Assembly: GCA_038321865.1 (NCBI GenBank)
Contig: JBBQFH010000003.1
Location: 78,773-142,772 of the forward strand
Length of the DNA stretch: 64,000 nucleotides
DNA from: Gemmatimonadales bacterium
GTDB taxonomy: Bacteria; Gemmatimonadota; Gemmatimonadetes; Gemmatimonadales; GWC2-71-9
Direction of reading: 5' to 3'
Position numbers and translations under genes: made by a program. Shown here piece after piece: positions 1-64,000 of this stretch; within the stretch, counting starts at the first letter, position 1; every line of letters begins with the position of its first letter. Below the pieces are notes generated by a model, which saw only the letters and a list, made by a program, of their open reading frames with translations, was not told the origin of the DNA and did no database searches.

Positions 1-451
1 CCATCGCGGCCCGGTGGGCGGCGCGGTCGATGGTGATCGGGCCGGCACTGAGCGTGGACCCGGCCGACACGGCCGGCGCGGCCAGCCGCCGGAGGATGGC
101 GGCGACGCGGAGCGCCAGCTCGGCCGGAGAAAAGGGCTTGGTGAGGTAGTCGTCGGCGCCGAGGGAGAGGCCGCGGATGCGGTCGGCCTCCTCGCGGCGG
201 GAGGTGAGGAGGATGACGCCGACGTCCCGGGTTTCCTCCATGCGACGGAGCTCCGCCAGGACGTCGTAGCCCGACGTGCCCGGGAGCATGAGGTCGAGGA
301 TGACGACGTCCGGCCGCTCGGTCCGGGCGGCGCGGAGCGCCTCGGGGCCCGTGGCCGCGGTGGAGACGCGATATCCGGCCTTGGCCAGATGATACGCGAC
401 GAGCGCGGTGATGTCGGGTTCGTCGTCCACTACCAGGATACGATGGCTCAT
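1..451 (-). CDS. OmpR/PhoB-family response regulator (3' end runs off the window)
   Basis: Not in the ORF track. The minus strand from ATG at 451 reads MSHRILVVDDEPDITALVAYHLAKAGY...PDVVILDLMLPG...GADDYLTKPFSP, a canonical receiver domain followed by the start of a winged-helix region. Confidence 0.92.
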   Translation of the reverse strand, partial: MSHRILVVDDEPDITALVAYHLAKAGYRVSTAATGPEALRAARTERPDVVILDLMLPGTSGYDVLAELRRMEETRDVGVILLTSRREEADRIRGLSLGADDYLTKPFSPAELALRVAAILRRLAAPAVSAGSTLSAGPITIDRAAHRAAM

Positions 452-490
452 AGGCGGCGAAACCAATATACCGCCATTATATTTTTTGCC

Positions 491-3400
491 ATGCTTCCCT
501 CCCTGATGCTGCTGGCCGCGCTGGCCGGCGCTCCGCAGGACACCGCCCATATCGTCATCGTCGCCACCACCGATGTCCACGGCCGTGCCACCGCGTGGGA
601 ATACGTCACCGGCAAGCCATTCGGCGGCGGGCTGGTGCGCGTGGCGACGATCGTGGACTCCCTCCGGAAGCGCTATCCCGGGCAGGTGATCGTCGCCGAC
701 GCCGGCGACCTGCTCCAGGGCGATCCGTTCGCCGCCTACTACGCGACCGTCGGCCCGCGGGATCCCAACCCGATCGTCGAGGCCATGAACCTGGTAGGCT
801 ACGATGTGGCCACGCTGGGCAATCACGACTTTAACTGGGGCCTCCCGTTCCTGCGGCGCTCGCTGGCCGGCGCCGCCTTTCCGTATGTGAGCGGCAACGT
901 CTACGACCTGCCGGCCGACACGCTGCTCTATCCGGCCTACGTCGTGCTCCGGCGCCAGGGCGTCCGGGTCGGCGTCGCGGGGTTCACGACGCCGGGCGTG
1001 ATGCTGTGGGACCGTGAGAACGTGAAGGGGAAGGTCCGGGTGGGCCGGGTGTCGGCGAGCGCCGGGGCGGTGCTGCGGAACCTCGCCCGCGACGCCGATC
1101 TTCGCATCGTGCTGATTCACAGCGGCATGGACGGGGCGGCGTCCTACGACACGACGGGTGTCGGCGACGAGAACGTCGCCGCGACGCTCGCCGCGCTGCC
1201 GTCGAAGCCCGACCTCGTGCTGGTGGGCCATTCCCACCGCGAGATGCGCGACTCGGTGATCAGCGGCGTGCACTTCATCCAGCCGAAGAACTGGGCGCAG
1301 CAAGTATCGGTCGCCCACGTGGACCTGATCCGTGACCGAGGCCGCTGGCGGGTCATGCGGATCACCGGTGAGCTGGTGCCGCTGGCCGATGTGCCGCCGG
1401 CTCCGCGCCTGGCCGCCCGGCTGGAAGCCGCCCAGCGTGACGTCCAGGCCTGGGTGGCCCAGCCGCTCGGCCAGGCGGCAGGGGCGATGCGCTCCACCTT
1501 CGGCCGCGCGGAGCCGACGGCGATCGCCAACTTCGTGAATGACTTCCAGCGGAAGCACACCGGCGCCCAGCTGTCCACCACCTCGATCTTCAACACGGCG
1601 TCGGGGTTCAGCGCCGGACCGATCCGGCTGGCCGACGTCGCCGGCGTCTATCCCTACGAGAACACCCTGCGGGCCGTGCGCATCAGCGGCGACGCGCTCA
1701 AGGCGTTCCTGGAGCAGAGCGCCCGCTACTACCGGAGCGATCCGTCGGGCCACGTCTCGATCAACGACAGCATCGCCGGGTACAACTTCGACATCGTCGG
1801 CGGCGCGACGTACGACATGGACCTCCGGCTTCCGGTGGGCAGCCGCATCCGGAACCTCGCGGTCGGCGGACGGCCGGTCGCGTCCACCGACACCTTCACC
1901 TTCGCCGTCAACAGCTACCGGCAGGCGGGCGGCGGCGGATACGACATGCTGCGCGGCGCGCCCGTCGTCTATGACCGGGGCGAGAACATCCGGGACCTGC
2001 TGGTGGACGAGATCCGCGCCCGCGGCACGATCGACCCGGCCGCCTACACCCGCTCGGAGTGGCGGATCCTAGGCGATGAGGCCGCGGGCGAGGCGCACGC
2101 GCTCGCGGGCGGGGCACCCCCGGTCCGGGCCAGCACACCCCGCACGCCGGCCGACAGCATCATCCTCCGCGTGCTGGCGATCAGCGACTTCCACGGCGCG
2201 CTCCTGCCCAGGGTGCAGAGCTGGTCCAAGGGCCGGCTGGCCGGCGGCGCCGCCGCGCTCAAGGCACGGATGGATACCGCCGCCGCGCATTGCGGCGGCT
2301 GCCCGGTGCTCCGGGTCGATGCCGGAGACGAGATGCAGGGCACCCTCGAATCCAATCTGTTCTACGGGCGCTCGACGATCGAGGTGTTCAACCGCATGGG
2401 GATCCAGGCCGCCGCGGTCGGGAACCACGACTTCGACTGGTCGGTGGATACCCTCCGCCAGCGGATGGCGCAGTCGCGATATCCCTGGCTGGCGTCGAAT
2501 ATCTTCGACTCGACCACCGGCCGCCGGCCGGTCTGGGCGGTGCCGTACCGGATCCTGACTGCGGGCAAGCTGCGGGTGGCGGTGATCGGATGGATCACGC
2601 CGGAGACGAAGACGATCGTGAAGGCGGAATTCGTGCGCGGGCTCCGCTTCGCGGCCGGCGCGGCCGCCATCCGCGACGTGATCGCCGACGTGCAGGCGCA
2701 GAAGCCCGACGTGACCATCCTGGTGGCGCATTCCGGGGCGGTGTGCGACTCGCTCGGCTGTTCCGGCGAGATTCTCGACCTTGCCCGGGAACTGGGGCCG
2801 GCGGTGGACATGATCGTCGCGGGGCACACGCACCGGCTGGTGAACGTAGCCGTCGGGGGCGTGCGGGTCGTCGAGGCGCGGAGCAGCGGCACCGCGCTCG
2901 GCGTGCTCGACCTGCTCCGGACGCCGGTGGGAAGCCGGCTGGAGCAGAGCCGGGTCGAGTCGGTGTACGACGATGAGGTCACCCCGGACACCGCCGTCGC
3001 CCGCATCGTGGCCGCGTACGCGGCGCGCACCGATACGCTGGCCCGGCGCGTCGTGGCGCAGATCAAGCTCCCGCTCCCCAAGACGGGGGACCAGGGGCAG
3101 TATCCGCTCGGCAATCTGATCGCGGACGCGCAGCGCAACGTCGCCCGCGCCGACCTCGCGCTGATGAACAACGGCGGCATCCGGGGAACGGGACTGGCGG
3201 CCGGCCCGCTCACCTACGGCCAGCTCTTCCAGTTGAGCCCGTTCCAGAACAACGTCGTGCGCGTGACTACCACCGGCGCGGTGATTCGGCAGGTGATGGA
3301 ACATGCGCTCGAGTCCGGCCGACCGGATGCGCATATCTCGGGCTTTACGGTGCGCTACGATACGATGAAGCTGGCCGGGCATCGGGTGATGGAGATGCGA

Positions 3401-3616
3401 CTGGCCTCCGGGCGGCGCATGACCGACAAGGCGACCTATACCCTCGCGACGCTCGATTTCCTCCAGACCGGCGGCAGCGGGTACGCGATGCTGATCAACC
3501 AGCCCACCCAGCGGGGCTTCGGCACCGATATCGACGCGCTGCTGACCTACCTGCGCCGCCTGCCCCAGCCGGTCGAGGCGCCGGAGGCGCCGCGCATCGT
3601 GCCGGTGGGCCGGTGA
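491..3616 (+). CDS. Secreted tandem 2',3'-cyclic-nucleotide 2'-phosphodiesterase / 5'-nucleotidase (YfkN/CpdB-UshA-like)
   Basis: Signal peptide MLPSLMLLAALAG. Two metallophosphoesterase modules (TTDVHG/DAGD/GNHDF/GHSH and SDFHG/DAGD/GNHDF/GHTH), each followed by a 5'-nucleotidase C-terminal domain. The ORF-track start at 14 is antisense to the response regulator, so it was moved to 491. Confidence 0.9.
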   Translation: MLPSLMLLAALAGAPQDTAHIVIVATTDVHGRATAWEYVTGKPFGGGLVRVATIVDSLRKRYPGQVIVADAGDLLQGDPFAAYYATVGPRDPNPIVEAMNLVGYDVATLGNHDFNWGLPFLRRSLAGAAFPYVSGNVYDLPADTLLYPAYVVLRRQGVRVGVAGFTTPGVMLWDRENVKGKVRVGRVSASAGAVLRNLARDADLRIVLIHSGMDGAASYDTTGVGDENVAATLAALPSKPDLVLVGHSHREMRDSVISGVHFIQPKNWAQQVSVAHVDLIRDRGRWRVMRITGELVPLADVPPAPRLAARLEAAQRDVQAWVAQPLGQAAGAMRSTFGRAEPTAIANFVNDFQRKHTGAQLSTTSIFNTASGFSAGPIRLADVAGVYPYENTLRAVRISGDALKAFLEQSARYYRSDPSGHVSINDSIAGYNFDIVGGATYDMDLRLPVGSRIRNLAVGGRPVASTDTFTFAVNSYRQAGGGGYDMLRGAPVVYDRGENIRDLLVDEIRARGTIDPAAYTRSEWRILGDEAAGEAHALAGGAPPVRASTPRTPADSIILRVLAISDFHGALLPRVQSWSKGRLAGGAAALKARMDTAAAHCGGCPVLRVDAGDEMQGTLESNLFYGRSTIEVFNRMGIQAAAVGNHDFDWSVDTLRQRMAQSRYPWLASNIFDSTTGRRPVWAVPYRILTAGKLRVAVIGWITPETKTIVKAEFVRGLRFAAGAAAIRDVIADVQAQKPDVTILVAHSGAVCDSLGCSGEILDLARELGPAVDMIVAGHTHRLVNVAVGGVRVVEARSSGTALGVLDLLRTPVGSRLEQSRVESVYDDEVTPDTAVARIVAAYAARTDTLARRVVAQIKLPLPKTGDQGQYPLGNLIADAQRNVARADLALMNNGGIRGTGLAAGPLTYGQLFQLSPFQNNVVRVTTTGAVIRQVMEHALESGRPDAHISGFTVRYDTMKLAGHRVMEMRLASGRRMTDKATYTLATLDFLQTGGSGYAMLINQPTQRGFGTDIDALLTYLRRLPQPVEAPEAPRIVPVGR

Positions 3617-3858
3617 GCGACGCCATCAGGGTGTTCGTGAACGAGCGGCCGGTGGAAGTGCCGGCCGGGAGCACCGTGCTGCGCGCCGTTCGTGTCTTCG
3701 ATTCGACGCTGGCGAGCCGGCTCGAATCCGGCCAGGCGTACGTGACCGATGGACGAGGGATTTCGATTCCACCCGACGTGCTGCTCTCGCCAGGCGCGAT
3801 TCTTCGCGTGGTGGTATCGGCCCGGCGCGCGGAAGAAAGTCCGGATGCTGACGCGTGA
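3613..3858 (+). CDS. Small hypothetical protein, beta-grasp/ubiquitin-like
   Basis: GTGA overlap with the upstream stop. IRVFVNERPVEVPAGSTVLRAV resembles the N-terminus of ThiS/MoaD/2Fe-2S beta-grasp domains. No Cys and no C-terminal GG. Confidence 0.7.
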   Translation: MSDAIRVFVNERPVEVPAGSTVLRAVRVFDSTLASRLESGQAYVTDGRGISIPPDVLLSPGAILRVVVSARRAEESPDADA

Positions 3859-4870
3859 GCTGCTCCGCCGGCTCCCGAAGGCCGAACTGCACAACCACCT
3901 CGACGGCTCCCTCCGGCCGGCGACGATGGTGGACCTGGCGCGGGCGCAGAAGGTCGAACTCCCGACCTCCGATCCCGACGCCCTCGCCCGGCACATGCTG
4001 GCGAGCGACGCGCGAAACCTCGAGGACTATCTCGCCCGCTTCGATCTGACGATCGCGCTGCTGCAGACGCCCGAGGCGATCGAGCGGGTAGCGTACGAGA
4101 TGTGCGAGGACGCGGCGCGGGACGGCGTGCGCTACATCGAGGTCCGCTACTGCCCCCATCTCAGCAACCGGCAGGGGCTGTCCCTCGATCAGGTGGTGGA
4201 GGCGGAGCTCCGGGGTTTCGCCCGGGGGCGAGCCGATTTCGGCATCATCCCGCAGGTGATCAACTGCTCGCTCCGGCATTATGATCCCGGGCTGTCGGCC
4301 GCCATCGCCCGTCACTCGGTGGAGTTCCGGGACCGGGGCGTAGTCGCGTTCGATCTGGCCGGGGGCGAGGCAGGCCGTCCGCCGTCGGTGCACCGGCACG
4401 CATTCGACATCGCCGCCGAGGGGAATCTGGGAATCACGGTCCATGCGGGGGAGGCCGCCGGGGCGGAATCGATCGCGGAAGCGGTGCATCAGTGCCACGC
4501 CAACCGGATCGGGCACGGCACCCGCCTGTACGAAGACCCCGTCCTGCGCGATTATATACGGGACCGCCGTATCCTTCTCGAGTGCAACGTCACCAGCAAT
4601 CTGCAGACCCGGGTCGTCACGCGGGCGGGCGAGCATCCGGTGCGGATGTACTTCGATGCCGGGCTCAACGTCACGCTCTGTACCGACAGCTGGCTGATGA
4701 GCGGCGTGATGCTGAGTGACGAGTACTGGCTGGCGCATGCCGAGCTGGGCTTCGACCGCGCGGGGATCGACCGGATGATCCTCAACGCCTTCGAGAGTGC
4801 GTTCTATCCGTGGCCGGAGCGGCAGGCGCTCGTGGCCCAGGTGCGCGAGGAGCTGGCCGACCTCCGCTAG
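3845..4870 (+). CDS. add: Adenosine deaminase
   Basis: Motifs LPKAELHNHLDGSLR, TVHAGE, RIGHG, CVTSN, TD. Confidence 0.93.
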   Translation: MLTRELLRRLPKAELHNHLDGSLRPATMVDLARAQKVELPTSDPDALARHMLASDARNLEDYLARFDLTIALLQTPEAIERVAYEMCEDAARDGVRYIEVRYCPHLSNRQGLSLDQVVEAELRGFARGRADFGIIPQVINCSLRHYDPGLSAAIARHSVEFRDRGVVAFDLAGGEAGRPPSVHRHAFDIAAEGNLGITVHAGEAAGAESIAEAVHQCHANRIGHGTRLYEDPVLRDYIRDRRILLECNVTSNLQTRVVTRAGEHPVRMYFDAGLNVTLCTDSWLMSGVMLSDEYWLAHAELGFDRAGIDRMILNAFESAFYPWPERQALVAQVREELADLR

Positions 4871-4920
4871 GCGTTTGTTCGCCCTTCTTCCCACCGTCGA
4901 ATCCAGGGGACGTCCGCCGC

Positions 4921-6402
4921 ATGCCTACGATCCGTTGGTCGCCGCCCGCGGGACTTCGGAAGTTCGCGCTTGCCGTCATCCTGGTGACCGCGGGCATCGC
5001 CGCCTCGCTGTTTCTTCCGGCCGCGGCCGGCCGCGCGGCGACGACCCTCGCCGCGCAGCCGGTGCAGACTCCGGCCGCCGGCGCGGATCAGCGCCCCGCC
5101 GTGGATTCCCAGCTGGCGCACCCGACGCCCCCGGCGCCCGACGTGACCCAGCCGGCGCCGCCGGCGGCGGCGCCGGTCACGCTGCTCACGCGGCTCAGCG
5201 GCCTGTTCGGGATCGCGCTGATCCTGCTGATCGGCATCGCGATGTCCCACAACCGCCGGGCGATCAAGTGGAAGATCGTCGCCTGGGGGCTGGGGCTGCA
5301 GTTCGCCTTCGCCGTCTTCGTCCTGCGGGTGCCCTTCGGCCAGCGGCTCTTCCGCGCGCTCGGCGACTTCGTGACGACCATCCTGCACTACTCCTACGCC
5401 GGGTCCTCGTTCGTCTTCGGCGAGATCGGGAAGCCGAACTCGAGTCTCGGCGTCATCTTCGCCTTCCAGATCCTGCCGGCGATCATCTTCGTGTCGGCGC
5501 TGTTCGCGATCATGTACTACCTGGGCATCATGCAGGTGATCGTGCGCGCCTTTGCCGTCGTGATGAGCCGGCTCCTCGGCGCCAGCGGGGCCGAGAGCCT
5601 CAACGTGGCGGCCTCGATCTTCATGGGGCAGACGGAGGCGCCGCTCACCATCCGGCCGTTCCTGCCGAGGATGACGCGCTCGGAGCTGATGACGGTGATG
5701 ACGTCGGGCATGGCCCACGTCTCCGGCTCCATCATGGCCGCCTATATCGCCTTCGGGATCGAGGCGCGGCACCTGCTCACGGCGGTGATCATGACGGCGC
5801 CGGGCACCATCATGATGGCGAAGCTGTTCGAGCCGGAGACCGAAGTGCCCGAGACGTCGGGCAACGTGACGATCAACATCCCGAGGACCGACGTGAATCT
5901 GGTGGACGCGGCCGCGCGCGGGACGGGGGAGGGGCTGCACCTCATGCTGAACGTGATCGCGATGCTGATCTCGTTCATCGCATTGATCGCGCTCGTCAAC
6001 GGTCTCTTCGGCGCGCTGCACGGATACGCCGGCTGGTTCCCCGCCGACATCCAGACGGTGCTCGGCTGGGTCTGCCGCCCGGTCGCGTTCGCGATGGGTG
6101 TGCCCTGGAAGGACAGCGAGACGATCGGCAGCCTGCTCGGCACCCGCGCCGTGCTGAACGAGTTCATCGCCTACTCGCAGCTCGGCCCGCTCAAGGCGAC
6201 CCTCGACCCGCGCTCGTTCACCATCGCGTCGTTCGCGCTCGCGGGGTTCGCCAACTTCAGTTCCGTCGGCATCCAGATCGGCGGCATCGGCGCGCTGGCC
6301 CCCGAGCGGAAGGGCGATCTGGCCCGGCTCGGCTTCCGTGCCATGCTCGCCGGCACCCTCGCCAACTTTCTCTCGGCGACGATCGCCGGGATCCTCCTCT
6401 GA
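4921..6402 (+). CDS. nupC: CNT/NupC-family nucleoside transporter
   Basis: Motifs FAFQILPAIIF, IFMGQTEAPL, NEFIAY, FANFSSVGIQIGG. Start uncertain because of a Pro/Ala-rich N-terminal extension. Confidence 0.9.
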   Translation: MPTIRWSPPAGLRKFALAVILVTAGIAASLFLPAAAGRAATTLAAQPVQTPAAGADQRPAVDSQLAHPTPPAPDVTQPAPPAAAPVTLLTRLSGLFGIALILLIGIAMSHNRRAIKWKIVAWGLGLQFAFAVFVLRVPFGQRLFRALGDFVTTILHYSYAGSSFVFGEIGKPNSSLGVIFAFQILPAIIFVSALFAIMYYLGIMQVIVRAFAVVMSRLLGASGAESLNVAASIFMGQTEAPLTIRPFLPRMTRSELMTVMTSGMAHVSGSIMAAYIAFGIEARHLLTAVIMTAPGTIMMAKLFEPETEVPETSGNVTINIPRTDVNLVDAAARGTGEGLHLMLNVIAMLISFIALIALVNGLFGALHGYAGWFPADIQTVLGWVCRPVAFAMGVPWKDSETIGSLLGTRAVLNEFIAYSQLGPLKATLDPRSFTIASFALAGFANFSSVGIQIGGIGALAPERKGDLARLGFRAMLAGTLANFLSATIAGILL

Positions 6403-7238
6403 TGGGCGGCCCGGCCGCGGACGAGCTGGCCCGGATGATCGCCGCCGCGAGCGCCGCCATCCGCGCCCGCCTGGATGGCCGGGCGCCGACCGTGGCGATC
6501 GTGCTCGGATCCGGCATGGGATTCCTGGCCGAGCAGGTGCATAACGCGGTCCGGATTCCCTACCGTGATATCCCAGGATTCCCGCTGCCCACGGTGCAGG
6601 GGCACGGTGGCGAGCTGGTGATCGGAGGGCTGGCCGGCAAGACCGTCATCGCGCAGAGCGGACGGTTCCACATGTACGAAGGCCCCTCGGCGCGGGTGAG
6701 CAGCCTGGCGGTGCGCGCCTTCGGCGAGCTGGGCGTGACGACACTGCTCCTGACGAATGCGGCCGGCGGCATCCGGCGCAGCTTCACGGCCGGGACGCTC
6801 ATGCTGCTGTCGGATCACCTGAATCTGACGGGCCGCAATCCGCTCATCGGCGCGGTGCTCGCGGGCGAGGAGCGTTTCCCCGACATGTCGGATCCGTACG
6901 ACGCGGGGCTTCGCGCGATCGCGCGCGAGGTGGCGCGCGAGCGGAAGGTCGCGCTGGCCGAAGGGGTGTATGCCGGCCTGCTGGGACCGACCTACGAGAC
7001 GCCGTCCGAGGTGCGGATGCTCGAGCGCCTGGGGGCGGACGCGGTGGGGATGTCCACGGTCATCGAGGTCATTGCCGCGCGGGCGCGCGGCATGCGCTGC
7101 CTCGCGATCAGCACGGTCACCAATCTCGCCTCGGGCATCAGCCCGACGACGCTGTCACACGCGGAAGTGATGGAGACGGCGGAGCGGGTGAAGGGGGAGC
7201 TGGGTACGCTGATCGAGGGAATTGTCGAGCGGATCTAG
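6402..7238 (+). CDS. punA: Purine nucleoside phosphorylase (trimeric type)
   Basis: Motifs VLGSG, GRFHMYEG, TNAAGG, GPTYETPSE, VGMST. TGATG overlap with the nupC stop. Confidence 0.93.
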   Translation: MGGPAADELARMIAAASAAIRARLDGRAPTVAIVLGSGMGFLAEQVHNAVRIPYRDIPGFPLPTVQGHGGELVIGGLAGKTVIAQSGRFHMYEGPSARVSSLAVRAFGELGVTTLLLTNAAGGIRRSFTAGTLMLLSDHLNLTGRNPLIGAVLAGEERFPDMSDPYDAGLRAIAREVARERKVALAEGVYAGLLGPTYETPSEVRMLERLGADAVGMSTVIEVIAARARGMRCLAISTVTNLASGISPTTLSHAEVMETAERVKGELGTLIEGIVERI

Positions 7239-8041
7239 CGATCGGCGGGCGAGTCGGGCCGCGCAGCGACGGTATGATCGAGCGGCCCGTGGCCCCTGCC
7301 AATGCCGGGCGCGGAGCGCATCGCCCGGCGGACGAAGTCGAGGGCGTCCGCCACGGCCGATTCCAGGTCCCGGCCCAGCGCGAGCCCGGCGGTGACGGCT
7401 GCGGAAAGGGTGCAGCCGGTCCCATGCGTCGAGGTCGTCGTGATGCGCGGATGATCGAAGCGCCGCACCCCGGCACGAGTGACGAGCACGTCGGTCACGA
7501 GCGCGCCGTCGAGATGTCCGCCCTTGACCAGTGCCGCACCGGCGCCGAGCTCGAGGAGTGCGCGGCCGGCCGTGGCCATCTGTTCCGCGTCCCGCACCTC
7601 GTGGCCCACCAGAAGCTCGGCCTCGTCGAGATTGGGCGTGACGAGCGTCGCCAGCGGCAGGAGCAGGGTGCGGATGAGCGAGACCGCATCGGCATCGAGG
7701 AGGCGGTCCCCCGATGTGGCGACCATCACCGGGTCGAGCACGTACGGGCGCCACTCCCGGTCGCGGAGAGCGCCGGCCACCTGTTCGACGAGCGCCGCGT
7801 CGGCCAGCATCCCGGTCTTCACGGCATCGGGAGGCAGATCGTCGGCCAGCGCGTCGAGCTGCGCGGCGACGATCGCGGCGGGAGCGGCATGCACCGCCCG
7901 GACACTGATCGTGTTCTGCGCCGTCAGGGCGACGATGACGGACGTGCCGAACACACCGAACTGCTGGAACGTCTTGAGGTCCGCCTGGATGCCGGCCCCG
8001 CCTCCCGAATCGGAGCCGGCGATGGTCAGCGCGATCTTCAC
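7235..8041 (-). CDS. thiD: Hydroxymethylpyrimidine/phosphomethylpyrimidine kinase
   Basis: Motifs LTIAGSDSGGGAGIQADLK, VLDPVM, TPNLDEA, KGGH, HGTGC. GTGA overlap with the upstream gene. Confidence 0.95.
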   Translation of the reverse strand: MKIALTIAGSDSGGGAGIQADLKTFQQFGVFGTSVIVALTAQNTISVRAVHAAPAAIVAAQLDALADDLPPDAVKTGMLADAALVEQVAGALRDREWRPYVLDPVMVATSGDRLLDADAVSLIRTLLLPLATLVTPNLDEAELLVGHEVRDAEQMATAGRALLELGAGAALVKGGHLDGALVTDVLVTRAGVRRFDHPRITTTSTHGTGCTLSAAVTAGLALGRDLESAVADALDFVRRAMRSAPGIGRGHGPLDHTVAARPDSPADR

Positions 8042-8856
8042 GGCTGCTTGACTTCCTTGGGCGCAGGCGGCAGCGCCGCGAGGCGGCGCTTGAGGTCGGT
8101 GAAGGCCGCCAGATCGGTCTGGCCGTTGCGGACGGCCGCGGCCGCGCCAGGCGTCGTGGCGATGACCCGTTCGGTGTTGCCGATGCGCTCGACCGCCATC
8201 GGGTGTGACGCGAACCACTGCTCCACCTTGTTCGGCTCCGACTGCTCGAGGCTTTGCAGCAGCTGCAGCATGTGGGTGATGCCGGACGGATCGATGTGCG
8301 CGCGGGTCAGCCCGATCACCGCCATCGAGTCGGCCTGGCGCTCGTCGTCCCGGCTGAACTTGGCGAAGACCGCGCTGCCGGCCAGCCCCACGGCCGCCTG
8401 ATCCACCTGGCCGGGCTGCCGTCCGAGCAGGATGTAGGCGAGAGTGACGCCGGCGTTGGCCACGTTCTGCTGGCCCATCTGTTGCGCCGAGTGGCGCAGA
8501 TCCACATGGCCGATCTCGTGCATGACCGCGCCGGCGAATTCATCGTAATGCCGGGCCCGGGCGATCAGGCCGCGAAAGACGTAGATGTGCCCGCCCGGGA
8601 CGGCAAAGGCGTTCACCTGGTCCGAATTGACGATGTGGAAGTCCCAGGCGAGGTCCTGGCGGACGGCCACGCGCCGGAGCGGGTTGACCGTCTGATTGAA
8701 GACCGAGGTGATCCCACCGTCGTTGATCAGCGGGAGCTTCTGGGCGATCTGGGCGGCGTAGTCGTTGCCCATCTGGACTTCCTGCTGGACCGACGGCGCG
8801 CAGGCCGCCAGCGCGAGCAGGCCCATTCCGGCGAGTGTACGATCAAAGGCTGACAT
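8038..8856 (-). CDS. M48-family zinc metallopeptidase lipoprotein
   Basis: Lipobox LAAC, NAFAVPGG, HEIGH, FSRDDERQAD, FASHP. Alternative start at 8826. Confidence 0.9.
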   Translation of the reverse strand: MSAFDRTLAGMGLLALAACAPSVQQEVQMGNDYAAQIAQKLPLINDGGITSVFNQTVNPLRRVAVRQDLAWDFHIVNSDQVNAFAVPGGHIYVFRGLIARARHYDEFAGAVMHEIGHVDLRHSAQQMGQQNVANAGVTLAYILLGRQPGQVDQAAVGLAGSAVFAKFSRDDERQADSMAVIGLTRAHIDPSGITHMLQLLQSLEQSEPNKVEQWFASHPMAVERIGNTERVIATTPGAAAAVRNGQTDLAAFTDLKRRLAALPPAPKEVKQP

Positions 8857-9628
8857 GAGCGGCTCCTTGCAATCCATGATTCGGGATCTCGGCCGGCGGC
8901 GGGGCCGGGAACGGCGCGGGCTCGCGCTGGCCGAGGGCGTGCGACTGGTCGAGGAGGCGATTGCGGCGGGAATCGCATTTCGCGGCGCCGCGATCTCGCC
9001 CGTGCTGGAAGGTACCACGCGCGGGAGGGCACTTAAAGCGCGGCTGGTGGAGCTGGGGGTCGCGCTGGAAGAAGTGTCCGGGCCCGAGCTCGATGCGCTG
9101 GCCGACACGGAGCATCCGCAGGGCGTCGTCGCGGTGATCACGCCCCGGGAGTGGGCGCTGGCCGATATCGTGACCGAACCGGGCGCGGCGGTGCTCGTGC
9201 TCGACGCGGTGCAGGATCCGGGGAACGTGGGCACGATCGTGCGGACAGCGCACGCGCTGGGTGCGGCCGGCGTGATCGCGCTCCGGGGAACGGCCGAACT
9301 CACCAATCCCAAGGTGCTCCGCGGCAGCATGGGTGCGGCCTTTCGGCTTCCGTCCGTGTCGGCCGATGACGGCGAGCTGCTCGCGTGGGCCGCGGAGCGA
9401 TCGGTCGAGCTCTGGGTGGCGGCGGCCGACGGCGCGCCGCTTCGCCGCGGCGAGTCGCGCCCGCAGTCGGTGGCGATCATCGTCGGGAACGAAGGGGCGG
9501 GGGTGCGGGCACGGCTGGCCGATGCGGCGTCCCGCCGCATCGCGATCCCCATCCGTGCCAACGCGGAATCGCTCAATGTCGCGATCGCGGCCGGCATTCT
9601 TCTCTACGAGGTCCTGCGTGACGATTGA
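8855..9628 (+). CDS. TrmH/SpoU-family RNA methyltransferase
   Basis: Motifs VQDPGNVGTIVRTA, GNEGAG, ESLNVAIAAGI. Confidence 0.93.
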   Translation: MSGSLQSMIRDLGRRRGRERRGLALAEGVRLVEEAIAAGIAFRGAAISPVLEGTTRGRALKARLVELGVALEEVSGPELDALADTEHPQGVVAVITPREWALADIVTEPGAAVLVLDAVQDPGNVGTIVRTAHALGAAGVIALRGTAELTNPKVLRGSMGAAFRLPSVSADDGELLAWAAERSVELWVAAADGAPLRRGESRPQSVAIIVGNEGAGVRARLADAASRRIAIPIRANAESLNVAIAAGILLYEVLRDD

Positions 9629-10400
9629 CCTTCCGGTTCCCATCCTGATCGGCTTCGCCGCGCTGCTGGGTGCCGTCATCGGCAGCTTCCTCAACGTCTG
9701 CATTCTGCGCTGGCCGGCCGAGCAGTCGGTCGTGCGGCCGCCGTCGCGGTGCCCGCGCTGCGGCGCGGGGCTCAAGCCGTGGGACAACATCCCGATCATC
9801 TCGTGGCTGCTCCTCCACGCCCGGTGCCGGAACTGCGGCGAGCCGATTTCGGCCATCTATCCGCTGATCGAGCTGGCGACGGCCGTCATCTGGGCCACGA
9901 TGGTCTGGCAGCACGGCGCCACCCTCGAGGCGCTTCGGGCCTCCGTGTTCGGCACCATCCTGCTCGGCATCGCCATGACCGATCTTCGCGAATACATCAT
10001 CCCGGACGAGTTCTCCCTCGGCGGGCTGGTGATCGGGCTGCTGTTCAGCCTGGCCGGCGGGCTGCCGACGATCGAGACCGCTGTGCTCGGGGCGGCTGTG
10101 GGATTCGCCGTGCTGTGGCTGGTGGGCGTGCTGGGCACGTGGGCGTTCAGGAAGGAAGCGATGGGCGGCGGCGACATCAAGATGATGGCGATGGTCGGTG
10201 CCTTCCTTGGCTGGCAGGGGGTGCTGCTGACGATCTTCCTCGGTGCGCTCCTCGGCACGCTGATCTTCGTCCCGATCACGCTGATCAAGAAAGACAAGCT
10301 GGTCCCCTTCGGCGTCTTCCTCGCACTCGGCGCGGCCGCGACGTACATCTTCGGTCCCCAGATGCTGGCGTGGTATCGCGTCTACCTGGAGAACGCATGA
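9618..10400 (+). CDS. pilD: Prepilin peptidase (A24)
   Basis: GSFLNVCI, two CxxC pairs (CPRC, CRNC), and MGGGDIK. Confidence 0.93.
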   Translation: MTIDLPVPILIGFAALLGAVIGSFLNVCILRWPAEQSVVRPPSRCPRCGAGLKPWDNIPIISWLLLHARCRNCGEPISAIYPLIELATAVIWATMVWQHGATLEALRASVFGTILLGIAMTDLREYIIPDEFSLGGLVIGLLFSLAGGLPTIETAVLGAAVGFAVLWLVGVLGTWAFRKEAMGGGDIKMMAMVGAFLGWQGVLLTIFLGALLGTLIFVPITLIKKDKLVPFGVFLALGAAATYIFGPQMLAWYRVYLENA

Positions 10401-11596
10401 GGTGGCTCTCCGGCCTCGCCGCCCTGACGTCGCTGGCCGGCTGCCGCGGTGAGGCGCCGGGTGCGCCGTCGGCGCAGCAGCTGGTCGACAGCCTCCGTCC
10501 CGCGGTCGAGCGTGCGGCGGCCCTCCGGTTCCGCACGCCGCCCCGCGTCGCGATGCGGAGCCGGGAGCAGGTCCGCGCCTACCTCGCGGCCAAGCTCGAC
10601 GCGGAGCTGCCCGAGTCGCGCGCGCGGGGCATGGAGGCGGCGTACCGGCTCTTCGGCCTGCTGCCGGACAGCGTGCGCCTGCGGCCGCTGCTGCTGGACC
10701 TGTTGAGCGAACAGGTCGTCGGGTACTACGACGCCGATTCGGCGATGCTGTTCGCCGTCAACGGGAGCCCGCGGGAACAGCTCCGCCTGGTCATGGCGCA
10801 CGAGATGGTGCACGCGCTGCAGGGCCAGTACCTGCCGCTCGACTCGATCTTCCACGACCTCCACAGCAACGACCGTCTCACCGCCGCCCAGGCGATTCTC
10901 GAAGGGCAGGCGACCTACGCCTCCATCGGCATTTACGCGCCGCCGGGCAAGGACCTGTCGCACGACGACGACTTCTGGTCGCTGTACGGCGACCAGGTGC
11001 GCGAGCAGCAGGCGGCGATGCCGGTGTTCGCCCGGGCACCGCTGGTGGTGCGGGAGGGGCTGATCTTTCCCTATGTGGCCGGTGCGGAGTTCATGCACTG
11101 GTGGGTGTCGAAGTCGGGTCACGCCGACACGCTGCCCTACGGGCCGCGGATGCCGGCGTCCACCGAGCAGGTGCTCCACCCCGACCGCTACGCGCGCGGT
11201 GATCGCCCGGTCGAGATCGCCTTCGACTCGGCGGCGGCCGATTCCGTCCTGCACGATGACGTGTTGGGGGAAATGGAGTTGCGGGTGCTGGTGGCGCAGG
11301 ACGCCGGCGTGGCGCAGCCCAGTGACCTGACGGCGCTGGGGTGGGGCGGAGACCGGTACCGCGTGGTCGCGACGCCGGCGGGGCCGGCGCTCGTCTGGTA
11401 TCTCATCTTCGATGACGCAGCGAGCACCGATCGGTTTCTCCGTCAGGCGGGCGAGGAGCTCGCGACGACCCGGCGGCCCGGATACCTGGCGAAACTGGAT
11501 CGCGTGACGCTCTCCGGCCGGGCCGCGCTGCGGTTCGTGCTTGCGCCCGCAGGATGGTCGCGCTGGTCCGCGTTGCCGGCCGCTACAATCCGATGA
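10397..11596 (+). CDS. Putative zinc-metallopeptidase lipoprotein (HEXXH...E)
   Basis: Lipobox LAGC, AHEMVHALQ, downstream EGQA. ATGA overlap with pilD. Confidence 0.7.
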   Translation: MRWLSGLAALTSLAGCRGEAPGAPSAQQLVDSLRPAVERAAALRFRTPPRVAMRSREQVRAYLAAKLDAELPESRARGMEAAYRLFGLLPDSVRLRPLLLDLLSEQVVGYYDADSAMLFAVNGSPREQLRLVMAHEMVHALQGQYLPLDSIFHDLHSNDRLTAAQAILEGQATYASIGIYAPPGKDLSHDDDFWSLYGDQVREQQAAMPVFARAPLVVREGLIFPYVAGAEFMHWWVSKSGHADTLPYGPRMPASTEQVLHPDRYARGDRPVEIAFDSAAADSVLHDDVLGEMELRVLVAQDAGVAQPSDLTALGWGGDRYRVVATPAGPALVWYLIFDDAASTDRFLRQAGEELATTRRPGYLAKLDRVTLSGRAALRFVLAPAGWSRWSALPAATIR

Positions 11597-13148
11597 GCTT
11601 CCCCAGCCAGAAGGCGCCGAAGCCGAAGAGTCCCCCGAGCACATAGCCGATCCTGACGATCAGGTCGAGCTCCTTCTGGCTGACGTCGCGGATCAGCCGC
11701 TCGACCCGTTCGATCGGCAGATCGTTCACCTTCTGCTCGATGATTTCCTGCACCCTGATCTGCTGCACCAGCCGCGGGATCTGCGCCTGCACCCACCTCC
11801 ATGCCTCGTCGATCACGCCTGACCGCAGCGACGCCGTCATCTCCGGGCCGATCCACTCGGCGGGGCGGCCGATCGGCTGCTCGAGCAGGCGATCCACCAG
11901 TCCGCGCACCACGGTCTCGACCATGCGTTGCCCCTGGTCGCTGGCCAGGACGCCGGACGCGAACATCGCCACCTTGTCGCCGCGGACGCCGGTGAGCAGG
12001 TCGCCCCAGGTCCGCCGCTCGAGCGCCTGCATCGCCCGGTCGGCGGCGGCGTCGACGACGCGCCGGGTCCCGGGCTCCCGCGCGATCCTGACGAGCCAGT
12101 CGCCAAGTGACTCGCTCACGCCGGTGCGGCGCTCGTCGCCCAGCCGGGCCAGCCGCTCGCTCGTCGGCACCAGCAGGAAGTTGATCACCGCTTCGCGCAC
12201 CGCCCGGGCCAGCTGCTCCCGCATCTCGGGGGCGTCGAAGGCCGCCGCGAAGCGGTCGAAGCCCTCGTGCTCGAACCCGTCCACCAGCCGCTCGATCGTG
12301 CGGTCGGTGACCATCAGCTTGGCCAGCAGCCGCTCGTGCAGCATCATCTCTCGCACCGAGCTGTCGAACGCATCGCGGAGCGCCGCCTCGATCCGGCCGC
12401 GCGCTTCCGGATCGCTCAGCAGCGCGCCCAGACGGTCGAGTGCCACGGGGATGTAGTCGGTGATGGCCTGTTCGATCGCGCCGATGAACCCGGCGGGCAG
12501 GCGGCTCAGGAGGGGCCGGTCGTCACCGGCGAGCTGTTCCGACTGGGTGGCGACGAAGCGGCGGAGCGTGCTCTCGAGCTCGTCGCCTTCGACGAACTGG
12601 CCGACCAACTCGTCCACCTTGCGCCGGATCTTCTCGTGCCGCTCGGCGGTCAGGACCTCCGCGATGGGCCGGTCCGCCACCTCCTGCCGCACCCGTTCCA
12701 GCCACCCGGCCATCTGCTCGATCCCCTCGGCCGAGCGGAGATAGTCGGCCAGCCGCTCCGCCACCCGCGGGGCGACTGACGCCAGTGCCCGGTCGAACGC
12801 CTGACTGACGGTCGGACTCAGGTGCGAGCGCAGCGAGCCCCGGTCCTGATCCACGATCGCGTCGAACATCCGTCCGATCGCGTCGGCGAAGGTATCGCGG
12901 ACGGCTGGCGCGTTGAGCCGCGCATGCAGGTCCTCGGACGTGAGCAACCGCTCACCCACGGTTTTCGCGATGCTGTGCGCCAGCCGGGCCTTGTTCTTGG
13001 GCAGGGCGCCCTGGATCTTGAACGGCCCCCAGCCGCGTCGTTCGTAGGGACGGAAGAGCAGAAAGATCGACGTGGTGTCGGTCATGCCGCCGGCGACCGA
13101 GGCAACGGCGGTGGTGAAGGCCATCTCCCAGAAGGTGTGCTGGTCCAT
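11583..13148 (-). CDS. DUF445-family membrane-anchored protein
   Basis: N-terminal GGMTD...LFRP...QGALPKNKARLA and C-terminal KELDLIVRIGYVLGG around a long helical middle. Confidence 0.85.
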   Translation of the reverse strand: MDQHTFWEMAFTTAVASVAGGMTDTTSIFLLFRPYERRGWGPFKIQGALPKNKARLAHSIAKTVGERLLTSEDLHARLNAPAVRDTFADAIGRMFDAIVDQDRGSLRSHLSPTVSQAFDRALASVAPRVAERLADYLRSAEGIEQMAGWLERVRQEVADRPIAEVLTAERHEKIRRKVDELVGQFVEGDELESTLRRFVATQSEQLAGDDRPLLSRLPAGFIGAIEQAITDYIPVALDRLGALLSDPEARGRIEAALRDAFDSSVREMMLHERLLAKLMVTDRTIERLVDGFEHEGFDRFAAAFDAPEMREQLARAVREAVINFLLVPTSERLARLGDERRTGVSESLGDWLVRIAREPGTRRVVDAAADRAMQALERRTWGDLLTGVRGDKVAMFASGVLASDQGQRMVETVVRGLVDRLLEQPIGRPAEWIGPEMTASLRSGVIDEAWRWVQAQIPRLVQQIRVQEIIEQKVNDLPIERVERLIRDVSQKELDLIVRIGYVLGGLFGFGAFWLGKLIGL

Positions 13149-13177
13149 GCGCGGAAAGTAAGGGGGGCGGTGTAGCG

Positions 13178-13203
13178 GCCGCATCGGTGATGGTACAGTT
13201 TGA
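13178..13203 (+). repeat. Left target duplication (13178-13185) and left terminal IR GGTGATGGTACAGTTTGA (13186-13203)
   Basis: Read directly. The IR starts GGTGATG, like IS1-family GGnnnTG ends. Confidence 0.9.
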
Positions 13204-13240
13204 ATTCGCGGCCCCTAGCCGGAAGTGCTAACTTAGGGGT

Positions 13241-13456
13241 ATGAGCAAGAAAGCCACGCCCGCCCGGCCCCGCGATACGAACCAGCTGGCCGCGTTCGTC
13301 GGCGGGATCGCCACGGAGCAGCGGGAGGAGCCAGAGGCGCCGGAGACGGCCCCAGGCGCCCGTAAGCGGGGCGAGGCGAGGGCGGCGAAGCTCAGCCCGG
13401 AGGAACGGAAGCGCATCGCCCAGAAGGCGGCGAGGGTCCGCTGGGCGAAGGAGTAA
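13241..13456 (+). CDS. Small basic protein (RPRD-N-QLA...RAAKLSPEERKRIAQKAA-RW type) next to the left IR
   Basis: 71 aa, Lys/Arg-rich helical C-terminus. Extended -10 TGcTAACTT lies 6 nt before the ATG. Confidence 0.8.
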   Translation: MSKKATPARPRDTNQLAAFVGGIATEQREEPEAPETAPGARKRGEARAAKLSPEERKRIAQKAARVRWAKE

Positions 13457-13568
13457 CACAGCAACCGCGCCCCGATGGTCTGGGGCGCCGCGCTCGGGAA
13501 CATCAGCAGTTAGCTAGTGTTTTTTCATCTACCACCTCGGCTGTGCCTCCTGGCACGGTTGGGGTCCA

Positions 13569-13613
13569 GAGCGGCCAGAGACGCCTTACTAGGGGCGTTG
13601 TCTCTGGCCGTTC
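13569..13613. terminator. Strong hairpin between convergent genes
   Basis: GAGCGGCCAGAGAC (13569-13582) pairs with GTCTCTGGCCGTTC (13600-13613): 14 bp with one G-U. No clear poly-U tail. Confidence 0.55.
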
Positions 13614-13618
13614 GCCTT

Positions 13619-14278
13619 TCAAGCCTCAGGCGCGCTTCCGAGCAAGATGCGTTCGATGCGGTCATAGAGCCGCTCACTGGCCTCCGGGTCCTCCATCGCC
13701 TCCGCTCGCTTCATCAGGAACTCGACGTACCTGTTGCGAGCATCCTGCATCGCGTTCTCGGCGTCGCCACCTCCCGCGGCGCCGTCATCCTCTGTGCCGT
13801 TGTTGGCGCGTCGCGCGCCCCGCCGCGCGAAGCCAGTGGGGACCTTAAAGTTCTTACTGACAGCAACGCCCGCGAACTTCGCCGCGTGAAGGTAGAACGT
13901 CATGGCCTTGCGCAGCGTGTCCCCAGCTAGCCCCTTGAAAGTCTCTGCAAGCTGGTTCGTGGTGCCGTTGATAGTGCCCAGTCGAACCGCCTCGCCGTAG
14001 TGCGTTTCAAGTAGCCCCTTTATCACTCGCCCCCGGTCCTTCTCGTTGTTCACCAGCTCCTGAAAAATCGGCGTCACTTCGCCACCTGGCTTGATTAGGC
14101 CGAAGAACTTCAGCGCCGCCAATACCTGCGTCTTTTGGCCCTCCGAGCCCCCGAGGGCGCTCCGGTCAATCCGAGGTGGGACGGCGCCCTTGAACTTGTC
14201 CAAGACATTCAGGACGGTTCTAAACGAGGTGTACGGCCAAGTCACCGCGTTCGGCTCCTGCGTGCGCTCTTCAGCCAT
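13619..14278 (-). CDS. DUF5343-like hypothetical protein (element cargo)
   Basis: PYTSFRTVLNVL...PPRIDRS...QVLAALKFFGLI pattern recalled for DUF5343. GGAGGG SD upstream of the ATG at 14278. Confidence 0.7.
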   Translation of the reverse strand: MAEERTQEPNAVTWPYTSFRTVLNVLDKFKGAVPPRIDRSALGGSEGQKTQVLAALKFFGLIKPGGEVTPIFQELVNNEKDRGRVIKGLLETHYGEAVRLGTINGTTNQLAETFKGLAGDTLRKAMTFYLHAAKFAGVAVSKNFKVPTGFARRGARRANNGTEDDGAAGGGDAENAMQDARNRYVEFLMKRAEAMEDPEASERLYDRIERILLGSAPEA

Positions 14279-14326
14279 AACAAACCCTCCATCGGGCACG
14301 GGATACGGGCAGCATCGATAAGAGAC

Positions 14327-14355
14327 AGGATAGCGATTGAATACCACGCCGTCAA
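14327..14355 (-). promoter_or_regulatory. Sigma70-type promoter for the DUF5343-like gene
   Basis: TTGACG-17 bp-TATCCT on the minus strand. Confidence 0.7.
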
Positions 14356-14430
14356 TGGTACGGACGAAATTTGGTGGTACGACGTAGGGGCGCTATTTTG
14401 GTACTCCACTGCTGCATTGGAGGTTTTTGT

Positions 14431-14646
14431 ATGCGCGAAGTGAAGGCAGGACAATCAGTTACAGTGACAACAGCCGACAATCGGGCAGTCAAGCGGAGAG
14501 CCATTAGCGGCGTCGTCAACGGCGACGATTTCCCAGTGATCTGGGTTTGCGACGACACGGAATACGCTGTCGCGAAGCGGGAAGGCCGCTTACCGATAGG
14601 TGTTCCGTGGCCTTCGGATTGCGTTCGGTCGAATGATACCACTTGA
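14431..14646 (+). CDS. Small hypothetical protein (71 aa, element cargo)
   Basis: GGAGGT SD at 14419-14424. Sequence MREVKAGQSVTV...GDDFPVIWVC...GVPWPSDCV. Confidence 0.65.
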   Translation: MREVKAGQSVTVTTADNRAVKRRAISGVVNGDDFPVIWVCDDTEYAVAKREGRLPIGVPWPSDCVRSNDTT

Positions 14647-14671
14647 CAGACGGGCAGTAGTCAAGCATATT
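14642..14671 (+). promoter_or_regulatory. Transposase promoter with overlapping palindrome
   Basis: TTGACA (14643-14648)-17 bp-CATATT (14666-14671). The inverted repeat CTTGAC-N12-GTCAAG covers the -35 and spacer. Confidence 0.65.
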
Positions 14672-14714
14672 CGTTCAGTTAGAGTTTACCATAGTAAACC
14701 GCTGAGCGAGCCAA

Positions 14715-15578
14715 ATGAACCGCCTGAGCACCGAACGTCGCACCCAGATTCTTGCCGCCCTCTGCGAAGGTGCATCGGTGAGCGCCGCCGCGCGCCAGAG
14801 CGGCGCGTCCAAGGTGACGGTCCTCAAGTTGTTGGCCGAGGTCGGGCAGGTGTGCCTAGATTACCAACGCGCGACGCTGGTTGATCTGCCGTGCAAGACG
14901 ATTCAGGCCGACGAAATTTGGTCGTTTATCGCCTGTAAGGAGCGCAACGTTCCCCGTGATGAAAAGGGCCGTGGTCGCGGGGACTGCTGGACCTGGACGG
15001 CGCTGTGCGCCGATACGAAGCTGGTTCCCTGCTGGCACCTCGGCACGCGCGATGCCGATGCCGCCAAGCTATTCATGGAGGATTTGGCATCGCGTCTCGC
15101 GACCCGCGTTCAACTCACGACAGATGGCCACCGCGCCTATCTGTCCGCCGTGGAAAAGGCGTTTGGGTGGAACGGTGTGGACTACGCGATGCTAGTCAAA
15201 CTCTACGGTGCACCGGAGGGGTCAGGCGTACGTCGGTACAGCCCGCCCGAAATTCTCGGCATTGAGCGGCATTGGGTGATGGGGCAGCCAGAGGAGAAGC
15301 TCGTTTCGACGAGCTACGCCGAACGACAGAACCTGACCATGCGCATGAACGTGCGACGGCTGACGCGGCTGACCAACGGCTTCTCCAAGAAGATCGAGAA
15401 CCATGGGCACGCGATGGCGCTGTATTTCATGCACTACAATTTTTGCCGGAAGCACGAGACGCTGACCAAGGCGAAGGGTGGCGTCCACACGACCCCGGCG
15501 ATGGCCGCTGGCGTCGCGGATCGCGTCTGGAAGATCGCCGATATTGTTGCCCTGCTGGAAGCCAAGGAGACCGCATGA
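14715..15578 (+). CDS. IS1-family-like DDE transposase (single ORF)
   Basis: N-terminal HTH (EGASVSAAARQSGASKVTVLK), catalytic D in ADEIWSF, D in TTDG, E in YAERQNLTMR, then HYNFCR and TTPAMAAG. Confidence 0.92.
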   Translation: MNRLSTERRTQILAALCEGASVSAAARQSGASKVTVLKLLAEVGQVCLDYQRATLVDLPCKTIQADEIWSFIACKERNVPRDEKGRGRGDCWTWTALCADTKLVPCWHLGTRDADAAKLFMEDLASRLATRVQLTTDGHRAYLSAVEKAFGWNGVDYAMLVKLYGAPEGSGVRRYSPPEILGIERHWVMGQPEEKLVSTSYAERQNLTMRMNVRRLTRLTNGFSKKIENHGHAMALYFMHYNFCRKHETLTKAKGGVHTTPAMAAGVADRVWKIADIVALLEAKETA

Positions 15579-17107
15579 CGCGTCGCCCGTCGTCCGTGGT
15601 TGATACGCGCGTTATCTACTGCGGGGACTGCTTGGAGCGGCTACGGACGCTGCCGGATGCGTGCGTGGACCTGATCTACATCGACCCGCCGTTTAACTCC
15701 AATCGCAATTACGAGGTGTTTTGGGGCGAGACAAAGGAGAAGCGCGCGTTTGACGACCGTCACGCGAGCACCCAGGCGTACATCGACTACATGCGCCCTA
15801 GGTGCGTCGAGATGGCCCGCGTGCTGAAACAGACCGGCAGCTTCTATTACCACTGTGACTGGCACGCTTCGCACTACGTGAAGGTCATGCTCGACCAGAT
15901 TCTCGGCGAGGACAACTTTCTAAACGAGATCATCTGGCAACGCTCCGATACTCACAACGACGCTAAGAATCAATTTCCGGTTGTGAGTGATTCCATCTTC
16001 CTGTACGGCGGGGGCGGCAATCACTTCTTTCAACCGCAGTACACCGACTATCCCGAAAAGACGTTGCGCGAGTGGTACTTATGGCTAGACCTGCCCGACG
16101 GCACAACGCGGCGCATGACTGAGATAGAGTGCAAGACGCAGGAAATACCTCCAGGCGCGCGACGATTCAACACGGGTGACATGACCAGTCCTAACCCGCG
16201 TCCGAATCTCATGTACGAGTACAAGGGATATTCGTACCCGGCGAAGGGCTGGCGATACTCGCGTGAGACGATGGCAGAGCTTGACGCGAAAGGCTTGTTG
16301 TTGTTTCCGGCCGAGAAAACAGGTCGGATCATGCGCAAGCGGTATCTCGATGAACAAAAGGGGCCGATGCTGGGGAATGTGTGGACCGACATTGACCAGT
16401 TGCGTGCGAACGACGCCGAGCGGCTCGGATATCCCACTCAGAAGCCGCTAGCTCTGCTCGACCGAATCATTCAGGCGAGCAGCAAGCCGAACGATATCGT
16501 GATTGACGCCTTCTGCGGCTGCGGGACGGCGCTAGTCTCGGCCCAACTGCTCAAGCGTCAATGGATCGGCATAGACATCTCTCCAACCGCGTGCCGCGTC
16601 ATGGCCAAGCGCTTGCGGGATGTATGCGAGTTGCGCGAGGATGAATCCCTGTGGCGAGCTGGGCGGGGGCTTGTTGTCCGTGACCTGCCGTGGAGCGAGG
16701 ACCAGCTGCGGAAGCTGCCGCCTTTTGAGTTTGAGAATTGGGCCGTGATCGCGCTCGGCGGGATTCCAAACAAGGCGCAGGTCGGCGACATGGGGATTGA
16801 CGGGCGGATTTATCCGGTTTCAGCGGTCCCGGCCAAGGCCGACACGAAAGACCCGGCTTTCGATTTCATGGATATTTGGTACCCGATCCAGGTCAAGCAG
16901 CGCGACAAGGTGGGACGGCCCGACATCGACTCCTTTGAAGCTGTCATGACGCGCACCGACCGGACCAAGGGCTTCTTTGTGTCCTTCGCCTTTTCACGGG
17001 ATGCGCTGGCCGAGATCGACGCCTTTTTTCGCAAGTCTGGAAAGGTCATTATCCCCCTGACCGTCCGCGAAATCCTAGACGAGCAACTGGCCGCGAAACT
17101 CGCCTAG
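15575..17107 (+). CDS. Beta-class N6A/N4C DNA methyltransferase fused to a C-terminal Mrr-like PD-(D/E)xK nuclease domain
   Basis: DLIYIDPPF (motif IV) precedes YPTQKP and DAFCGCGT (motif I). The C-terminus has FENWA...GDMGIDG...IQVK...GRPDID...KGFFVSF. ATGA overlap with the transposase stop. Confidence 0.88.
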   Translation: MTRRPSSVVDTRVIYCGDCLERLRTLPDACVDLIYIDPPFNSNRNYEVFWGETKEKRAFDDRHASTQAYIDYMRPRCVEMARVLKQTGSFYYHCDWHASHYVKVMLDQILGEDNFLNEIIWQRSDTHNDAKNQFPVVSDSIFLYGGGGNHFFQPQYTDYPEKTLREWYLWLDLPDGTTRRMTEIECKTQEIPPGARRFNTGDMTSPNPRPNLMYEYKGYSYPAKGWRYSRETMAELDAKGLLLFPAEKTGRIMRKRYLDEQKGPMLGNVWTDIDQLRANDAERLGYPTQKPLALLDRIIQASSKPNDIVIDAFCGCGTALVSAQLLKRQWIGIDISPTACRVMAKRLRDVCELREDESLWRAGRGLVVRDLPWSEDQLRKLPPFEFENWAVIALGGIPNKAQVGDMGIDGRIYPVSAVPAKADTKDPAFDFMDIWYPIQVKQRDKVGRPDIDSFEAVMTRTDRTKGFFVSFAFSRDALAEIDAFFRKSGKVIIPLTVREILDEQLAAKLA

Positions 17108-17108
17108 C

Positions 17109-17134
17109 TCAAACTGTACCAGTACGGCCGCATC
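17109..17134 (-). repeat. Right terminal IR TCAAACTGTACCAGTACG (17109-17126) and right target duplication (17127-17134)
   Basis: Reverse complement is CGTACTGGTACAGTTTGA. Flank identity extends to 10 bp (CGGCCGCATC), so the exact boundary is uncertain by 1-2 bp. Confidence 0.88.
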
Positions 17135-17141
17135 CCATCGC

Positions 17142-17170
17142 TTGCTCTCGATGTCCAACCCGTTTAACAT
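17142..17170 (+). promoter_or_regulatory. Sigma70-type promoter of the ffh operon
   Basis: TTGCTC-17 bp-TAACAT, ending 9 nt before the ATG. Confidence 0.6.
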
Positions 17171-17179
17171 TCAGGGCTT

Positions 17180-18520
<1,341 letters not shown>

Positions 18521-18543
18521 CCCCGCACACACCAGGAACGGAC

Positions 18544-18807
18544 ATGGCAACCCGCATTCGTCTGCGTCGCGAAGGTCGCAAGAAGCTCCCGATGTACCGC
18601 ATCGTCATCGCGGACCGGGAAGCGCCGCGCGACGGCCGCTTCATCGAAGTGATCGGCACGTACAATCCGAAGGCCGCCGACGGGAAGCAGGTCACCGTGG
18701 ACGCTGAAAAGGCGCGCGAGTGGATCGGCAAGGGCGCGACGGCGACGGAAACCGTGCAGTCGCTGCTGAAGAAGGCCGGCGTCTTCCAGCCCGTCGCCGC
18801 CTCGTAA
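18544..18807 (+). CDS. rpsP: 30S ribosomal protein S16
   Basis: IRLRREGRKKLPMYRIV...PRDGRFIEVIGTYNP. Confidence 0.98.
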   Translation: MATRIRLRREGRKKLPMYRIVIADREAPRDGRFIEVIGTYNPKAADGKQVTVDAEKAREWIGKGATATETVQSLLKKAGVFQPVAAS

Positions 18808-18809
18808 CC

Positions 18810-19334
18810 ATGGCGGGTGCCCGCCACCTGGTGGTGGGTCGGCTGCGGAAGCCGCACGGATTGAAGGGCGAGATCAACGTCTTTCCGCTGACCAGTGAGC
18901 CCGAGGCGGTGCTCGCGGTCGGACGAGAGGTGTGGATCGTCGGGCTGGACGCGGAGGAGGTCGGCGGACCGTTTGCGATCGAGCGCTCGCGCGGGTATCA
19001 CCGCGAGTGGCTGGTAAAGTTTCGCGGGATCGAGCACCGGGATGCGTGGGAGCCCTGGCGGGGACTCTTTCTGGGTGCGCCGGCGGAGACGCTCAAGCCG
19101 CCGGACGGCGACGAGGTCTACCTCCACGAGCTCGAGGGGTTCTCGGTCCGCCACGAGGACGGCACCGCGCTGGGCCTGGTGAGCGCGGTCTACGAGCTGC
19201 CGTCGGGGATCATGATCGAGGTCCAGGGGCCGAAGCGCGAGTTTCTGCTGCCGTACAAGAAGGAGTTCGTCGTCGCCGTGGACCGCGACGCCAGGCGGCT
19301 GACGGTGGCGCCGCCCAACGGACTGCTCGACTGA
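18810..19334 (+). CDS. rimM: Ribosome maturation factor RimM
   Basis: VGRLRKPHGLKGE, YLHELEG, LLPY, plus operon context. Confidence 0.93.
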   Translation: MAGARHLVVGRLRKPHGLKGEINVFPLTSEPEAVLAVGREVWIVGLDAEEVGGPFAIERSRGYHREWLVKFRGIEHRDAWEPWRGLFLGAPAETLKPPDGDEVYLHELEGFSVRHEDGTALGLVSAVYELPSGIMIEVQGPKREFLLPYKKEFVVAVDRDARRLTVAPPNGLLD

Positions 19335-20026
19335 TGATCACGATCGACGTCGTCACGCTGTTTCCCGAGGTGTTCGCGCCGTTCGTCGCCGCGAGCATTC
19401 CCGGGCGGGCGGTTGAGGCGGGGCTGGTGAGCTTCCGGCTGGTCCAGCTGCGAGACTTCACCCACGACCGCCACAATACGGTGGACGACTACGCCTATGG
19501 CGGCGGGGCGGGGATGGTGCTCAAGCCCGAGCCGTTCTTCGAGGCGGTCGAATCGCTGAAGCCGGTCGGGCCGGTGGTGCTGCTGTCGGCGCGGGGCCGG
19601 CGCTTCACCCACGACGACGCGGTGCGGCTCTCGCTGGGCGACCGGATGACGCTGCTCTGCGGGCACTACAAGGACGTGGACCAGCGGGTGGCGGAGGGGT
19701 TGGCGACCGAGGAGCTCTCGATCGGCGACTTCGTGCTCTCGGGTGGTGAGCCGGCGGCGCTCTGTGTGCTCGACGCCGTGGTGCGGCTCCTTCCCGGCGC
19801 CCTGGGCGATCACGAGTCCGCCAGTGGCGATTCGCATTACGACGGGCTGCTGAGCCCGCCAAGCTACACCCGGCCGGCGGAGTATCGCGGCCGAAGCGTA
19901 CCCGACGTGCTGCGGTCGGGCAACCATGCCGGGATCGAGGCGTGGCGTCAGGCGGAGTCGGAGCGCCTGACTCGCGAGCGGCGGCCCGATCTGTGGGCAC
20001 GGCACGAGTCCTTGCACCAGCCCTGA
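19334..20026 (+). CDS. trmD: tRNA (guanine-N1)-methyltransferase
   Basis: [33 protein letters not shown]. Confidence 0.97.
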
Positions 20027-20055
20027 ACGGGCATTCTCACTGTAGGGGGTTTGCG

Positions 20056-20403
20056 ATGGAGCGGTTGGCGGAAGTGGCCCGGGAGGGCCTGCGCACGGAC
20101 ATGCCGGCGTTCGATCCGGGCGATACGATCCGTGTGATGGTGCGGGTGAAGGAAGGCGAGAAGGAGCGGCTCCAGGCGTTCGAAGGCCTGGTCATCGCCA
20201 AGCGCGGCGGCGGCATCAGCGAGAACTTCACGGTGCGCAAGGTCTCCGCCGGCGTCGGCGTCGAGCGCATCTTCCCCATCCACAGCCCGATCATCTCGTC
20301 GGTGGACGTCGTGCGGCGCGGCAAGGTGCGCCGGGCCAAGCTCTACTATCTCCGTGCGCTCAGCGGCAAGGCCGCGCGCATCAAGGAACGCCGCGAGAGA
20401 TAG
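20056..20403 (+). CDS. rplS: 50S ribosomal protein L19
   Basis: FDPGDTIRV...ERLQAFEG...GVERIFP...RRAKLYYLR. Confidence 0.98.
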
Positions 20404-20406
20404 GCG

Positions 20407-21060
20407 ATGATCCGCCCCACGCTGGCGCGCGAGCGCGAAGCCTGGGCGGAGGCGCACCTGCTCGTCGGAGTGGACGAGGTCGGCCGCGGCCCGCTGGCAG
20501 GTCCAGTGGTAGCCGCGGCCGTCGTGTTTCCCGCCAGCTGCCGGAGCGTTCCCGGCGTCCGCGACAGCAAGACCCTGCCGATCGAAGCCCGCACCCGACT
20601 CGCCCTGTTGATCCGCCGCCGGGCGCTCGGAGTCGCCCTCGGCGCCGCGTCGGTGCGGGAGATCGACCGGCTCAACATCCGCGTCGCCACCGCGCTCGCC
20701 ATGCGGCGCGCCCTCGTGCGCCTGATCCGCCGCACCCTGTCCGACGGCCGGCCCTACCGGATCATCATCGACGGGCTGCCGCTGCCGGAGGTGGGCTACA
20801 CCCACCGTGCGCTGGTGGATGGCGACGCCCTCTGCATGTCCATCGCCGCGGCGGGCATCGTGGCGAAAACCGTGCGCGACCGGCTCATGCACCGGCTGGC
20901 GGCGCGGCATCCGCTCTACGGCTGGCACACCAACGTGGGCTACGGGACGCTGGCGCATCAGGAAGGCATCCGCGCCCACGGGCCGACCCGGCACCATCGC
21001 CTGACGTTCGCTCCGCTGGCGCAGCTGCCGCTGGATCTGGAATCGTTCATCGCGAACTGA
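20407..21060 (+). CDS. rnhB: Ribonuclease HII
   Basis: GVDEVGRGPLAGPV, DSK, DG, SIAAAGIVAK. Confidence 0.96.
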   Translation: MIRPTLAREREAWAEAHLLVGVDEVGRGPLAGPVVAAAVVFPASCRSVPGVRDSKTLPIEARTRLALLIRRRALGVALGAASVREIDRLNIRVATALAMRRALVRLIRRTLSDGRPYRIIIDGLPLPEVGYTHRALVDGDALCMSIAAAGIVAKTVRDRLMHRLAARHPLYGWHTNVGYGTLAHQEGIRAHGPTRHHRLTFAPLAQLPLDLESFIAN

Positions 21061-21094
21061 GCGCCACTTTCCCGCTCCTTCAGACTGGACCGTC

Positions 21095-23566
21095 ATGTCA
21101 CTCCGCCTGGCCCCGTTCATCGGGCTCCTTTTCGCCGGCACCGTCGCCGCACAGACGCCGGTCCCAGCTCCGGTTCTCGTCTCGAACGCCGAGCGGATGG
21201 CGAACGACCGCTACACCCGCTCCCACGACTACGATCTCGTGCATCAGCGGATCGAGCTGAGCCGGTTCGACTGGGACTCACTGGGATTCGACGGACGGGT
21301 GGCGACGACACTGATCGCCCTCCGGCCCGGACTCGATTCCGTAGTGCTGGATGCCGGGAAGCTGCTCCAGCTGCGGCGGGTCACCGCCGGCACGCGGGCG
21401 CTCACCTATGCCCAGCGTGGCGATACCCTTGTGATCCGGCTGGCACGCCCCGCCACCTTCCGCGATACGGTCCGCTTCACGATCGACTACCACGCCCGCA
21501 TCGAGAATGGCCAGGGGCTGACCTTCAAGAAGGCCGAAGCGGGCCGCGCGCACTACCCGCAGCAGATCTGGAGCCAGGGCGAGGATCACAACAATCACTT
21601 CTGGTTTCCGACCTACGACTTCCCCAACGACAAGATGACCTGGGAGCTCGTCGCCACGTTGCCGTCGGTGTATACCGCCGTCTCCAATGGCCGCCTGGTG
21701 AGCGACACACGCGCCGGCGGGATGCGGACGATGACGTGGTCCCAGGAGAAGCCGTCCGCGACGTACCTGGTATCGCTCGTCGTGGCGCCCCTGGCCAAGA
21801 TCGCCGACAGCTGGCGCGGCATGCCGGTCGATTACTACGTCTACCACGAGGACAGTGCGCTGGCGCGCCCGCTGTTCCGCGTGACACCCGACATGATCGA
21901 GGTCTACTCCCGCCTGACCGGCATACGGTATCCGTGGGCCAAGTACGCCCAGACCACCGTGGCCGACTTTTTCGGCGGCATGGAAAACGTCAGTGCCACG
22001 ACACTGGTGGACTGGCTTCCGGATGCCCGCGCCTATCAGGATCGTCCCTGGTACCAGTACATCCTGATTCCGCACGAGCTGGCGCACCAGTGGTTCGGTG
22101 ACTACGTGACGACCGAGAACTGGGCCAACATGTGGCTTAACGAGGGCTTTGCGGAGTTCATGCCTGGGCAGTACTGGAACGCGAAGCTCGGCCGTCACGC
22201 GGAGGACGATTACTACCTCGACGAGTACCGCCAGTTCCTGCGGATCGATGCGCGGCGGCGGATGCCGCTCGCCGCGCTCGAATCGAACAACATCTATCCC
22301 CGCGGCGCGCTGGTGCTCCGCATGCTGCAGCGCCAGCTCGGCGAGCAGCCCTTCTGGGCCTCGATCAATCATTTCCTGACGACCCACGCGTTCGACAACG
22401 CGGTCACCGACGACCTCCGGCAGTCGGTGCTGGCTGCGACTGGGCGCAATCTCGACTGGTTCTGGGATGAATGGGTGTATCAGGCGGGGTATCCGGAGTT
22501 CACCGTCACGCAGAGCTACGATGCCGGCGCGCGTCGGCTCACCCTCCTGATTCGGCAGACCCAGGCCGATACCGCTACGGCGGATACCACGGGGCTTCGC
22601 TACTCGACGCCGAGGGCCTTCCGGATGCCGGTCACCATTCGCGTGGGCACCGCGCAGGGTGACGTGATCGGCCACGGCGAGCTGCGCACCCGCGAGGATC
22701 CGATCACCGTGAACGGCGTCCAGTCCGAGCCGACGATGGTGGTGTTCGACGACGGCAACACGATCCTGAAGCGTCTCACCTTCGACCAGCCCACGGCCTC
22801 GCTCGCGATGCAGCTCAGCCGGGACCCGGATCTGTGGAACCGTACATGGGTGATCACTGAGCTCGGCAAGCGGACGGCGGACTCGGCGGCCGCAACCGCC
22901 CTGGCCGGCGCGGTCCGCGGCGCCGACTACTACGGCACGCGCGCGGAAGCGGCGTCGGCGCTGATGGGTTTTCCGTCGGCAGTCGCGCTGCCCGTGCTGG
23001 ACGCCGCCCTGCGCGACACCTCTGCGCTGGTTCGGCGCGCCGCGGTCGCGGCGATCGGCGGGCTGTCCGGCGGCGATCCGGCCGCCCTCGCGGCCGTGCG
23101 GAATGCCTGGGACCATGACGCGAGCTATGACGTGCGCGCGGCGGCGCTCGGCGCGATCGCGCGACGCGATACGGCGGGTCGCGCGGCGATCATCCGCACC
23201 GGTCTCACCACCCCGTCCTATCAGGATGCGATCCAGAATGCCGCGCTAGGCGCCGCGGGGTTTTTCGCCGGCGCGGTACCCGCGTCGGAGCTGGAGCCGC
23301 TGCTCGGTACCACGCTGAATGCCGCCTTCGTGCTCGCCGGCATGGCGTCGAGGGGGGACACCGCCGCGATGCAGATCCTGGTGCGGCACCTTGATGAGGA
23401 TCGCGCCTGGGTGCGCGACTGGTCGCTCCAGGCGATCCGGCAGGGGATGCCTGCGGCGCTCGCGCTCGCCCAGCTCGATGCGGCAACCACCAGTCTCCGG
23501 CACGCCGACACGAAATCCGCCGTGGCGCGAGCGATCGCCGAGCTGAGGAAGCCGGCGGCCCCATGA
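21095..23566 (+). CDS. Secreted M1-family aminopeptidase with C-terminal HEAT repeats
   Basis: Signal peptide, GGMEN, HELAHQW...NEG, and Ala-rich HEAT-like repeats. Confidence 0.92.
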   Translation: MSLRLAPFIGLLFAGTVAAQTPVPAPVLVSNAERMANDRYTRSHDYDLVHQRIELSRFDWDSLGFDGRVATTLIALRPGLDSVVLDAGKLLQLRRVTAGTRALTYAQRGDTLVIRLARPATFRDTVRFTIDYHARIENGQGLTFKKAEAGRAHYPQQIWSQGEDHNNHFWFPTYDFPNDKMTWELVATLPSVYTAVSNGRLVSDTRAGGMRTMTWSQEKPSATYLVSLVVAPLAKIADSWRGMPVDYYVYHEDSALARPLFRVTPDMIEVYSRLTGIRYPWAKYAQTTVADFFGGMENVSATTLVDWLPDARAYQDRPWYQYILIPHELAHQWFGDYVTTENWANMWLNEGFAEFMPGQYWNAKLGRHAEDDYYLDEYRQFLRIDARRRMPLAALESNNIYPRGALVLRMLQRQLGEQPFWASINHFLTTHAFDNAVTDDLRQSVLAATGRNLDWFWDEWVYQAGYPEFTVTQSYDAGARRLTLLIRQTQADTATADTTGLRYSTPRAFRMPVTIRVGTAQGDVIGHGELRTREDPITVNGVQSEPTMVVFDDGNTILKRLTFDQPTASLAMQLSRDPDLWNRTWVITELGKRTADSAAATALAGAVRGADYYGTRAEAASALMGFPSAVALPVLDAALRDTSALVRRAAVAAIGGLSGGDPAALAAVRNAWDHDASYDVRAAALGAIARRDTAGRAAIIRTGLTTPSYQDAIQNAALGAAGFFAGAVPASELEPLLGTTLNAAFVLAGMASRGDTAAMQILVRHLDEDRAWVRDWSLQAIRQGMPAALALAQLDAATTSLRHADTKSAVARAIAELRKPAAP

Positions 23567-24945
23567 GCCGTCTCGGCATCATGGTGCTGGTGGCGGCCGG
23601 ACTCTGCGGTCCGGCCCGCGCCACCGGGCAGGTGCCGTCCGACACTGCCCTGGTTAGGTCGGTCGACTCGATGGCTCGCGCCATGCTCGCGTCGGGTCCG
23701 GTCGCCGGGATGTCGATTCTGGTCCGCCGAGGCAGCCATACGATCGTGGACAAGGGGTACGGACTCGCCGATGTGGAGAACGGCGTGGCCGCCACGCCGC
23801 AGAGCGTCTACCGCATCGGCTCGATCACGAAGCAGTTCACCGCAGCGGCGGTGATGCAGCTGGCGGAGCAGGGGAAGCTGTCGCTTGACGATGACATCAC
23901 GAAGTATCTGCCGACTCTCCCGGTGCAGGGACGCCACGTGCTCATCCGGCAGCTCCTCAATCACACCTCGGGCATCAAGAGCTACACCGGACTCGGCCCA
24001 AGGTGGTTCCGGCTCCTGCCGCTGGAGCTGTCGCCGGACAGCATCGTGGGGCTGGTCGCGCATGAGCCCTTCGACTTCGAGCCCGGTACCAACTGGCGAT
24101 ACGACAATACCGGGTACGTCATCCTGGGCATGCTGATCGAGAAGGCATCGGGGCAGAAGTACGCTGACTACCTGCGCGATCACGTGACCGGGCCTCTCGG
24201 GCTGAGCGCCACGGTGTATTGCGACGAGCGGCCGATCATCCCGCACCGCGCCACCGGCTACGAGGTCGAGAGTGGAAAGCTGGTGAACGACACACCGATC
24301 CATATGTCACAGCCGTTCGCGGCCGGCGCGCTTTGCTCGACCACCGGTGATCTCGCCAGCTGGTCGCGGGCGCTCGCCGGTGGCCGGGTCGTCAGCGCCG
24401 CATCATACGCGCGGATGTCGACGCCCGACACGCTGACGACCGGACGGCGCCTCGCCTACGGCTTCGGCCTGGGCGCCGGCGAGCTCGAGGGTCATCATGT
24501 GGTGTCCCACGGAGGCGGGATTCCGGGGTTCGTGTCGATGCTGGCCACCTATCCGGCGGACAGTCTCACCGTTGTGGTGTTGGTCACTACGGAGGGTCCT
24601 GCGGCTGATCTGCTGGCAGGGCGAATTGCCCGGCGCGCGCTGGGCATCCGCGCGCCCGTCGTGCGGGCGGCGCCGCTGACCCCGGGCGAACGCGCGGCCG
24701 TCGTCGGAACCTATCGGCAGGGCGCGGATTCGGTGCGGGTGTATGAGGCAGGCGGGAAGTTGATGATGGCCGAGCCCCACGAATCGCCAGTGGAGCTGAT
24801 TCCGATCGCGGGCGGGAGGCTGATGGCCGCTGGCCGGCCCGACGACAGGCTGACGTTCGAGGTCACCGCCGGGCGAATGACGCTCCGCATCGACTACGCG
24901 TCGGAAGCGCCGTTTCGCGGGGAGCGCGTCGGGCGGCCGCGCTAA
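23563..24945 (+). CDS. Secreted serine hydrolase (beta-lactamase class C / PBP-like)
   Basis: SxxK (SITK), YxN (YDN), HGG. Confidence 0.9.
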   Translation: MSRLGIMVLVAAGLCGPARATGQVPSDTALVRSVDSMARAMLASGPVAGMSILVRRGSHTIVDKGYGLADVENGVAATPQSVYRIGSITKQFTAAAVMQLAEQGKLSLDDDITKYLPTLPVQGRHVLIRQLLNHTSGIKSYTGLGPRWFRLLPLELSPDSIVGLVAHEPFDFEPGTNWRYDNTGYVILGMLIEKASGQKYADYLRDHVTGPLGLSATVYCDERPIIPHRATGYEVESGKLVNDTPIHMSQPFAAGALCSTTGDLASWSRALAGGRVVSAASYARMSTPDTLTTGRRLAYGFGLGAGELEGHHVVSHGGGIPGFVSMLATYPADSLTVVVLVTTEGPAADLLAGRIARRALGIRAPVVRAAPLTPGERAAVVGTYRQGADSVRVYEAGGKLMMAEPHESPVELIPIAGGRLMAAGRPDDRLTFEVTAGRMTLRIDYASEAPFRGERVGRPR

Positions 24946-25643
24946 CGGCTGGCGAGCAGCTCGGTTGCCAGCGACTGGAGCGCTGCCGCGGCTGACTTCT
25001 CGTCTCGGCCGTGCGGCATCAGATGGATAGCAGTGGTTCCGGACAGGCGCTCGATCGCCGCGGCGTTGCCGCCGGTCGAACCGTCGGGTTGCTCGGGCGC
25101 ATTGAGCACGATGCCCGCCACCGGCACACCGCCGATTTCGAGTGCGCTCAGCGTAAGCAGTGCATGGCTGATGGTGCCGAGCCGATCAAGTCCCACCACG
25201 AGGGCCCGGGCCTCAAGCGCCTGCGCCAGATCTACGAGGTTCCAGTCCCACCCAATCGGCGCCAGCAGCCCGCCGGATCCCTCGACGATGGCCACATCGA
25301 CCCCCGCCGCGTAGCCTTCGATCCACATCAAAATGTCATCGAAATCCAGCGTGATTCCCTCCCGCTCGGCCGCCACGGCGGGCGCCACCTGCGCCGCGAA
25401 GCGCAGGAGAGCTGTGGCAGGCTCCCGCTGGCCGGTCGCGCGGGCGAGCAGCACCCCGTCCTCGCCGCCCGGCGCCGACTCGTAGCCGGTCTCGACTACC
25501 TTCATCGCGACGACGCGGTGCCCGGCCGCGATGAGCGCGCGCGCCAGCGCCGCGGCGATCCAGGTCTTGCCGACTCCGGTGTCGGTGCCGGTGACGACGA
25601 GCACGTTCGAACGTGCTCGATTCGGTGAGACGGCGACAGTCAC
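24942..25643 (-). CDS. bioD: Dethiobiotin synthase
   Basis: VTGTDTGVGKT, VEGSGG, LGTISH. Confidence 0.93.
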   Translation of the reverse strand: MTVAVSPNRARSNVLVVTGTDTGVGKTWIAAALARALIAAGHRVVAMKVVETGYESAPGGEDGVLLARATGQREPATALLRFAAQVAPAVAAEREGITLDFDDILMWIEGYAAGVDVAIVEGSGGLLAPIGWDWNLVDLAQALEARALVVGLDRLGTISHALLTLSALEIGGVPVAGIVLNAPEQPDGSTGGNAAAIERLSGTTAIHLMPHGRDEKSAAAALQSLATELLASR

Positions 25644-25773
25644 AATTCACTCCCACACAGAGGCTCGGGGATCCGGAGGGAGACTATCCCGCACAGCGGA
25701 CCCGGGCAAGGCGGCGCACGTCTTGAGTTTGGCCGTGCGGCGTGCGACGTTTGAGCGTCCGCGCTCAGCGGGC

Positions 25774-25846
25774 GGGGGCGTAGCTCAGCTGGTAGAGCAA
25801 GGGACTTTTAATCCCTAGGTCGTGGGTTCGAGTCCCACCGCCCTCA
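25774..25846 (+). tRNA. tRNA-Lys (anticodon TTT)
   Basis: Acceptor stem GGGGGCG/CGCCCTC, D arm TAGCTCAGCTGGTAGAGC, anticodon arm AGGGA-CTTTTAA-TCCCT, T loop GGTTCGAGTCC. CCA is not encoded. Confidence 0.97.
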
Positions 25847-25858
25847 TGAGTGTTCCTC

Positions 25859-25877
25859 CTGCTGACCGCGTCAGCAG
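25859..25877. terminator. Hairpin between tRNA-Lys and the convergent gene
   Basis: CTGCTGAC-CGC-GTCAGCAG. Confidence 0.45.
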
Positions 25878-25880
25878 CTC

Positions 25881-26264
25881 TCAATCGCTCCAACTCAATC
25901 CGATGGTATAGGTTTGGGTGGATCCAATTATGGTCACGACCGTGGCGAGGCCCAGGAATACGAGCCCGGCCGTTCCCAGCACATTCGTCCGGCGGGTCGC
26001 CAGCAGTCGTATATCAGCCAGCGGAAGCCGAACCGCCCCGCGAGGCGAGTCGCCGATGAGCGTGTCCCCGCTGATCCGGGGTTGCGACACGACGATCTCG
26101 CGTGCATCCGCCAGCGTGACGCGAACAAGCACCGGTGGCGTCGTGTCCAATAGCTCCCGGGGGGTCGCTGCTTGTACTCGCCAATTGACGCACCCGGCAA
26201 CCTGCATGACGAGAAGTACGCCGGATGCCGACTTCCGCAGTCCAACCATCGTCGAGTGAGGCAT
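25881..26264 (-). CDS. Hypothetical lipoprotein with C-terminal TM helix
   Basis: GGGAG SD, lipobox-like VAGC, hydrophobic C-terminus. Confidence 0.65.
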   Translation of the reverse strand: MPHSTMVGLRKSASGVLLVMQVAGCVNWRVQAATPRELLDTTPPVLVRVTLADAREIVVSQPRISGDTLIGDSPRGAVRLPLADIRLLATRRTNVLGTAGLVFLGLATVVTIIGSTQTYTIGLSWSD

Positions 26265-26409
26265 CGTGTTCTCCCGGAAAGGGGTGCTCGATCCTACCGG
26301 TGCCGCGTCAAGCGTCAGTCAAGCACATGCCTTCACTGGGTCGATGGCTCCATAACAGCCTCTGTCAGTCCCTTTTTCGGCGCCTCTCATTCAGCGAGCG
26401 AATCAAGTC

Positions 26410-26925
26410 ATGACCCACACAGCCGTACACTCGCACGCCCTCTCCGCCGGCACCCCGGCACCCGACTTCACGCTCCACGCCACTCCCGATCAGCGCACCT
26501 CGCTCGACGAGTTCCGGGGACACCCTGTGATCCTGGCGTTCTACCCCGCCGACTGGAGCCCAGTGTGCGGCGATCAGATGGCGCTGTACAACGAGCTGCG
26601 CTCGGAGTTCCGCCGTTTTCACGCGGAAGTCATCGGCATCTCCGTCGACGGTGCCTGGTGTCACGCGGCGTTCAAGGAGGCGCGGCACCTGCATTTGCCA
26701 CTGCTCAGCGACTTCGAGCCGAAGGGGGCCGTGGCGCGTCAGTACGGCGTCTATCGCCCGGACGACGGCACGACGGAGCGCGCCCTGTTCGTCATTGATG
26801 GGGACGGAATCATTCGCTGGAGCTTCGTGTCTCCGGTCGGGGTAAACCCCGGCGCCGATGGCATCCTCGAGGCGCTGGAAGCGCTGGGCGATGCCGACCC
26901 CGTCGTCCCCGCACGGGCCCAATGA
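26410..26925 (+). CDS. Peroxiredoxin (AhpC/TSA, AhpE-like)
   Basis: APDFTL, FYPADWSPVC, GISVD, LLSDFEPKG, ERALFVID. Confidence 0.9.
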   Translation: MTHTAVHSHALSAGTPAPDFTLHATPDQRTSLDEFRGHPVILAFYPADWSPVCGDQMALYNELRSEFRRFHAEVIGISVDGAWCHAAFKEARHLHLPLLSDFEPKGAVARQYGVYRPDDGTTERALFVIDGDGIIRWSFVSPVGVNPGADGILEALEALGDADPVVPARAQ

Positions 26926-27476
26926 GCCCGGGTGGCCTGGCGCCGCCGGTCGGCCAGCCGGATCACGTTCAGGGAGCGGAGGACGCCGCCATCACCCTTG
27001 TCGAGTATGGGGACTACGAGTGTCCGCACTGCGGCCGCGCCTACCCGATCATCAAGCTTGTGCAGCGGCGCCTTGCCGCCGATCTGCGATTCGTCTTCCG
27101 CAACTTCCCGCTGGGCGACGCCCATCCGCACGCCCAGCACGCCGCTGAAGCGGCCGAATCGGTGGCCGCGCACGCCGGCGATCAAGCCTTCTGGGCGATG
27201 CATGATCTGATCTACCAGCATCAGCAGGACGGTCCCGATGCCCTGGACGACGCGTCGCTGGTTGCGCTGGCGCGCCGCGCCGGCGCTGATGCGCATGCGG
27301 TCGCGGATGATCTGCGGTTTGGGCGTTATGCGGCGCGAGTGCGGGAGGACTTCATGAGCGGCGTGCGCAGCGGGGTGAACGGCACGCCGACCTTCTTCAT
27401 CAATGGCATTCGGCACGATGGTCCGTGGGACGAGGAGAGCTTGGTTGCGGCGCTCCAGGCAGCGGCCGAGCGCTAG
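26922..27476 (+). CDS. DsbA-family thioredoxin-fold protein
   Basis: EYGDYECPHC, FRNFPL, GVNGTPTFFING. Confidence 0.92.
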   Translation: MSPGGLAPPVGQPDHVQGAEDAAITLVEYGDYECPHCGRAYPIIKLVQRRLAADLRFVFRNFPLGDAHPHAQHAAEAAESVAAHAGDQAFWAMHDLIYQHQQDGPDALDDASLVALARRAGADAHAVADDLRFGRYAARVREDFMSGVRSGVNGTPTFFINGIRHDGPWDEESLVAALQAAAER

Positions 27477-27483
27477 AGGTCCG

Positions 27484-28029
27484 CTAGACGCCCGCTTCCT
27501 GGTGGCCCGGCTTCCGGTTGGTCCGGTGACCGCGCCCGCCCTTCTTGGCCCGGCTGCGGGACAGCAGGTCCTCGAAGTCGGTGCGCAGCCCTTCGACCAT
27601 CCAGTCCAGCACGCGCAGCAGTTCCTTCACGTTATCGCCCTTGGCCAGCTCGGACAGCTGCCAGCTTGCCTTGTCGCCCGATTTCGCCGGATCAAACCCG
27701 CCCTTCGGCAGCACCGAGAGCTTGTGAGCAAGCTCGCCGAGGAACGCCTGCTTCGCCTCGGGCTCGCCGGCCGGCAAGCGGCTCGACAGCTGACGAAAGA
27801 GGATGGACACCAGCCCGTTGGTCTGGCAGGTGAGCAGCTTCTGCTCCTGCACGCCGATCTTGACGTAGCCGACCATCGAATCGCTGGTCGGACTGCTGCT
27901 CCAGCGCAGGATCACGCCGTGGGCACGTGCCCATGAGCTGATCCGCTCAGCCACGTCGGTCTCGGCCGGGTGCTCGAGCTTGAGTCGCTCGGTGAATGCG
28001 GCGCGGCTGCCAGTAGATTTCGTTGCCAT
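27484..28029 (-). CDS. Hypothetical protein
   Basis: Globular-looking ORF from MATKSTGS with host-like codon usage and a basic tail. No motif recognised. Confidence 0.65.
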   Translation of the reverse strand: MATKSTGSRAAFTERLKLEHPAETDVAERISSWARAHGVILRWSSSPTSDSMVGYVKIGVQEQKLLTCQTNGLVSILFRQLSSRLPAGEPEAKQAFLGELAHKLSVLPKGGFDPAKSGDKASWQLSELAKGDNVKELLRVLDWMVEGLRTDFEDLLSRSRAKKGGRGHRTNRKPGHQEAGV

Positions 28030-28159
28030 ATTGAAAGTCACCGGTTCGAGGCGGTCCAACGGTGGCGGCGTCGCAGCCCCCACCAGAGGTGAAAGATACC
28101 CCCGCGGACGCCGCGGCGCCTCCCCGCGATCTCGTACCATCACCCCTGGGAGTGTTACC

Positions 28160-28471
28160 GTGACGGCAGCCGCTGTGATGATGCGCCATGAGAAGGATGC
28201 CGTTTCGGCCTTTCGCGCGGCGGGAGCCCTGACGGCCGACCGCGCCCGGTCCCTGGAATCGCTGGGTCTCCGCCACGATCACGCGATCCGCCGGCTCGAG
28301 ACTCGTGCGGTGCTCCGTGCCGGTACTCAGCCTGGTACCCTCTATCTCGATGAACCAAGCTGGGTTGCGCTCCGCGGCATCCGGCGTCGGTTCCTGCTGG
28401 TCCTCATCATCATCGCGCTGGGGCTGGCCTTCACAACCTGGTACGCCGCCGCCCACAGCCGCGGAGTCTGA
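28160..28471 (+). CDS. Small hypothetical membrane protein
   Basis: GGGAG SD, wHTH-like body (LYLDEPSW), C-terminal TM helix. Start uncertain. Confidence 0.6.
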   Translation: MTAAAVMMRHEKDAVSAFRAAGALTADRARSLESLGLRHDHAIRRLETRAVLRAGTQPGTLYLDEPSWVALRGIRRRFLLVLIIIALGLAFTTWYAAAHSRGV

Positions 28472-28587
28472 TCCGGGGAAGGCCACTCTGCAACCCGCGG
28501 GGCGGCCCATGCGTATAGGGCAGGGTTGTCCCGCCGAAGTCCGACGCCGGCCCGATCGCCGGCCCACATGGAGCCCATTCGCGCCTT

Positions 28588-30336
28588 ATGACACGTTTCC
28601 TGCTCGTTGCGGCCGCTTCGCTCGTCCCCGCCATCGCCGCGGCACAGACGGCCGGTCCCTCGGCGCCTCCGCCGGTCACCATCGTTGCCGCGCCGGCCAC
28701 GACGCTTCCGCTCAAGCACGCGCCGGAGCCGACCTCGACGGATATTTCGGCCAAGGACCTGATGACCCGGCTGTACATCTACGCCGATGACTCATTGCAG
28801 GGCCGCGAAGCCGGCACCATCGGCAACCTCAAGGCGACCGACTACATCGCCGGCGAAGCCCGGCGCATCGGCCTGATTCCCGCCGGTGAGAACGGCACCT
28901 ACTTCCAGACACTGCCGTTCAAGACCCGCGCGCTCGACCCGGCGTCGACGTTCTCCGTCGGCGGCGCGCCGCTCACACTCGGCACCGACTGGGCCGCGAC
29001 CGGGGCGGGCTCGCTGACCAATTCTGCCCTCGCAGTGGTCTACGGCGGCATGCTCGGCGATACGTCGGTCGCGCTCACGCCTGAGCAGATGGCCGGGAAG
29101 GTGGTGGTCTACAGCTTTCCGCTGAATACGCGCCGGATCCGCGGTGGGCGTGCACCGCTGGGCGCCGCCGCCGCCGTGATCATCGGTCCCGACCAGCTGC
29201 TGGGCAATTTCCGCCGGCCGGCGACGTTCGTGGATGATCCGTCGCGCGCGCCAGCCGCAGCCCCAGCCGCAGCGCCGGCGCCGGTGCCGACGATCTTTGT
29301 CAATCAGGCTGCCGGGGCCCGGCTCTTCGCGACACCGCTGGATCAGCTCAAGCCCGGTGACGCGGGCAACACCGTTGCCATGGACGTCCGGATGAAGATC
29401 GAGCCCGTGCCCTTCGCGGCGCGGAACGTGGTCGGGATCGTCCGGGGGAGTGATCCGAAGCTCCGCGGCCAGTACGTCGCCGTCGGGGGCCACAACGATC
29501 ACATCGGCATGACCGCCCGGCCGGTGGACCACGACTCGATGCGGATCTTCCTGCATCTGGTGCGCCCGGGTGGCGCCGAGGACGGCGGCAGGCAGGCCAC
29601 TCCCGAGCAGCAGGCCGAGGTCAACAGGCAGCTGGCCGACTGGCGCACCGCGCATCCCAACACCATGCGCGCCGATTCGATCTCGAACGGTGCCGATGAT
29701 GACGGGTCCGGCACCGTCAGCGTGCTCGAGATTGCGGAGAAGATGGCATCGCTCAAGGGCCGCAATGCGCCGAAGCGCTCGATCATTTTCGTCTGGCACG
29801 TGGGTGAGGAGAAGGGCCTGCTGGGCTCGGCCTACTTCACCGATCACCCGACGGTCCCGCGCGACTCCATCGTCGCGCAGCTCAACATCGACATGGTCGG
29901 CCGCGGCGATGCCTGGGATGTCACCGGCCAGTCGAAGGATGGGGCGGTGCTCCGGGGCGGCCCGAATTATCTGCAGCTGGTAGGTTCGCGCCGTCTCTCG
30001 AAGGAGCTGGGTGACGTCGTCGAGCAGGTGAACACCGACGGCAAGCATGGCTTTACCTTCGATTACGGCATGGACGCGAACGGGCATCCCCAGAACATCT
30101 ATTGCCGGAGCGACCATTACGAATACGCCCGCTACGGAATTCCGATCACCTTCTTCACGACCGGCGGGCACTCCGATTACCACCAGGTGACCGACGAGCC
30201 GCAGTACATCGACTACGAGCACATGGCCCGGGTCGACGAGCTGATCGAAGACGTAGCGATGCACGTGGCGAACCTGGACCACCGGATCGTCGTGGATCAG
30301 CCCAAGCCGGATCCGACCGGGCGCTGCGTCCAGTAG
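28588..30336 (+). CDS. Secreted M28-family peptidase with PA-like insert
   Basis: Signal peptide, GHNDH, NGADDDGSG, GEEKGLLGS, NIDMVGR, DYH. Confidence 0.93.
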   Translation: MTRFLLVAAASLVPAIAAAQTAGPSAPPPVTIVAAPATTLPLKHAPEPTSTDISAKDLMTRLYIYADDSLQGREAGTIGNLKATDYIAGEARRIGLIPAGENGTYFQTLPFKTRALDPASTFSVGGAPLTLGTDWAATGAGSLTNSALAVVYGGMLGDTSVALTPEQMAGKVVVYSFPLNTRRIRGGRAPLGAAAAVIIGPDQLLGNFRRPATFVDDPSRAPAAAPAAAPAPVPTIFVNQAAGARLFATPLDQLKPGDAGNTVAMDVRMKIEPVPFAARNVVGIVRGSDPKLRGQYVAVGGHNDHIGMTARPVDHDSMRIFLHLVRPGGAEDGGRQATPEQQAEVNRQLADWRTAHPNTMRADSISNGADDDGSGTVSVLEIAEKMASLKGRNAPKRSIIFVWHVGEEKGLLGSAYFTDHPTVPRDSIVAQLNIDMVGRGDAWDVTGQSKDGAVLRGGPNYLQLVGSRRLSKELGDVVEQVNTDGKHGFTFDYGMDANGHPQNIYCRSDHYEYARYGIPITFFTTGGHSDYHQVTDEPQYIDYEHMARVDELIEDVAMHVANLDHRIVVDQPKPDPTGRCVQ

Positions 30337-30360
30337 AGAAACCGGGTTCCCAACAGCACG

Positions 30361-30390
30361 AACGGCGGCAACCGTGAGGTTGCCGCCGTT
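30361..30390. terminator. Bidirectional intrinsic terminator
   Basis: AACGGCGGCAACC-GTGA-GGTTGCCGCCGTT, a 13-bp perfect stem between convergent genes. Confidence 0.85.
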
Positions 30391-30404
30391 TCCTGTTGCG
30401 AGTG

Positions 30405-31451
30405 CTACGTCAGCGATTTCAGATCAATGACGAAGCGGTAGCGCACATCGCCCTTGATCGTGCGCTCATACGCCGCACCGAGATCTCCGATGTCGATCAG
30501 CTCGATGTCGGACGTGATGTTGTGCTCGGCGCAGAAGTCGAGCATTTCCTGCGTCTCGCGGATTCCGCCAATCAGCGAGCCTGCGAGGCTGCGCCGCTTC
30601 ATGATCAGGGTGAACGCGTGCACTTCGGCCGGCTTTGCCGGAACGCCGACGACGACCAGCACACCGTCTCGGCGGAGCAGGTTCATGTAGGACGCGACGT
30701 CATGGTCGGCGGAGATCGTGTCGAGGATCAAGTCAAAATGATTCGCGAGGCGCGCCATAGTGGCCGGGTCCTTCGTGACGGCGAACTCGTGGGCGCCGAG
30801 TCTCCGCGCGTCCTTCTCCTTCGAGGCCGACGTGCTGAGCACCGTCACCGTGGCGCCCATTGCGGCAGCGATCTTCACGCCCATATGTCCGAGCCCGCCA
30901 AGGCCGGCAATGGCGACGCGCGAGCCCGGGCCGACCTTGAAGTGCCGGAGCGGGGAATACGTCGTGATGCCGGCGCAGAGGAGCGGAGCTGCGTTCGCCG
31001 GCGGCAGGTTCGCCGGAATGCGGAGCGTGTAATTCTCGTCGACTACGATCGAGCTCGAGTAGCCACCGTAGGTCGGCGTCTTGCCATCCATTTCGGTACC
31101 GTTGTATGTCACGGCCATGTGATTCTCGCAGTACGAATCCTCGCCCTCCCGGCAGCTGTCGCAGGTGCGGCAGCTGTCGACGAAGCAGCCGACACCAGCC
31201 AGGTCGCCCACCTTGAACTTCTTCACGTCACCGCCGATCCGCGTCACGCGGCCCACGATCTCGTGCCCCGGGACCATGGGATATGTCGAATTGCCCCACT
31301 CGCCGCGCGCCTGGTGGATGTCGGAGTGGCAGATGCCGCAGTAGAGAATGTCGATTTGCACATCGTGCGGACCGGGCTCACGCCGCTCAAATGCGAACGG
31401 CTCGAACTTGCTGGTCGAACTGTGCACGGCGTATCCACGGGTGGGAAGCAT
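30405..31451 (-). CDS. Zn-dependent NADPH alcohol dehydrogenase (YahK/cinnamyl-ADH-like)
   Basis: CGICHSD, GHEIVG, structural CxxCxxC..C, GLGGLG, YRFVID. Confidence 0.94.
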   Translation of the reverse strand: MLPTRGYAVHSSTSKFEPFAFERREPGPHDVQIDILYCGICHSDIHQARGEWGNSTYPMVPGHEIVGRVTRIGGDVKKFKVGDLAGVGCFVDSCRTCDSCREGEDSYCENHMAVTYNGTEMDGKTPTYGGYSSSIVVDENYTLRIPANLPPANAAPLLCAGITTYSPLRHFKVGPGSRVAIAGLGGLGHMGVKIAAAMGATVTVLSTSASKEKDARRLGAHEFAVTKDPATMARLANHFDLILDTISADHDVASYMNLLRRDGVLVVVGVPAKPAEVHAFTLIMKRRSLAGSLIGGIRETQEMLDFCAEHNITSDIELIDIGDLGAAYERTIKGDVRYRFVIDLKSLT

Positions 31452-31503
31452 CAGAAGTTCATCCTCGTTGAGAGTGTCTCGGCCAAGTGCATCCGCTTGG
31501 GGC

Positions 31504-32496
31504 TCATCGCCCGATCGCCTGCATGCCGCCGGGCTGATAGCGCTCGCCGGCCGCGGCGCCGAGCGGCGCCGCGTCGTCGATTCGGCGAAGGTCTGCGTCG
31601 GTGAGCTCGATTTCGAACGCGCCGATGTTCTCCTCGAGCCGCGCGCGGTGGCGGGTACCGGGAATCGGCACGATGTCCGGTCCCTGCTCCAGCAGCCACG
31701 CGAGCGCGAGCTGCGCCGGCGTACACCGATGCTCGCGGGCGATTTGCTCGATGCGCTCAACTAGGTCCAGGTTGCGCTGGAAATTCCCGGGCTGGAAGCG
31801 GGGGTTGTTGCGACGGAAATCGTCGGCAGCGAAATCGTCGAAGCGGCGAATCTGCCCCGTCAGAAAGCCTCGGCCGAGCGGGCTGTAGGGAACGAACCCG
31901 ATGCCCAGCTCGCGGCACAGCTTCAGCGTACCTTCCTCGGGGTCGCGAGTCCAGAGCGAGTATTCGCTCTGCAGCGCCGAGATCGGATGGACGGCGTGAG
32001 CCCGCCGGATCGTCTCCAGTCCCGCCTCGGAGAGGCCCAGGTAGCGCACCTTGCCCGCGCGCACCAGGTCGGCCATGGCGCCGACGGTCTCCTCGATGGC
32101 GACCGACGGGTCTACCCTGTGCTGATAGTAGAGGTCGATCTGCTCCACGCCCAGACGCCGGAGCGATGCATCGCAGGCCTCGCGGACATATTCAGGCCGG
32201 CCGTTGATCCCCCGGCGGGTCGGGTCATTCGGATCGCGCACGTTGCCGAACTTCGTCGCCAGCGCGACCTCCCCGCGCCGCCCCCGGATCGCACGCCCGA
32301 CGAGCTCCTCGTTTCGGCCCATTCCATACATGTCGGCGGTATCGAGAAAGCTGACCCCGAGTTCGAGCGCCCGGTGAATGGTCGCCTCGGATTCGACGTC
32401 GTCCGAGGGTCCGTAGAACTCGGACATTCCCATGCAGCCAAGGCCCAGCGCCGGCACCACCAGCCCCTGCCGACCCAGCTCGCGTGATCTGATCAT
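31504..32496 (-). CDS. Aldo/keto reductase
   Basis: [39 protein letters not shown]. Confidence 0.95.
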
Positions 32497-32691
32497 CCTG
32501 CGCTCCTGTGTGTCGATTGTGCTTCGCGCCGGTGTCAGCGGCGCTCTGAAACATACCCCGGGCCGCCGGCGAGGGTCCGGCGCGGAAACGCGGCGCCGCC
32601 GCGCGCTTGTCCGCGCGCGTCCTGCGCGTGCACATTTCCTCGACTCCGCGAGCGAGCGGGGTCACGGCGACCCTCACAGACCGGAGATGGC

Positions 32692-33546
32692 GTGGCGACG
32701 ATCTGGCTCGACGGCAACTGGCATGACCGCACCACCGCAATGGTCTCCGTGTACGACCACGGGCTGCTGTACGGTGACGGAGTGTTCGAAGGGATTCGAG
32801 TGTACGGCGGCAGGATCTTCCGGCTGGCCGACCACATCGACCGCCTCTATGACTCGGCCCACGCCATCTGGCTGACGGTGCCGATGCCGAAAGAGGAGAT
32901 GATCGCCGTCACCGAGGAAGCCGTGCGCCGTTCGGAGCTGGCGGAGGCCTACATCCGGCACGTGATCACCCGGGGCGTGGGCGATCTCGGGCTCGATCCA
33001 CGCAAGTGCTCCAGGCCCTCGGTCATCATCATCGTGGACTCGATCCGGATGTGGCCGGCCGAGCTGTACGATCGCGGCCTCCGCGTCGTCACGGCGGCGA
33101 CGCCGATCCCGCAGCGAGAGTCGCTCTCCCCGCGGGTCAAGTCACTCAACTATCTGCCGCACATCCTCGCCCGCCTCGAAGGGATTCAGGCCGGCGCGGA
33201 TGAAGTGCTGATGCTGGACAGCGCCGGGCACGTGGCCGAGGGCTCCGGCGAGAACGTGTTCGTCGTCAAGGACGGAATTATCCGCACTCCTCCCGCCTAC
33301 GCCGGGATCCTCAAGGGCGTCACCCGGGACGTAGTCATCGAGCTCGCGCGCGCCGCGGGCTACGACGTGCGTGAGGAAATCTTCAATCGGTATGACGTGT
33401 ACACGGCGGACGAGGCATTCTTCACCGGGACGGCAGCGGAGGTGGTGGGAATTCGCGAGCTCGACGGCCGGGCCATCGGCGCCGGCGGCCGCGGCCCGGT
33501 GACCAGGGACCTTGCCGAGCGCTTTCACGCTCTCGTACGGGCTTGA
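32692..33546 (+). CDS. ilvE: Branched-chain amino acid aminotransferase
   Basis: YGDGVFEGIR, KSLNY, EGSGENVF, LKGVTR, TGTAAE. Confidence 0.95.
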   Translation: MATIWLDGNWHDRTTAMVSVYDHGLLYGDGVFEGIRVYGGRIFRLADHIDRLYDSAHAIWLTVPMPKEEMIAVTEEAVRRSELAEAYIRHVITRGVGDLGLDPRKCSRPSVIIIVDSIRMWPAELYDRGLRVVTAATPIPQRESLSPRVKSLNYLPHILARLEGIQAGADEVLMLDSAGHVAEGSGENVFVVKDGIIRTPPAYAGILKGVTRDVVIELARAAGYDVREEIFNRYDVYTADEAFFTGTAAEVVGIRELDGRAIGAGGRGPVTRDLAERFHALVRA

Positions 33547-34142
33547 TCCGTCGGCCGGCCGTCGCGGTCTTCCTCGATCCTCCGCGCCTCGGTGACGTGA
33601 AGCAGGCGCTCGCCGAGGAGATCGGGCCGCGTCAGGCACTGCGGCTCTACCGTGTGCTCGTCGCCCGGACGCTCGCTGCGGTGCGCGCGCTGGATCTTCC
33701 AGCGGTGATCTGGTTCGCGCCGGCCGGGGCCCAGGGCGAGATGCGGCGCTGGCTCGGCCCCGACTGGGTGTTGCGAGCCCAGGTATCCGGCCGGCTCGGC
33801 GCGCGGGTGGCTGCCGCGGCACACGGAGTCGAACCAGGTACGCCGTGGCTGGTGGTGCTGTCCGAGTGCGTCGGTCTGGCCCCTGAAGTCATGGGGCGGG
33901 CCCGCGATGCGCTCCTCGATCATCCGGCCGTGATGGGCGCCACGCAGTCGGGTGGCTGCTACCTCCTCGGCGCCCGCGGCCCCCTGCCGGGGCTGGGTGC
34001 CGGACTCGATGACGAGGCCGGGTCGGCGGCCTCGCAGCTGAGAAGCACGCTCGACCGTCTTGCCCCGCAGTGGCACGAGCTGCCGACCCTGGGCGCGATC
34101 ATGACCGGGGCCGATGCCCGCGCGGCGGGGCTCCTGACGTAG
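33543..34142 (+). CDS. DUF2064/CofC-like nucleotidyl- or glycosyltransferase-fold protein
   Basis: PPRLGDVKQAL, QVSGRLGARV, GATQSGGCYLLG, matching a degenerate DUF2064 pattern. TTGA overlap with ilvE. Confidence 0.75.
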   Translation: MIRRPAVAVFLDPPRLGDVKQALAEEIGPRQALRLYRVLVARTLAAVRALDLPAVIWFAPAGAQGEMRRWLGPDWVLRAQVSGRLGARVAAAAHGVEPGTPWLVVLSECVGLAPEVMGRARDALLDHPAVMGATQSGGCYLLGARGPLPGLGAGLDDEAGSAASQLRSTLDRLAPQWHELPTLGAIMTGADARAAGLLT

Positions 34143-34155
34143 GGGCGATCCGGGG

Positions 34156-34171
34156 TGGCGTCGGGTTTGCA
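34156..34171 (+). promoter_or_regulatory. Sigma54 (-24/-12) promoter
   Basis: TGGCGTCGGGTTTGCA has exact GG-N10-GC spacing with TGGC and TTGCA. Confidence 0.65.
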
Positions 34172-34261
34172 TATGACGCATGGCCCGCGTGGGGGTGCAA
34201 CGCGTGATAGATTCGCAGGTCCGAAGCGCGCCCGTACCGTCACGGCTACACGAGGAGCGTC

Positions 34262-34678
34262 ATGTCCGTGCCCTTCCCGCAGGACCGCCTGCGGTTCGCG
34301 CAGTTCATGCTCGAGCGGCTGCCGAACGGGCGCTGCCGGGTCCGCGTCGAGCTGACCTGGCGCGAATCCGAGCGCTTCACCGGCGACGACGAGGGGCTGG
34401 CCTCACAGGCGGGCGAGCTGCGCTGCGCCGCGGAAGCCACGGTGAAGGCGCTGGGGCAGGCGGTGCAGGGCGAAGTCGGATTTGACCTGCTCGGGGTGAA
34501 GGCGGTACGGGCCTTCGATGCGACGGTCGTGATCGTTTCGCTCGCGGTGCGCAACGAAGGGCACACCCATCGTGTCGTCGGTTCCTATCTGAGCGACGCG
34601 GAACCCGCCCGCGGCGCGGCGCTCGCGGTGCTCAACGCGACCAATCGCATCCTCGGCAACCGACTCTTCATGCGGTGA
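34262..34678 (+). CDS. Hypothetical protein, possibly LeuA/CimA allosteric-domain-like
   Basis: GAGGAG SD. Duplicated beta-beta-beta-alpha pattern ending AALAVLNATNR. Confidence 0.75.
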   Translation: MSVPFPQDRLRFAQFMLERLPNGRCRVRVELTWRESERFTGDDEGLASQAGELRCAAEATVKALGQAVQGEVGFDLLGVKAVRAFDATVVIVSLAVRNEGHTHRVVGSYLSDAEPARGAALAVLNATNRILGNRLFMR

Positions 34679-34991
34679 GGGTGGAGCTTGGAGCGACCTA
34701 TCGGGCGCTCCGTACATCCTGCTAGTTACCTCGTTTCGCTTCGAGGGGTCGCAATTCGCAGGACGGCCCGATCTGCCGAACTGGCGGAGGAAGGGGTCAG
34801 CCGGCCGCCGGTCGGCGCATGGGCGCCGCACCGCCGGCGGGCGCGCGTATTTCCTGTCGGAGTTCGTTCGGGGCGGGAGCGGCATGGAACTGGCCCGTAA
34901 CGGTGTTTTTCTGCCCGCTCCCGGTGGTCACCGGCGCGGACGACGGGCCGTTTTTGTGCCGTCGGGGTGTCCTCGACCGATGGAGGAAAAG

Positions 34992-36767
34992 ATGAAGCGA
35001 TTCGCGAGCGTGGTGAGCCTCGTGTTGGCCGCGGCATGTGCCGGCCAGCGGCACGCACCCGCCACAACGGCGGCTCCGGTCGCCCTGCCGAGCACCGACG
35101 CGGCTCCTCCTGCTTCTGCCTCCGCGCGCACCAGCCCGCAACAGAATCAGCACCCTGATACCACGGCGATGCCCCCCGCGCCGGCGGTGGATACCCGTAT
35201 TGACGCGGAGATCGCAGCCGAGCTCAAGGTCGCGGCCGACTCCGCCGCCGACGCCGAGATGCTCGAGCGGCTTGCCACCTCCCGTCCGACGGACCGTTCG
35301 GACGATGGGTCACCGGCGGATGCAACCATCAAGTCGCCGGGCGGCGGCGTCACCTGGGACATCGACGTGGCGAGCTTCAACAGCCACGACCGCGTGCAAT
35401 ACTACCTCGATCTCTTCCAGGGTCCGGGGCGCGAGCGAATGGGGATCTGGCTCAACCGGATGCCGCGGTATGAGGCGATGATCCGCCAGCGCATGCAGGA
35501 GCAGGGGTTGCCCGGCGACATGGTCTATCTCGCCTTGATCGAAAGCGGCTTCTCGAACGTCGCCACGAGCTCGGCACGGGCGGTCGGGATGTGGCAGTTC
35601 ATGCGCGGAACCGGGCGCGGCTATGGCCTCCGGGTGGATGGGTGGGTGGACGAACGGCGCGATCCGGTGAAGTCCACCATCGCGGCCACTCGCTTCCTGC
35701 ACGATCTCCGCGAGCGCTTCGGCTCCCTGTATCTGGCCGCTGCGGCGTACAATGCCGGTGCGGGCAAGGTCGGGCGCGGACTGAACCGCATGACCGATGA
35801 CGAGGAGGACGATGCGGACTCGGTCTACAGCGATTCCACCTTCTTTCGCCTGTACGACACCGATTTCATCCGGCGCGAGACCAAGGATTACGTACCGAAG
35901 CTGATCGCCGCCGCGCTCATCGCCAAGGAACCGGTTCGCTACGGTTTCCACGTGAAGCCGGACGAGGTGCTCCAGACCGATTCGATCGTCGTGCCCGACA
36001 TGACCGGTCTCGACGTGGTCGCGCGGCTCGCGGACACGACGCTCACGGCGATCGCCGAGCTGAATCCGCAGTATCTCCGCCTCGCGACACCCCCGCATGT
36101 TCGCTCGGTCGTGCGTGTGCCGGACGGCCGCGGGCCCAGCACGGCCGCCGCCTATGAAGATCTTCCCGCGAGCAAGCGGGTGAGCTTCCTGGAACATGTG
36201 GCGACCCGCGGACAGTCCACCCGCGCGATCGCGCAGCGGTACGGGGTTTCCGCCAGCGCCCTCATCGAAGCCAATCCACGGCTCCGCCAGCATGCTCCGA
36301 GGGCCGGCCAGCGCGTGATCATTCCGCTTGCCGGGCCGATGTCGACCGTCGTGGCGCGCCGGATCGCCGCTCCGGAGCCGACGGCGGCCGAATTCCATCG
36401 CGTCCGTCGCGGCGAGAGCGTCTCACGCATCGCTTCGCGCTACGGCATCTCGCAGCGCCAGCTCCGCCAGTGGAACCGCCTGGGGGCCAGGAGTCATGTG
36501 CGGGTGGGCCAGCGCGTCAGGATTGCGCCGCCGCCGGCGCAGCGCGCACGCCAGGCCGAGCTGAAGAAGAGCCGCGCGAAGCCCGCGCGCGGCACGACCG
36601 TGACGCGCATGGCGGCCACCACGGCGCACACCCACACGGTGAAGCGGGGGGAAACGCTGATGGGCCTGGCCCGACGGTACGGCATGTCGGTCCAGGCCCT
36701 CGCATCAGCGAACGGTTTGTCCTCGCGGTCCCGGGTCAATGCCGGAACCAGCCTGCGCATTCCCTAG
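34992..36767 (+). CDS. mltD: Membrane-bound lytic murein transglycosylase D-like lipoprotein with LysM repeats
   Basis: GGAGG SD, lipobox AAAC, LIESGF, GMWQFM, AAYNAG, ETKDYVPK, several LysM domains. Confidence 0.92.
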   Translation: MKRFASVVSLVLAAACAGQRHAPATTAAPVALPSTDAAPPASASARTSPQQNQHPDTTAMPPAPAVDTRIDAEIAAELKVAADSAADAEMLERLATSRPTDRSDDGSPADATIKSPGGGVTWDIDVASFNSHDRVQYYLDLFQGPGRERMGIWLNRMPRYEAMIRQRMQEQGLPGDMVYLALIESGFSNVATSSARAVGMWQFMRGTGRGYGLRVDGWVDERRDPVKSTIAATRFLHDLRERFGSLYLAAAAYNAGAGKVGRGLNRMTDDEEDDADSVYSDSTFFRLYDTDFIRRETKDYVPKLIAAALIAKEPVRYGFHVKPDEVLQTDSIVVPDMTGLDVVARLADTTLTAIAELNPQYLRLATPPHVRSVVRVPDGRGPSTAAAYEDLPASKRVSFLEHVATRGQSTRAIAQRYGVSASALIEANPRLRQHAPRAGQRVIIPLAGPMSTVVARRIAAPEPTAAEFHRVRRGESVSRIASRYGISQRQLRQWNRLGARSHVRVGQRVRIAPPPAQRARQAELKKSRAKPARGTTVTRMAATTAHTHTVKRGETLMGLARRYGMSVQALASANGLSSRSRVNAGTSLRIP

Positions 36768-37450
36768 TTGGCTGCTCCGCGGACCGGTGCCGTCGGCTTG
36801 TAGCCCTTCAGCACGGCCGACGAGTATCCGTTCCGCGGGTTCCCACCCTCGGCAAGAATCGCTTCGACGCGTCCCGGGCCACGGTTGTACGCGAGGAGCG
36901 CCAGGTGTGAGTCATGATCGAACTGCACCATCAGATCCTTCAGGTACCGAAACCCGAGCCGAAGATTGACATCCCGATCCATCAGCTTTGCCTCGGTGAT
37001 CTGCCGGTTATAGTGCCGGGCCGTGCCGAGCTGAATCTGGGTCAGTCCGAGCGCCCCGGCCGAGCTCCGCGCGGTGCGCTTGAAGTTGCTCTCCACCTGC
37101 ACCAGCCGGTACGCGACGGGCGGGTCAATCCCCTCGGAGACCGCTACATCATAAATCGCGGCCGAAAGATCGGCCGGGATCTGATACCGGCCGGAGTACG
37201 CCAGCACGGACTTGGCACGCTTGAGCTGAAGCTTCACCGCTTCGACTTCTCCCCTGGCGGCGGCGAGCTGATCGCCAGCGGGCAGCACGGCAGCCACGGT
37301 GGCTTCCGCATTGGCAGAACGGACGCGCTGACTCCATGCGCCCAGCGCGCTGACCACCAGCGCGCCGGTGACGACCAGCCCGCTGCGGACGAGCAATCGC
37401 TCGACCCAGGCTCGTCGCGGATTCGCCGATCCGTTCGTCGGTGGTGTCAT
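36764..37450 (-). CDS. SLT-domain lytic transglycosylase
   Basis: N-terminal TM, VESNF, GLTQI, LAYNRG. GAGGAGG SD. Confidence 0.9.
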   Translation of the reverse strand: MTPPTNGSANPRRAWVERLLVRSGLVVTGALVVSALGAWSQRVRSANAEATVAAVLPAGDQLAAARGEVEAVKLQLKRAKSVLAYSGRYQIPADLSAAIYDVAVSEGIDPPVAYRLVQVESNFKRTARSSAGALGLTQIQLGTARHYNRQITEAKLMDRDVNLRLGFRYLKDLMVQFDHDSHLALLAYNRGPGRVEAILAEGGNPRNGYSSAVLKGYKPTAPVRGAAN

Positions 37451-37483
37451 CTGCGTACCTCCTCGCTATAGAGAACCGCGGGC

Positions 37484-37963
37484 TTAAACGCCGGCGCGGG
37501 ACCAGTCACCCCGGGTGCCCCCGGTCTTACTCAACAATCGCACGTTCTCGATAACCATCTCCCGGTCCACGGCCTTGACCATGTCGTAGACGGTCAGGCA
37601 GGCGACCGCAATCGCGGTCAGCGCCTCCATCTCGACTCCCGTCCGTCCGGCGGACCGAACCGTTGCCATGAGGCGAACGCCGGGGAGCGACCCATCGGTG
37701 CGTGCCTCGACCTCGACCGCGTCGAGCCCCAGCGGGTGACACAGCGGGATGAGCTCGCCCGTGCGCTTCGCCGCCATGGTGCCGGCGATCTCCGCCACCG
37801 CCAGTACGTCTCCCTTTGCGACTGCCTGCGCTGCCACCAGCGCGTAGGCTTCGGCCGACATCCGGACCGCCCCTTCAGCTACGGCGGTCCGCTCGCTGAC
37901 CGACTTGCCGCTGACGTCGACCATTCGGGCCCGGCCGCGCTCGTCTACGTGACTCAGCTTCAC
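37484..37963 (-). CDS. moaC: Cyclic pyranopterin monophosphate synthase
   Basis: [30 protein letters not shown]. Confidence 0.97.
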
Positions 37964-39045
37964 AGGAGCGCCGCCAGCTCGTCCGTCAGCACCGCGAGCA
38001 GGAGCTGCGGATTCACGTTGCCATGGGCCGATTCGCGGGCGTCACTCACGCGATCCAGCGCCCGGAACAGCGCCTGTGGCTCGCACCCCAGTAGTCCGCC
38101 GGGCACGGGCCTCCGCACCTGCTCGCCCATTGCTCCTCGGGCCGCCTCGCCGAGGGTATCGGCGACTGCGTCGAGCACGGCGGTGAATTCCCCGCGAGCG
38201 GACCAGGGCTGCTGCCGAAGCGATCGCTCCAGGCGAGGGCCCGGACCAGCCAGCACCGCCTCCAGGATTGCATGAGCCGCCTGCCGCGCCTTTGCCCCTT
38301 CGTCTCCGCCGGCCGCCATGCCGATCGCGCCGGCCGCCGCGTGCACCCGGGCCGTGAGCGCGTCGCCTGTCAACGGCGGCTTGAGGGCGGCGCCGAGGAA
38401 GGCGCGAACCACCTCATCGGGCAGTCGGCCCAGACGGAGCGGCACGACCCGGGACCGGATAGTGGGCAGCAACTGCCGCGCGTCCACGGTCGTCAACACG
38501 AACACACTGTCGGCCGGCGGCTCCTCGAGCAGCTTGAGGAGCGCATTGGCCGCCTCCGGGCTCGACTCCTGCGGCACCAGCCGCTCCGCCTCGCCCAGTA
38601 TGAATACCTTCCGGCGGCCCTGTACCGACGTGAGGCACGCCACCCGCTGCAGGAATCGTACACTCGCCACGCTGTGGCTGGCCATGCCGTCGGACGGGCC
38701 ATACAGCGGCTCCGCTCGCCGCTCGTCGATTACCGCGGCGATGGCCTCGGCGGCCTCCTCGACCTGCCGGTCGGCATCGCCGGCCTTCGGGCGCGGGATC
38801 GGCATCAGCCAGTGCACGTCCGGGTGCTGGAGCGCAAGCACCTGCCGGCAGGGCCCGCACGCTCCGCAGGGCTCCGCGGCCGGCTGGTCGCACTGGAGCA
38901 GCTGGGCGAGCCACAGTCCCAGCCGCTGTTTGCCGATTCCCTGCGGCCCTGTGAACAGCAGCGCCTGCGGGAGCCTTCCGTTTGCGACCGCCTCGGCCAG
39001 GCGGCTTCTCGCGTCCTCATGGCCGACCAGCGGAAGCAGACTCAT
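37960..39045 (-). CDS. holB: DNA polymerase III delta' subunit
   Basis: GPQGIGK, zinc motif [30 protein letters not shown]. Confidence 0.93.
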
Positions 39046-39307
39046 GGTAAGGAAGGTATGAAGATGGGAGGAAATTGGAAACCCGAAGAGTCTGTAACAG
39101 CATTTTCAACAAGCACTTATGTGACGTAAGGCCGCGATTTTCTGCGCCATTCCGGCACGCAGAATTCTGCATCCGTACCTGCGAGCGGTTGCTCTCCGTT
39201 TCGGCATAGCGAGCAACTGCTCACATCGCCTCGTAAGAGCATGCTGTGGCGACCATTAGCAACGGGTGCAAACTGGCACCGCAGCGGCCGACACGCCCCG
39301 GCGATGA

Positions 39308-39336
39308 TTGACCGGCTCCGCCTGTCCCGTTATCCT
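39308..39336 (+). promoter_or_regulatory. Sigma70 promoter of tRNA-Asn
   Basis: TTGACC-17 bp-TATCCT. Confidence 0.75.
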
Positions 39337-39352
39337 CCTGTCGCAATTCCGA

Positions 39353-39425
39353 TCCCGAGTAGCTCAGTTGGTAGAGCAGGTGACTGTTAATCACCGGGTC
39401 GGGGGTTCGAGTCCCTCCTCGGGAG
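39353..39425 (+). tRNA. tRNA-Asn (anticodon GTT)
   Basis: Acceptor stem TCCCGAG/CTCGGGA, anticodon arm GGTGA-CTGTTAA-TCACC, T loop GGTTCGAGTCC. CCA is not encoded. Confidence 0.97.
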
Positions 39426-39451
39426 CTGCTGCAGGGCTGAATCCACGCGTC

Positions 39452-39487
39452 AGGGCCTGGCCAGTCGTCGCAGGCCTTGTCTTTTAT
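39452..39487 (+). terminator. Probable terminator after tRNA-Asn
   Basis: AGGGCCTG...CAGGCCTT followed by GTCTTTT. Confidence 0.5.
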
Positions 39488-39499
39488 GCCCCAGTTTCG

Positions 39500-40162
39500 T
39501 TACGCCCGTCCTCCACCCGGCCCGAATTCCATCTCGGTGGCGCGCCACATGTACCAGCTGGCGACGCTCCGGAACGGCCGCCATCGTTCGGCGTGTGCGG
39601 TCAGCTCCCGCGGCGTCGGCATCGCGTCGAGGCCGTAGGCGAGGGCGAAGCCCTTCCGGACGCCCAGGTCTCCCACCGGCAACACGTCGGGCCGCCCCAG
39701 CCGGAACATCAGCAGCATTTCGACCGTCCACACGCCGATGCCTCGCACCGTGGTCAACCGCTCGATGATTTCCGCGTCCGGCATCCGCCGCACGCGCGCC
39801 AGCGTCGGTACGGTGCCATCCACGGTATGCCGAGCGAGGTCCTTGAGCGCCGCGGTCTTCGCGCCCGAGAGTCCGGCCGAGCGGAGCGACGACTCCGGTG
39901 CGGCGAGAATATCCTGGGGGGTAGGGAATCGCTTGGGGAGGAACAGGCGGCGGGTCCGTTCGAGGATGGTCGCGGCCGCCTTTCCCGAGAGCTGCTGGTA
40001 GACGATCGATTCCATCAGCGCTGCGAACAGGCTCTGCGTCGGTCGCGTCCGGAGCTCGAATGGAACCGACCGCTTCATGACGTCGCGCAGCACGGGGTCG
40101 GCGCGCCGGAGGTGGCGCGCCGCGGTGGCGGGATCGAACGTGAGGATGGCTGCTGGCGGCAC
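39500..40162 (-). CDS. alkA: DNA-3-methyladenine glycosylase II (HhH-GPD)
   Basis: SIVYQQLSGKAA, LTTVRGIGVWT, DVLPVGDLGV, WRPFRS. Start estimated. Confidence 0.9.
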   Translation of the reverse strand: MPPAAILTFDPATAARHLRRADPVLRDVMKRSVPFELRTRPTQSLFAALMESIVYQQLSGKAAATILERTRRLFLPKRFPTPQDILAAPESSLRSAGLSGAKTAALKDLARHTVDGTVPTLARVRRMPDAEIIERLTTVRGIGVWTVEMLLMFRLGRPDVLPVGDLGVRKGFALAYGLDAMPTPRELTAHAERWRPFRSVASWYMWRATEMEFGPGGGRA

Positions 40163-40201
40163 GACGTTCTCCAGGCGGACGAGGCGGATATCTTCCTGCG
40201 C

Positions 40202-41632
40202 ATGACTCCCGAACAATTTCGCCGGCATGCGCACGAGCTGGTAGACTGGATGGCCGACTATCTGGCCGATGTCGGCGACCGGCGCATCGTGCCCGAGCTC
40301 GCGCCCGGAAACGTGCGCAGCGCGCTTCCTCCGGCGCCGCCGGAACGTGGCGAACCCTTCGACCGGATCGCGAAAGACTTCCGCGAGCTGATCGTGCCGG
40401 GCATGACTCACTGGAATCATCCAGGGTGGTTCGGCTATTTCCCCGCGAATAACAGCCCGCCGTCCATCCTCGCCGAGATGCTGACGGCGACGCTCGGTGC
40501 CCAGTGCATGTCATGGCAGACCTCGCCCGCGGCGACTGAGCTCGAGCAGCTGGTGATGGAGTGGCTGCGCCAGCTGCTCGAGCTGCCGGAGGGATTTACC
40601 GGTGTCATCCAGGATACGTCCTCGACCGCCACGCTCGTGGCCCTGCTGTCAGCGCGCGAGCGGGCGACGGCACACCAGGCCGGCAGCGCCGGACTGGGTG
40701 CCATGGGTGGCCCCGCGCTCACGGTCTACGCCTCGGCCGAAGCGCATTCGTCGGTGGCCAAGGGCGTGAAGCTGGCCGGATACGGGCTCGACCAGCTGCG
40801 GCTGATCCCGGTGGACGAGCACTTCGCGATGCGTCCGGAGGTGCTGGCGGAGGCGATCGCGGCCGATGTGGCGGCCGGCCGGCGGCCGGCCTGCGTCGTC
40901 GCCACGGTCGGCACTACGCCGTCCACTGCGATCGATCCGCTCCGCGCGATCGGGGAGATCTGCCGGGGGTTCGGGGTGTGGCTCCACGTGGATGCGTCTT
41001 ACGCGGGCGCGGCCGCGATGCTGCCCGAGCGCCGCGCGACCATCGACGGCGTCGAGCTGGCCGACAGCTTCGTCTTCAACCCGCACAAGTGGCTGCTTAC
41101 GAACTTCGACTGCTCGGCCTACTTCGTGCGCGACGTGGACACCCTGCTGCGCACCTTCCAGACGACACCGGAGTATCTCAGGACGCCGTGCGATCCTGAC
41201 GTGGCGAACTTTCGCGACTGGGGGATCCCGCTCGGGCGCCGCTTCCGCGCGCTGAAGCTCTGGTTCGTCATCCGAAGCTACGGCGCGGAGGGCCTCCGCG
41301 CGATGCTGCGGCGCCACATCGCGCTGGCGGCCGAGTTTCGCTCGTGGGTCGAGGTGGAACCGGGGTTCCGGGTGCTGGCACCATCGCCGTTCGGACTGGT
41401 CTGCTTCCGGGCGGAGCCGCCCGGGCTCGCCGGGCGGGAGCCGGAGCTGGATGAGTGGAACCGATCTCTCCTCGCCAGAGTGAACGCCGACGGACGGGTA
41501 TTCCTGACCCACACGGTGCTGGGTGGCCGATTCGCCATTCGGCTGGCGGTGGGCCAGTGGCAGACGGGTGCTGACGACGTGGCCAGGGCGTGGGCGCTGA
41601 TCCGGGGGGCAAACGTGCGTGGCTCAGCGTGA
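40202..41632 (+). CDS. Group II PLP-dependent decarboxylase (aromatic-L-amino-acid decarboxylase-like)
   Basis: PGMTHWNHP, SPAATELE, AHSSV, HVDASY, NPHKWL, GRRFRALKLWF. Confidence 0.93.
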   Translation: MTPEQFRRHAHELVDWMADYLADVGDRRIVPELAPGNVRSALPPAPPERGEPFDRIAKDFRELIVPGMTHWNHPGWFGYFPANNSPPSILAEMLTATLGAQCMSWQTSPAATELEQLVMEWLRQLLELPEGFTGVIQDTSSTATLVALLSARERATAHQAGSAGLGAMGGPALTVYASAEAHSSVAKGVKLAGYGLDQLRLIPVDEHFAMRPEVLAEAIAADVAAGRRPACVVATVGTTPSTAIDPLRAIGEICRGFGVWLHVDASYAGAAAMLPERRATIDGVELADSFVFNPHKWLLTNFDCSAYFVRDVDTLLRTFQTTPEYLRTPCDPDVANFRDWGIPLGRRFRALKLWFVIRSYGAEGLRAMLRRHIALAAEFRSWVEVEPGFRVLAPSPFGLVCFRAEPPGLAGREPELDEWNRSLLARVNADGRVFLTHTVLGGRFAIRLAVGQWQTGADDVARAWALIRGANVRGSA

Positions 41633-41666
41633 CACACCTGCGTGAAATCCACGGTGCCGCCCCTGC

Positions 41667-44459
41667 CTAGCGTGCGGCAGTGGCGACGTCGGTCAGCAGC
41701 GGAGCGAGATAGCGCCCTGTGTGGGACTCGCCCAGCTCCACGATCTGTTCCGGCGTGCCTTGGCCGACCACGCGTCCCCCGTCGTTTCCCGCCTCGGGTC
41801 CCATGTCGATCACCCAGTCCGCCCGCTTGATGACATCGAGATGGTGTTCGATGACGACGACCGTGTGCCCGGCGTCTACCAGGCGGTCGAGCACCTGGAT
41901 GAGCACGCGCACGTCGTCGAGATGGAGGCCGGTGGTCGGCTCATCGAGGATGTAGAGCTTCCGGCCGGCCTTCCGGCCCGCGCTTGCCAGCTCGCGAGCA
42001 ATCTTCAGGCGCTGGGCCTCCCCTCCGGAGAGCGTGGTCGCGGGCTGGCCGAGGCGCAGGTATCCGAGGCCGACCTGCTGCAGGTGCCAGAGCGCGGTGC
42101 CCAGCCGGGGCTGGTGGCGGAAGCGTGAGATCGCCTCCTCAACGGTCCACTGCAGCACGTCGTGAATCGAGCAGCCGTGGATCCGGACCTCGAGCACTTC
42201 GCGCCGGTAGCGTGTGCCGCCGCAGACCTCGCACGGCACGAAGACGTCGGCGAGAAACACCATCTCGACCTGCACGTGCCCGGCCCCCTCGCAGGCATCG
42301 CAACGGCCGCCGGGGAGGTTGAACGAGAAGGTCGCCGCACTGTACTTCCGCTGCCGGGCCAGCGGCTGCTCCGCGAACAGCTCGCGGATCTCGTCGAACG
42401 CCTTGATGTACGTCACCGGGTTGGAACGTGGGGACCGTCCGATCGGCGACTGATCCACCATCAGCACATCCTGCAAAAACTCCCACCCCGTGATCGACCT
42501 GACCGCGCCCACCGGCTCGCCCAGGTGCGACTTGGCCGAATGGCCGCCGTGGATGCGCGCTTCCAGGTTCCGGTAGATCACGTCGTAGATCAGGCTGCTC
42601 TTTCCGGAGCCGGAGACGCCGGTGATCGCCGTCAGTGTGCCGAGCGGAATATCAACGTCGACATCGCGGAGGTTGTGCAGCGTCGCGCCGCGCACGCGCA
42701 GCCACTGGGGCCCCGCCGCCCGCCGCTCGGCCGGCACGCCGATGCGCTTCTCGCCGCTGAGGTACTGGCCGGTGAGCGAACCGCCGGCGGTCTCGAGCGG
42801 GCCTGCGTGCACGACCTGGCCGCCGTGCTCGCCGGAGCCGGGGCCGAGCTCGAGCATGAAATCGGCCTGCTGGATGGCCGCGAGGTCGTGCTCCACCACG
42901 ATGACGGTGTTGCCCGCGTCGCGCAGGCGGCGCAGCAGCGCGAGCAGGCGCCCGGTGTCGCGCGGGTGAAGGCCGATGGACGGTTCGTCGAGCACGTACA
43001 GCGTGTCCACCAGGCGCGATCCCAGGGCGTTGGCGAGGGCGATGCGCTGCGCCTCGCCGCCGGAGAGGGTGCGGGTCTGACGGTCGAGTGAGAGGTAGCC
43101 GAGCCCCACGTCCCGGAGGTAGGTGAGCCGCGCGTCGAGCTGCTCGACGATGAGCTGGGCGATCCGCCGCTCGGTATCGCTCAATTCGAGCGCATCCATC
43201 CACGCCCGTATTCCGTCCACCGGCCGGGCGGCGACGTCGGCGATTCGATCGGCGCCGATCCGGACCGCCAGCGCGCTCCCATTCAGCCGGGTGCCGCCGC
43301 AGGCGTCGCACGTGTGCGCCAGCTGATACTGACGGAGAAAGACCCTGATGTACTGCTTGTAGCGCTTTTCCTCGAGATCCGTGAGAAACGGGAAGATGCC
43401 GATGTAGCGGCCCTTGCGGCCGTGCAGCAGCTCGTGGCGCACGGACGCTTTGAGTTTGGTCCAGGGCTTGTCGGGGTCCGCACCCAGGGCGCGGGCCGTG
43501 TCGAGCAGCAGGCGCCGCCGCGTCTCATAGCGCGGCTTGGTCCAGGGGTCAATCGCCCCCTCGGCGAGACTTCGAGCGGGGTCGGGAACGATGAGCGACT
43601 CGTCGTACTCGAGCGTCGCACCGAAGCCGTTGCAGGCGGGGCAGGCCCCGCGCGGATTGTTGAATGAAAAAAGCGCCGGCGTCACGAGCGGGGCCGGCGT
43701 GTCGCAGGCGCTGCAGGCGGGAAATTCGGTAAAGCGCAGCCGGCCGCCCTCATGCACCGCCAGCGCCACGCCTTCACCCTCCTGAAATGCGGTCGAGACC
43801 GATTCGGCGATGCGGCCGGCCGACGCCGCGTCGGCCGTCAGCCGGTCGACCACGACGATCAGGTCGGCCGACTGGGTCAGATCGATGTCCGGCGGCAGCT
43901 CGTCGAGATGGTATGGGACACCGTCGGCGAGCAGGCGGACGAAGCCCATCGCGCGCAGGTTTTCGACGATGGCGGCGTGACTGTGCCGGGCCGAGGGCGG
44001 GAGCGGGAAGGCGATCTGCAGCCGGCCACTGGCAGCCGACAGGATATCGTCCGTAGCCGACTGCGGCGTGTCGCGCCGGACCGGAGCGCCGCAGACCCGG
44101 CAGTAGCTCCGGCCGAGGCGGGCCCAGAGCAGGCGCAGATAGTCGTAGATCTCCGTGGCCGTGCCGACGGTGGACCGGCTGGACATCGTCGGGTTGCGCT
44201 GCTCGATGGCCACCGCAGGCGCCAGCCCCTCGAGCCGGTCCACCAGCGGCTTCGGCATGCGCTCGAGGAACTGCTTGGCGTAGGTCGAGAGCGACTCGAT
44301 ATAGCGACGCTGCCCCTCAGCGTAGATCGTATCGAAGGCGAGCGTGCTCTTGCCCGAGCCGGAGGGCCCGGTGATGACGATGAGCGACCGGTGCGGGAGG
44401 TCGACGGTGACGCCCTTCAGATTGTTCTGATGGGCGTTGACGATGCGGATGACGGACAC
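41667..44459 (-). CDS. uvrA: Excinuclease ABC subunit A
   Basis: Two Walker A motifs (GSGKS), LSGGEAQR twice, zinc fingers, AEGQRRYIESLS. Confidence 0.96.
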   Translation of the reverse strand: MSVIRIVNAHQNNLKGVTVDLPHRSLIVITGPSGSGKSTLAFDTIYAEGQRRYIESLSTYAKQFLERMPKPLVDRLEGLAPAVAIEQRNPTMSSRSTVGTATEIYDYLRLLWARLGRSYCRVCGAPVRRDTPQSATDDILSAASGRLQIAFPLPPSARHSHAAIVENLRAMGFVRLLADGVPYHLDELPPDIDLTQSADLIVVVDRLTADAASAGRIAESVSTAFQEGEGVALAVHEGGRLRFTEFPACSACDTPAPLVTPALFSFNNPRGACPACNGFGATLEYDESLIVPDPARSLAEGAIDPWTKPRYETRRRLLLDTARALGADPDKPWTKLKASVRHELLHGRKGRYIGIFPFLTDLEEKRYKQYIRVFLRQYQLAHTCDACGGTRLNGSALAVRIGADRIADVAARPVDGIRAWMDALELSDTERRIAQLIVEQLDARLTYLRDVGLGYLSLDRQTRTLSGGEAQRIALANALGSRLVDTLYVLDEPSIGLHPRDTGRLLALLRRLRDAGNTVIVVEHDLAAIQQADFMLELGPGSGEHGGQVVHAGPLETAGGSLTGQYLSGEKRIGVPAERRAAGPQWLRVRGATLHNLRDVDVDIPLGTLTAITGVSGSGKSSLIYDVIYRNLEARIHGGHSAKSHLGEPVGAVRSITGWEFLQDVLMVDQSPIGRSPRSNPVTYIKAFDEIRELFAEQPLARQRKYSAATFSFNLPGGRCDACEGAGHVQVEMVFLADVFVPCEVCGGTRYRREVLEVRIHGCSIHDVLQWTVEEAISRFRHQPRLGTALWHLQQVGLGYLRLGQPATTLSGGEAQRLKIARELASAGRKAGRKLYILDEPTTGLHLDDVRVLIQVLDRLVDAGHTVVVIEHHLDVIKRADWVIDMGPEAGNDGGRVVGQGTPEQIVELGESHTGRYLAPLLTDVATAAR

Positions 44460-44555
44460 GGTCCAAAGATAGCGGTTCGGGATGCTTTCGGGAGTGATCC
44501 GTGGGCGTAATGCCCTACCGCCCCCATGGGCGGAGGGCGTACCTTTAGCGCCTTA

Positions 44556-45620
44556 ATGGCCAAACTCCTCACGCCGAAACTCGTCTTGCGCGGCTTCGAG
44601 ATTTTCGTCGTCGCATCGCTGGTCGGATTCGTCCTCACGCTCGTCTATGGCAACAATCTCCCGGCGTTCCTGGCGGCTCTCGGGCGGCTGCACTGGGCCT
44701 GGCTGCTCGTCGGGCTGGGCCTGGCGTCCATGGACTGGATCGGCGGCGGGCTTCGGCTCTGGGTGGTGGCGCGCGAGGCGTACCCCGACCCGCCGCTGAA
44801 GGGCATGATCCTCGCCGGCGGGATGAGTGCATGGGCCGCCTACGTCACCCCGCTGCAGTCGGGGGCGGGGCCCATGATGATGTACACCATGCGGCGCTAT
44901 GGCGTACCATTGCCGGTGGCGGTCACCTCCACGCTCATGACCTTCATCGCGACCGTGGCCTTCTTCGCCATCGCCGGGCCGCTGGCGATCGTCTTCGGCG
45001 CCGGGAAGTCACTCGGCGAGCGCGGGCACGTGCTGGGGCTCTCGCTGTACGATCTCTTCCTCGGCAGCCTCGGCATCTTCGGCGGGCTCGGCCTCCTGCT
45101 CGTCACGGTCATCGTCTTTCCCAAGCTGGTGCGAGACCTCATCCAGCGGCTGGCCGAGCGGCTCAGCCGCCGAAGCGAACGGCTGTCCTCGCGCCTGGCT
45201 CGGCTCAGCCACGGGCTGGATGAGGCGCATGCGAGCGTCGTCGCCTTCAACACGCCCCGCGGCTGGCTGGCGCTCTTCTGGGCGGTTCTCCTGTCGGCGC
45301 CCTCCCACGCCAACAAGCTGCTCGCCGGCTACGTGACTCTCCGGGTGCTCGGTATCGAGGTGCAGTTCGTAGACGTGTTGCTGCTGCAGACGCTCATCAC
45401 CTTTCTCCTGTATTTTGCGCCGACGCCGGGCGCCTCCGGAATCGCGGAGCTCATGTCCGCGGCGGTCATGTCGGTGTATGTGCCGCGCGAACTGACGCCG
45501 ATCTACACCCTGATCTGGCGCATGATCCTCAGCTACTTCACCATCGCCTTCGGCTTCTTCGTCTTTTCCGGCTGGGTGCGGAAGGGGCTCAAGGGCATCG
45601 ACGACGGAGCGGCCGTCTAG
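44556..45620 (+). CDS. Lysylphosphatidylglycerol-synthase TM-domain (flippase-like) protein
   Basis: Multiple TM helices, VTPLQSGAGP, PTPGASGIAE, LIWRMILSY. Confidence 0.85.
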   Translation: MAKLLTPKLVLRGFEIFVVASLVGFVLTLVYGNNLPAFLAALGRLHWAWLLVGLGLASMDWIGGGLRLWVVAREAYPDPPLKGMILAGGMSAWAAYVTPLQSGAGPMMMYTMRRYGVPLPVAVTSTLMTFIATVAFFAIAGPLAIVFGAGKSLGERGHVLGLSLYDLFLGSLGIFGGLGLLLVTVIVFPKLVRDLIQRLAERLSRRSERLSSRLARLSHGLDEAHASVVAFNTPRGWLALFWAVLLSAPSHANKLLAGYVTLRVLGIEVQFVDVLLLQTLITFLLYFAPTPGASGIAELMSAAVMSVYVPRELTPIYTLIWRMILSYFTIAFGFFVFSGWVRKGLKGIDDGAAV

Positions 45621-47408
45621 GTGGACGGCCAGACCGACGAGGTCCCCGCCCGGGGATACGATCCGCTGCTGCTCCGACGGCTGCTCCGGTATCTGCGGCC
45701 GCATGGCTGGCTCACCGCGGCCGCGATCGTGCTCCTGCTGGGCAGCGCGTCGCTGGCGCTGGTGGGGCCGGAGCTGACGCGACGCGCCATCGATGTCGCC
45801 ATTCCCGCGCGCGACACGGGGCTCCTCGCCACGCTCGCGGCACTCTTCTTCGCCTCCCTTCTGCTCGAGTTCCTGACCGACTACGGCCAGGCGCTGTTGA
45901 CGACGATCATCGGCCAGCGGGTGATGTACGACCTCCGGCTCGCCATCTTCGCTCACCTGCAGCGGCTGAGCATTCGCTACTTCGACACCCATCCGGTCGG
46001 CCGGCTGATGACGCGCGTGACCAGCGACGTCGAGACGCTGAACGAGCTCTTTTCATCCGGGCTCGTCACCGTTTTCGGCGATCTCTTCACGCTGCTGGCG
46101 ATCATGACCCTGATGCTGCTGACCGACTGGCGGCTCGCCCTGGTCGCCTTTGCGGTCATTCCCTTTGTCTGGCTCACCGCCACGGTGTTCCGGCACCAGG
46201 TGCGCGAGGCATTTCGCGACATCCGGACCCGGCTGGCGCGGCTCAACAGCTTTCTCCAGGAACACCTGTCGGGCATGCGCGTGGTCCAGCTGTTCGGCCG
46301 CGAAGGCGCCGAAGCGGAGCGGTTCGACGTGCTCAACCGGGACCACCTCGACGCCCATCTCCGGTCGATCACGGTGTATGCCGTGTTCTTCCCCGTCATC
46401 GAGGCGCTCTCGGCGGTGGCGCTGGCCCTCCTGCTGTTCTACGGCGGGGGCCGCGCACTCGACGGGACGCTGACCGTGGGCGTGCTGGCGGCGTTCATCC
46501 AGCTCACGCGACGGTTTTTCCAGCCGCTGCAGGACCTGTCGGAGAAGGTGAACCTGCTGCAGAGCGCCATGGCATCGTCGGAACGGGTCTTCCAGCTGCT
46601 GGACGAGCCGATCGACGTGGCGGAGCCGGTCGCGGCGGTCGCGCTGCCGGGTCCCGCCCGCGGCGAGCTCCGGTTCGAAGGCGTCTGGTTTCGCTACAGC
46701 GACACCGGGCCGTGGGTCCTGAAGGACGTGTCGTTCGTGGCGGCGCCGGGGACGACGGTCGCGCTGGTGGGGCACACCGGGGCAGGGAAATCCACGATCA
46801 TCAACCTGCTGCTCCGCTTCTACGATCCGGTGCAAGGCCGGATCACGGTGGACGGCGTGGACATTCGCGCCCTCTCCACCGACGTACTGCGGGGGTTGAT
46901 CGGGTTCGTCCAGCAGGACCTGTTCCTGTTCGCGGGCGATATCCTGCACAACCTCGTCCTCGATGCCCCGATCTCACCGGAGGCCGCGGCGGAGTCGGCC
47001 CGACGGGTCGGGGCCGACCGGTTCATCGCCCGCCTCCCGGCCGGATACCACCATATACTTGGCGAGCGTGGCCGCAGCCTGAGCGTGGGCGAGCGCCAGC
47101 TGCTCAGTTTTGCCCGGGCCCTGGCGCGCGATCCCACGATTCTCGTCCTCGACGAGGCGACGAGCTCGGTGGACGCGGAAGCGGAGGCCCAGATCCAGTC
47201 GGCGCTCGCCGAGCTGATGGCCGGACGCACCAGCCTGATCGTCGCGCACCGGCTGAGCACCGTGCTTCACGCCGATGAAATTCTGGTGTTGCACCATGGT
47301 GAGATCAGGGAGCGGGGCGCCCACCGGGCATTGCTGGCACACCGGGGCCTCTACGAACGGCTCTACCGGTTGCAGCAGTATGGTGGGGCGGAACGCCGGA
47401 GCGCCTGA
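45621..47408 (+). CDS. ABC exporter, fused permease/ATPase (MdlB-like)
   Basis: TM domain, GHTGAGKS, LSVGERQ, LDEATS, AHRLST. Confidence 0.95.
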   Translation: MDGQTDEVPARGYDPLLLRRLLRYLRPHGWLTAAAIVLLLGSASLALVGPELTRRAIDVAIPARDTGLLATLAALFFASLLLEFLTDYGQALLTTIIGQRVMYDLRLAIFAHLQRLSIRYFDTHPVGRLMTRVTSDVETLNELFSSGLVTVFGDLFTLLAIMTLMLLTDWRLALVAFAVIPFVWLTATVFRHQVREAFRDIRTRLARLNSFLQEHLSGMRVVQLFGREGAEAERFDVLNRDHLDAHLRSITVYAVFFPVIEALSAVALALLLFYGGGRALDGTLTVGVLAAFIQLTRRFFQPLQDLSEKVNLLQSAMASSERVFQLLDEPIDVAEPVAAVALPGPARGELRFEGVWFRYSDTGPWVLKDVSFVAAPGTTVALVGHTGAGKSTIINLLLRFYDPVQGRITVDGVDIRALSTDVLRGLIGFVQQDLFLFAGDILHNLVLDAPISPEAAAESARRVGADRFIARLPAGYHHILGERGRSLSVGERQLLSFARALARDPTILVLDEATSSVDAEAEAQIQSALAELMAGRTSLIVAHRLSTVLHADEILVLHHGEIRERGAHRALLAHRGLYERLYRLQQYGGAERRSA

Positions 47409-47483
47409 ATTGGTCGCTTGCGGAGGTCGGATTGGACCGGGTACGTTTGACCGAAATCGATCATTCCCTCGACGCGATCGCCC

Positions 47484-48734
47484 ATGATGCACCTTGAAGC
47501 GGGTGGACGGACCTACCCGATCGCCGTTGGTGAGCTTGTGATCGGGTCCGGCGCGGGTGCCTCGGTCCTGCTCCCCGGCGACGGCGTGGCCGAGCGTCAC
47601 GCGCTCGTCCAGGGCTCGGCCGACGGGGGAGCGGCCGTTCGCGCCTGTCCGGGCGCCGAGGTGCTGGTCAACGGCGTGCGCCTGGGGGGTGATCCGACGC
47701 CCCTGCTGCACGGCGACAAGCTCAGGATCGGCGGTACGGAGCTGCTCGTCGTGGATGCCCGGCGAGCGGGGCGGACGCAGATCATGAATGCCGCGGCCCT
47801 GGCCGATGCCACGGCCGTCGTGCTGCCGAAGGGGAACCGGCGTCCGAGCGGCGGGCGGGTGGTCTGCCTGACCGACGGGCGGGAATACCCCGTGGGGGAG
47901 GGCCCCCTGGTGTTCGGGCGGGAGGCGGGTGCCGACGTGGTGGTGCCGAGTGATGACGTGTCCCGTCAGCACGCCGAGATCAAGGCCACGGATGCGGGCT
48001 ACGTGCTGATGGACCTGAGTGCGAACGGCACCTTCGTGAACGGTGGGCGGGTCGAGGGGGCGCGACCGCTGGTGCGGGCCGACATCATTCGCGTCGGCCC
48101 GGACGAGTTCCGCTTTCACGCCGATCCCGACGGCCCGCCCCCGGGGGCCGAGCAGCAGCTCAACGATACGCTCCACGGCGTCCGCTCCACGCCGTTGCCG
48201 GGTATCCCGGTCGCACCGCCGCTGCTGGCGTCGCTGCTGGGTCGTTCCGGAGCGCTCAAGGGGACCCGGTTCGCGATACGCGCGACGGTGGCGAGTGTCG
48301 GACGGGGCGAATACAACGATGTCGTGCTCCCCGATCCGAGCGTGAGCACGATGCACGCCAAGCTGCAGCGTCGCGATGACGTCTGGGTGGTGGTCGATCT
48401 GGGATCCACCAACGGGACGTTCGTGGACGATGAGATGGCCAATGAGGACATGGCGCTGTCACCCGGAACCTCACTGAGGTTCGGCGAGGTGCTGCTGCTG
48501 TTCGAACCATTCGATGACGTGGCGGAGTCCGCGGCGCGTGACACCCAGGCAGTGGCGAGCCTGGATTCCGCCGACCCGGCCGCCGGTGCGCCGTCCGACC
48601 CGGGCGTTGCGAAGCCGACGAGACGCCGCCAGACTTCCCGACCCGCCAAGCGCGGGGACCGGACTTCGGTAATCGTGGCCGTGGCGGTGGTGCTGCTCGC
48701 GGCGATGGCGGTCGCCTTCATGATGCTGACATAG
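47484..48734 (+). CDS. Triple FHA-domain protein with C-terminal TM anchor
   Basis: Three FHA motif sets: (IGS..VAERHA), (FGR..VSRQHA..SANGT), (VGR..VSTMHA..STNGT). Confidence 0.9.
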   Translation: MMHLEAGGRTYPIAVGELVIGSGAGASVLLPGDGVAERHALVQGSADGGAAVRACPGAEVLVNGVRLGGDPTPLLHGDKLRIGGTELLVVDARRAGRTQIMNAAALADATAVVLPKGNRRPSGGRVVCLTDGREYPVGEGPLVFGREAGADVVVPSDDVSRQHAEIKATDAGYVLMDLSANGTFVNGGRVEGARPLVRADIIRVGPDEFRFHADPDGPPPGAEQQLNDTLHGVRSTPLPGIPVAPPLLASLLGRSGALKGTRFAIRATVASVGRGEYNDVVLPDPSVSTMHAKLQRRDDVWVVVDLGSTNGTFVDDEMANEDMALSPGTSLRFGEVLLLFEPFDDVAESAARDTQAVASLDSADPAAGAPSDPGVAKPTRRRQTSRPAKRGDRTSVIVAVAVVLLAAMAVAFMMLT

Positions 48735-48743
48735 CGGAGCCAC

Positions 48744-49526
48744 GTGCACTTCACCTGTGCGGCCCGAACCGACGTCGGCATCGTCCGGTCGGGTAACGAA
48801 GACAACTACCTGATGCTCGCCGAGCGCGGGATCTTCATCGTCGCCGACGGCATGGGGGGCCACGCCGCCGGCGAAGTCGCGAGCGAGATGGCCGTGCGCA
48901 CGATCTCCCGCGAGATCGGCTCGTTGCGCGGGCTCGGCGATCAGGAAGCCGGTGAGCGGATCGGGAACGCGATCCGGAGCGCGAACGACGCCATCTTCTC
49001 CCGCACGCTTTCCGAGCACGACAAGCGCGGCATGGGCACCACGGCGACCGTCCTGGTCCTCCAGCCCAAGCGCTACCTGATCGGCCAGGTCGGCGACAGC
49101 CGCGCCTACCTGCTGCGAAACGGCGAGATGCTGCAGCTGACCAAGGACCACTCGTACGTGCAGGAGCAGGTCGATGCCGGGCTGCTCACCCCGGACCAGG
49201 CACGGGTCCATCCCTACAGCAACGTGATCACTCGCTGCGTCGGCGCCGGCGTCGATGTGACGCCCGACGTCTATGCCGGAACGCTCGAGGAGGGGGACAT
49301 CGTCCTGCTCGCCTCCGATGGGCTGACCGGCATGCTGGAAGACGAGCAGCTGACCCGCATCCTTCAGTCCGAGGGCGGCCCGCAACGCTGGGTGGACCGG
49401 CTCATCACCGAAGCGAACCGCCGCGGCGGGCTCGACAACATCTCGGCGATCGTCGTGCGCATCGACAACATCGAGACCAAGACCGGCGAACACAGTCTCG
49501 CCAGCACCCCCAGCCAAAACCCCTAG
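48744..49526 (+). CDS. PP2C/Stp1-family Ser/Thr phosphatase
   Basis: RSGNED, VADGMGG, GDSR, SDGL, GGLDNIS. Confidence 0.95.
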   Translation: MHFTCAARTDVGIVRSGNEDNYLMLAERGIFIVADGMGGHAAGEVASEMAVRTISREIGSLRGLGDQEAGERIGNAIRSANDAIFSRTLSEHDKRGMGTTATVLVLQPKRYLIGQVGDSRAYLLRNGEMLQLTKDHSYVQEQVDAGLLTPDQARVHPYSNVITRCVGAGVDVTPDVYAGTLEEGDIVLLASDGLTGMLEDEQLTRILQSEGGPQRWVDRLITEANRRGGLDNISAIVVRIDNIETKTGEHSLASTPSQNP

Positions 49527-49555
49527 CCCACCCGGCCAGTCGATCGGCGCCCGAC

Positions 49556-50832
49556 TCAGCCGAGCAGGCGCGCCTGTGCCAGAAGGCGGGCCCGAACGTC
49601 GTCGCCGCTCAGCCGCATCAGGTCCCGTGCACCGTCCAGCGGGCGGGTGGGAGGCCGCGCCGTGAAGATGCGCAGGCGACGGGCGCTCTCGTACAGCAGA
49701 TTCGCGATGCGCGGCAGGCCCAGGTGCCCGGCTCGGCCTTCGTCGGTGAGGCGCTCGACCTCGCCGGCGCGGGTGCGGAGCGGGAGATCGACGCCGAGCA
49801 TGGAGGACCGCGTCGGGAAGTCCAGCAGCAGCTCGCCCGGCGCCAGGCCGGCTTCGACGGCGAGCGCGTCCTCCACCTGCTCAGCCAGGTCGGGATCGTC
49901 CGCCACCCACGCATCCCCCGACTCCGCCACCTCGCTCGCCGGCAGATCGAGCACCCGCTTGTAGAGCCGCCGGGCGCGGACTGCACCCGCCAGCTCGCTC
50001 CCGCCTCGCGTGACCAGGACCTCCATCAGCCCCTCGTCGGTCAGATCGCGGATCGCCTCCACGGTCATGACGCCGGTCCGCACGGCATCGCGCGCGGCGC
50101 GCTTGAACATGCACGTGGCGGAGCGGACCGCGTGATGCCAGTACACGTTGCGATACATCTGATACTTCGCGAACAGCAGCGACTCGAGCGCGCTGACGCC
50201 CTTCTCCTGCACGCCGACCTCGCGGCCCCGGGGTCCCGCGTCCACCAGCGTGAGCGAGGAGATCAGCCGGTCGACGTCCACCGTGCCGTAGGGCACGCCG
50301 CACATCCGGGCGTCACGGCTGAGGTAGTCGATCTTGTCCAGGTCGAGCGAGCCGGAGATCAGGCCCTGGAGCGGGCTCTCGCTGGTGCCCCGAATCAGCG
50401 CGCCGATCTCCGGGCCGAGGGAGGCACCGCCGATGTCATGAAGCCGTTCGCTCAGCTCGCCCTCGGCGAGCTTGGTCACGCCCTGCGCTTCGTGCGAGGG
50501 GAAGCCCGCCTCCTCGAGCGCGTGCGAGAACGGATAGTGTCCGATATCGTGCAGCAGCGCGGCCAGGCGGACGGCGAGGCAGTCCTCTTCGCTGACCGCG
50601 GCCAGCTCGCCGCGCTCGGCAAGCGCGGCGAGGGCCCGGCGCGTCAGGTGGTAGGCGCCGAGGGCGTGCTCGAACCGGGTATGGGTGGCGCCGGGATAGA
50701 CGAGAAAGGCGTGGCCGAGCTGGCGGATGTAGCGGAGCCGCTGCACGGCCGGCGTATCCAGCGCGAGCAGCGCCGGCCCGTCGAGTCGAATGTTGTCCCA
50801 GAGCGGGTCGCGGATGACCTCGAGCTCGTGGT

Positions 50833-50836
<4 letters not shown>
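49556..50836 (-). CDS. HD-superfamily phosphohydrolase (dNTP triphosphohydrolase/SAMHD1-like)
   Basis: [49 protein letters not shown]. Proposed CTG start overlapping the pckA stop. Confidence 0.88.
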
Positions 50837-52434
<1,598 letters not shown>

Positions 52435-52475
52435 GGGATCCCGGACGCGCTCGAGCGCGGAAGCTGGAGTTGTGG

Positions 52476-54761
52476 TCAGCCCGGACGCCGGCCCTTGTGC
52501 CGGGCGCGCTCCTGCGCGTCCACCGCCGCGATGACCGCCATGTTCACGATATCGTCCACGCCCGAGTCCCGCTCCAGGACGTGAATCGGCGCCGCCATGC
52601 CCACCAGGATCGGACCGATGGCCTGGGCGCCGCCGAGCCGGCCAAGCAGCTTGTAACTGATGTTGGCCGCATTCAGATCGGGAAAGATCAGCACGTTCGC
52701 CGGTCCGTGCAACCGGCTGAAGGGGTACCGCCCGGTGAGGATGGATTCGACGACGGCGGTGTCGGCCTGCATTTCGCCGTCGACCTGCAGGTCCGGGTGC
52801 GTGTCATGGAGCCGGACTACGGCATCGGCCACCTTCGTCTGCATCGGGTGCCGCACCGAGCCGAAATTGGAGAACGACAGCATCGCGATGTGGGGCTCGA
52901 TGCCGAGCTGCTCGACGAACGTCGCCGTCGCGACTGCGATCTGCGCCAGGCGGGTGGCATCAGGATTGATGTTGACGGTGCAGTCCGCAAAAAAATAGGT
53001 ATCGGTCTGGGTCACCATCATGTAGATGCCGGCGACCGCGGCATCGTCATCGCTGCCGGCGGCTTCGAGCGCGGGCCGGATGGCCCGTGGGTAGTGCAGA
53101 TTCTCGCCGACGACGACGGCGTCGGCGTCGCCCTGGGCCACCATCATCGCGCCGAAATACTCGGGCTGCAGCAATCGCCGCCGCGCTTCCGCAACCGTCA
53201 CGCCGCGGCGCTGCCGGCGCGCCCAGAACACATCCGCGTACCGCTCGCGCCCGGGATCGCCGGCCGGATCCACGATGCGCAGGTCGGCGATGGGCACCCC
53301 CGCGTGCCCGGCCGCCGCGGCGATCGCCAGCGGGTCGCCGATCAGGATCGGGATGGCGATCTCGTCATCGGCGAGGATCCGGGCGGCGCGGAGCACGCGG
53401 GCATCGTCTGCATCGGTGAGGGCGAGGCGCTGGGGATTGGCCGCCGCCCGGTTGCTGAAGCCCCGCATCACCGCACGTCCGCGCCCGAGCCGCGACTCGA
53501 GCCCGGAGCGATAGTCGTCCATGTCGATCAGCTGTGTCGCCACGCCGCTGTGAATCGCGGCCCACGCGACGGCGGGCGCCACCCAGAGCAGCACGCGGGG
53601 GTCGAACGGCTTCGGGATGAGGTAGTCTCGCCCGAAGCGAAGCGACTCGACGTTGTAGGCCCGGAGCACCACGTCGGGGACGTCCTCCTTCGCCAGCGCG
53701 GCCAGGGCGCGGGTCGCGGCCATCTTCATCTCTTCGTTGATGGCGCGAGCCCGGACATCGAGGGCTCCGCGAAAAATAAAGGGAAACCCGAGGACGTTGT
53801 TGACCTGATTCGGATAGTCGGTGCGGCCGGTGGCGATGACGGCGTCCGGCCGGGCCGCCCTGGCCTGGTCCGGGTCGATTTCGGGGACCGGGTTGGCGAG
53901 GGCGAAGATGATCGGCTCCGGCGCCATCCGTTGCAGCATCTCGACCGTGACGGCGCCCGCAGCCGACAGCCCGACGAACACGTCGGCGCCATCGAATGCG
54001 TCGGCGGCCGTCCGGGCCCCGTCCTGCCGGGCGAAGCGCGCCTGATAGGGGTCCAGCGGCTCCCGCCCCGGGCAAACGACGCCGTGCAGGTCGCAGAGCG
54101 TGACATGCTCCCGACGCACGCCCAGCCGCACGTAATGTTCCGCCGTGGCGATCGCCGCCGCCCCCGCCCCCATGAAGACGACGCGAACGCGATCGATGTC
54201 CTTGCCCGTCACCTCGAGCGCGTTGAGCAGCGCGGCCCCCGATATGATGGCGGTGCCGTGCTGGTCGTCGTGAAAGACCGGAATGGAGAGCACCTCGCGC
54301 AGCTGCTCCTCGATGTAGAAGCAGTCGGGCGACCTGATATCCTCGAGGTTGATGCCGCCCACGGTGGGCTCGAGCATGCGGCAGAAGCGTACGACGTCGT
54401 CGGGGTCCGGCGCGTTGATCTCGAGATCGAATACGTCCAGGTCGGCGAACGTCTTGAAGAGTACGGCCTTGCCCTCCATCACCGGCTTCGCGGCCAGGGC
54501 CCCGATGTTGCCCAGGCCCAGCACCGCCGTACCGTTGGAGACGACGGCGATCAGATTCCCCTTCGCGGTGTAGCGATAGGCGTCTTCCGGACGCGCCTGG
54601 ATGGCCAGGCACGGCTCGGCGACGCCGGGAGTGTAGGCGAGCGAGAGATCGCGCTGGTTCTGGGTGGGCTTGGTGGCGACGACCTGGATCTTCCCGGGAC
54701 GCCCTTCTTCGTGGTAGCGCAGCGCGTCGGCGCGCCGGTCGGACGACGGTGGTGGATTCGT
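52476..54761 (-). CDS. maeB: NADP-dependent malic enzyme with phosphotransacetylase domain
   Basis: The frame extends upstream of the ORF-track start through ALRYH..GRPGKI and [13 protein letters not shown]. Also NLEDI, HDDQHGT, GAGAA and a C-terminal PTA domain. Proposed ACG start. Confidence 0.93.
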
Positions 54762-54764
54762 GGG

Positions 54765-55412
54765 TCAGGGCTCCCCGACCGGCACGACGGTCGCCGACGT
54801 ATGGTACAGCACCTCGGCGGTGTTGCGGTCACGCTCGCTCGGCGCCGTCACCACCGGATTGCTGTACATGAGATCCTCGGGATGGGGCGAGTGCTTGAAG
54901 ATCCCGATCGTGTGTCCCAGTTCGTGCGTGAGCGTCAGCGCCAGGCAGGCCTGTGTGGCCGGCAGATCGGGCGAAAATCTCGCCGAGATGTAGACGTCCA
55001 TCGGCAGGTGCACCTGGCGGACGGCGTCCACATGCGGCAGCGTGGCCGCCTGGCACTCGGGCGCCAGCGATTCAAGCGAGATCCTGTCCAGCAGGACGTC
55101 ATCACCGGCCGGAGGAGGGCCGTCGTGAATGCGCACGTCTGCGATGGTCGAGTCGTCGACGCGCACCGCATCGTACTCGCCATAGACGAAGACGCGCCGC
55201 CACGCGGCGATGCCCGAGTCGGCGTAGGTCGGCAGGTTGCCGACGGGCTGGGCCCAGATCTTCACCGGCAGGAAAGACTGCGGCCAGTGAAAATTGACGG
55301 TGTCGCCTCCCTGGATGATGCGCCATTCGTAAATGTCCGTGCGCAGCGGCGCGCCGATATCGGAGCAGCCGGCCAGGGCGGTGAGCAGGGCGGCCGCCAC
55401 GAGCCGCTTCAC
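54765..55412 (-). CDS. Metzincin (matrixin-like) lipoprotein
   Basis: Lipobox LAGC, HELGHTIGIFKH, Met-turn DLMY. Confidence 0.85.
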   Translation of the reverse strand: MKRLVAAALLTALAGCSDIGAPLRTDIYEWRIIQGGDTVNFHWPQSFLPVKIWAQPVGNLPTYADSGIAAWRRVFVYGEYDAVRVDDSTIADVRIHDGPPPAGDDVLLDRISLESLAPECQAATLPHVDAVRQVHLPMDVYISARFSPDLPATQACLALTLTHELGHTIGIFKHSPHPEDLMYSNPVVTAPSERDRNTAEVLYHTSATVVPVGEP

Positions 55413-56002
55413 CGGAGCCTCCGGGCTAGCCCGACGGACACCGACACCCGGTGCACGCCTTGCGCGCCGGAAAAGGCGTGGGATTGCAGCGCCGGTGAGT
55501 TGAACCGGTGAAAGTCGTACCCGGCGCCCATCGTCAGGTCGAAGGTCCGGGTCATCGGCTGGCGAACGTCGATGCCGGCGCCGACCAGCAGCCGCGTCGT
55601 TCCACTCGCCAGCAGGCTCGCGGCGTTGCCCGCGAAGTAGTGCAGGAATCCGAGGCCCGCGCGCCAGCGCATCCGTGCCACGATTCCGCCGTTCAATGTC
55701 GCGAGCCCGGACATTGTGCGCATGGAGCCGAGATCGCTGCGGATGTTGCCGTAGTCCGCGTGCAGGCTGGCCGTGCCAAGGGTGAATTCGACCCCGGCGC
55801 CGTACCGCGCCGCGATCGGGCGCCCGAGGCCGAGGACGACGATCGGTCCCAGCGACTGCCGCGCCGTCACGTCCTGGACGATGAAGTCACGGACCAGCGG
55901 GCCCGATCCGTTGAGGCCGGCGCGCAGGTAGTAGTCCGTCTGCGCGTGCAGCGACGGCGCCGCGGCGCCGGCGAGCAGCATGATCAGTATCCGCGTGTGC
56001 AT
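55409..56002 (-). CDS. Hypothetical secreted protein, probable outer-membrane beta-barrel
   Basis: Signal peptide and alternating amphipathic beta-strands. Confidence 0.65.
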   Translation of the reverse strand: MHTRILIMLLAGAAAPSLHAQTDYYLRAGLNGSGPLVRDFIVQDVTARQSLGPIVVLGLGRPIAARYGAGVEFTLGTASLHADYGNIRSDLGSMRTMSGLATLNGGIVARMRWRAGLGFLHYFAGNAASLLASGTTRLLVGAGIDVRQPMTRTFDLTMGAGYDFHRFNSPALQSHAFSGAQGVHRVSVSVGLARRLR

Positions 56003-56033
56003 CGGTGGAAGATCGCCCTGTCGCGAAGGGTGG

Positions 56034-56909
56034 TCAACGCGTGCCGGCGCGATATCCGCGCAGGCGGGCGAGCATCGCGCGGTCGTTGGTCACGAGGTCA
56101 TCATCGCCTTTTGGCGTCTCCAGTATCTTCGGCACGGCGGCGAAGCGGGGATCGGTCATGAGCCGCACGAACGGAGCCGGGCCCAGGGAGCCCTCACCGA
56201 TGAGCGCGTGCCGGTCGCGGCGCGATGCGAACGGCGTCTTCGAGTCGTTGAGGTGCAGGCAGTGCAGTTGCTCCAGTCCGATGATACGGTCCCAGGCATC
56301 CCAGACGCCGTCGAAGTCGGCGACGAGGTCGTAGCCCGCGGAATAGAGGTGGCAGGTGTCGGCGCAGAAGCCGATCCGCCGGCGATAGCGCTTCGGCAAC
56401 CGGTCGCGCAGTGCGGCGAGCTCCTCGAACGTGCTGCCCAGTGCGGTTCCGCAGCCGGCGGTGGTCTCGAGAAACACCATCGTGTTTCCGGGCACCGCCT
56501 TCAGCGCCAGCAGGATCCCCGCCGCATTCCGGTCCAGGCCGAGCGCCCGGTCCTCAATGTAGTTGCCGGGATGCGACACTACGCCGGGGATGCCGAGCCA
56601 GGCGCATCGGGTCAGCTCGAGGGTGAAAGACTCGACGGAGCGCGCGTTTAGGACGGGATCCGGCGAGGCGAGGTTGATTAGGTACGAGTCGTGCGCCACT
56701 ATATACCGGAGACCGCTCCGGCCGTATGCGTCCCGGAAGGCATCCCGGACCTCGTCGCCGATCCGCGGCTCGCGCCACTGGTTCGGCGTCTTGGTGAAGA
56801 CCTGAGCGGCGGTGGCTCCGATATCGGTTGCGCGGCCGGGTGCCGTGTGGACACCGCCCTGAGCCGAAACGTGTGCGCCGAGGCGCTCCTCAACCGGTGA
56901 ACGATGCAT
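56034..56909 (-). CDS. nfo: Endonuclease IV
   Basis: LGAHVS, HDSYLINL, HPG, LETTAG, DTCH, HLNDSK, DRH, ILETP. Confidence 0.96.
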   Translation of the reverse strand: MHRSPVEERLGAHVSAQGGVHTAPGRATDIGATAAQVFTKTPNQWREPRIGDEVRDAFRDAYGRSGLRYIVAHDSYLINLASPDPVLNARSVESFTLELTRCAWLGIPGVVSHPGNYIEDRALGLDRNAAGILLALKAVPGNTMVFLETTAGCGTALGSTFEELAALRDRLPKRYRRRIGFCADTCHLYSAGYDLVADFDGVWDAWDRIIGLEQLHCLHLNDSKTPFASRRDRHALIGEGSLGPAPFVRLMTDPRFAAVPKILETPKGDDDLVTNDRAMLARLRGYRAGTR

Positions 56910-56922
56910 CCGCTCCTCGCGC

Positions 56923-58353
56923 TTGACTGAAAACTCGCCGACCGACGGCGCCTCCCGCCCCCGCGTGCTGCTGCTGGGGGACGCCTTGGCGCGCCCGGAT
57001 GGGCTCGAACGGGCGCTCGCCCGGGCAGGATTTGCCGTGGCCGAAGGCGGGCCTGGCCCGGACGAAGGGGGTCCCGCCGCCGTCGTGATCGCCGCCGCGC
57101 ACGCGGATGAAGCGCTGGCCGCCATCCTCGATACCGTCGACTGTGCCTATGGCCGGTCGACGCCGCGGCTGGTGGTCCTGTCCGGCGGGTCGCCGGATGG
57201 CCCGGCACGCGCGCTCGCGCTGGGGGCCGATGACGTCGTCGCTCCGCCCGTTCACCTCGGCGAGCTGGCGACACGGATCGGGCTCAGGATCCGGCACCGC
57301 GCCGGCAGCCTGAGCCAGCCGGGCGGCGAGCTGCACGCGGCGATGCGCGACCTGGTAGAGGACATCGCTCCCTCGCTCCGGGCCGAGGAGCTGCTCCACA
57401 GCCTGGTCGAGCGGGTGGGAAGGGCGCTCGATCTGTCGCACTGCTCGTTCGTCCTCACCCCCTCAGGTGCCGATCACGGGCGGGTGCTCGCGGAGTATCG
57501 CGAGCCGACCACGCGCGATTTCCGGCTGGAGCTGGCGCGCTATCCCGAGATCGTGGAGGCGATCCGGACGGGCCGGCCGGTCGTCATTCCCGACGTGCAC
57601 TCCGATCCCCTGTTCGAAGATATCCGCCGGCGCTGGGCCAAGGAGGAGCTGCAAGTCGCGGTGCAGAGCGTCGTCGCGTTGCCGGTGAGCGTGGCCGGCG
57701 CCGTCGTCGGCGTCTTTCTGCTCCGCCCTCGCGATCCGGGGGCGACGCTCACGGCGGCGCAGGTTTCCTTCGCCGACGCCCTGGCCCAGGCCGCGGCGAA
57801 AATGCTCGAGCTCTCACGGGGGGCTCCGTCCCTGCCGCGCGACGCGAAGGCCGTCGACCCGCTGACCGGATGCGGCACCCCCGGGGCGCTGGAGAGCCGG
57901 CTGCACGAGGAGTTCGAGCGGGCGCGACGCTATGCGCTGAGCTTCAGCCTCGTGCTGCTCGACGTCGACCGGGTGCGCGAGCTCGGCGAGCAGCTCAGCG
58001 CCGACGTCGGTGACCGGATTCTCGCCGGTGTCGGCGGAATCCTCCGCAGCGGGGTCCGCGCATCCGATTTCGTCTGTCGCTACAGCGGCGACGAGTTCGC
58101 GATGCTGCTGCCCGAAACCGATGCCGGCGGTGCGCGCCAGTCGGTCTACCGGGTGCGGGACCGCCTCGGAGCGCAGCCGTTCGACGGCGTGGACCAAGCC
58201 GCCCAGCCCCGGCTCACGGCGGGGATCGTCACCTTCCCCCACCCGGCGGCGGGCGGCATCGGCGATCTCTTTGCGCTGGCCGAAGCGGCCCTGCTCAGGG
58301 CCAGAGGTCAGACCGGCGAGCGCATCGGCACCGCTGAGGCCGTCGCAACGTAG
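56923..58353 (+). CDS. Pseudo-receiver-GAF-GGDEF protein (diguanylate cyclase-like)
   Basis: ALALGADD in a degenerate receiver, a GAF domain, DPLTG, LLDVD, and RASD...YSGDEF. Confidence 0.88.
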   Translation: MTENSPTDGASRPRVLLLGDALARPDGLERALARAGFAVAEGGPGPDEGGPAAVVIAAAHADEALAAILDTVDCAYGRSTPRLVVLSGGSPDGPARALALGADDVVAPPVHLGELATRIGLRIRHRAGSLSQPGGELHAAMRDLVEDIAPSLRAEELLHSLVERVGRALDLSHCSFVLTPSGADHGRVLAEYREPTTRDFRLELARYPEIVEAIRTGRPVVIPDVHSDPLFEDIRRRWAKEELQVAVQSVVALPVSVAGAVVGVFLLRPRDPGATLTAAQVSFADALAQAAAKMLELSRGAPSLPRDAKAVDPLTGCGTPGALESRLHEEFERARRYALSFSLVLLDVDRVRELGEQLSADVGDRILAGVGGILRSGVRASDFVCRYSGDEFAMLLPETDAGGARQSVYRVRDRLGAQPFDGVDQAAQPRLTAGIVTFPHPAAGGIGDLFALAEAALLRARGQTGERIGTAEAVAT

Positions 58354-59601
58354 TCAGCGCCGCCGCAGCCAGTCGGCCGGATCGAGCGCGATCTGGTTTT
58401 CGCCGCGTATCTCGAAATGCAGGTGCGGCCCGTAGTCGGAATTCTGCCCGCCCACCGTCCCGATGGTCTCCGCCTTCACGACCGCCGTCCCCAGCTTGAC
58501 CGCCGCAGAGTTCAGGTGGGAATAGATCGAGTAGTAGCCGTTGCCGTGCTCCAGGACGATCGTGAGCCCGTAGGTTCCGAACTGACCGACCAGGCGTACG
58601 CGCCCCGCTTCTACCGCCCGCACCGGCGTCCCCACCGCCGCCGCGATCCCGATCCCGTTCCACCGAATGACGCCCCCGCTCGGCAGCGTGTCCCGGCCGA
58701 AGCGGTACACGATCCGTCCGTCCACCGGCCAGTTGAGCTTGCCGAGGTCGCTGGTGGTGATGCTGCCCGGGACCGGCGTGGCGGGCGTGCCGCCGCGCGG
58801 TGTACGGGCGGCGTCTTCGCGCCGCGTCCGCTCCAGGCTCGCCAGGACGGTGTTCAGTCGTGCCTGGTCCTTCTCGAGCTCGCTGAGACGCCGCTCGGTC
58901 GACCGGGCGGAGCGCTGGAGGGCGGCGAGCCGGTCTTCCTGCTCCTTGGCGATCTGCCCGTACCGGTTGAGCTCGGCCTCACGCTCCTCCCGCGTGTGGT
59001 CGAGGAGATTCTTCACCGAGACGATCTGGCCACGCTGGGCCAGCACGCGGGTGCGGAGCCGCTCCACATCGGCCACGAGCGACCGGTCCTGGCGGCTGGT
59101 CAGGTAGAGGTACTTGTAGCGGCTCAGGAGGTCGCCGAACGACTCGGCGGTGAGGAGTACCTGGAAGGTGTACAGCGGCCCGCGCTTGTAGATGTCGACC
59201 AGCCGCCGCTGCAGCACCGCCCGACGCTCAGCGAGGTTGTCCTGCGCCAGGATCAGCTCGGCGCTCGAGCGGTCGAGCTGCCCGGTGAGCCCTCCGATCT
59301 GACGCTCGATTTCGTTCACGATCCGTCCGGTCGACTCCCGTTGCCGCTCGATGTTGTCGAGCTCGTCTGACACGTCGTGGACCTGGCCCTTCAGCCGCTC
59401 GCGCTGGCGCTCCAGCCGCTCCCGCTCGCTCTTGATCTCCTCCAGCCGGCGCCGGCTCTCCTCGAGCTCGCGTGCACTGGTCCCCTGCGCGTGCACGGGG
59501 GCGAGCGGAACCGCCGGGAGGACAAAGAGGAGGAGCGCGATCCGGAGGGCGCTGCGCCGGCCCGGCCAGCGCCTAGGCGGCACGACGGTCGGCCTTGCCA
59601 C
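58354..59601 (-). CDS. envC: EnvC-like coiled-coil M23 peptidase-domain protein
   Basis: Coiled coil, WPVDG, NGIGI (degenerate metal site), HLHFEIR. Lies downstream of ftsEX. Start uncertain (59601-59628). Confidence 0.85.
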   Translation of the reverse strand: MARPTVVPPRRWPGRRSALRIALLLFVLPAVPLAPVHAQGTSARELEESRRRLEEIKSERERLERQRERLKGQVHDVSDELDNIERQRESTGRIVNEIERQIGGLTGQLDRSSAELILAQDNLAERRAVLQRRLVDIYKRGPLYTFQVLLTAESFGDLLSRYKYLYLTSRQDRSLVADVERLRTRVLAQRGQIVSVKNLLDHTREEREAELNRYGQIAKEQEDRLAALQRSARSTERRLSELEKDQARLNTVLASLERTRREDAARTPRGGTPATPVPGSITTSDLGKLNWPVDGRIVYRFGRDTLPSGGVIRWNGIGIAAAVGTPVRAVEAGRVRLVGQFGTYGLTIVLEHGNGYYSIYSHLNSAAVKLGTAVVKAETIGTVGGQNSDYGPHLHFEIRGENQIALDPADWLRRR

Positions 59602-60466
59602 CCATGTGCCGAAGGTGCCGCCCCACACTGACCAGGCTGCCGCCCAGACCCATCAGCATGCCGAAGCTGACGATAAGCACCGCCTGAACCGGGCGGAAAA
59701 AGATGAGTCCGGCGAATGACGCCGTGTTGTTGCGAAACACGATGAAGCCGCCGTAACAGAGCGCCACCGCGAGGAGCCCGCCCAGCAGTCCCTTGAGCGC
59801 CCCTTCGAGCAGGAACGGTCCGCGAATGAACCAGTTGGTCGCGCCGACCAGCCGCATGATATGGATCTCGCGGCCGCGCTGGAGCAGCGTGAGCCGGATC
59901 GTGACGCCGATGATCACCATCGCGACGGCGGCGAACACGAGCCCGATGACGAGGCCGAGAATACCGGTGAGGTTTCGCAGATGATCGAGGCGCTGGATCC
60001 ATTCCCGTCCGTAGCGCACGTCCTCCACGAAGGCGAAGCCCTTCAGCCGGTCGGCCACGGCGGCGACGTGGTCCGCGTCGCGATACCCGTCCCGGAGCCG
60101 GAGCTCGAGCGAGGGCGGGAGCGGATTGACCTGGAGATCACGATAGGCGTCGCGGAACTCGACCAGCTCGCGCCGGGCGCGTGCCAGCGCCTGATCCTCG
60201 CTGACGTACACGACGTCCTGCACTTCGGGGAAGGCCGCGATATCCTGGGAGGCCTGCGCGATCGACTCCTCGGGTGTGCCGCGGAGCACGAACGCGACCA
60301 CCTCGACCCGCTCTTCCAGGCCGCGCAACGCCTGGCGGAGGTTGATCGCCACGATCCCGAAGAGGCCGACCGTGAAGAGGGAGAAGGCGATCGTGGTGAC
60401 CGACAGCGCCGACAGCAGCGGGGCGCGGCGGAACGAGAGCAGCGCCTCGCGCAGGAGCAGCCTCAC
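59573..60466 (-). CDS. ftsX: Cell division permease FtsX
   Basis: Four TM helices, NPLP, EIHIMRLVGATNWFIRGPFLLEG. Confidence 0.95.
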   Translation of the reverse strand: MRLLLREALLSFRRAPLLSALSVTTIAFSLFTVGLFGIVAINLRQALRGLEERVEVVAFVLRGTPEESIAQASQDIAAFPEVQDVVYVSEDQALARARRELVEFRDAYRDLQVNPLPPSLELRLRDGYRDADHVAAVADRLKGFAFVEDVRYGREWIQRLDHLRNLTGILGLVIGLVFAAVAMVIIGVTIRLTLLQRGREIHIMRLVGATNWFIRGPFLLEGALKGLLGGLLAVALCYGGFIVFRNNTASFAGLIFFRPVQAVLIVSFGMLMGLGGSLVSVGRHLRHMGGKADRRAA

Positions 60467-61155
60467 TGGGCGGCCGCGCCCGGCGTCTCGTCCACGGCGC
60501 TGTCGTACACGACGGCGCCCTCCCGCATCTCGATCGTCCGAAAGGTGGACTGGCGAACGAGGTCGAGATCATGCGTGGCCATCACCACCACCGTGCCACC
60601 GGCATTGATGTCGCGCAGGAGCTGGAAGATGCCGCGTGTGGCCCGCTCGTCGAGATTGCCCGTCGGCTCGTCCGCCAGGAGCACGGCCGGATCGTTGACC
60701 AGCGCCCGCGCGATCGCCACCCGCTGCTGCTCGCCGCCGGAAAGCTCCCGGGGATAGGCCCGTCCCTTGGCGGCCAGGCCGACCTGCGCCAGCACCCGGC
60801 TGGCCCGCGCGGCGATCGTATCACGCCGGGCACCGGTGACCTCGAGCGCGAAGGCGACGTTCTCCGCCGCGCTGCGGTCCTCCAGGAGGCGGAAATCCTG
60901 GAAGATGATGCCCAGCCGGCGGCGGAGCCGCGCGACCGCATCGCCCCGGAGCCCGCTCACGACGTGGCCCGACACGCGTGCCTCGCCCGACGTCGGCCGC
61001 TGTTCGGCGTAGAGCAGCTTGAGCAGCGTGGATTTGCCGGCGCCGGAATGCCCGGTGAGAAAGACGAACTCGCCGCGGGCGACGTGAAACGACACGTCCT
61101 TCAGCGCGACCGCTCCGTTGGCGTACGACTTGTGCACGTGCGACAGGCGAATCAT
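60463..61155 (-). CDS. ftsE: Cell division ATP-binding protein FtsE
   Basis: GHSGAGKS, IFQDFRLL, LSGGEQQR, ADEPTGNLD. Confidence 0.95.
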   Translation of the reverse strand: MIRLSHVHKSYANGAVALKDVSFHVARGEFVFLTGHSGAGKSTLLKLLYAEQRPTSGEARVSGHVVSGLRGDAVARLRRRLGIIFQDFRLLEDRSAAENVAFALEVTGARRDTIAARASRVLAQVGLAAKGRAYPRELSGGEQQRVAIARALVNDPAVLLADEPTGNLDERATRGIFQLLRDINAGGTVVVMATHDLDLVRQSTFRTIEMREGAVVYDSAVDETPGAAAQ

Positions 61156-61156
61156 G

Positions 61157-62308
61157 TCAACCCAACCCCTCGGCCAGGTCGGCGATGATGTCCTCCGCAT
61201 CCTCGATGCCGCAGCTGAGGCGCAGGAATCCGTCAGGGATGCCGATGGCCGCGCGGCCCTTGACGCCCAGCGCCTTGTGCGAGGTGAGCCGAGGCTCCGA
61301 CACCAGACTCTCGACACCGGCGAGGCTGGGGGCGTGCGTCACCAGGCGAAGGCGGCGGAGCATGCGCTCGGCGGCGCGGGTGCCGCCGCGCAGCTCGAGC
61401 CCGACCATGCCTCCGAACCCATCGAGGACTGCCGCGGCGCGCGCATGGTCGGGATGACTCGGCAGGCCGGGGTAGTGCACGCGGGCGAAGGCCTCCTGGG
61501 TCGAGGCCCAGCGCGCCACCGCGAGGCCATTGGCGTTGTGCCGCTCCATGCGAACCGCGAGCGTCCGCATGCCCCGGTCGAGCAGCCAGGCCGCGTGCGG
61601 ATCGATCGCCTGGCCCCACAACCGCATCAGCCGCACGACCTCATCCACGAGGGACGCCGTCCCGGCCACCGCGCCGGCAATCACGTCGCTGTGCCCGTTG
61701 AGATACTTGGTGGCGCTGGTGATGACGACGTCGGCGCCGTGCTCCAGCGGCCGAAAGTTGATCGGGCTCGCGAAGGTGCCGTCGACCAGCAGGGCGAGCC
61801 CAAACTCCTTGGCCGTCTGCGCCACCGGCACCAGATCGACGACGCGCATCAGCGGGTTCGTCGGCGTCTCGACGAACAGGGCGCGCGTTTCCTTCCGGAC
61901 CGACTTCTTCCACATCCTCGGCTGTTCGGGGTTCACGTAGGTCACCGAGATGCCGAACCGCCCGAGCTCCTGGTCGAAGAGCGCCTGGGTGCCGCCGTAG
62001 ATCCAGGCGCTGGAGATCAGGTGATCGCCCGGGCGGAGCACGGCGAGGTGCGCCAGCGCCGTCGCTCCCATGCCGCTCGCCACGAACACCGCTTTTTCGG
62101 CGCCCTCGAGCAGGGCGTACTTGCCGGCGAGCGCGAGTTGCGTCGGATTGTTGCCGTAGCGGCTGTACAGCACTTCCTCTTCCGAGCCGACCGGATTCAC
62201 GAACGTGGTGCTCTGTACCAGCGCCGGCGCCACCGGGCTCCAGTCGGGCCGCCGCTGGGGCGACCCGTGGATCGCGGTGGTGCTGAGACCGAAGCGCCGG
62301 CGGGTCAC
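61157..62308 (-). CDS. Trans-sulfuration PLP enzyme (cystathionine gamma-synthase/lyase or methionine gamma-lyase)
   Basis: YSRYGNNP, ASGMGA, ETPTNP, SATKYLNGHSD, LRLSCGIED. Confidence 0.92.
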   Translation of the reverse strand: MTRRRFGLSTTAIHGSPQRRPDWSPVAPALVQSTTFVNPVGSEEEVLYSRYGNNPTQLALAGKYALLEGAEKAVFVASGMGATALAHLAVLRPGDHLISSAWIYGGTQALFDQELGRFGISVTYVNPEQPRMWKKSVRKETRALFVETPTNPLMRVVDLVPVAQTAKEFGLALLVDGTFASPINFRPLEHGADVVITSATKYLNGHSDVIAGAVAGTASLVDEVVRLMRLWGQAIDPHAAWLLDRGMRTLAVRMERHNANGLAVARWASTQEAFARVHYPGLPSHPDHARAAAVLDGFGGMVGLELRGGTRAAERMLRRLRLVTHAPSLAGVESLVSEPRLTSHKALGVKGRAAIGIPDGFLRLSCGIEDAEDIIADLAEGLG

Positions 62309-62847
62309 GAGGCGAGCAGCGGGTGGAAGGCGTCGCCCGCGGCGCGCACCAGCCGGCGGTCGGCGAGCCAGGCCAGCGTGGTCCGGGCGCGCGGCTCCGT
62401 CCAGCCCAGCGCGGCGGCGAGCGCGGGGGCGCCGGCGGGCCCGAGACTCGAAATCATGCCGAATGCGTCGCGTGCGTCAGGGTCCGCTTCCCCCAGCAGG
62501 ACGAGCACGGCAGCGCCCGACAGCAGCGCGGCCACCGAGAGCCGCTGGTGGTGCAGCACATGATCAATCGCTTCGACCTGGTTCTCGCTGAGCCCCCACA
62601 GCACGACGTAGTGCTCGGCCCGGGGCACCGAGAGCAGCAGCAGCTTGGCGACGATCTCGTCCGCGCAGCTCAGATCCAGGAGCTCGACTTCCGAGAAGTC
62701 GAGCAGCGCCGTCGCGCAGTCCGACTCGGCTATGGCGCGCTCGATCCGGCCGCGCACGGCGGCACCGGTCGGGCGGGTGACCAGATTGCGGTACGGCGTG
62801 GCGACCGACTCCCGCAGGACGTGATCCAGCCGGATCGTCTGGATCAC
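62305..62847 (-). CDS. STAS-like domain fused to a C-terminal winged-helix-like segment
   Basis: LLDFSEVELLDLSCADEIV (STAS pattern with Ser). C-terminus ALAAALGWTEPRARTTLAWLADRRLV. GTGA overlaps on both sides. Confidence 0.7.
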   Translation of the reverse strand: MIQTIRLDHVLRESVATPYRNLVTRPTGAAVRGRIERAIAESDCATALLDFSEVELLDLSCADEIVAKLLLLSVPRAEHYVVLWGLSENQVEAIDHVLHHQRLSVAALLSGAAVLVLLGEADPDARDAFGMISSLGPAGAPALAAALGWTEPRARTTLAWLADRRLVRAAGDAFHPLLAS

Positions 62848-63737
62848 CGGGGCGCCTGCGCCGGCAGAATGATCTGAACCTGGGCCCCCGGGAAGTCGGG
62901 CAGGTGTTCGCTCATCGGCACATCCTCGCGGTCCCACTGGGGAACGTTGGCCAATCGTGCGGTGCCGCTCCGGATGGTAATCTTGCCGTCCCACCGGCTC
63001 AGGTAGCGCTTGATACCTGCCAGCCCCTGGCCCCGCCCGGGATCGCGAAACCGGCTGACGTTCTGGATCCAGGCGGCCTCGAGCGCCGTCGCGTCGCTCC
63101 AGCGGTCACCGAAGCGCTTGGCCTGCGTCGGCTCCAGCGAGCGGCGGAACCCGATCCCCGAGTCGCTGACCGCGATCACGACGACGCGGGTGCCGATCCG
63201 CCGGCGCCAGTCATAGGCCTGCACCGCGACCCAGCCACCGGTCCCGGCATGCTCCACAATATTCTGGCATGCTTCCGAGAGCGCCATGGCGAAGCCCATG
63301 GTCGCCTTGGCCTCGAGCCCGAGCTCGCCCAGGATGCGGGAGGCACCTTCCTGAATTTCGCCGACGACCCGGTGCACATCGTCGCTCCCGCGGACCGGCG
63401 TGACGTCGAGCAGCGTGTCGGTCGGGCCGGCCGCGCTCCGGGGGATCTTGCCGTGCAGCTCGAACAGGTCGGCGGCATGCCGAAAGAAGCCGACCCGGGC
63501 CCAGTACCGTCGCACGTCCTCGGACGTCGGCACGTAGAGAATCGGCCGCTCCCCCTTCGCCTCCGCCACCGCCTGCGCTGCCGTCAGCATGGCCACGAAT
63601 GCGTACGGCGATGCCCACTGGGCCGGACGCGCGTCGAACAGGAGTCGCTCGGTCGGCGGCCAGGCCCCGAACGCGGCGGCAAACTGATCCATGGCGCGAT
63701 CGTCGAAGCTGGTGGGGATCTCGATGATGCGGGTCAT
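62844..63737 (-). CDS. STAS-like plus HATPase_c (RsbW/SpoIIAB-like Ser kinase) protein
   Basis: N box ALSEACQNIVEHAG, G1 SDSGIG, G2 GRGQGL. No HisKA domain. N-terminus LLFDARPAQWASP is STAS-like. Confidence 0.8.
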   Translation of the reverse strand: MTRIIEIPTSFDDRAMDQFAAAFGAWPPTERLLFDARPAQWASPYAFVAMLTAAQAVAEAKGERPILYVPTSEDVRRYWARVGFFRHAADLFELHGKIPRSAAGPTDTLLDVTPVRGSDDVHRVVGEIQEGASRILGELGLEAKATMGFAMALSEACQNIVEHAGTGGWVAVQAYDWRRRIGTRVVVIAVSDSGIGFRRSLEPTQAKRFGDRWSDATALEAAWIQNVSRFRDPGRGQGLAGIKRYLSRWDGKITIRSGTARLANVPQWDREDVPMSEHLPDFPGAQVQIILPAQAPR

Positions 63738-64000
63738 GGCATCACCAGCTCCCCTCGCAGGTGGCGCGGCAGGCCGCTGGCGCCGCGGAATCCCACGTTG
63801 CGTGCCGCGAGCCGCGTGGCTTCCTCGAGCGCCGCCTCGACGCCGTCGCCGGCGACCAGCCGGGCGAACAGGGCGGCACCGAATACGTCGCCGCACCCGG
63901 TCGGGTCCAGGGCGTCGGTCGCAGGGGCGGGGACGAGTGCGGTCCGCACGGCGGCCGCGCTCCGGGGCGCCGGGCCGCGGGGCGTGGCGGGCGACCCGCC
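63734..64000 (-). CDS. PfkB-family carbohydrate kinase, C-terminal part (5' end outside the window)
   Basis: DPTGCGDVFGAAL signature. Confidence 0.85.
   Translation of the reverse strand, partial: GGSPATPRGPAPRSAAAVRTALVPAPATDALDPTGCGDVFGAALFARLVAGDGVEAALEEATRLAARNVGFRGASGLPRHLRGELVMP

Follow-up and report, generated by a model that had tools for sequence, protein, structure and literature searches.

The element lies at 13186-17126 of the window (the whole 64,000-nucleotide stretch of DNA that was analyzed), spans 3,941 bp and belongs to the IS1 family. It sits between two host genes, and its five ORFs, which an earlier note made from the letters had described as intact, are indeed all open, each with homologues (Table 1). 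The GC content of the element is 0.60, compared to 0.687 for the genome. A search of 13100-17250 against Rfam gave no match, and ARAGORN found no tRNA within the element.

Table 1. Features of the element and its flanks, in positions of the window
Feature	Position	Strand	Remarks
Host DUF445 gene, left flank	11583..13148	-	uninterrupted
Left copy of 8-bp target duplication	13178..13185	none	GCCGCATC
Left inverted repeat (IRL), 18 bp	13186..13203	+	GGTGATGGTACAGTTTGA
Small basic ORF, 71 aa, backbone gene	13241..13456	+	homologues labelled 'histone H1' or hypothetical in databases
Gap between convergent genes	13457..13618		two hairpins, ~13467-13488 and ~13573-13609; minus strand of 13450-13630 folds with z -2.47
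DUF5343-like passenger, 219 aa	13619..14278	-	
Sigma-70-like site, directed toward DUF5343 gene	14327..14355	-	TTGACG-17-TATCCT; consensus match only
Passenger, 71 aa	14431..14646	+	unnamed family (164 clusters); present in G009 element too
Transposase promoter-like site	14643..14683	+	TTGACA-17-CATATT
IS1-family transposase, single ORF, 287 aa	14715..15578	+	N-terminal HTH, zinc-finger-less, D66-D137-E203
Beta-class amino-methyltransferase + Mrr-type PD-(D/E)xK domain, 510 aa	15575..17107	+	
Right inverted repeat (IRR)	17109..17126	-	reverse complement CGTACTGGTACAGTTTGA; C at tip, family has G
Right copy of target duplication	17127..17134	none	GCCGCATC
Host ffh (SRP54), right flank	17180..18520	+	uninterrupted

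The inverted repeats are identical at 15 of 18 positions, and the 8-bp direct repeat outside them was also correctly read in the earlier note. On its left side, E. coli IS1A opens with the same seven bases as IRL. Of 64 family right ends, 62 start with GG, but IRR starts with C, and the 15/18 agreement is among the six lowest of the 64 elements. The direct repeat can locally be read as 10 bp, because the dinucleotide that closes the right end also precedes the left copy, but relatives fix its length: homologous transposases are bounded by the same type of inverted repeat plus a duplication at 57 of 80 genome loci, as had been anticipated, and at 49 of 80 viral loci, with 8 bp fitting 56 of the 57 bounded loci and 9 bp the other. 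Repeats matching at 16/18 or better plus a duplication occur in 41 of the 51 homologous loci with full flanks, while 60 chimeric controls reached a maximum of 15, and that in a single case. Because homologous loci share these features and the controls fail, the repeats and duplication are not chance matches. The probability that the ends are chance repeats or the product of a mis-assembly is negligible: although these inverted repeats fall outside the repeat finder's 25 longest for the region, repeats of the same type stand at the same position around homologous transposases, and contigs from run X1 (possibly the source sample) span both junctions with zero differences.

The empty site that the earlier note had proposed looking for exists in three genomes of the same genus (G002, G003 and G004), where the DUF445 gene and ffh are neighbors without the element; the spacers there have diverged, and a literal single GCCGCATC is absent from them. 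None of 12 relatives examined carries the element at this site. Site-specific targeting was considered and rejected on the basis of that count and of 55 target contexts, whose one trend is a slight preference for A/T some 8 bases outward.

Profile matches, the catalytic triad and the missing cysteines all agree with the initial reading of the central gene as a single-ORF HTH-DDE transposase of the IS1 family without a zinc ribbon. D66, D137 and E203 are invariant across 14 aligned transposases; the Pfam model DDE_Tnp_IS1 scores 28.4 bits, above its cut-off of 24.1; and the family profile matches both E. coli InsA (in the HTH) and InsB, with the triad aligned. The NCBIfam IS1 model scores 52 bits, below its cut-off of 100. 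Three plasmid homologues at 50-58% are annotated as IS1 family transposases. In the ISfinder row reproduced in PMC10425158, IS1-family ends read GGnnnTG; IRL conforms, IRR conforms save for its terminal C, the family consensus is GGTAGTG, and the 8-bp duplication falls within the 8-9 bp of the IS1 family. An IS1595 assignment was rejected, as NCBIfam IS1595 scored 22 bits (cut-off 75), under the IS1 score, and no IS1595 Pfam model matched.

The element departs from classical IS1 in several respects. PMC12428005 describes an InsA/InsB frameshift and a zinc finger for classical IS1. In our element the transposase is a single ORF with no such frameshift, CxxC is absent from the first 80 residues, and the InsA alignment starts only at residue 53, in the HTH. 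The second D and the E are separated by 66 residues instead of 25, that is, by 41 more. Classical IS1 elements measure 740-1180 bp without passengers (IS1A of E. coli, the type member, 768 bp), whereas the 64 family elements range from 1,968 to 6,572 bp, and ours carries a separate small ORF and passengers. The best internal match to the inverted repeats, at 14666-14683, overlaps the promoter-like site of the transposase and may be an autoregulatory site; such a motif ranks in the top three in 9 of the 64 elements, where 2.1 would be expected. Most of the nine are closely related to the copy in the window, so the motif is not a feature of the whole family.

Downstream, the start of the fusion gene overlaps the transposase stop, and the gene ends 1 bp short of the right inverted repeat. 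The methyltransferase-nuclease fusion named in the earlier note is real: methylase motifs DPPF (37-40) and FCGCG (313-317) and nuclease residues D405, D409, Q439 and K441 are intact on one chain, as expected of a single-chain restriction-modification enzyme, and the C-terminal domain alone passes the Mrr_cat cut-off (23.7 against 21 bits), as in Mrr-type nucleases. The order of DPPF then FxGxG is that of beta-class N6-adenine methyltransferases and Type III Mod subunits (CcrM, M.MboIIA, M.RsrI and EcoP15I Mod). The protein can be aligned over its full length to Type III Mod subunits, which alone do not cut; in contrast to these and to beta-class methyltransferases, it adds intact-looking nuclease residues on the same chain, and none of the five ORFs encodes the Res helicase-nuclease of a Type III system. 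Its family is large and uncharacterized (7,998 of 8,000 scored candidates match).

The DUF5343-like protein is modeled as a tandem winged-helix-like N-domain followed by a C-terminal helical hairpin. Its best fold matches are weak (Z 6.9 to the FokI recognition domain and 6.2 to BrxA, both below the tool's chance-level warning at Z 8), and Foldseek gave no match at E 0.001. The two hairpins in the gap between it and the small ORF are possibly terminators.

The earlier note counted three accessory genes besides the fusion. Two of them are passengers; the third, the small ORF at the left end, is a conserved second backbone gene and not cargo. It encodes a conserved 16-residue helix, DxxQxAxx[IV][VG]xxAT (at 13268-13315). 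A basic small ORF is present in 40 of 64 elements, in every case upstream of the transposase, and with a helix matrix built from those 40, 19 of the other 24 elements outscore the best of 55 flank controls. The helix is found in 41 of 45 held-out viral elements, compared to 1 of 45 flanks, and its score falls below zero in 3 of those elements. Eight full-length matches to the small ORF were found in published genomes other than G000: six are within 2 kb upstream of a transposase, one lies on a contig that is split but shows a matching duplication, and one is at a contig end. Third codon positions of the ORF vary more than first and second positions. Synonymous changes are common, and the idea that the helix motif marks a site of recombination at the level of DNA is disfavored. 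No family match giving a function was found for the small ORF.

That the transposon moves as one unit with its passengers, as first supposed, is supported both by the bounded loci and by twin copies (L028 and L030), which are 99.9% alike over 2.44 kb and occupy two sites with different duplications. Each relative's cargo differs. For pairs with transposases at least 85% identical, any cargo family is common to 5 of 27 and an identical set to none, counts that are rough because the automatic ORF picker used for the cargo tables admitted false reading frames and missed the fusion gene of the window itself. In most close pairs, DNA identity is limited to the ends, the small ORF and the transposase. 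Cargo across the family includes restriction-modification genes, GmrSD, STAND NTPases, tRNAs and toxin-antitoxin types. Cargo of the defense or addiction type, suggested earlier for this copy, is typical of the family: PADLOC matches 20 of 110 cargo ORFs, and for ORFs in the flanks the count is 6 of 110 (p 0.006 by Fisher's test). The cargo ORFs were hand-picked once the Pfam scan was done and include those of related elements, which are not independent; 90 of the 110 have no match. Neither the codons of the transposase nor its internal TAA stops showed a link to the tRNAs among the cargo. A second family member, with different defense cargo, lies on contig C15 of the same genome, and complete copies occur on plasmids of Mesorhizobium loti (CP050295), Acidiphilium multivorum (NZ_CP041717) and Hoeflea (NZ_CP011481). 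The element in the window is just one mosaic example of the family.

Passenger-carrying IS1 elements are already a known kind. The ISMhu11 group of Siguier et al. 2009 is said to lack the zinc finger, keep the HTH, have a longer D-E spacing, reach about 4.6 kb and include DNA methyltransferases among its passengers. Our element presumably fits this group, which we take to be marked by an HTH without zinc finger and a D-E spacing 40-60 residues beyond that of IS1. We know of no description of ISMhu11 or transporter IS elements that includes an obligatory helix-bearing small ORF, two-sided cargo slots or defense enrichment. Within the open literature that was searched, no description of this IS1 branch turned up. 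In the parts of PMC9330008 that define it, a transporter IS (tIS) is an IS derivative with passenger genes; our element likewise has one IS-type transposase and passengers within one pair of inverted repeats. Lima-Mendez et al. 2020 (PMC7157771) describe Tn3-family unit transposons that carry toxin-antitoxin pairs at a fixed position. Exchangeable passengers, with ParE, PIN and Gp49 types, occur in both families, but Tn3 elements have a resolvase and a res site, neither seen in the IS1 branch, and the cargo of the latter is wider (restriction-modification, GmrSD, STAND NTPases, tRNAs).

We are confident that the locus holds a unit transposon of a single-ORF IS1-family branch, with swappable passengers on a backbone of transposase and small ORF. 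Comparison with relatives shows the fixed parts to be IRL, the small ORF with its helix, the transposase and IRR; the transposase and the two repeats mobilize everything in between and duplicate 8 bp at near-random targets, with the HTH presumably binding the inverted repeats and the DDE triad presumably cutting as in IS1. Passenger slots lie before the small ORF, after it and after the transposase, with contents varying by copy; here the DUF5343 gene and the 71-aa passenger fill the upstream slot and the fusion gene the downstream one. The competing view, put forward in the earlier note, is that the five genes form one coherent undescribed defense or addiction system built on the transposase. 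The ORFs are tightly packed as well as open, the four upstream genes (the left module) also occur together in G009, and the transposase-fusion pair (the right module) in G016. However, the left module of G009 has different right cargo, and the copy in the window is a mosaic of a G009-type left and a G016-type right module. The fusion is a common stand-alone gene: neither the transposase nor the small ORF is beside it at any of 80 metagenome loci, of which 51 extended 900 nt or more upstream and for which the profile controls succeeded, and a close fusion gene is present in only 1 of 300 family genomes. Likewise, both backbone genes are absent within 1.5 kb of 4 of 5 other DUF5343 loci. Because the element is a mosaic and its fusion and DUF5343 genes mostly occur without this transposase, the five genes are not one system; that reading looks improbable and largely refuted. 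The earlier note's compact mobile cassette on one transposase survives as a passenger-carrying transposon, though one with a second backbone gene and cargo that varies. We consider it an even question whether copies swap cargo by recombining within their conserved backbone genes, while illegitimate events capture new genes that are then trimmed closely; against it, the outer anchor of the right slot is the 18-bp repeat only, too short for ordinary homologous recombination.

Individual parts of the transposon allow more than one reading. We slightly favor the fusion being a one-chain restriction-modification enzyme that would methylate adenine and cut unprotected DNA, serving phage defense and perhaps addiction. 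The less probable but still serious alternative is that it only methylates, as an orphan Mod-like protein with a DNA-binding or dimerization relic of Mrr, or that its nuclease recognizes foreign modifications in the manner of stand-alone Mrr-type enzymes. Over its full length, its fold matches EcoP15I Mod and further methyltransferases of the beta class (Z 17-21), PADLOC labels it a Type II methyltransferase, and the best structural matches of the C-domain (nuclease domains of FokI, AspBHI, Avs4 and MspJI, at Z 5.7-7.0, under the warning level of Z 8) include the modification-dependent AspBHI and MspJI. On the other hand, all 26 aligned homologues share the acidic and QxK residues without variation, and the variable central region, probably the site-recognizing part, is exchanged among proteins otherwise 65-83% identical, as expected under restriction-type selection. 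For the small ORF, we tentatively suggest, at a little below even, a separately encoded transposition regulator that replaces the InsA repressor, which arises in classical IS1 when frameshifting does not occur. It is somewhat less likely, though a serious alternative, that it is instead an antitoxin-like or DNA-coating buffer of toxic cargo, or an adaptor docking its helix on a host protein, and is kept because it makes cargo tolerated: cargo is often toxin-like (PIN, NYN, HigB, YhaV, Gp49, Fic), the helix is joined to unrelated small domains in Acidobacteria-type elements, and the basic C-terminal helix reappears at the N-terminus of P63C cargo proteins. Yet the ORF is retained regardless of cargo, even in L274, where 1,323 bp hold little besides the transposase and a tRNA. 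Sequence variation in the ORF also tracks that of the transposase (Spearman 0.34, reached in 0 of 500 permutations, although related elements are not independent). As for age, the recent insertion that the earlier note deduced from the kept duplication is weakly supported, and the probability is not far from even that the insertion is older, can no longer move and persists because of its cargo or through drift. The element is single-copy in its genome, its inverted repeats are degenerate, and a C at the right tip occurs in 2 of 64 elements. In run X2, contigs of a relative 90-96% alike run through the transposase, the fusion gene and the right end and continue for 30 letters into the same flank. 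The rule by which the tool calls a bridge asks for one letter more, but this relative seems to share the right junction. The perfect duplication, open ORFs, intact triad and 0 of 12 occupied relatives weigh the other way. The contigs of X1 and X2, which drop rare variants, contain no same-strain empty site or circle joint; in X1, a co-occurring relative with 45 differences over 296 letters has 26 other letters connecting 13155 and 17156. Among the public runs listed as containing the sequence, none was of RNA.

The apparently obligatory small ORF and the cargo slots are what makes the element interesting. As a speculative reading, a very large uncatalogued IS1 branch may be a two-gene transposon needing a micro-protein, whose constant part is only the 16-residue helix grafted on changing carrier domains, and a minimal mobile defense hotspot in which the backbone genes anchor an ongoing turnover of cargo (anti-phage genes, toxin-antitoxin genes and tRNAs) that spans phyla, plasmids and viral contigs. 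If so, IS1-type elements would be compact immunity carriers as well as bare insertion sequences, and control by the micro-protein would be a new, testable form of transposition control; because complete copies exist on plasmids of cultured strains, it could be tested now. The methyltransferase-Mrr fusion would represent a novel class of restriction enzymes, made of one chain and able to exchange their specificity. Since the inverted repeats and duplications would delimit cargo exactly, they would yield a clean guilt-by-association list of candidate defense genes, and the unannotated passengers, here the DUF5343 gene and the 71-aa ORF, would be a mine of new immunity genes.

The element lies between the divergently oriented host genes DUF445 and ffh, as a single copy in the genome, and has a GC content of 0.60 against 0.687 for the genome. 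Its terminal inverted repeats (IRs), GGTGATGGTACAGTTTGA and (reverse complement) CGTACTGGTACAGTTTGA, are identical at 15 of 18 positions, and the target duplication is GCCGCATC. Because the last two bases of its right end equal the two preceding the left copy, the duplication can also be read as 10 bp; the homologues fix the register at 8 bp. The ends and direct repeat described in the earlier note are confirmed. Contigs of the public run X1, perhaps the source sample, span both junctions with zero differences. The empty site proposed in that note was found in part: DUF445 and ffh are adjacent, about 65-145 bp apart, in three genomes of the same genus (G002, G003, G004), but the literal single 8-mer is absent from these spacers, which have diverged. 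The empty spacer reconstructed for the host is 82 bp. In the host and its relatives ffh has a short leader (window 17142-17182) like that of the transposase genes.

Coordinates of the features discussed (window positions unless a contig, C, or family locus, L, is named)
Feature	Coordinates	Description
IS1-family element	13186-17126	3,941 bp
Target duplication	13178-13185 and 17127-17134	8 bp
Small backbone ORF	13241..13456 (+)	71 aa
DUF5343 gene	13619..14278 (-)	
Second 71-aa ORF	14431..14646 (+)	71 aa
IR-like promoter motif	14666-14683	
Transposase	14715-15578	287 aa, single frame, HTH, no CxxC
Fusion gene	15575..17107 (+)	methyltransferase-Mrr, 510 aa
Second family member, same genome	C15:19330-24517 (L093:1031-6218)	5.2 kb, IRs 17/18, 9-bp duplication
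TTA-anticodon tRNA	L007 921-1009	element coordinates
TTA-anticodon tRNA	L060 1107-1180	element coordinates
TTA-anticodon tRNA	L249/L252 1558-1643	element coordinates
TTA-anticodon tRNA	L274 259-342	element coordinates

The transposase matches Pfam DDE_Tnp_IS1 above its cut-off, and an NCBIfam scan ranks IS1 top, yet below its cut-off. Judging by the organisms named in its closest hits, the host is probably a Gemmatimonadota bacterium. D66, D137 and E203 are invariant across 14 aligned homologues; with one frame and no CxxC, the protein is the single-ORF HTH-DDE transposase without a zinc ribbon that had been described. Against E. coli InsA the family profile aligns only in the HTH; against InsB it aligns near the first D and near the E. 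The second D is 66 residues from the E, compared with 25 in InsB. The first seven bases of the left IR are those of IS1A. By these tests the element belongs to the IS1 family and not to classical IS1. The best internal match to an IR in this element lies on the promoter of the transposase and suggests an added autoregulation limited to this clade. In most of the 64 elements surveyed below, the transposase gene and the small ORF frequently seem to lack a leader, with a TTGACA-17-CATAAT-like site followed by ATG about 7-9 nt on.

Species genomes were scanned for the transposase; of 184 homologous stretches, 80 were kept. In a blind search for 18-bp IRs flanked by duplications of 7-10 bp, we found IRs of at least 16/18 with a duplication in 41 of the 51 loci with full flanks, while the maximum in 60 chimeric controls was 15/18. 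Of the 80 loci, 57 were accepted as bounded, all with at least 15/18 except two at 14/18 that begin with GG; to these we added the window element, the second member on contig C15 and five elements (from genomes G009, G107, G161, G033 and G068) to obtain a set of 64. The five came from ten further regions, the remainder being one duplicate, one split over two contigs and three without an IR pair. The elements range from 1,968 to 6,572 bp with the IR consensus GGTAGTGGnnCAGTTTGA; 56 of 57 loci are consistent with an 8-bp duplication, and target sites across the family follow no strong sequence rule. The twins L028 and L030 are 99.9% alike and occupy two sites with different duplications; therefore, whole elements move with their cargo. 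Viral contigs yielded 243 matching stretches; 49 of the 80 retained were bounded by the same criteria. Plasmids of cultured Alphaproteobacteria carry complete copies; a fourth plasmid copy has IRs but no matching duplication. The C15 transposase is 47% identical to that of the window. A short transposase remnant lies at 24191-24292 of contig C34 in the same genome, within a prophage-like or integrated region (about 21000-28000) with a serine-recombinase-like ORF, and the 6.6-kb member L048 has Mutator-type and IS110-type transposases nested in its right slot.

By sequence comparison, the 71-aa ORF at 13241 is a second backbone gene, not cargo. ORFs of its basic type occur in 40 of the 64 elements, upstream of the transposase in every case, and their family comprises at least 8,000 proteins with no Pfam entry, some labelled histone H1. 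We searched 151 genomes with both transposase and small-ORF queries and counted full-length small-ORF matches in published genomes other than the host (thus excluding the unpublished G081): six of the eight lie at most 2 kb upstream of a transposase, one is on a split contig, where both IRs carry matching duplications, and one is at a contig end. In most of the other 24 elements a different small ORF near one end has the same helix, DxxQxAxx[IV][VG]xxAT, usually at its C-terminus after an unrelated domain. When trained on the basic type alone, a matrix finds this motif as its top match, and 19 of the 24 outscore all 55 flank controls. Among 45 non-duplicate held-out viral elements, 41 score at least 9.8, against 1 of 45 flanks, and three score below zero. 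Third codon positions vary more than first and second positions; therefore, constraint acts on the protein. Motif identity tracks transposase identity (Spearman 0.34, 0 of 500 permutations), in a sample where kin are not independent. According to the accessible text of PMC12428005, classical IS1 is restrained by InsA, a product of the transposase's own frame. Because the single-ORF element has lost control of this type, we tentatively suggest that the small ORF might act as a regulator. The basic tail of the small ORF is also found on cargo proteins with a P63C domain: those at L093:2967-4088 and L189:6190-7329 start with the basic helix that ends the small ORF, as does phrog_2384.

The shared layout is left IR, small ORF, cargo, transposase, optional cargo and right IR. 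Of 27 element pairs whose transposases share at least 85% identity, five have any cargo family in common and none the full set (twin L030 and three others excluded; ORF picking was rough). The Pfam scan covered 150 of 189 candidate cargo ORFs plus 20 more, and a directly scored toxin-antitoxin or defence domain was present in at least 22 of 59 elements (PIN, NYN/HEC-09, HigB with PD-Lambda-2B, YhaV, Gp49, SocA, MqsA-SecB, RmrA, SoFic, GmrSD, HEC-04, Type I specificity and RM). PADLOC matched 20 of 110 cargo ORFs, hand-picked after the Pfam scan, against 6 of 110 nearest flanking ORFs (p 0.006); most cargo had no match. In the C15 element a D12 methyltransferase and an EcoRI-like nuclease occur together with a P63C protein and a SocA/Panacea gene, the last accompanied by a small partner ORF. 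Two cassettes recur: a small ORF upstream of a gene for a ClpP-like SDH serine protease (L019, L024, L038 and L039, two phyla), a candidate for an unknown defence or addiction pair, and a HigB-like toxin with HTH-IrrE (PD-Lambda-2B-like) and a 155-aa unknown (L017, L054, L187, L190 and L192, in distant hosts). Nine of the 64 elements have tRNA genes; the window element has none. ARAGORN reports TTA-anticodon tRNA genes, which would read the stop UAA, in four distinct sister elements, with no internal TAA target found in their transposases; tRNAs in other elements show odd anticodon/body combinations.

The earlier note took the five genes for one cassette. Comparison with relatives indicates instead that the window copy is a mosaic, and the fusion and DUF5343 genes mostly occur elsewhere without this transposase. 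Genome G009 has the four upstream genes in common with the window (48, 50, 45 and 75% identical) and different right cargo; G016 has the transposase, fusion gene and right IR packed as in the window, across a contig break. The fusion-gene family is huge and usually occurs without this transposase: none of 80 metagenome loci has it (in 51, the upstream sequence reached 900 nt or more), and the profile controls were positive; a close copy of the gene occurs in 1 of 300 family genomes. The gene product combines a beta-class methyltransferase (motifs DPPF and FCGCG) that has a variable centre with a C-terminal Mrr_cat domain, which clears its cut-off when scanned by itself; E385, D405, D409, Q439 and K441 do not vary among 26 aligned homologues. 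CcrM, M.MboIIA and EcoP15I Mod match the model at Z 19-21, and residues 371-510 match the nuclease domains of FokI, AspBHI, Avs4 and MspJI at Z 5.7-7.0, below the tool's warning level. The odds lean slightly towards one-chain restriction-modification activity. In the family alignment the centre (residues about 120-280) is of several unrelated types, flanked by near-identical sequence, as though recognition domains had been swapped. The DUF5343 protein is modelled with confidence as a winged-helix-like pair that weakly resembles the FokI recognition domain, BrxA and SspB, and the transposase was absent from the vicinity in four of five other DUF5343 loci. The 71-aa ORF at 14431 has 164 homologous clusters, none with a named function.

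The duplication of the window copy is perfect and every frame is open, in agreement with the claim that all five ORFs are intact. Its IR match ranks among the six lowest of the 64 elements, and a right end starting with C occurs in only two. Contigs of run X2, from a relative 90-96% alike, contain the transposase, fusion gene and right end followed by 30 letters of the same flank, one letter short of our bridging rule. The window copy may be old and immobile.

Comparison among copies shows movement as a unit, an 8-bp duplication, a two-gene backbone and turnover of cargo. The chemistry would be of the IS1-like DDE kind; we give about even chances to exchange of cargo by recombination in the backbone genes, plus illegitimate capture, with an outer anchor of only 18 bp in the right slot, and hold the overall reading of how the element works with good confidence. 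The passenger-carrying IS1-type element is real, and its anatomy presumably fits the ISMhu11 group, including methyltransferase passengers. In the literature searched, with subscription journals and ISfinder outside its scope, we found nothing that describes this IS1 branch, the small ORF or the defence cargo it carries. IS with passenger genes already have a name, tIS (accessible text of PMC9330008), and the nearest functional parallel is Tn3 elements with exchangeable toxin-antitoxin pairs (accessible text of PMC7157771). The family is an interesting one, of which the window element is an ordinary member.
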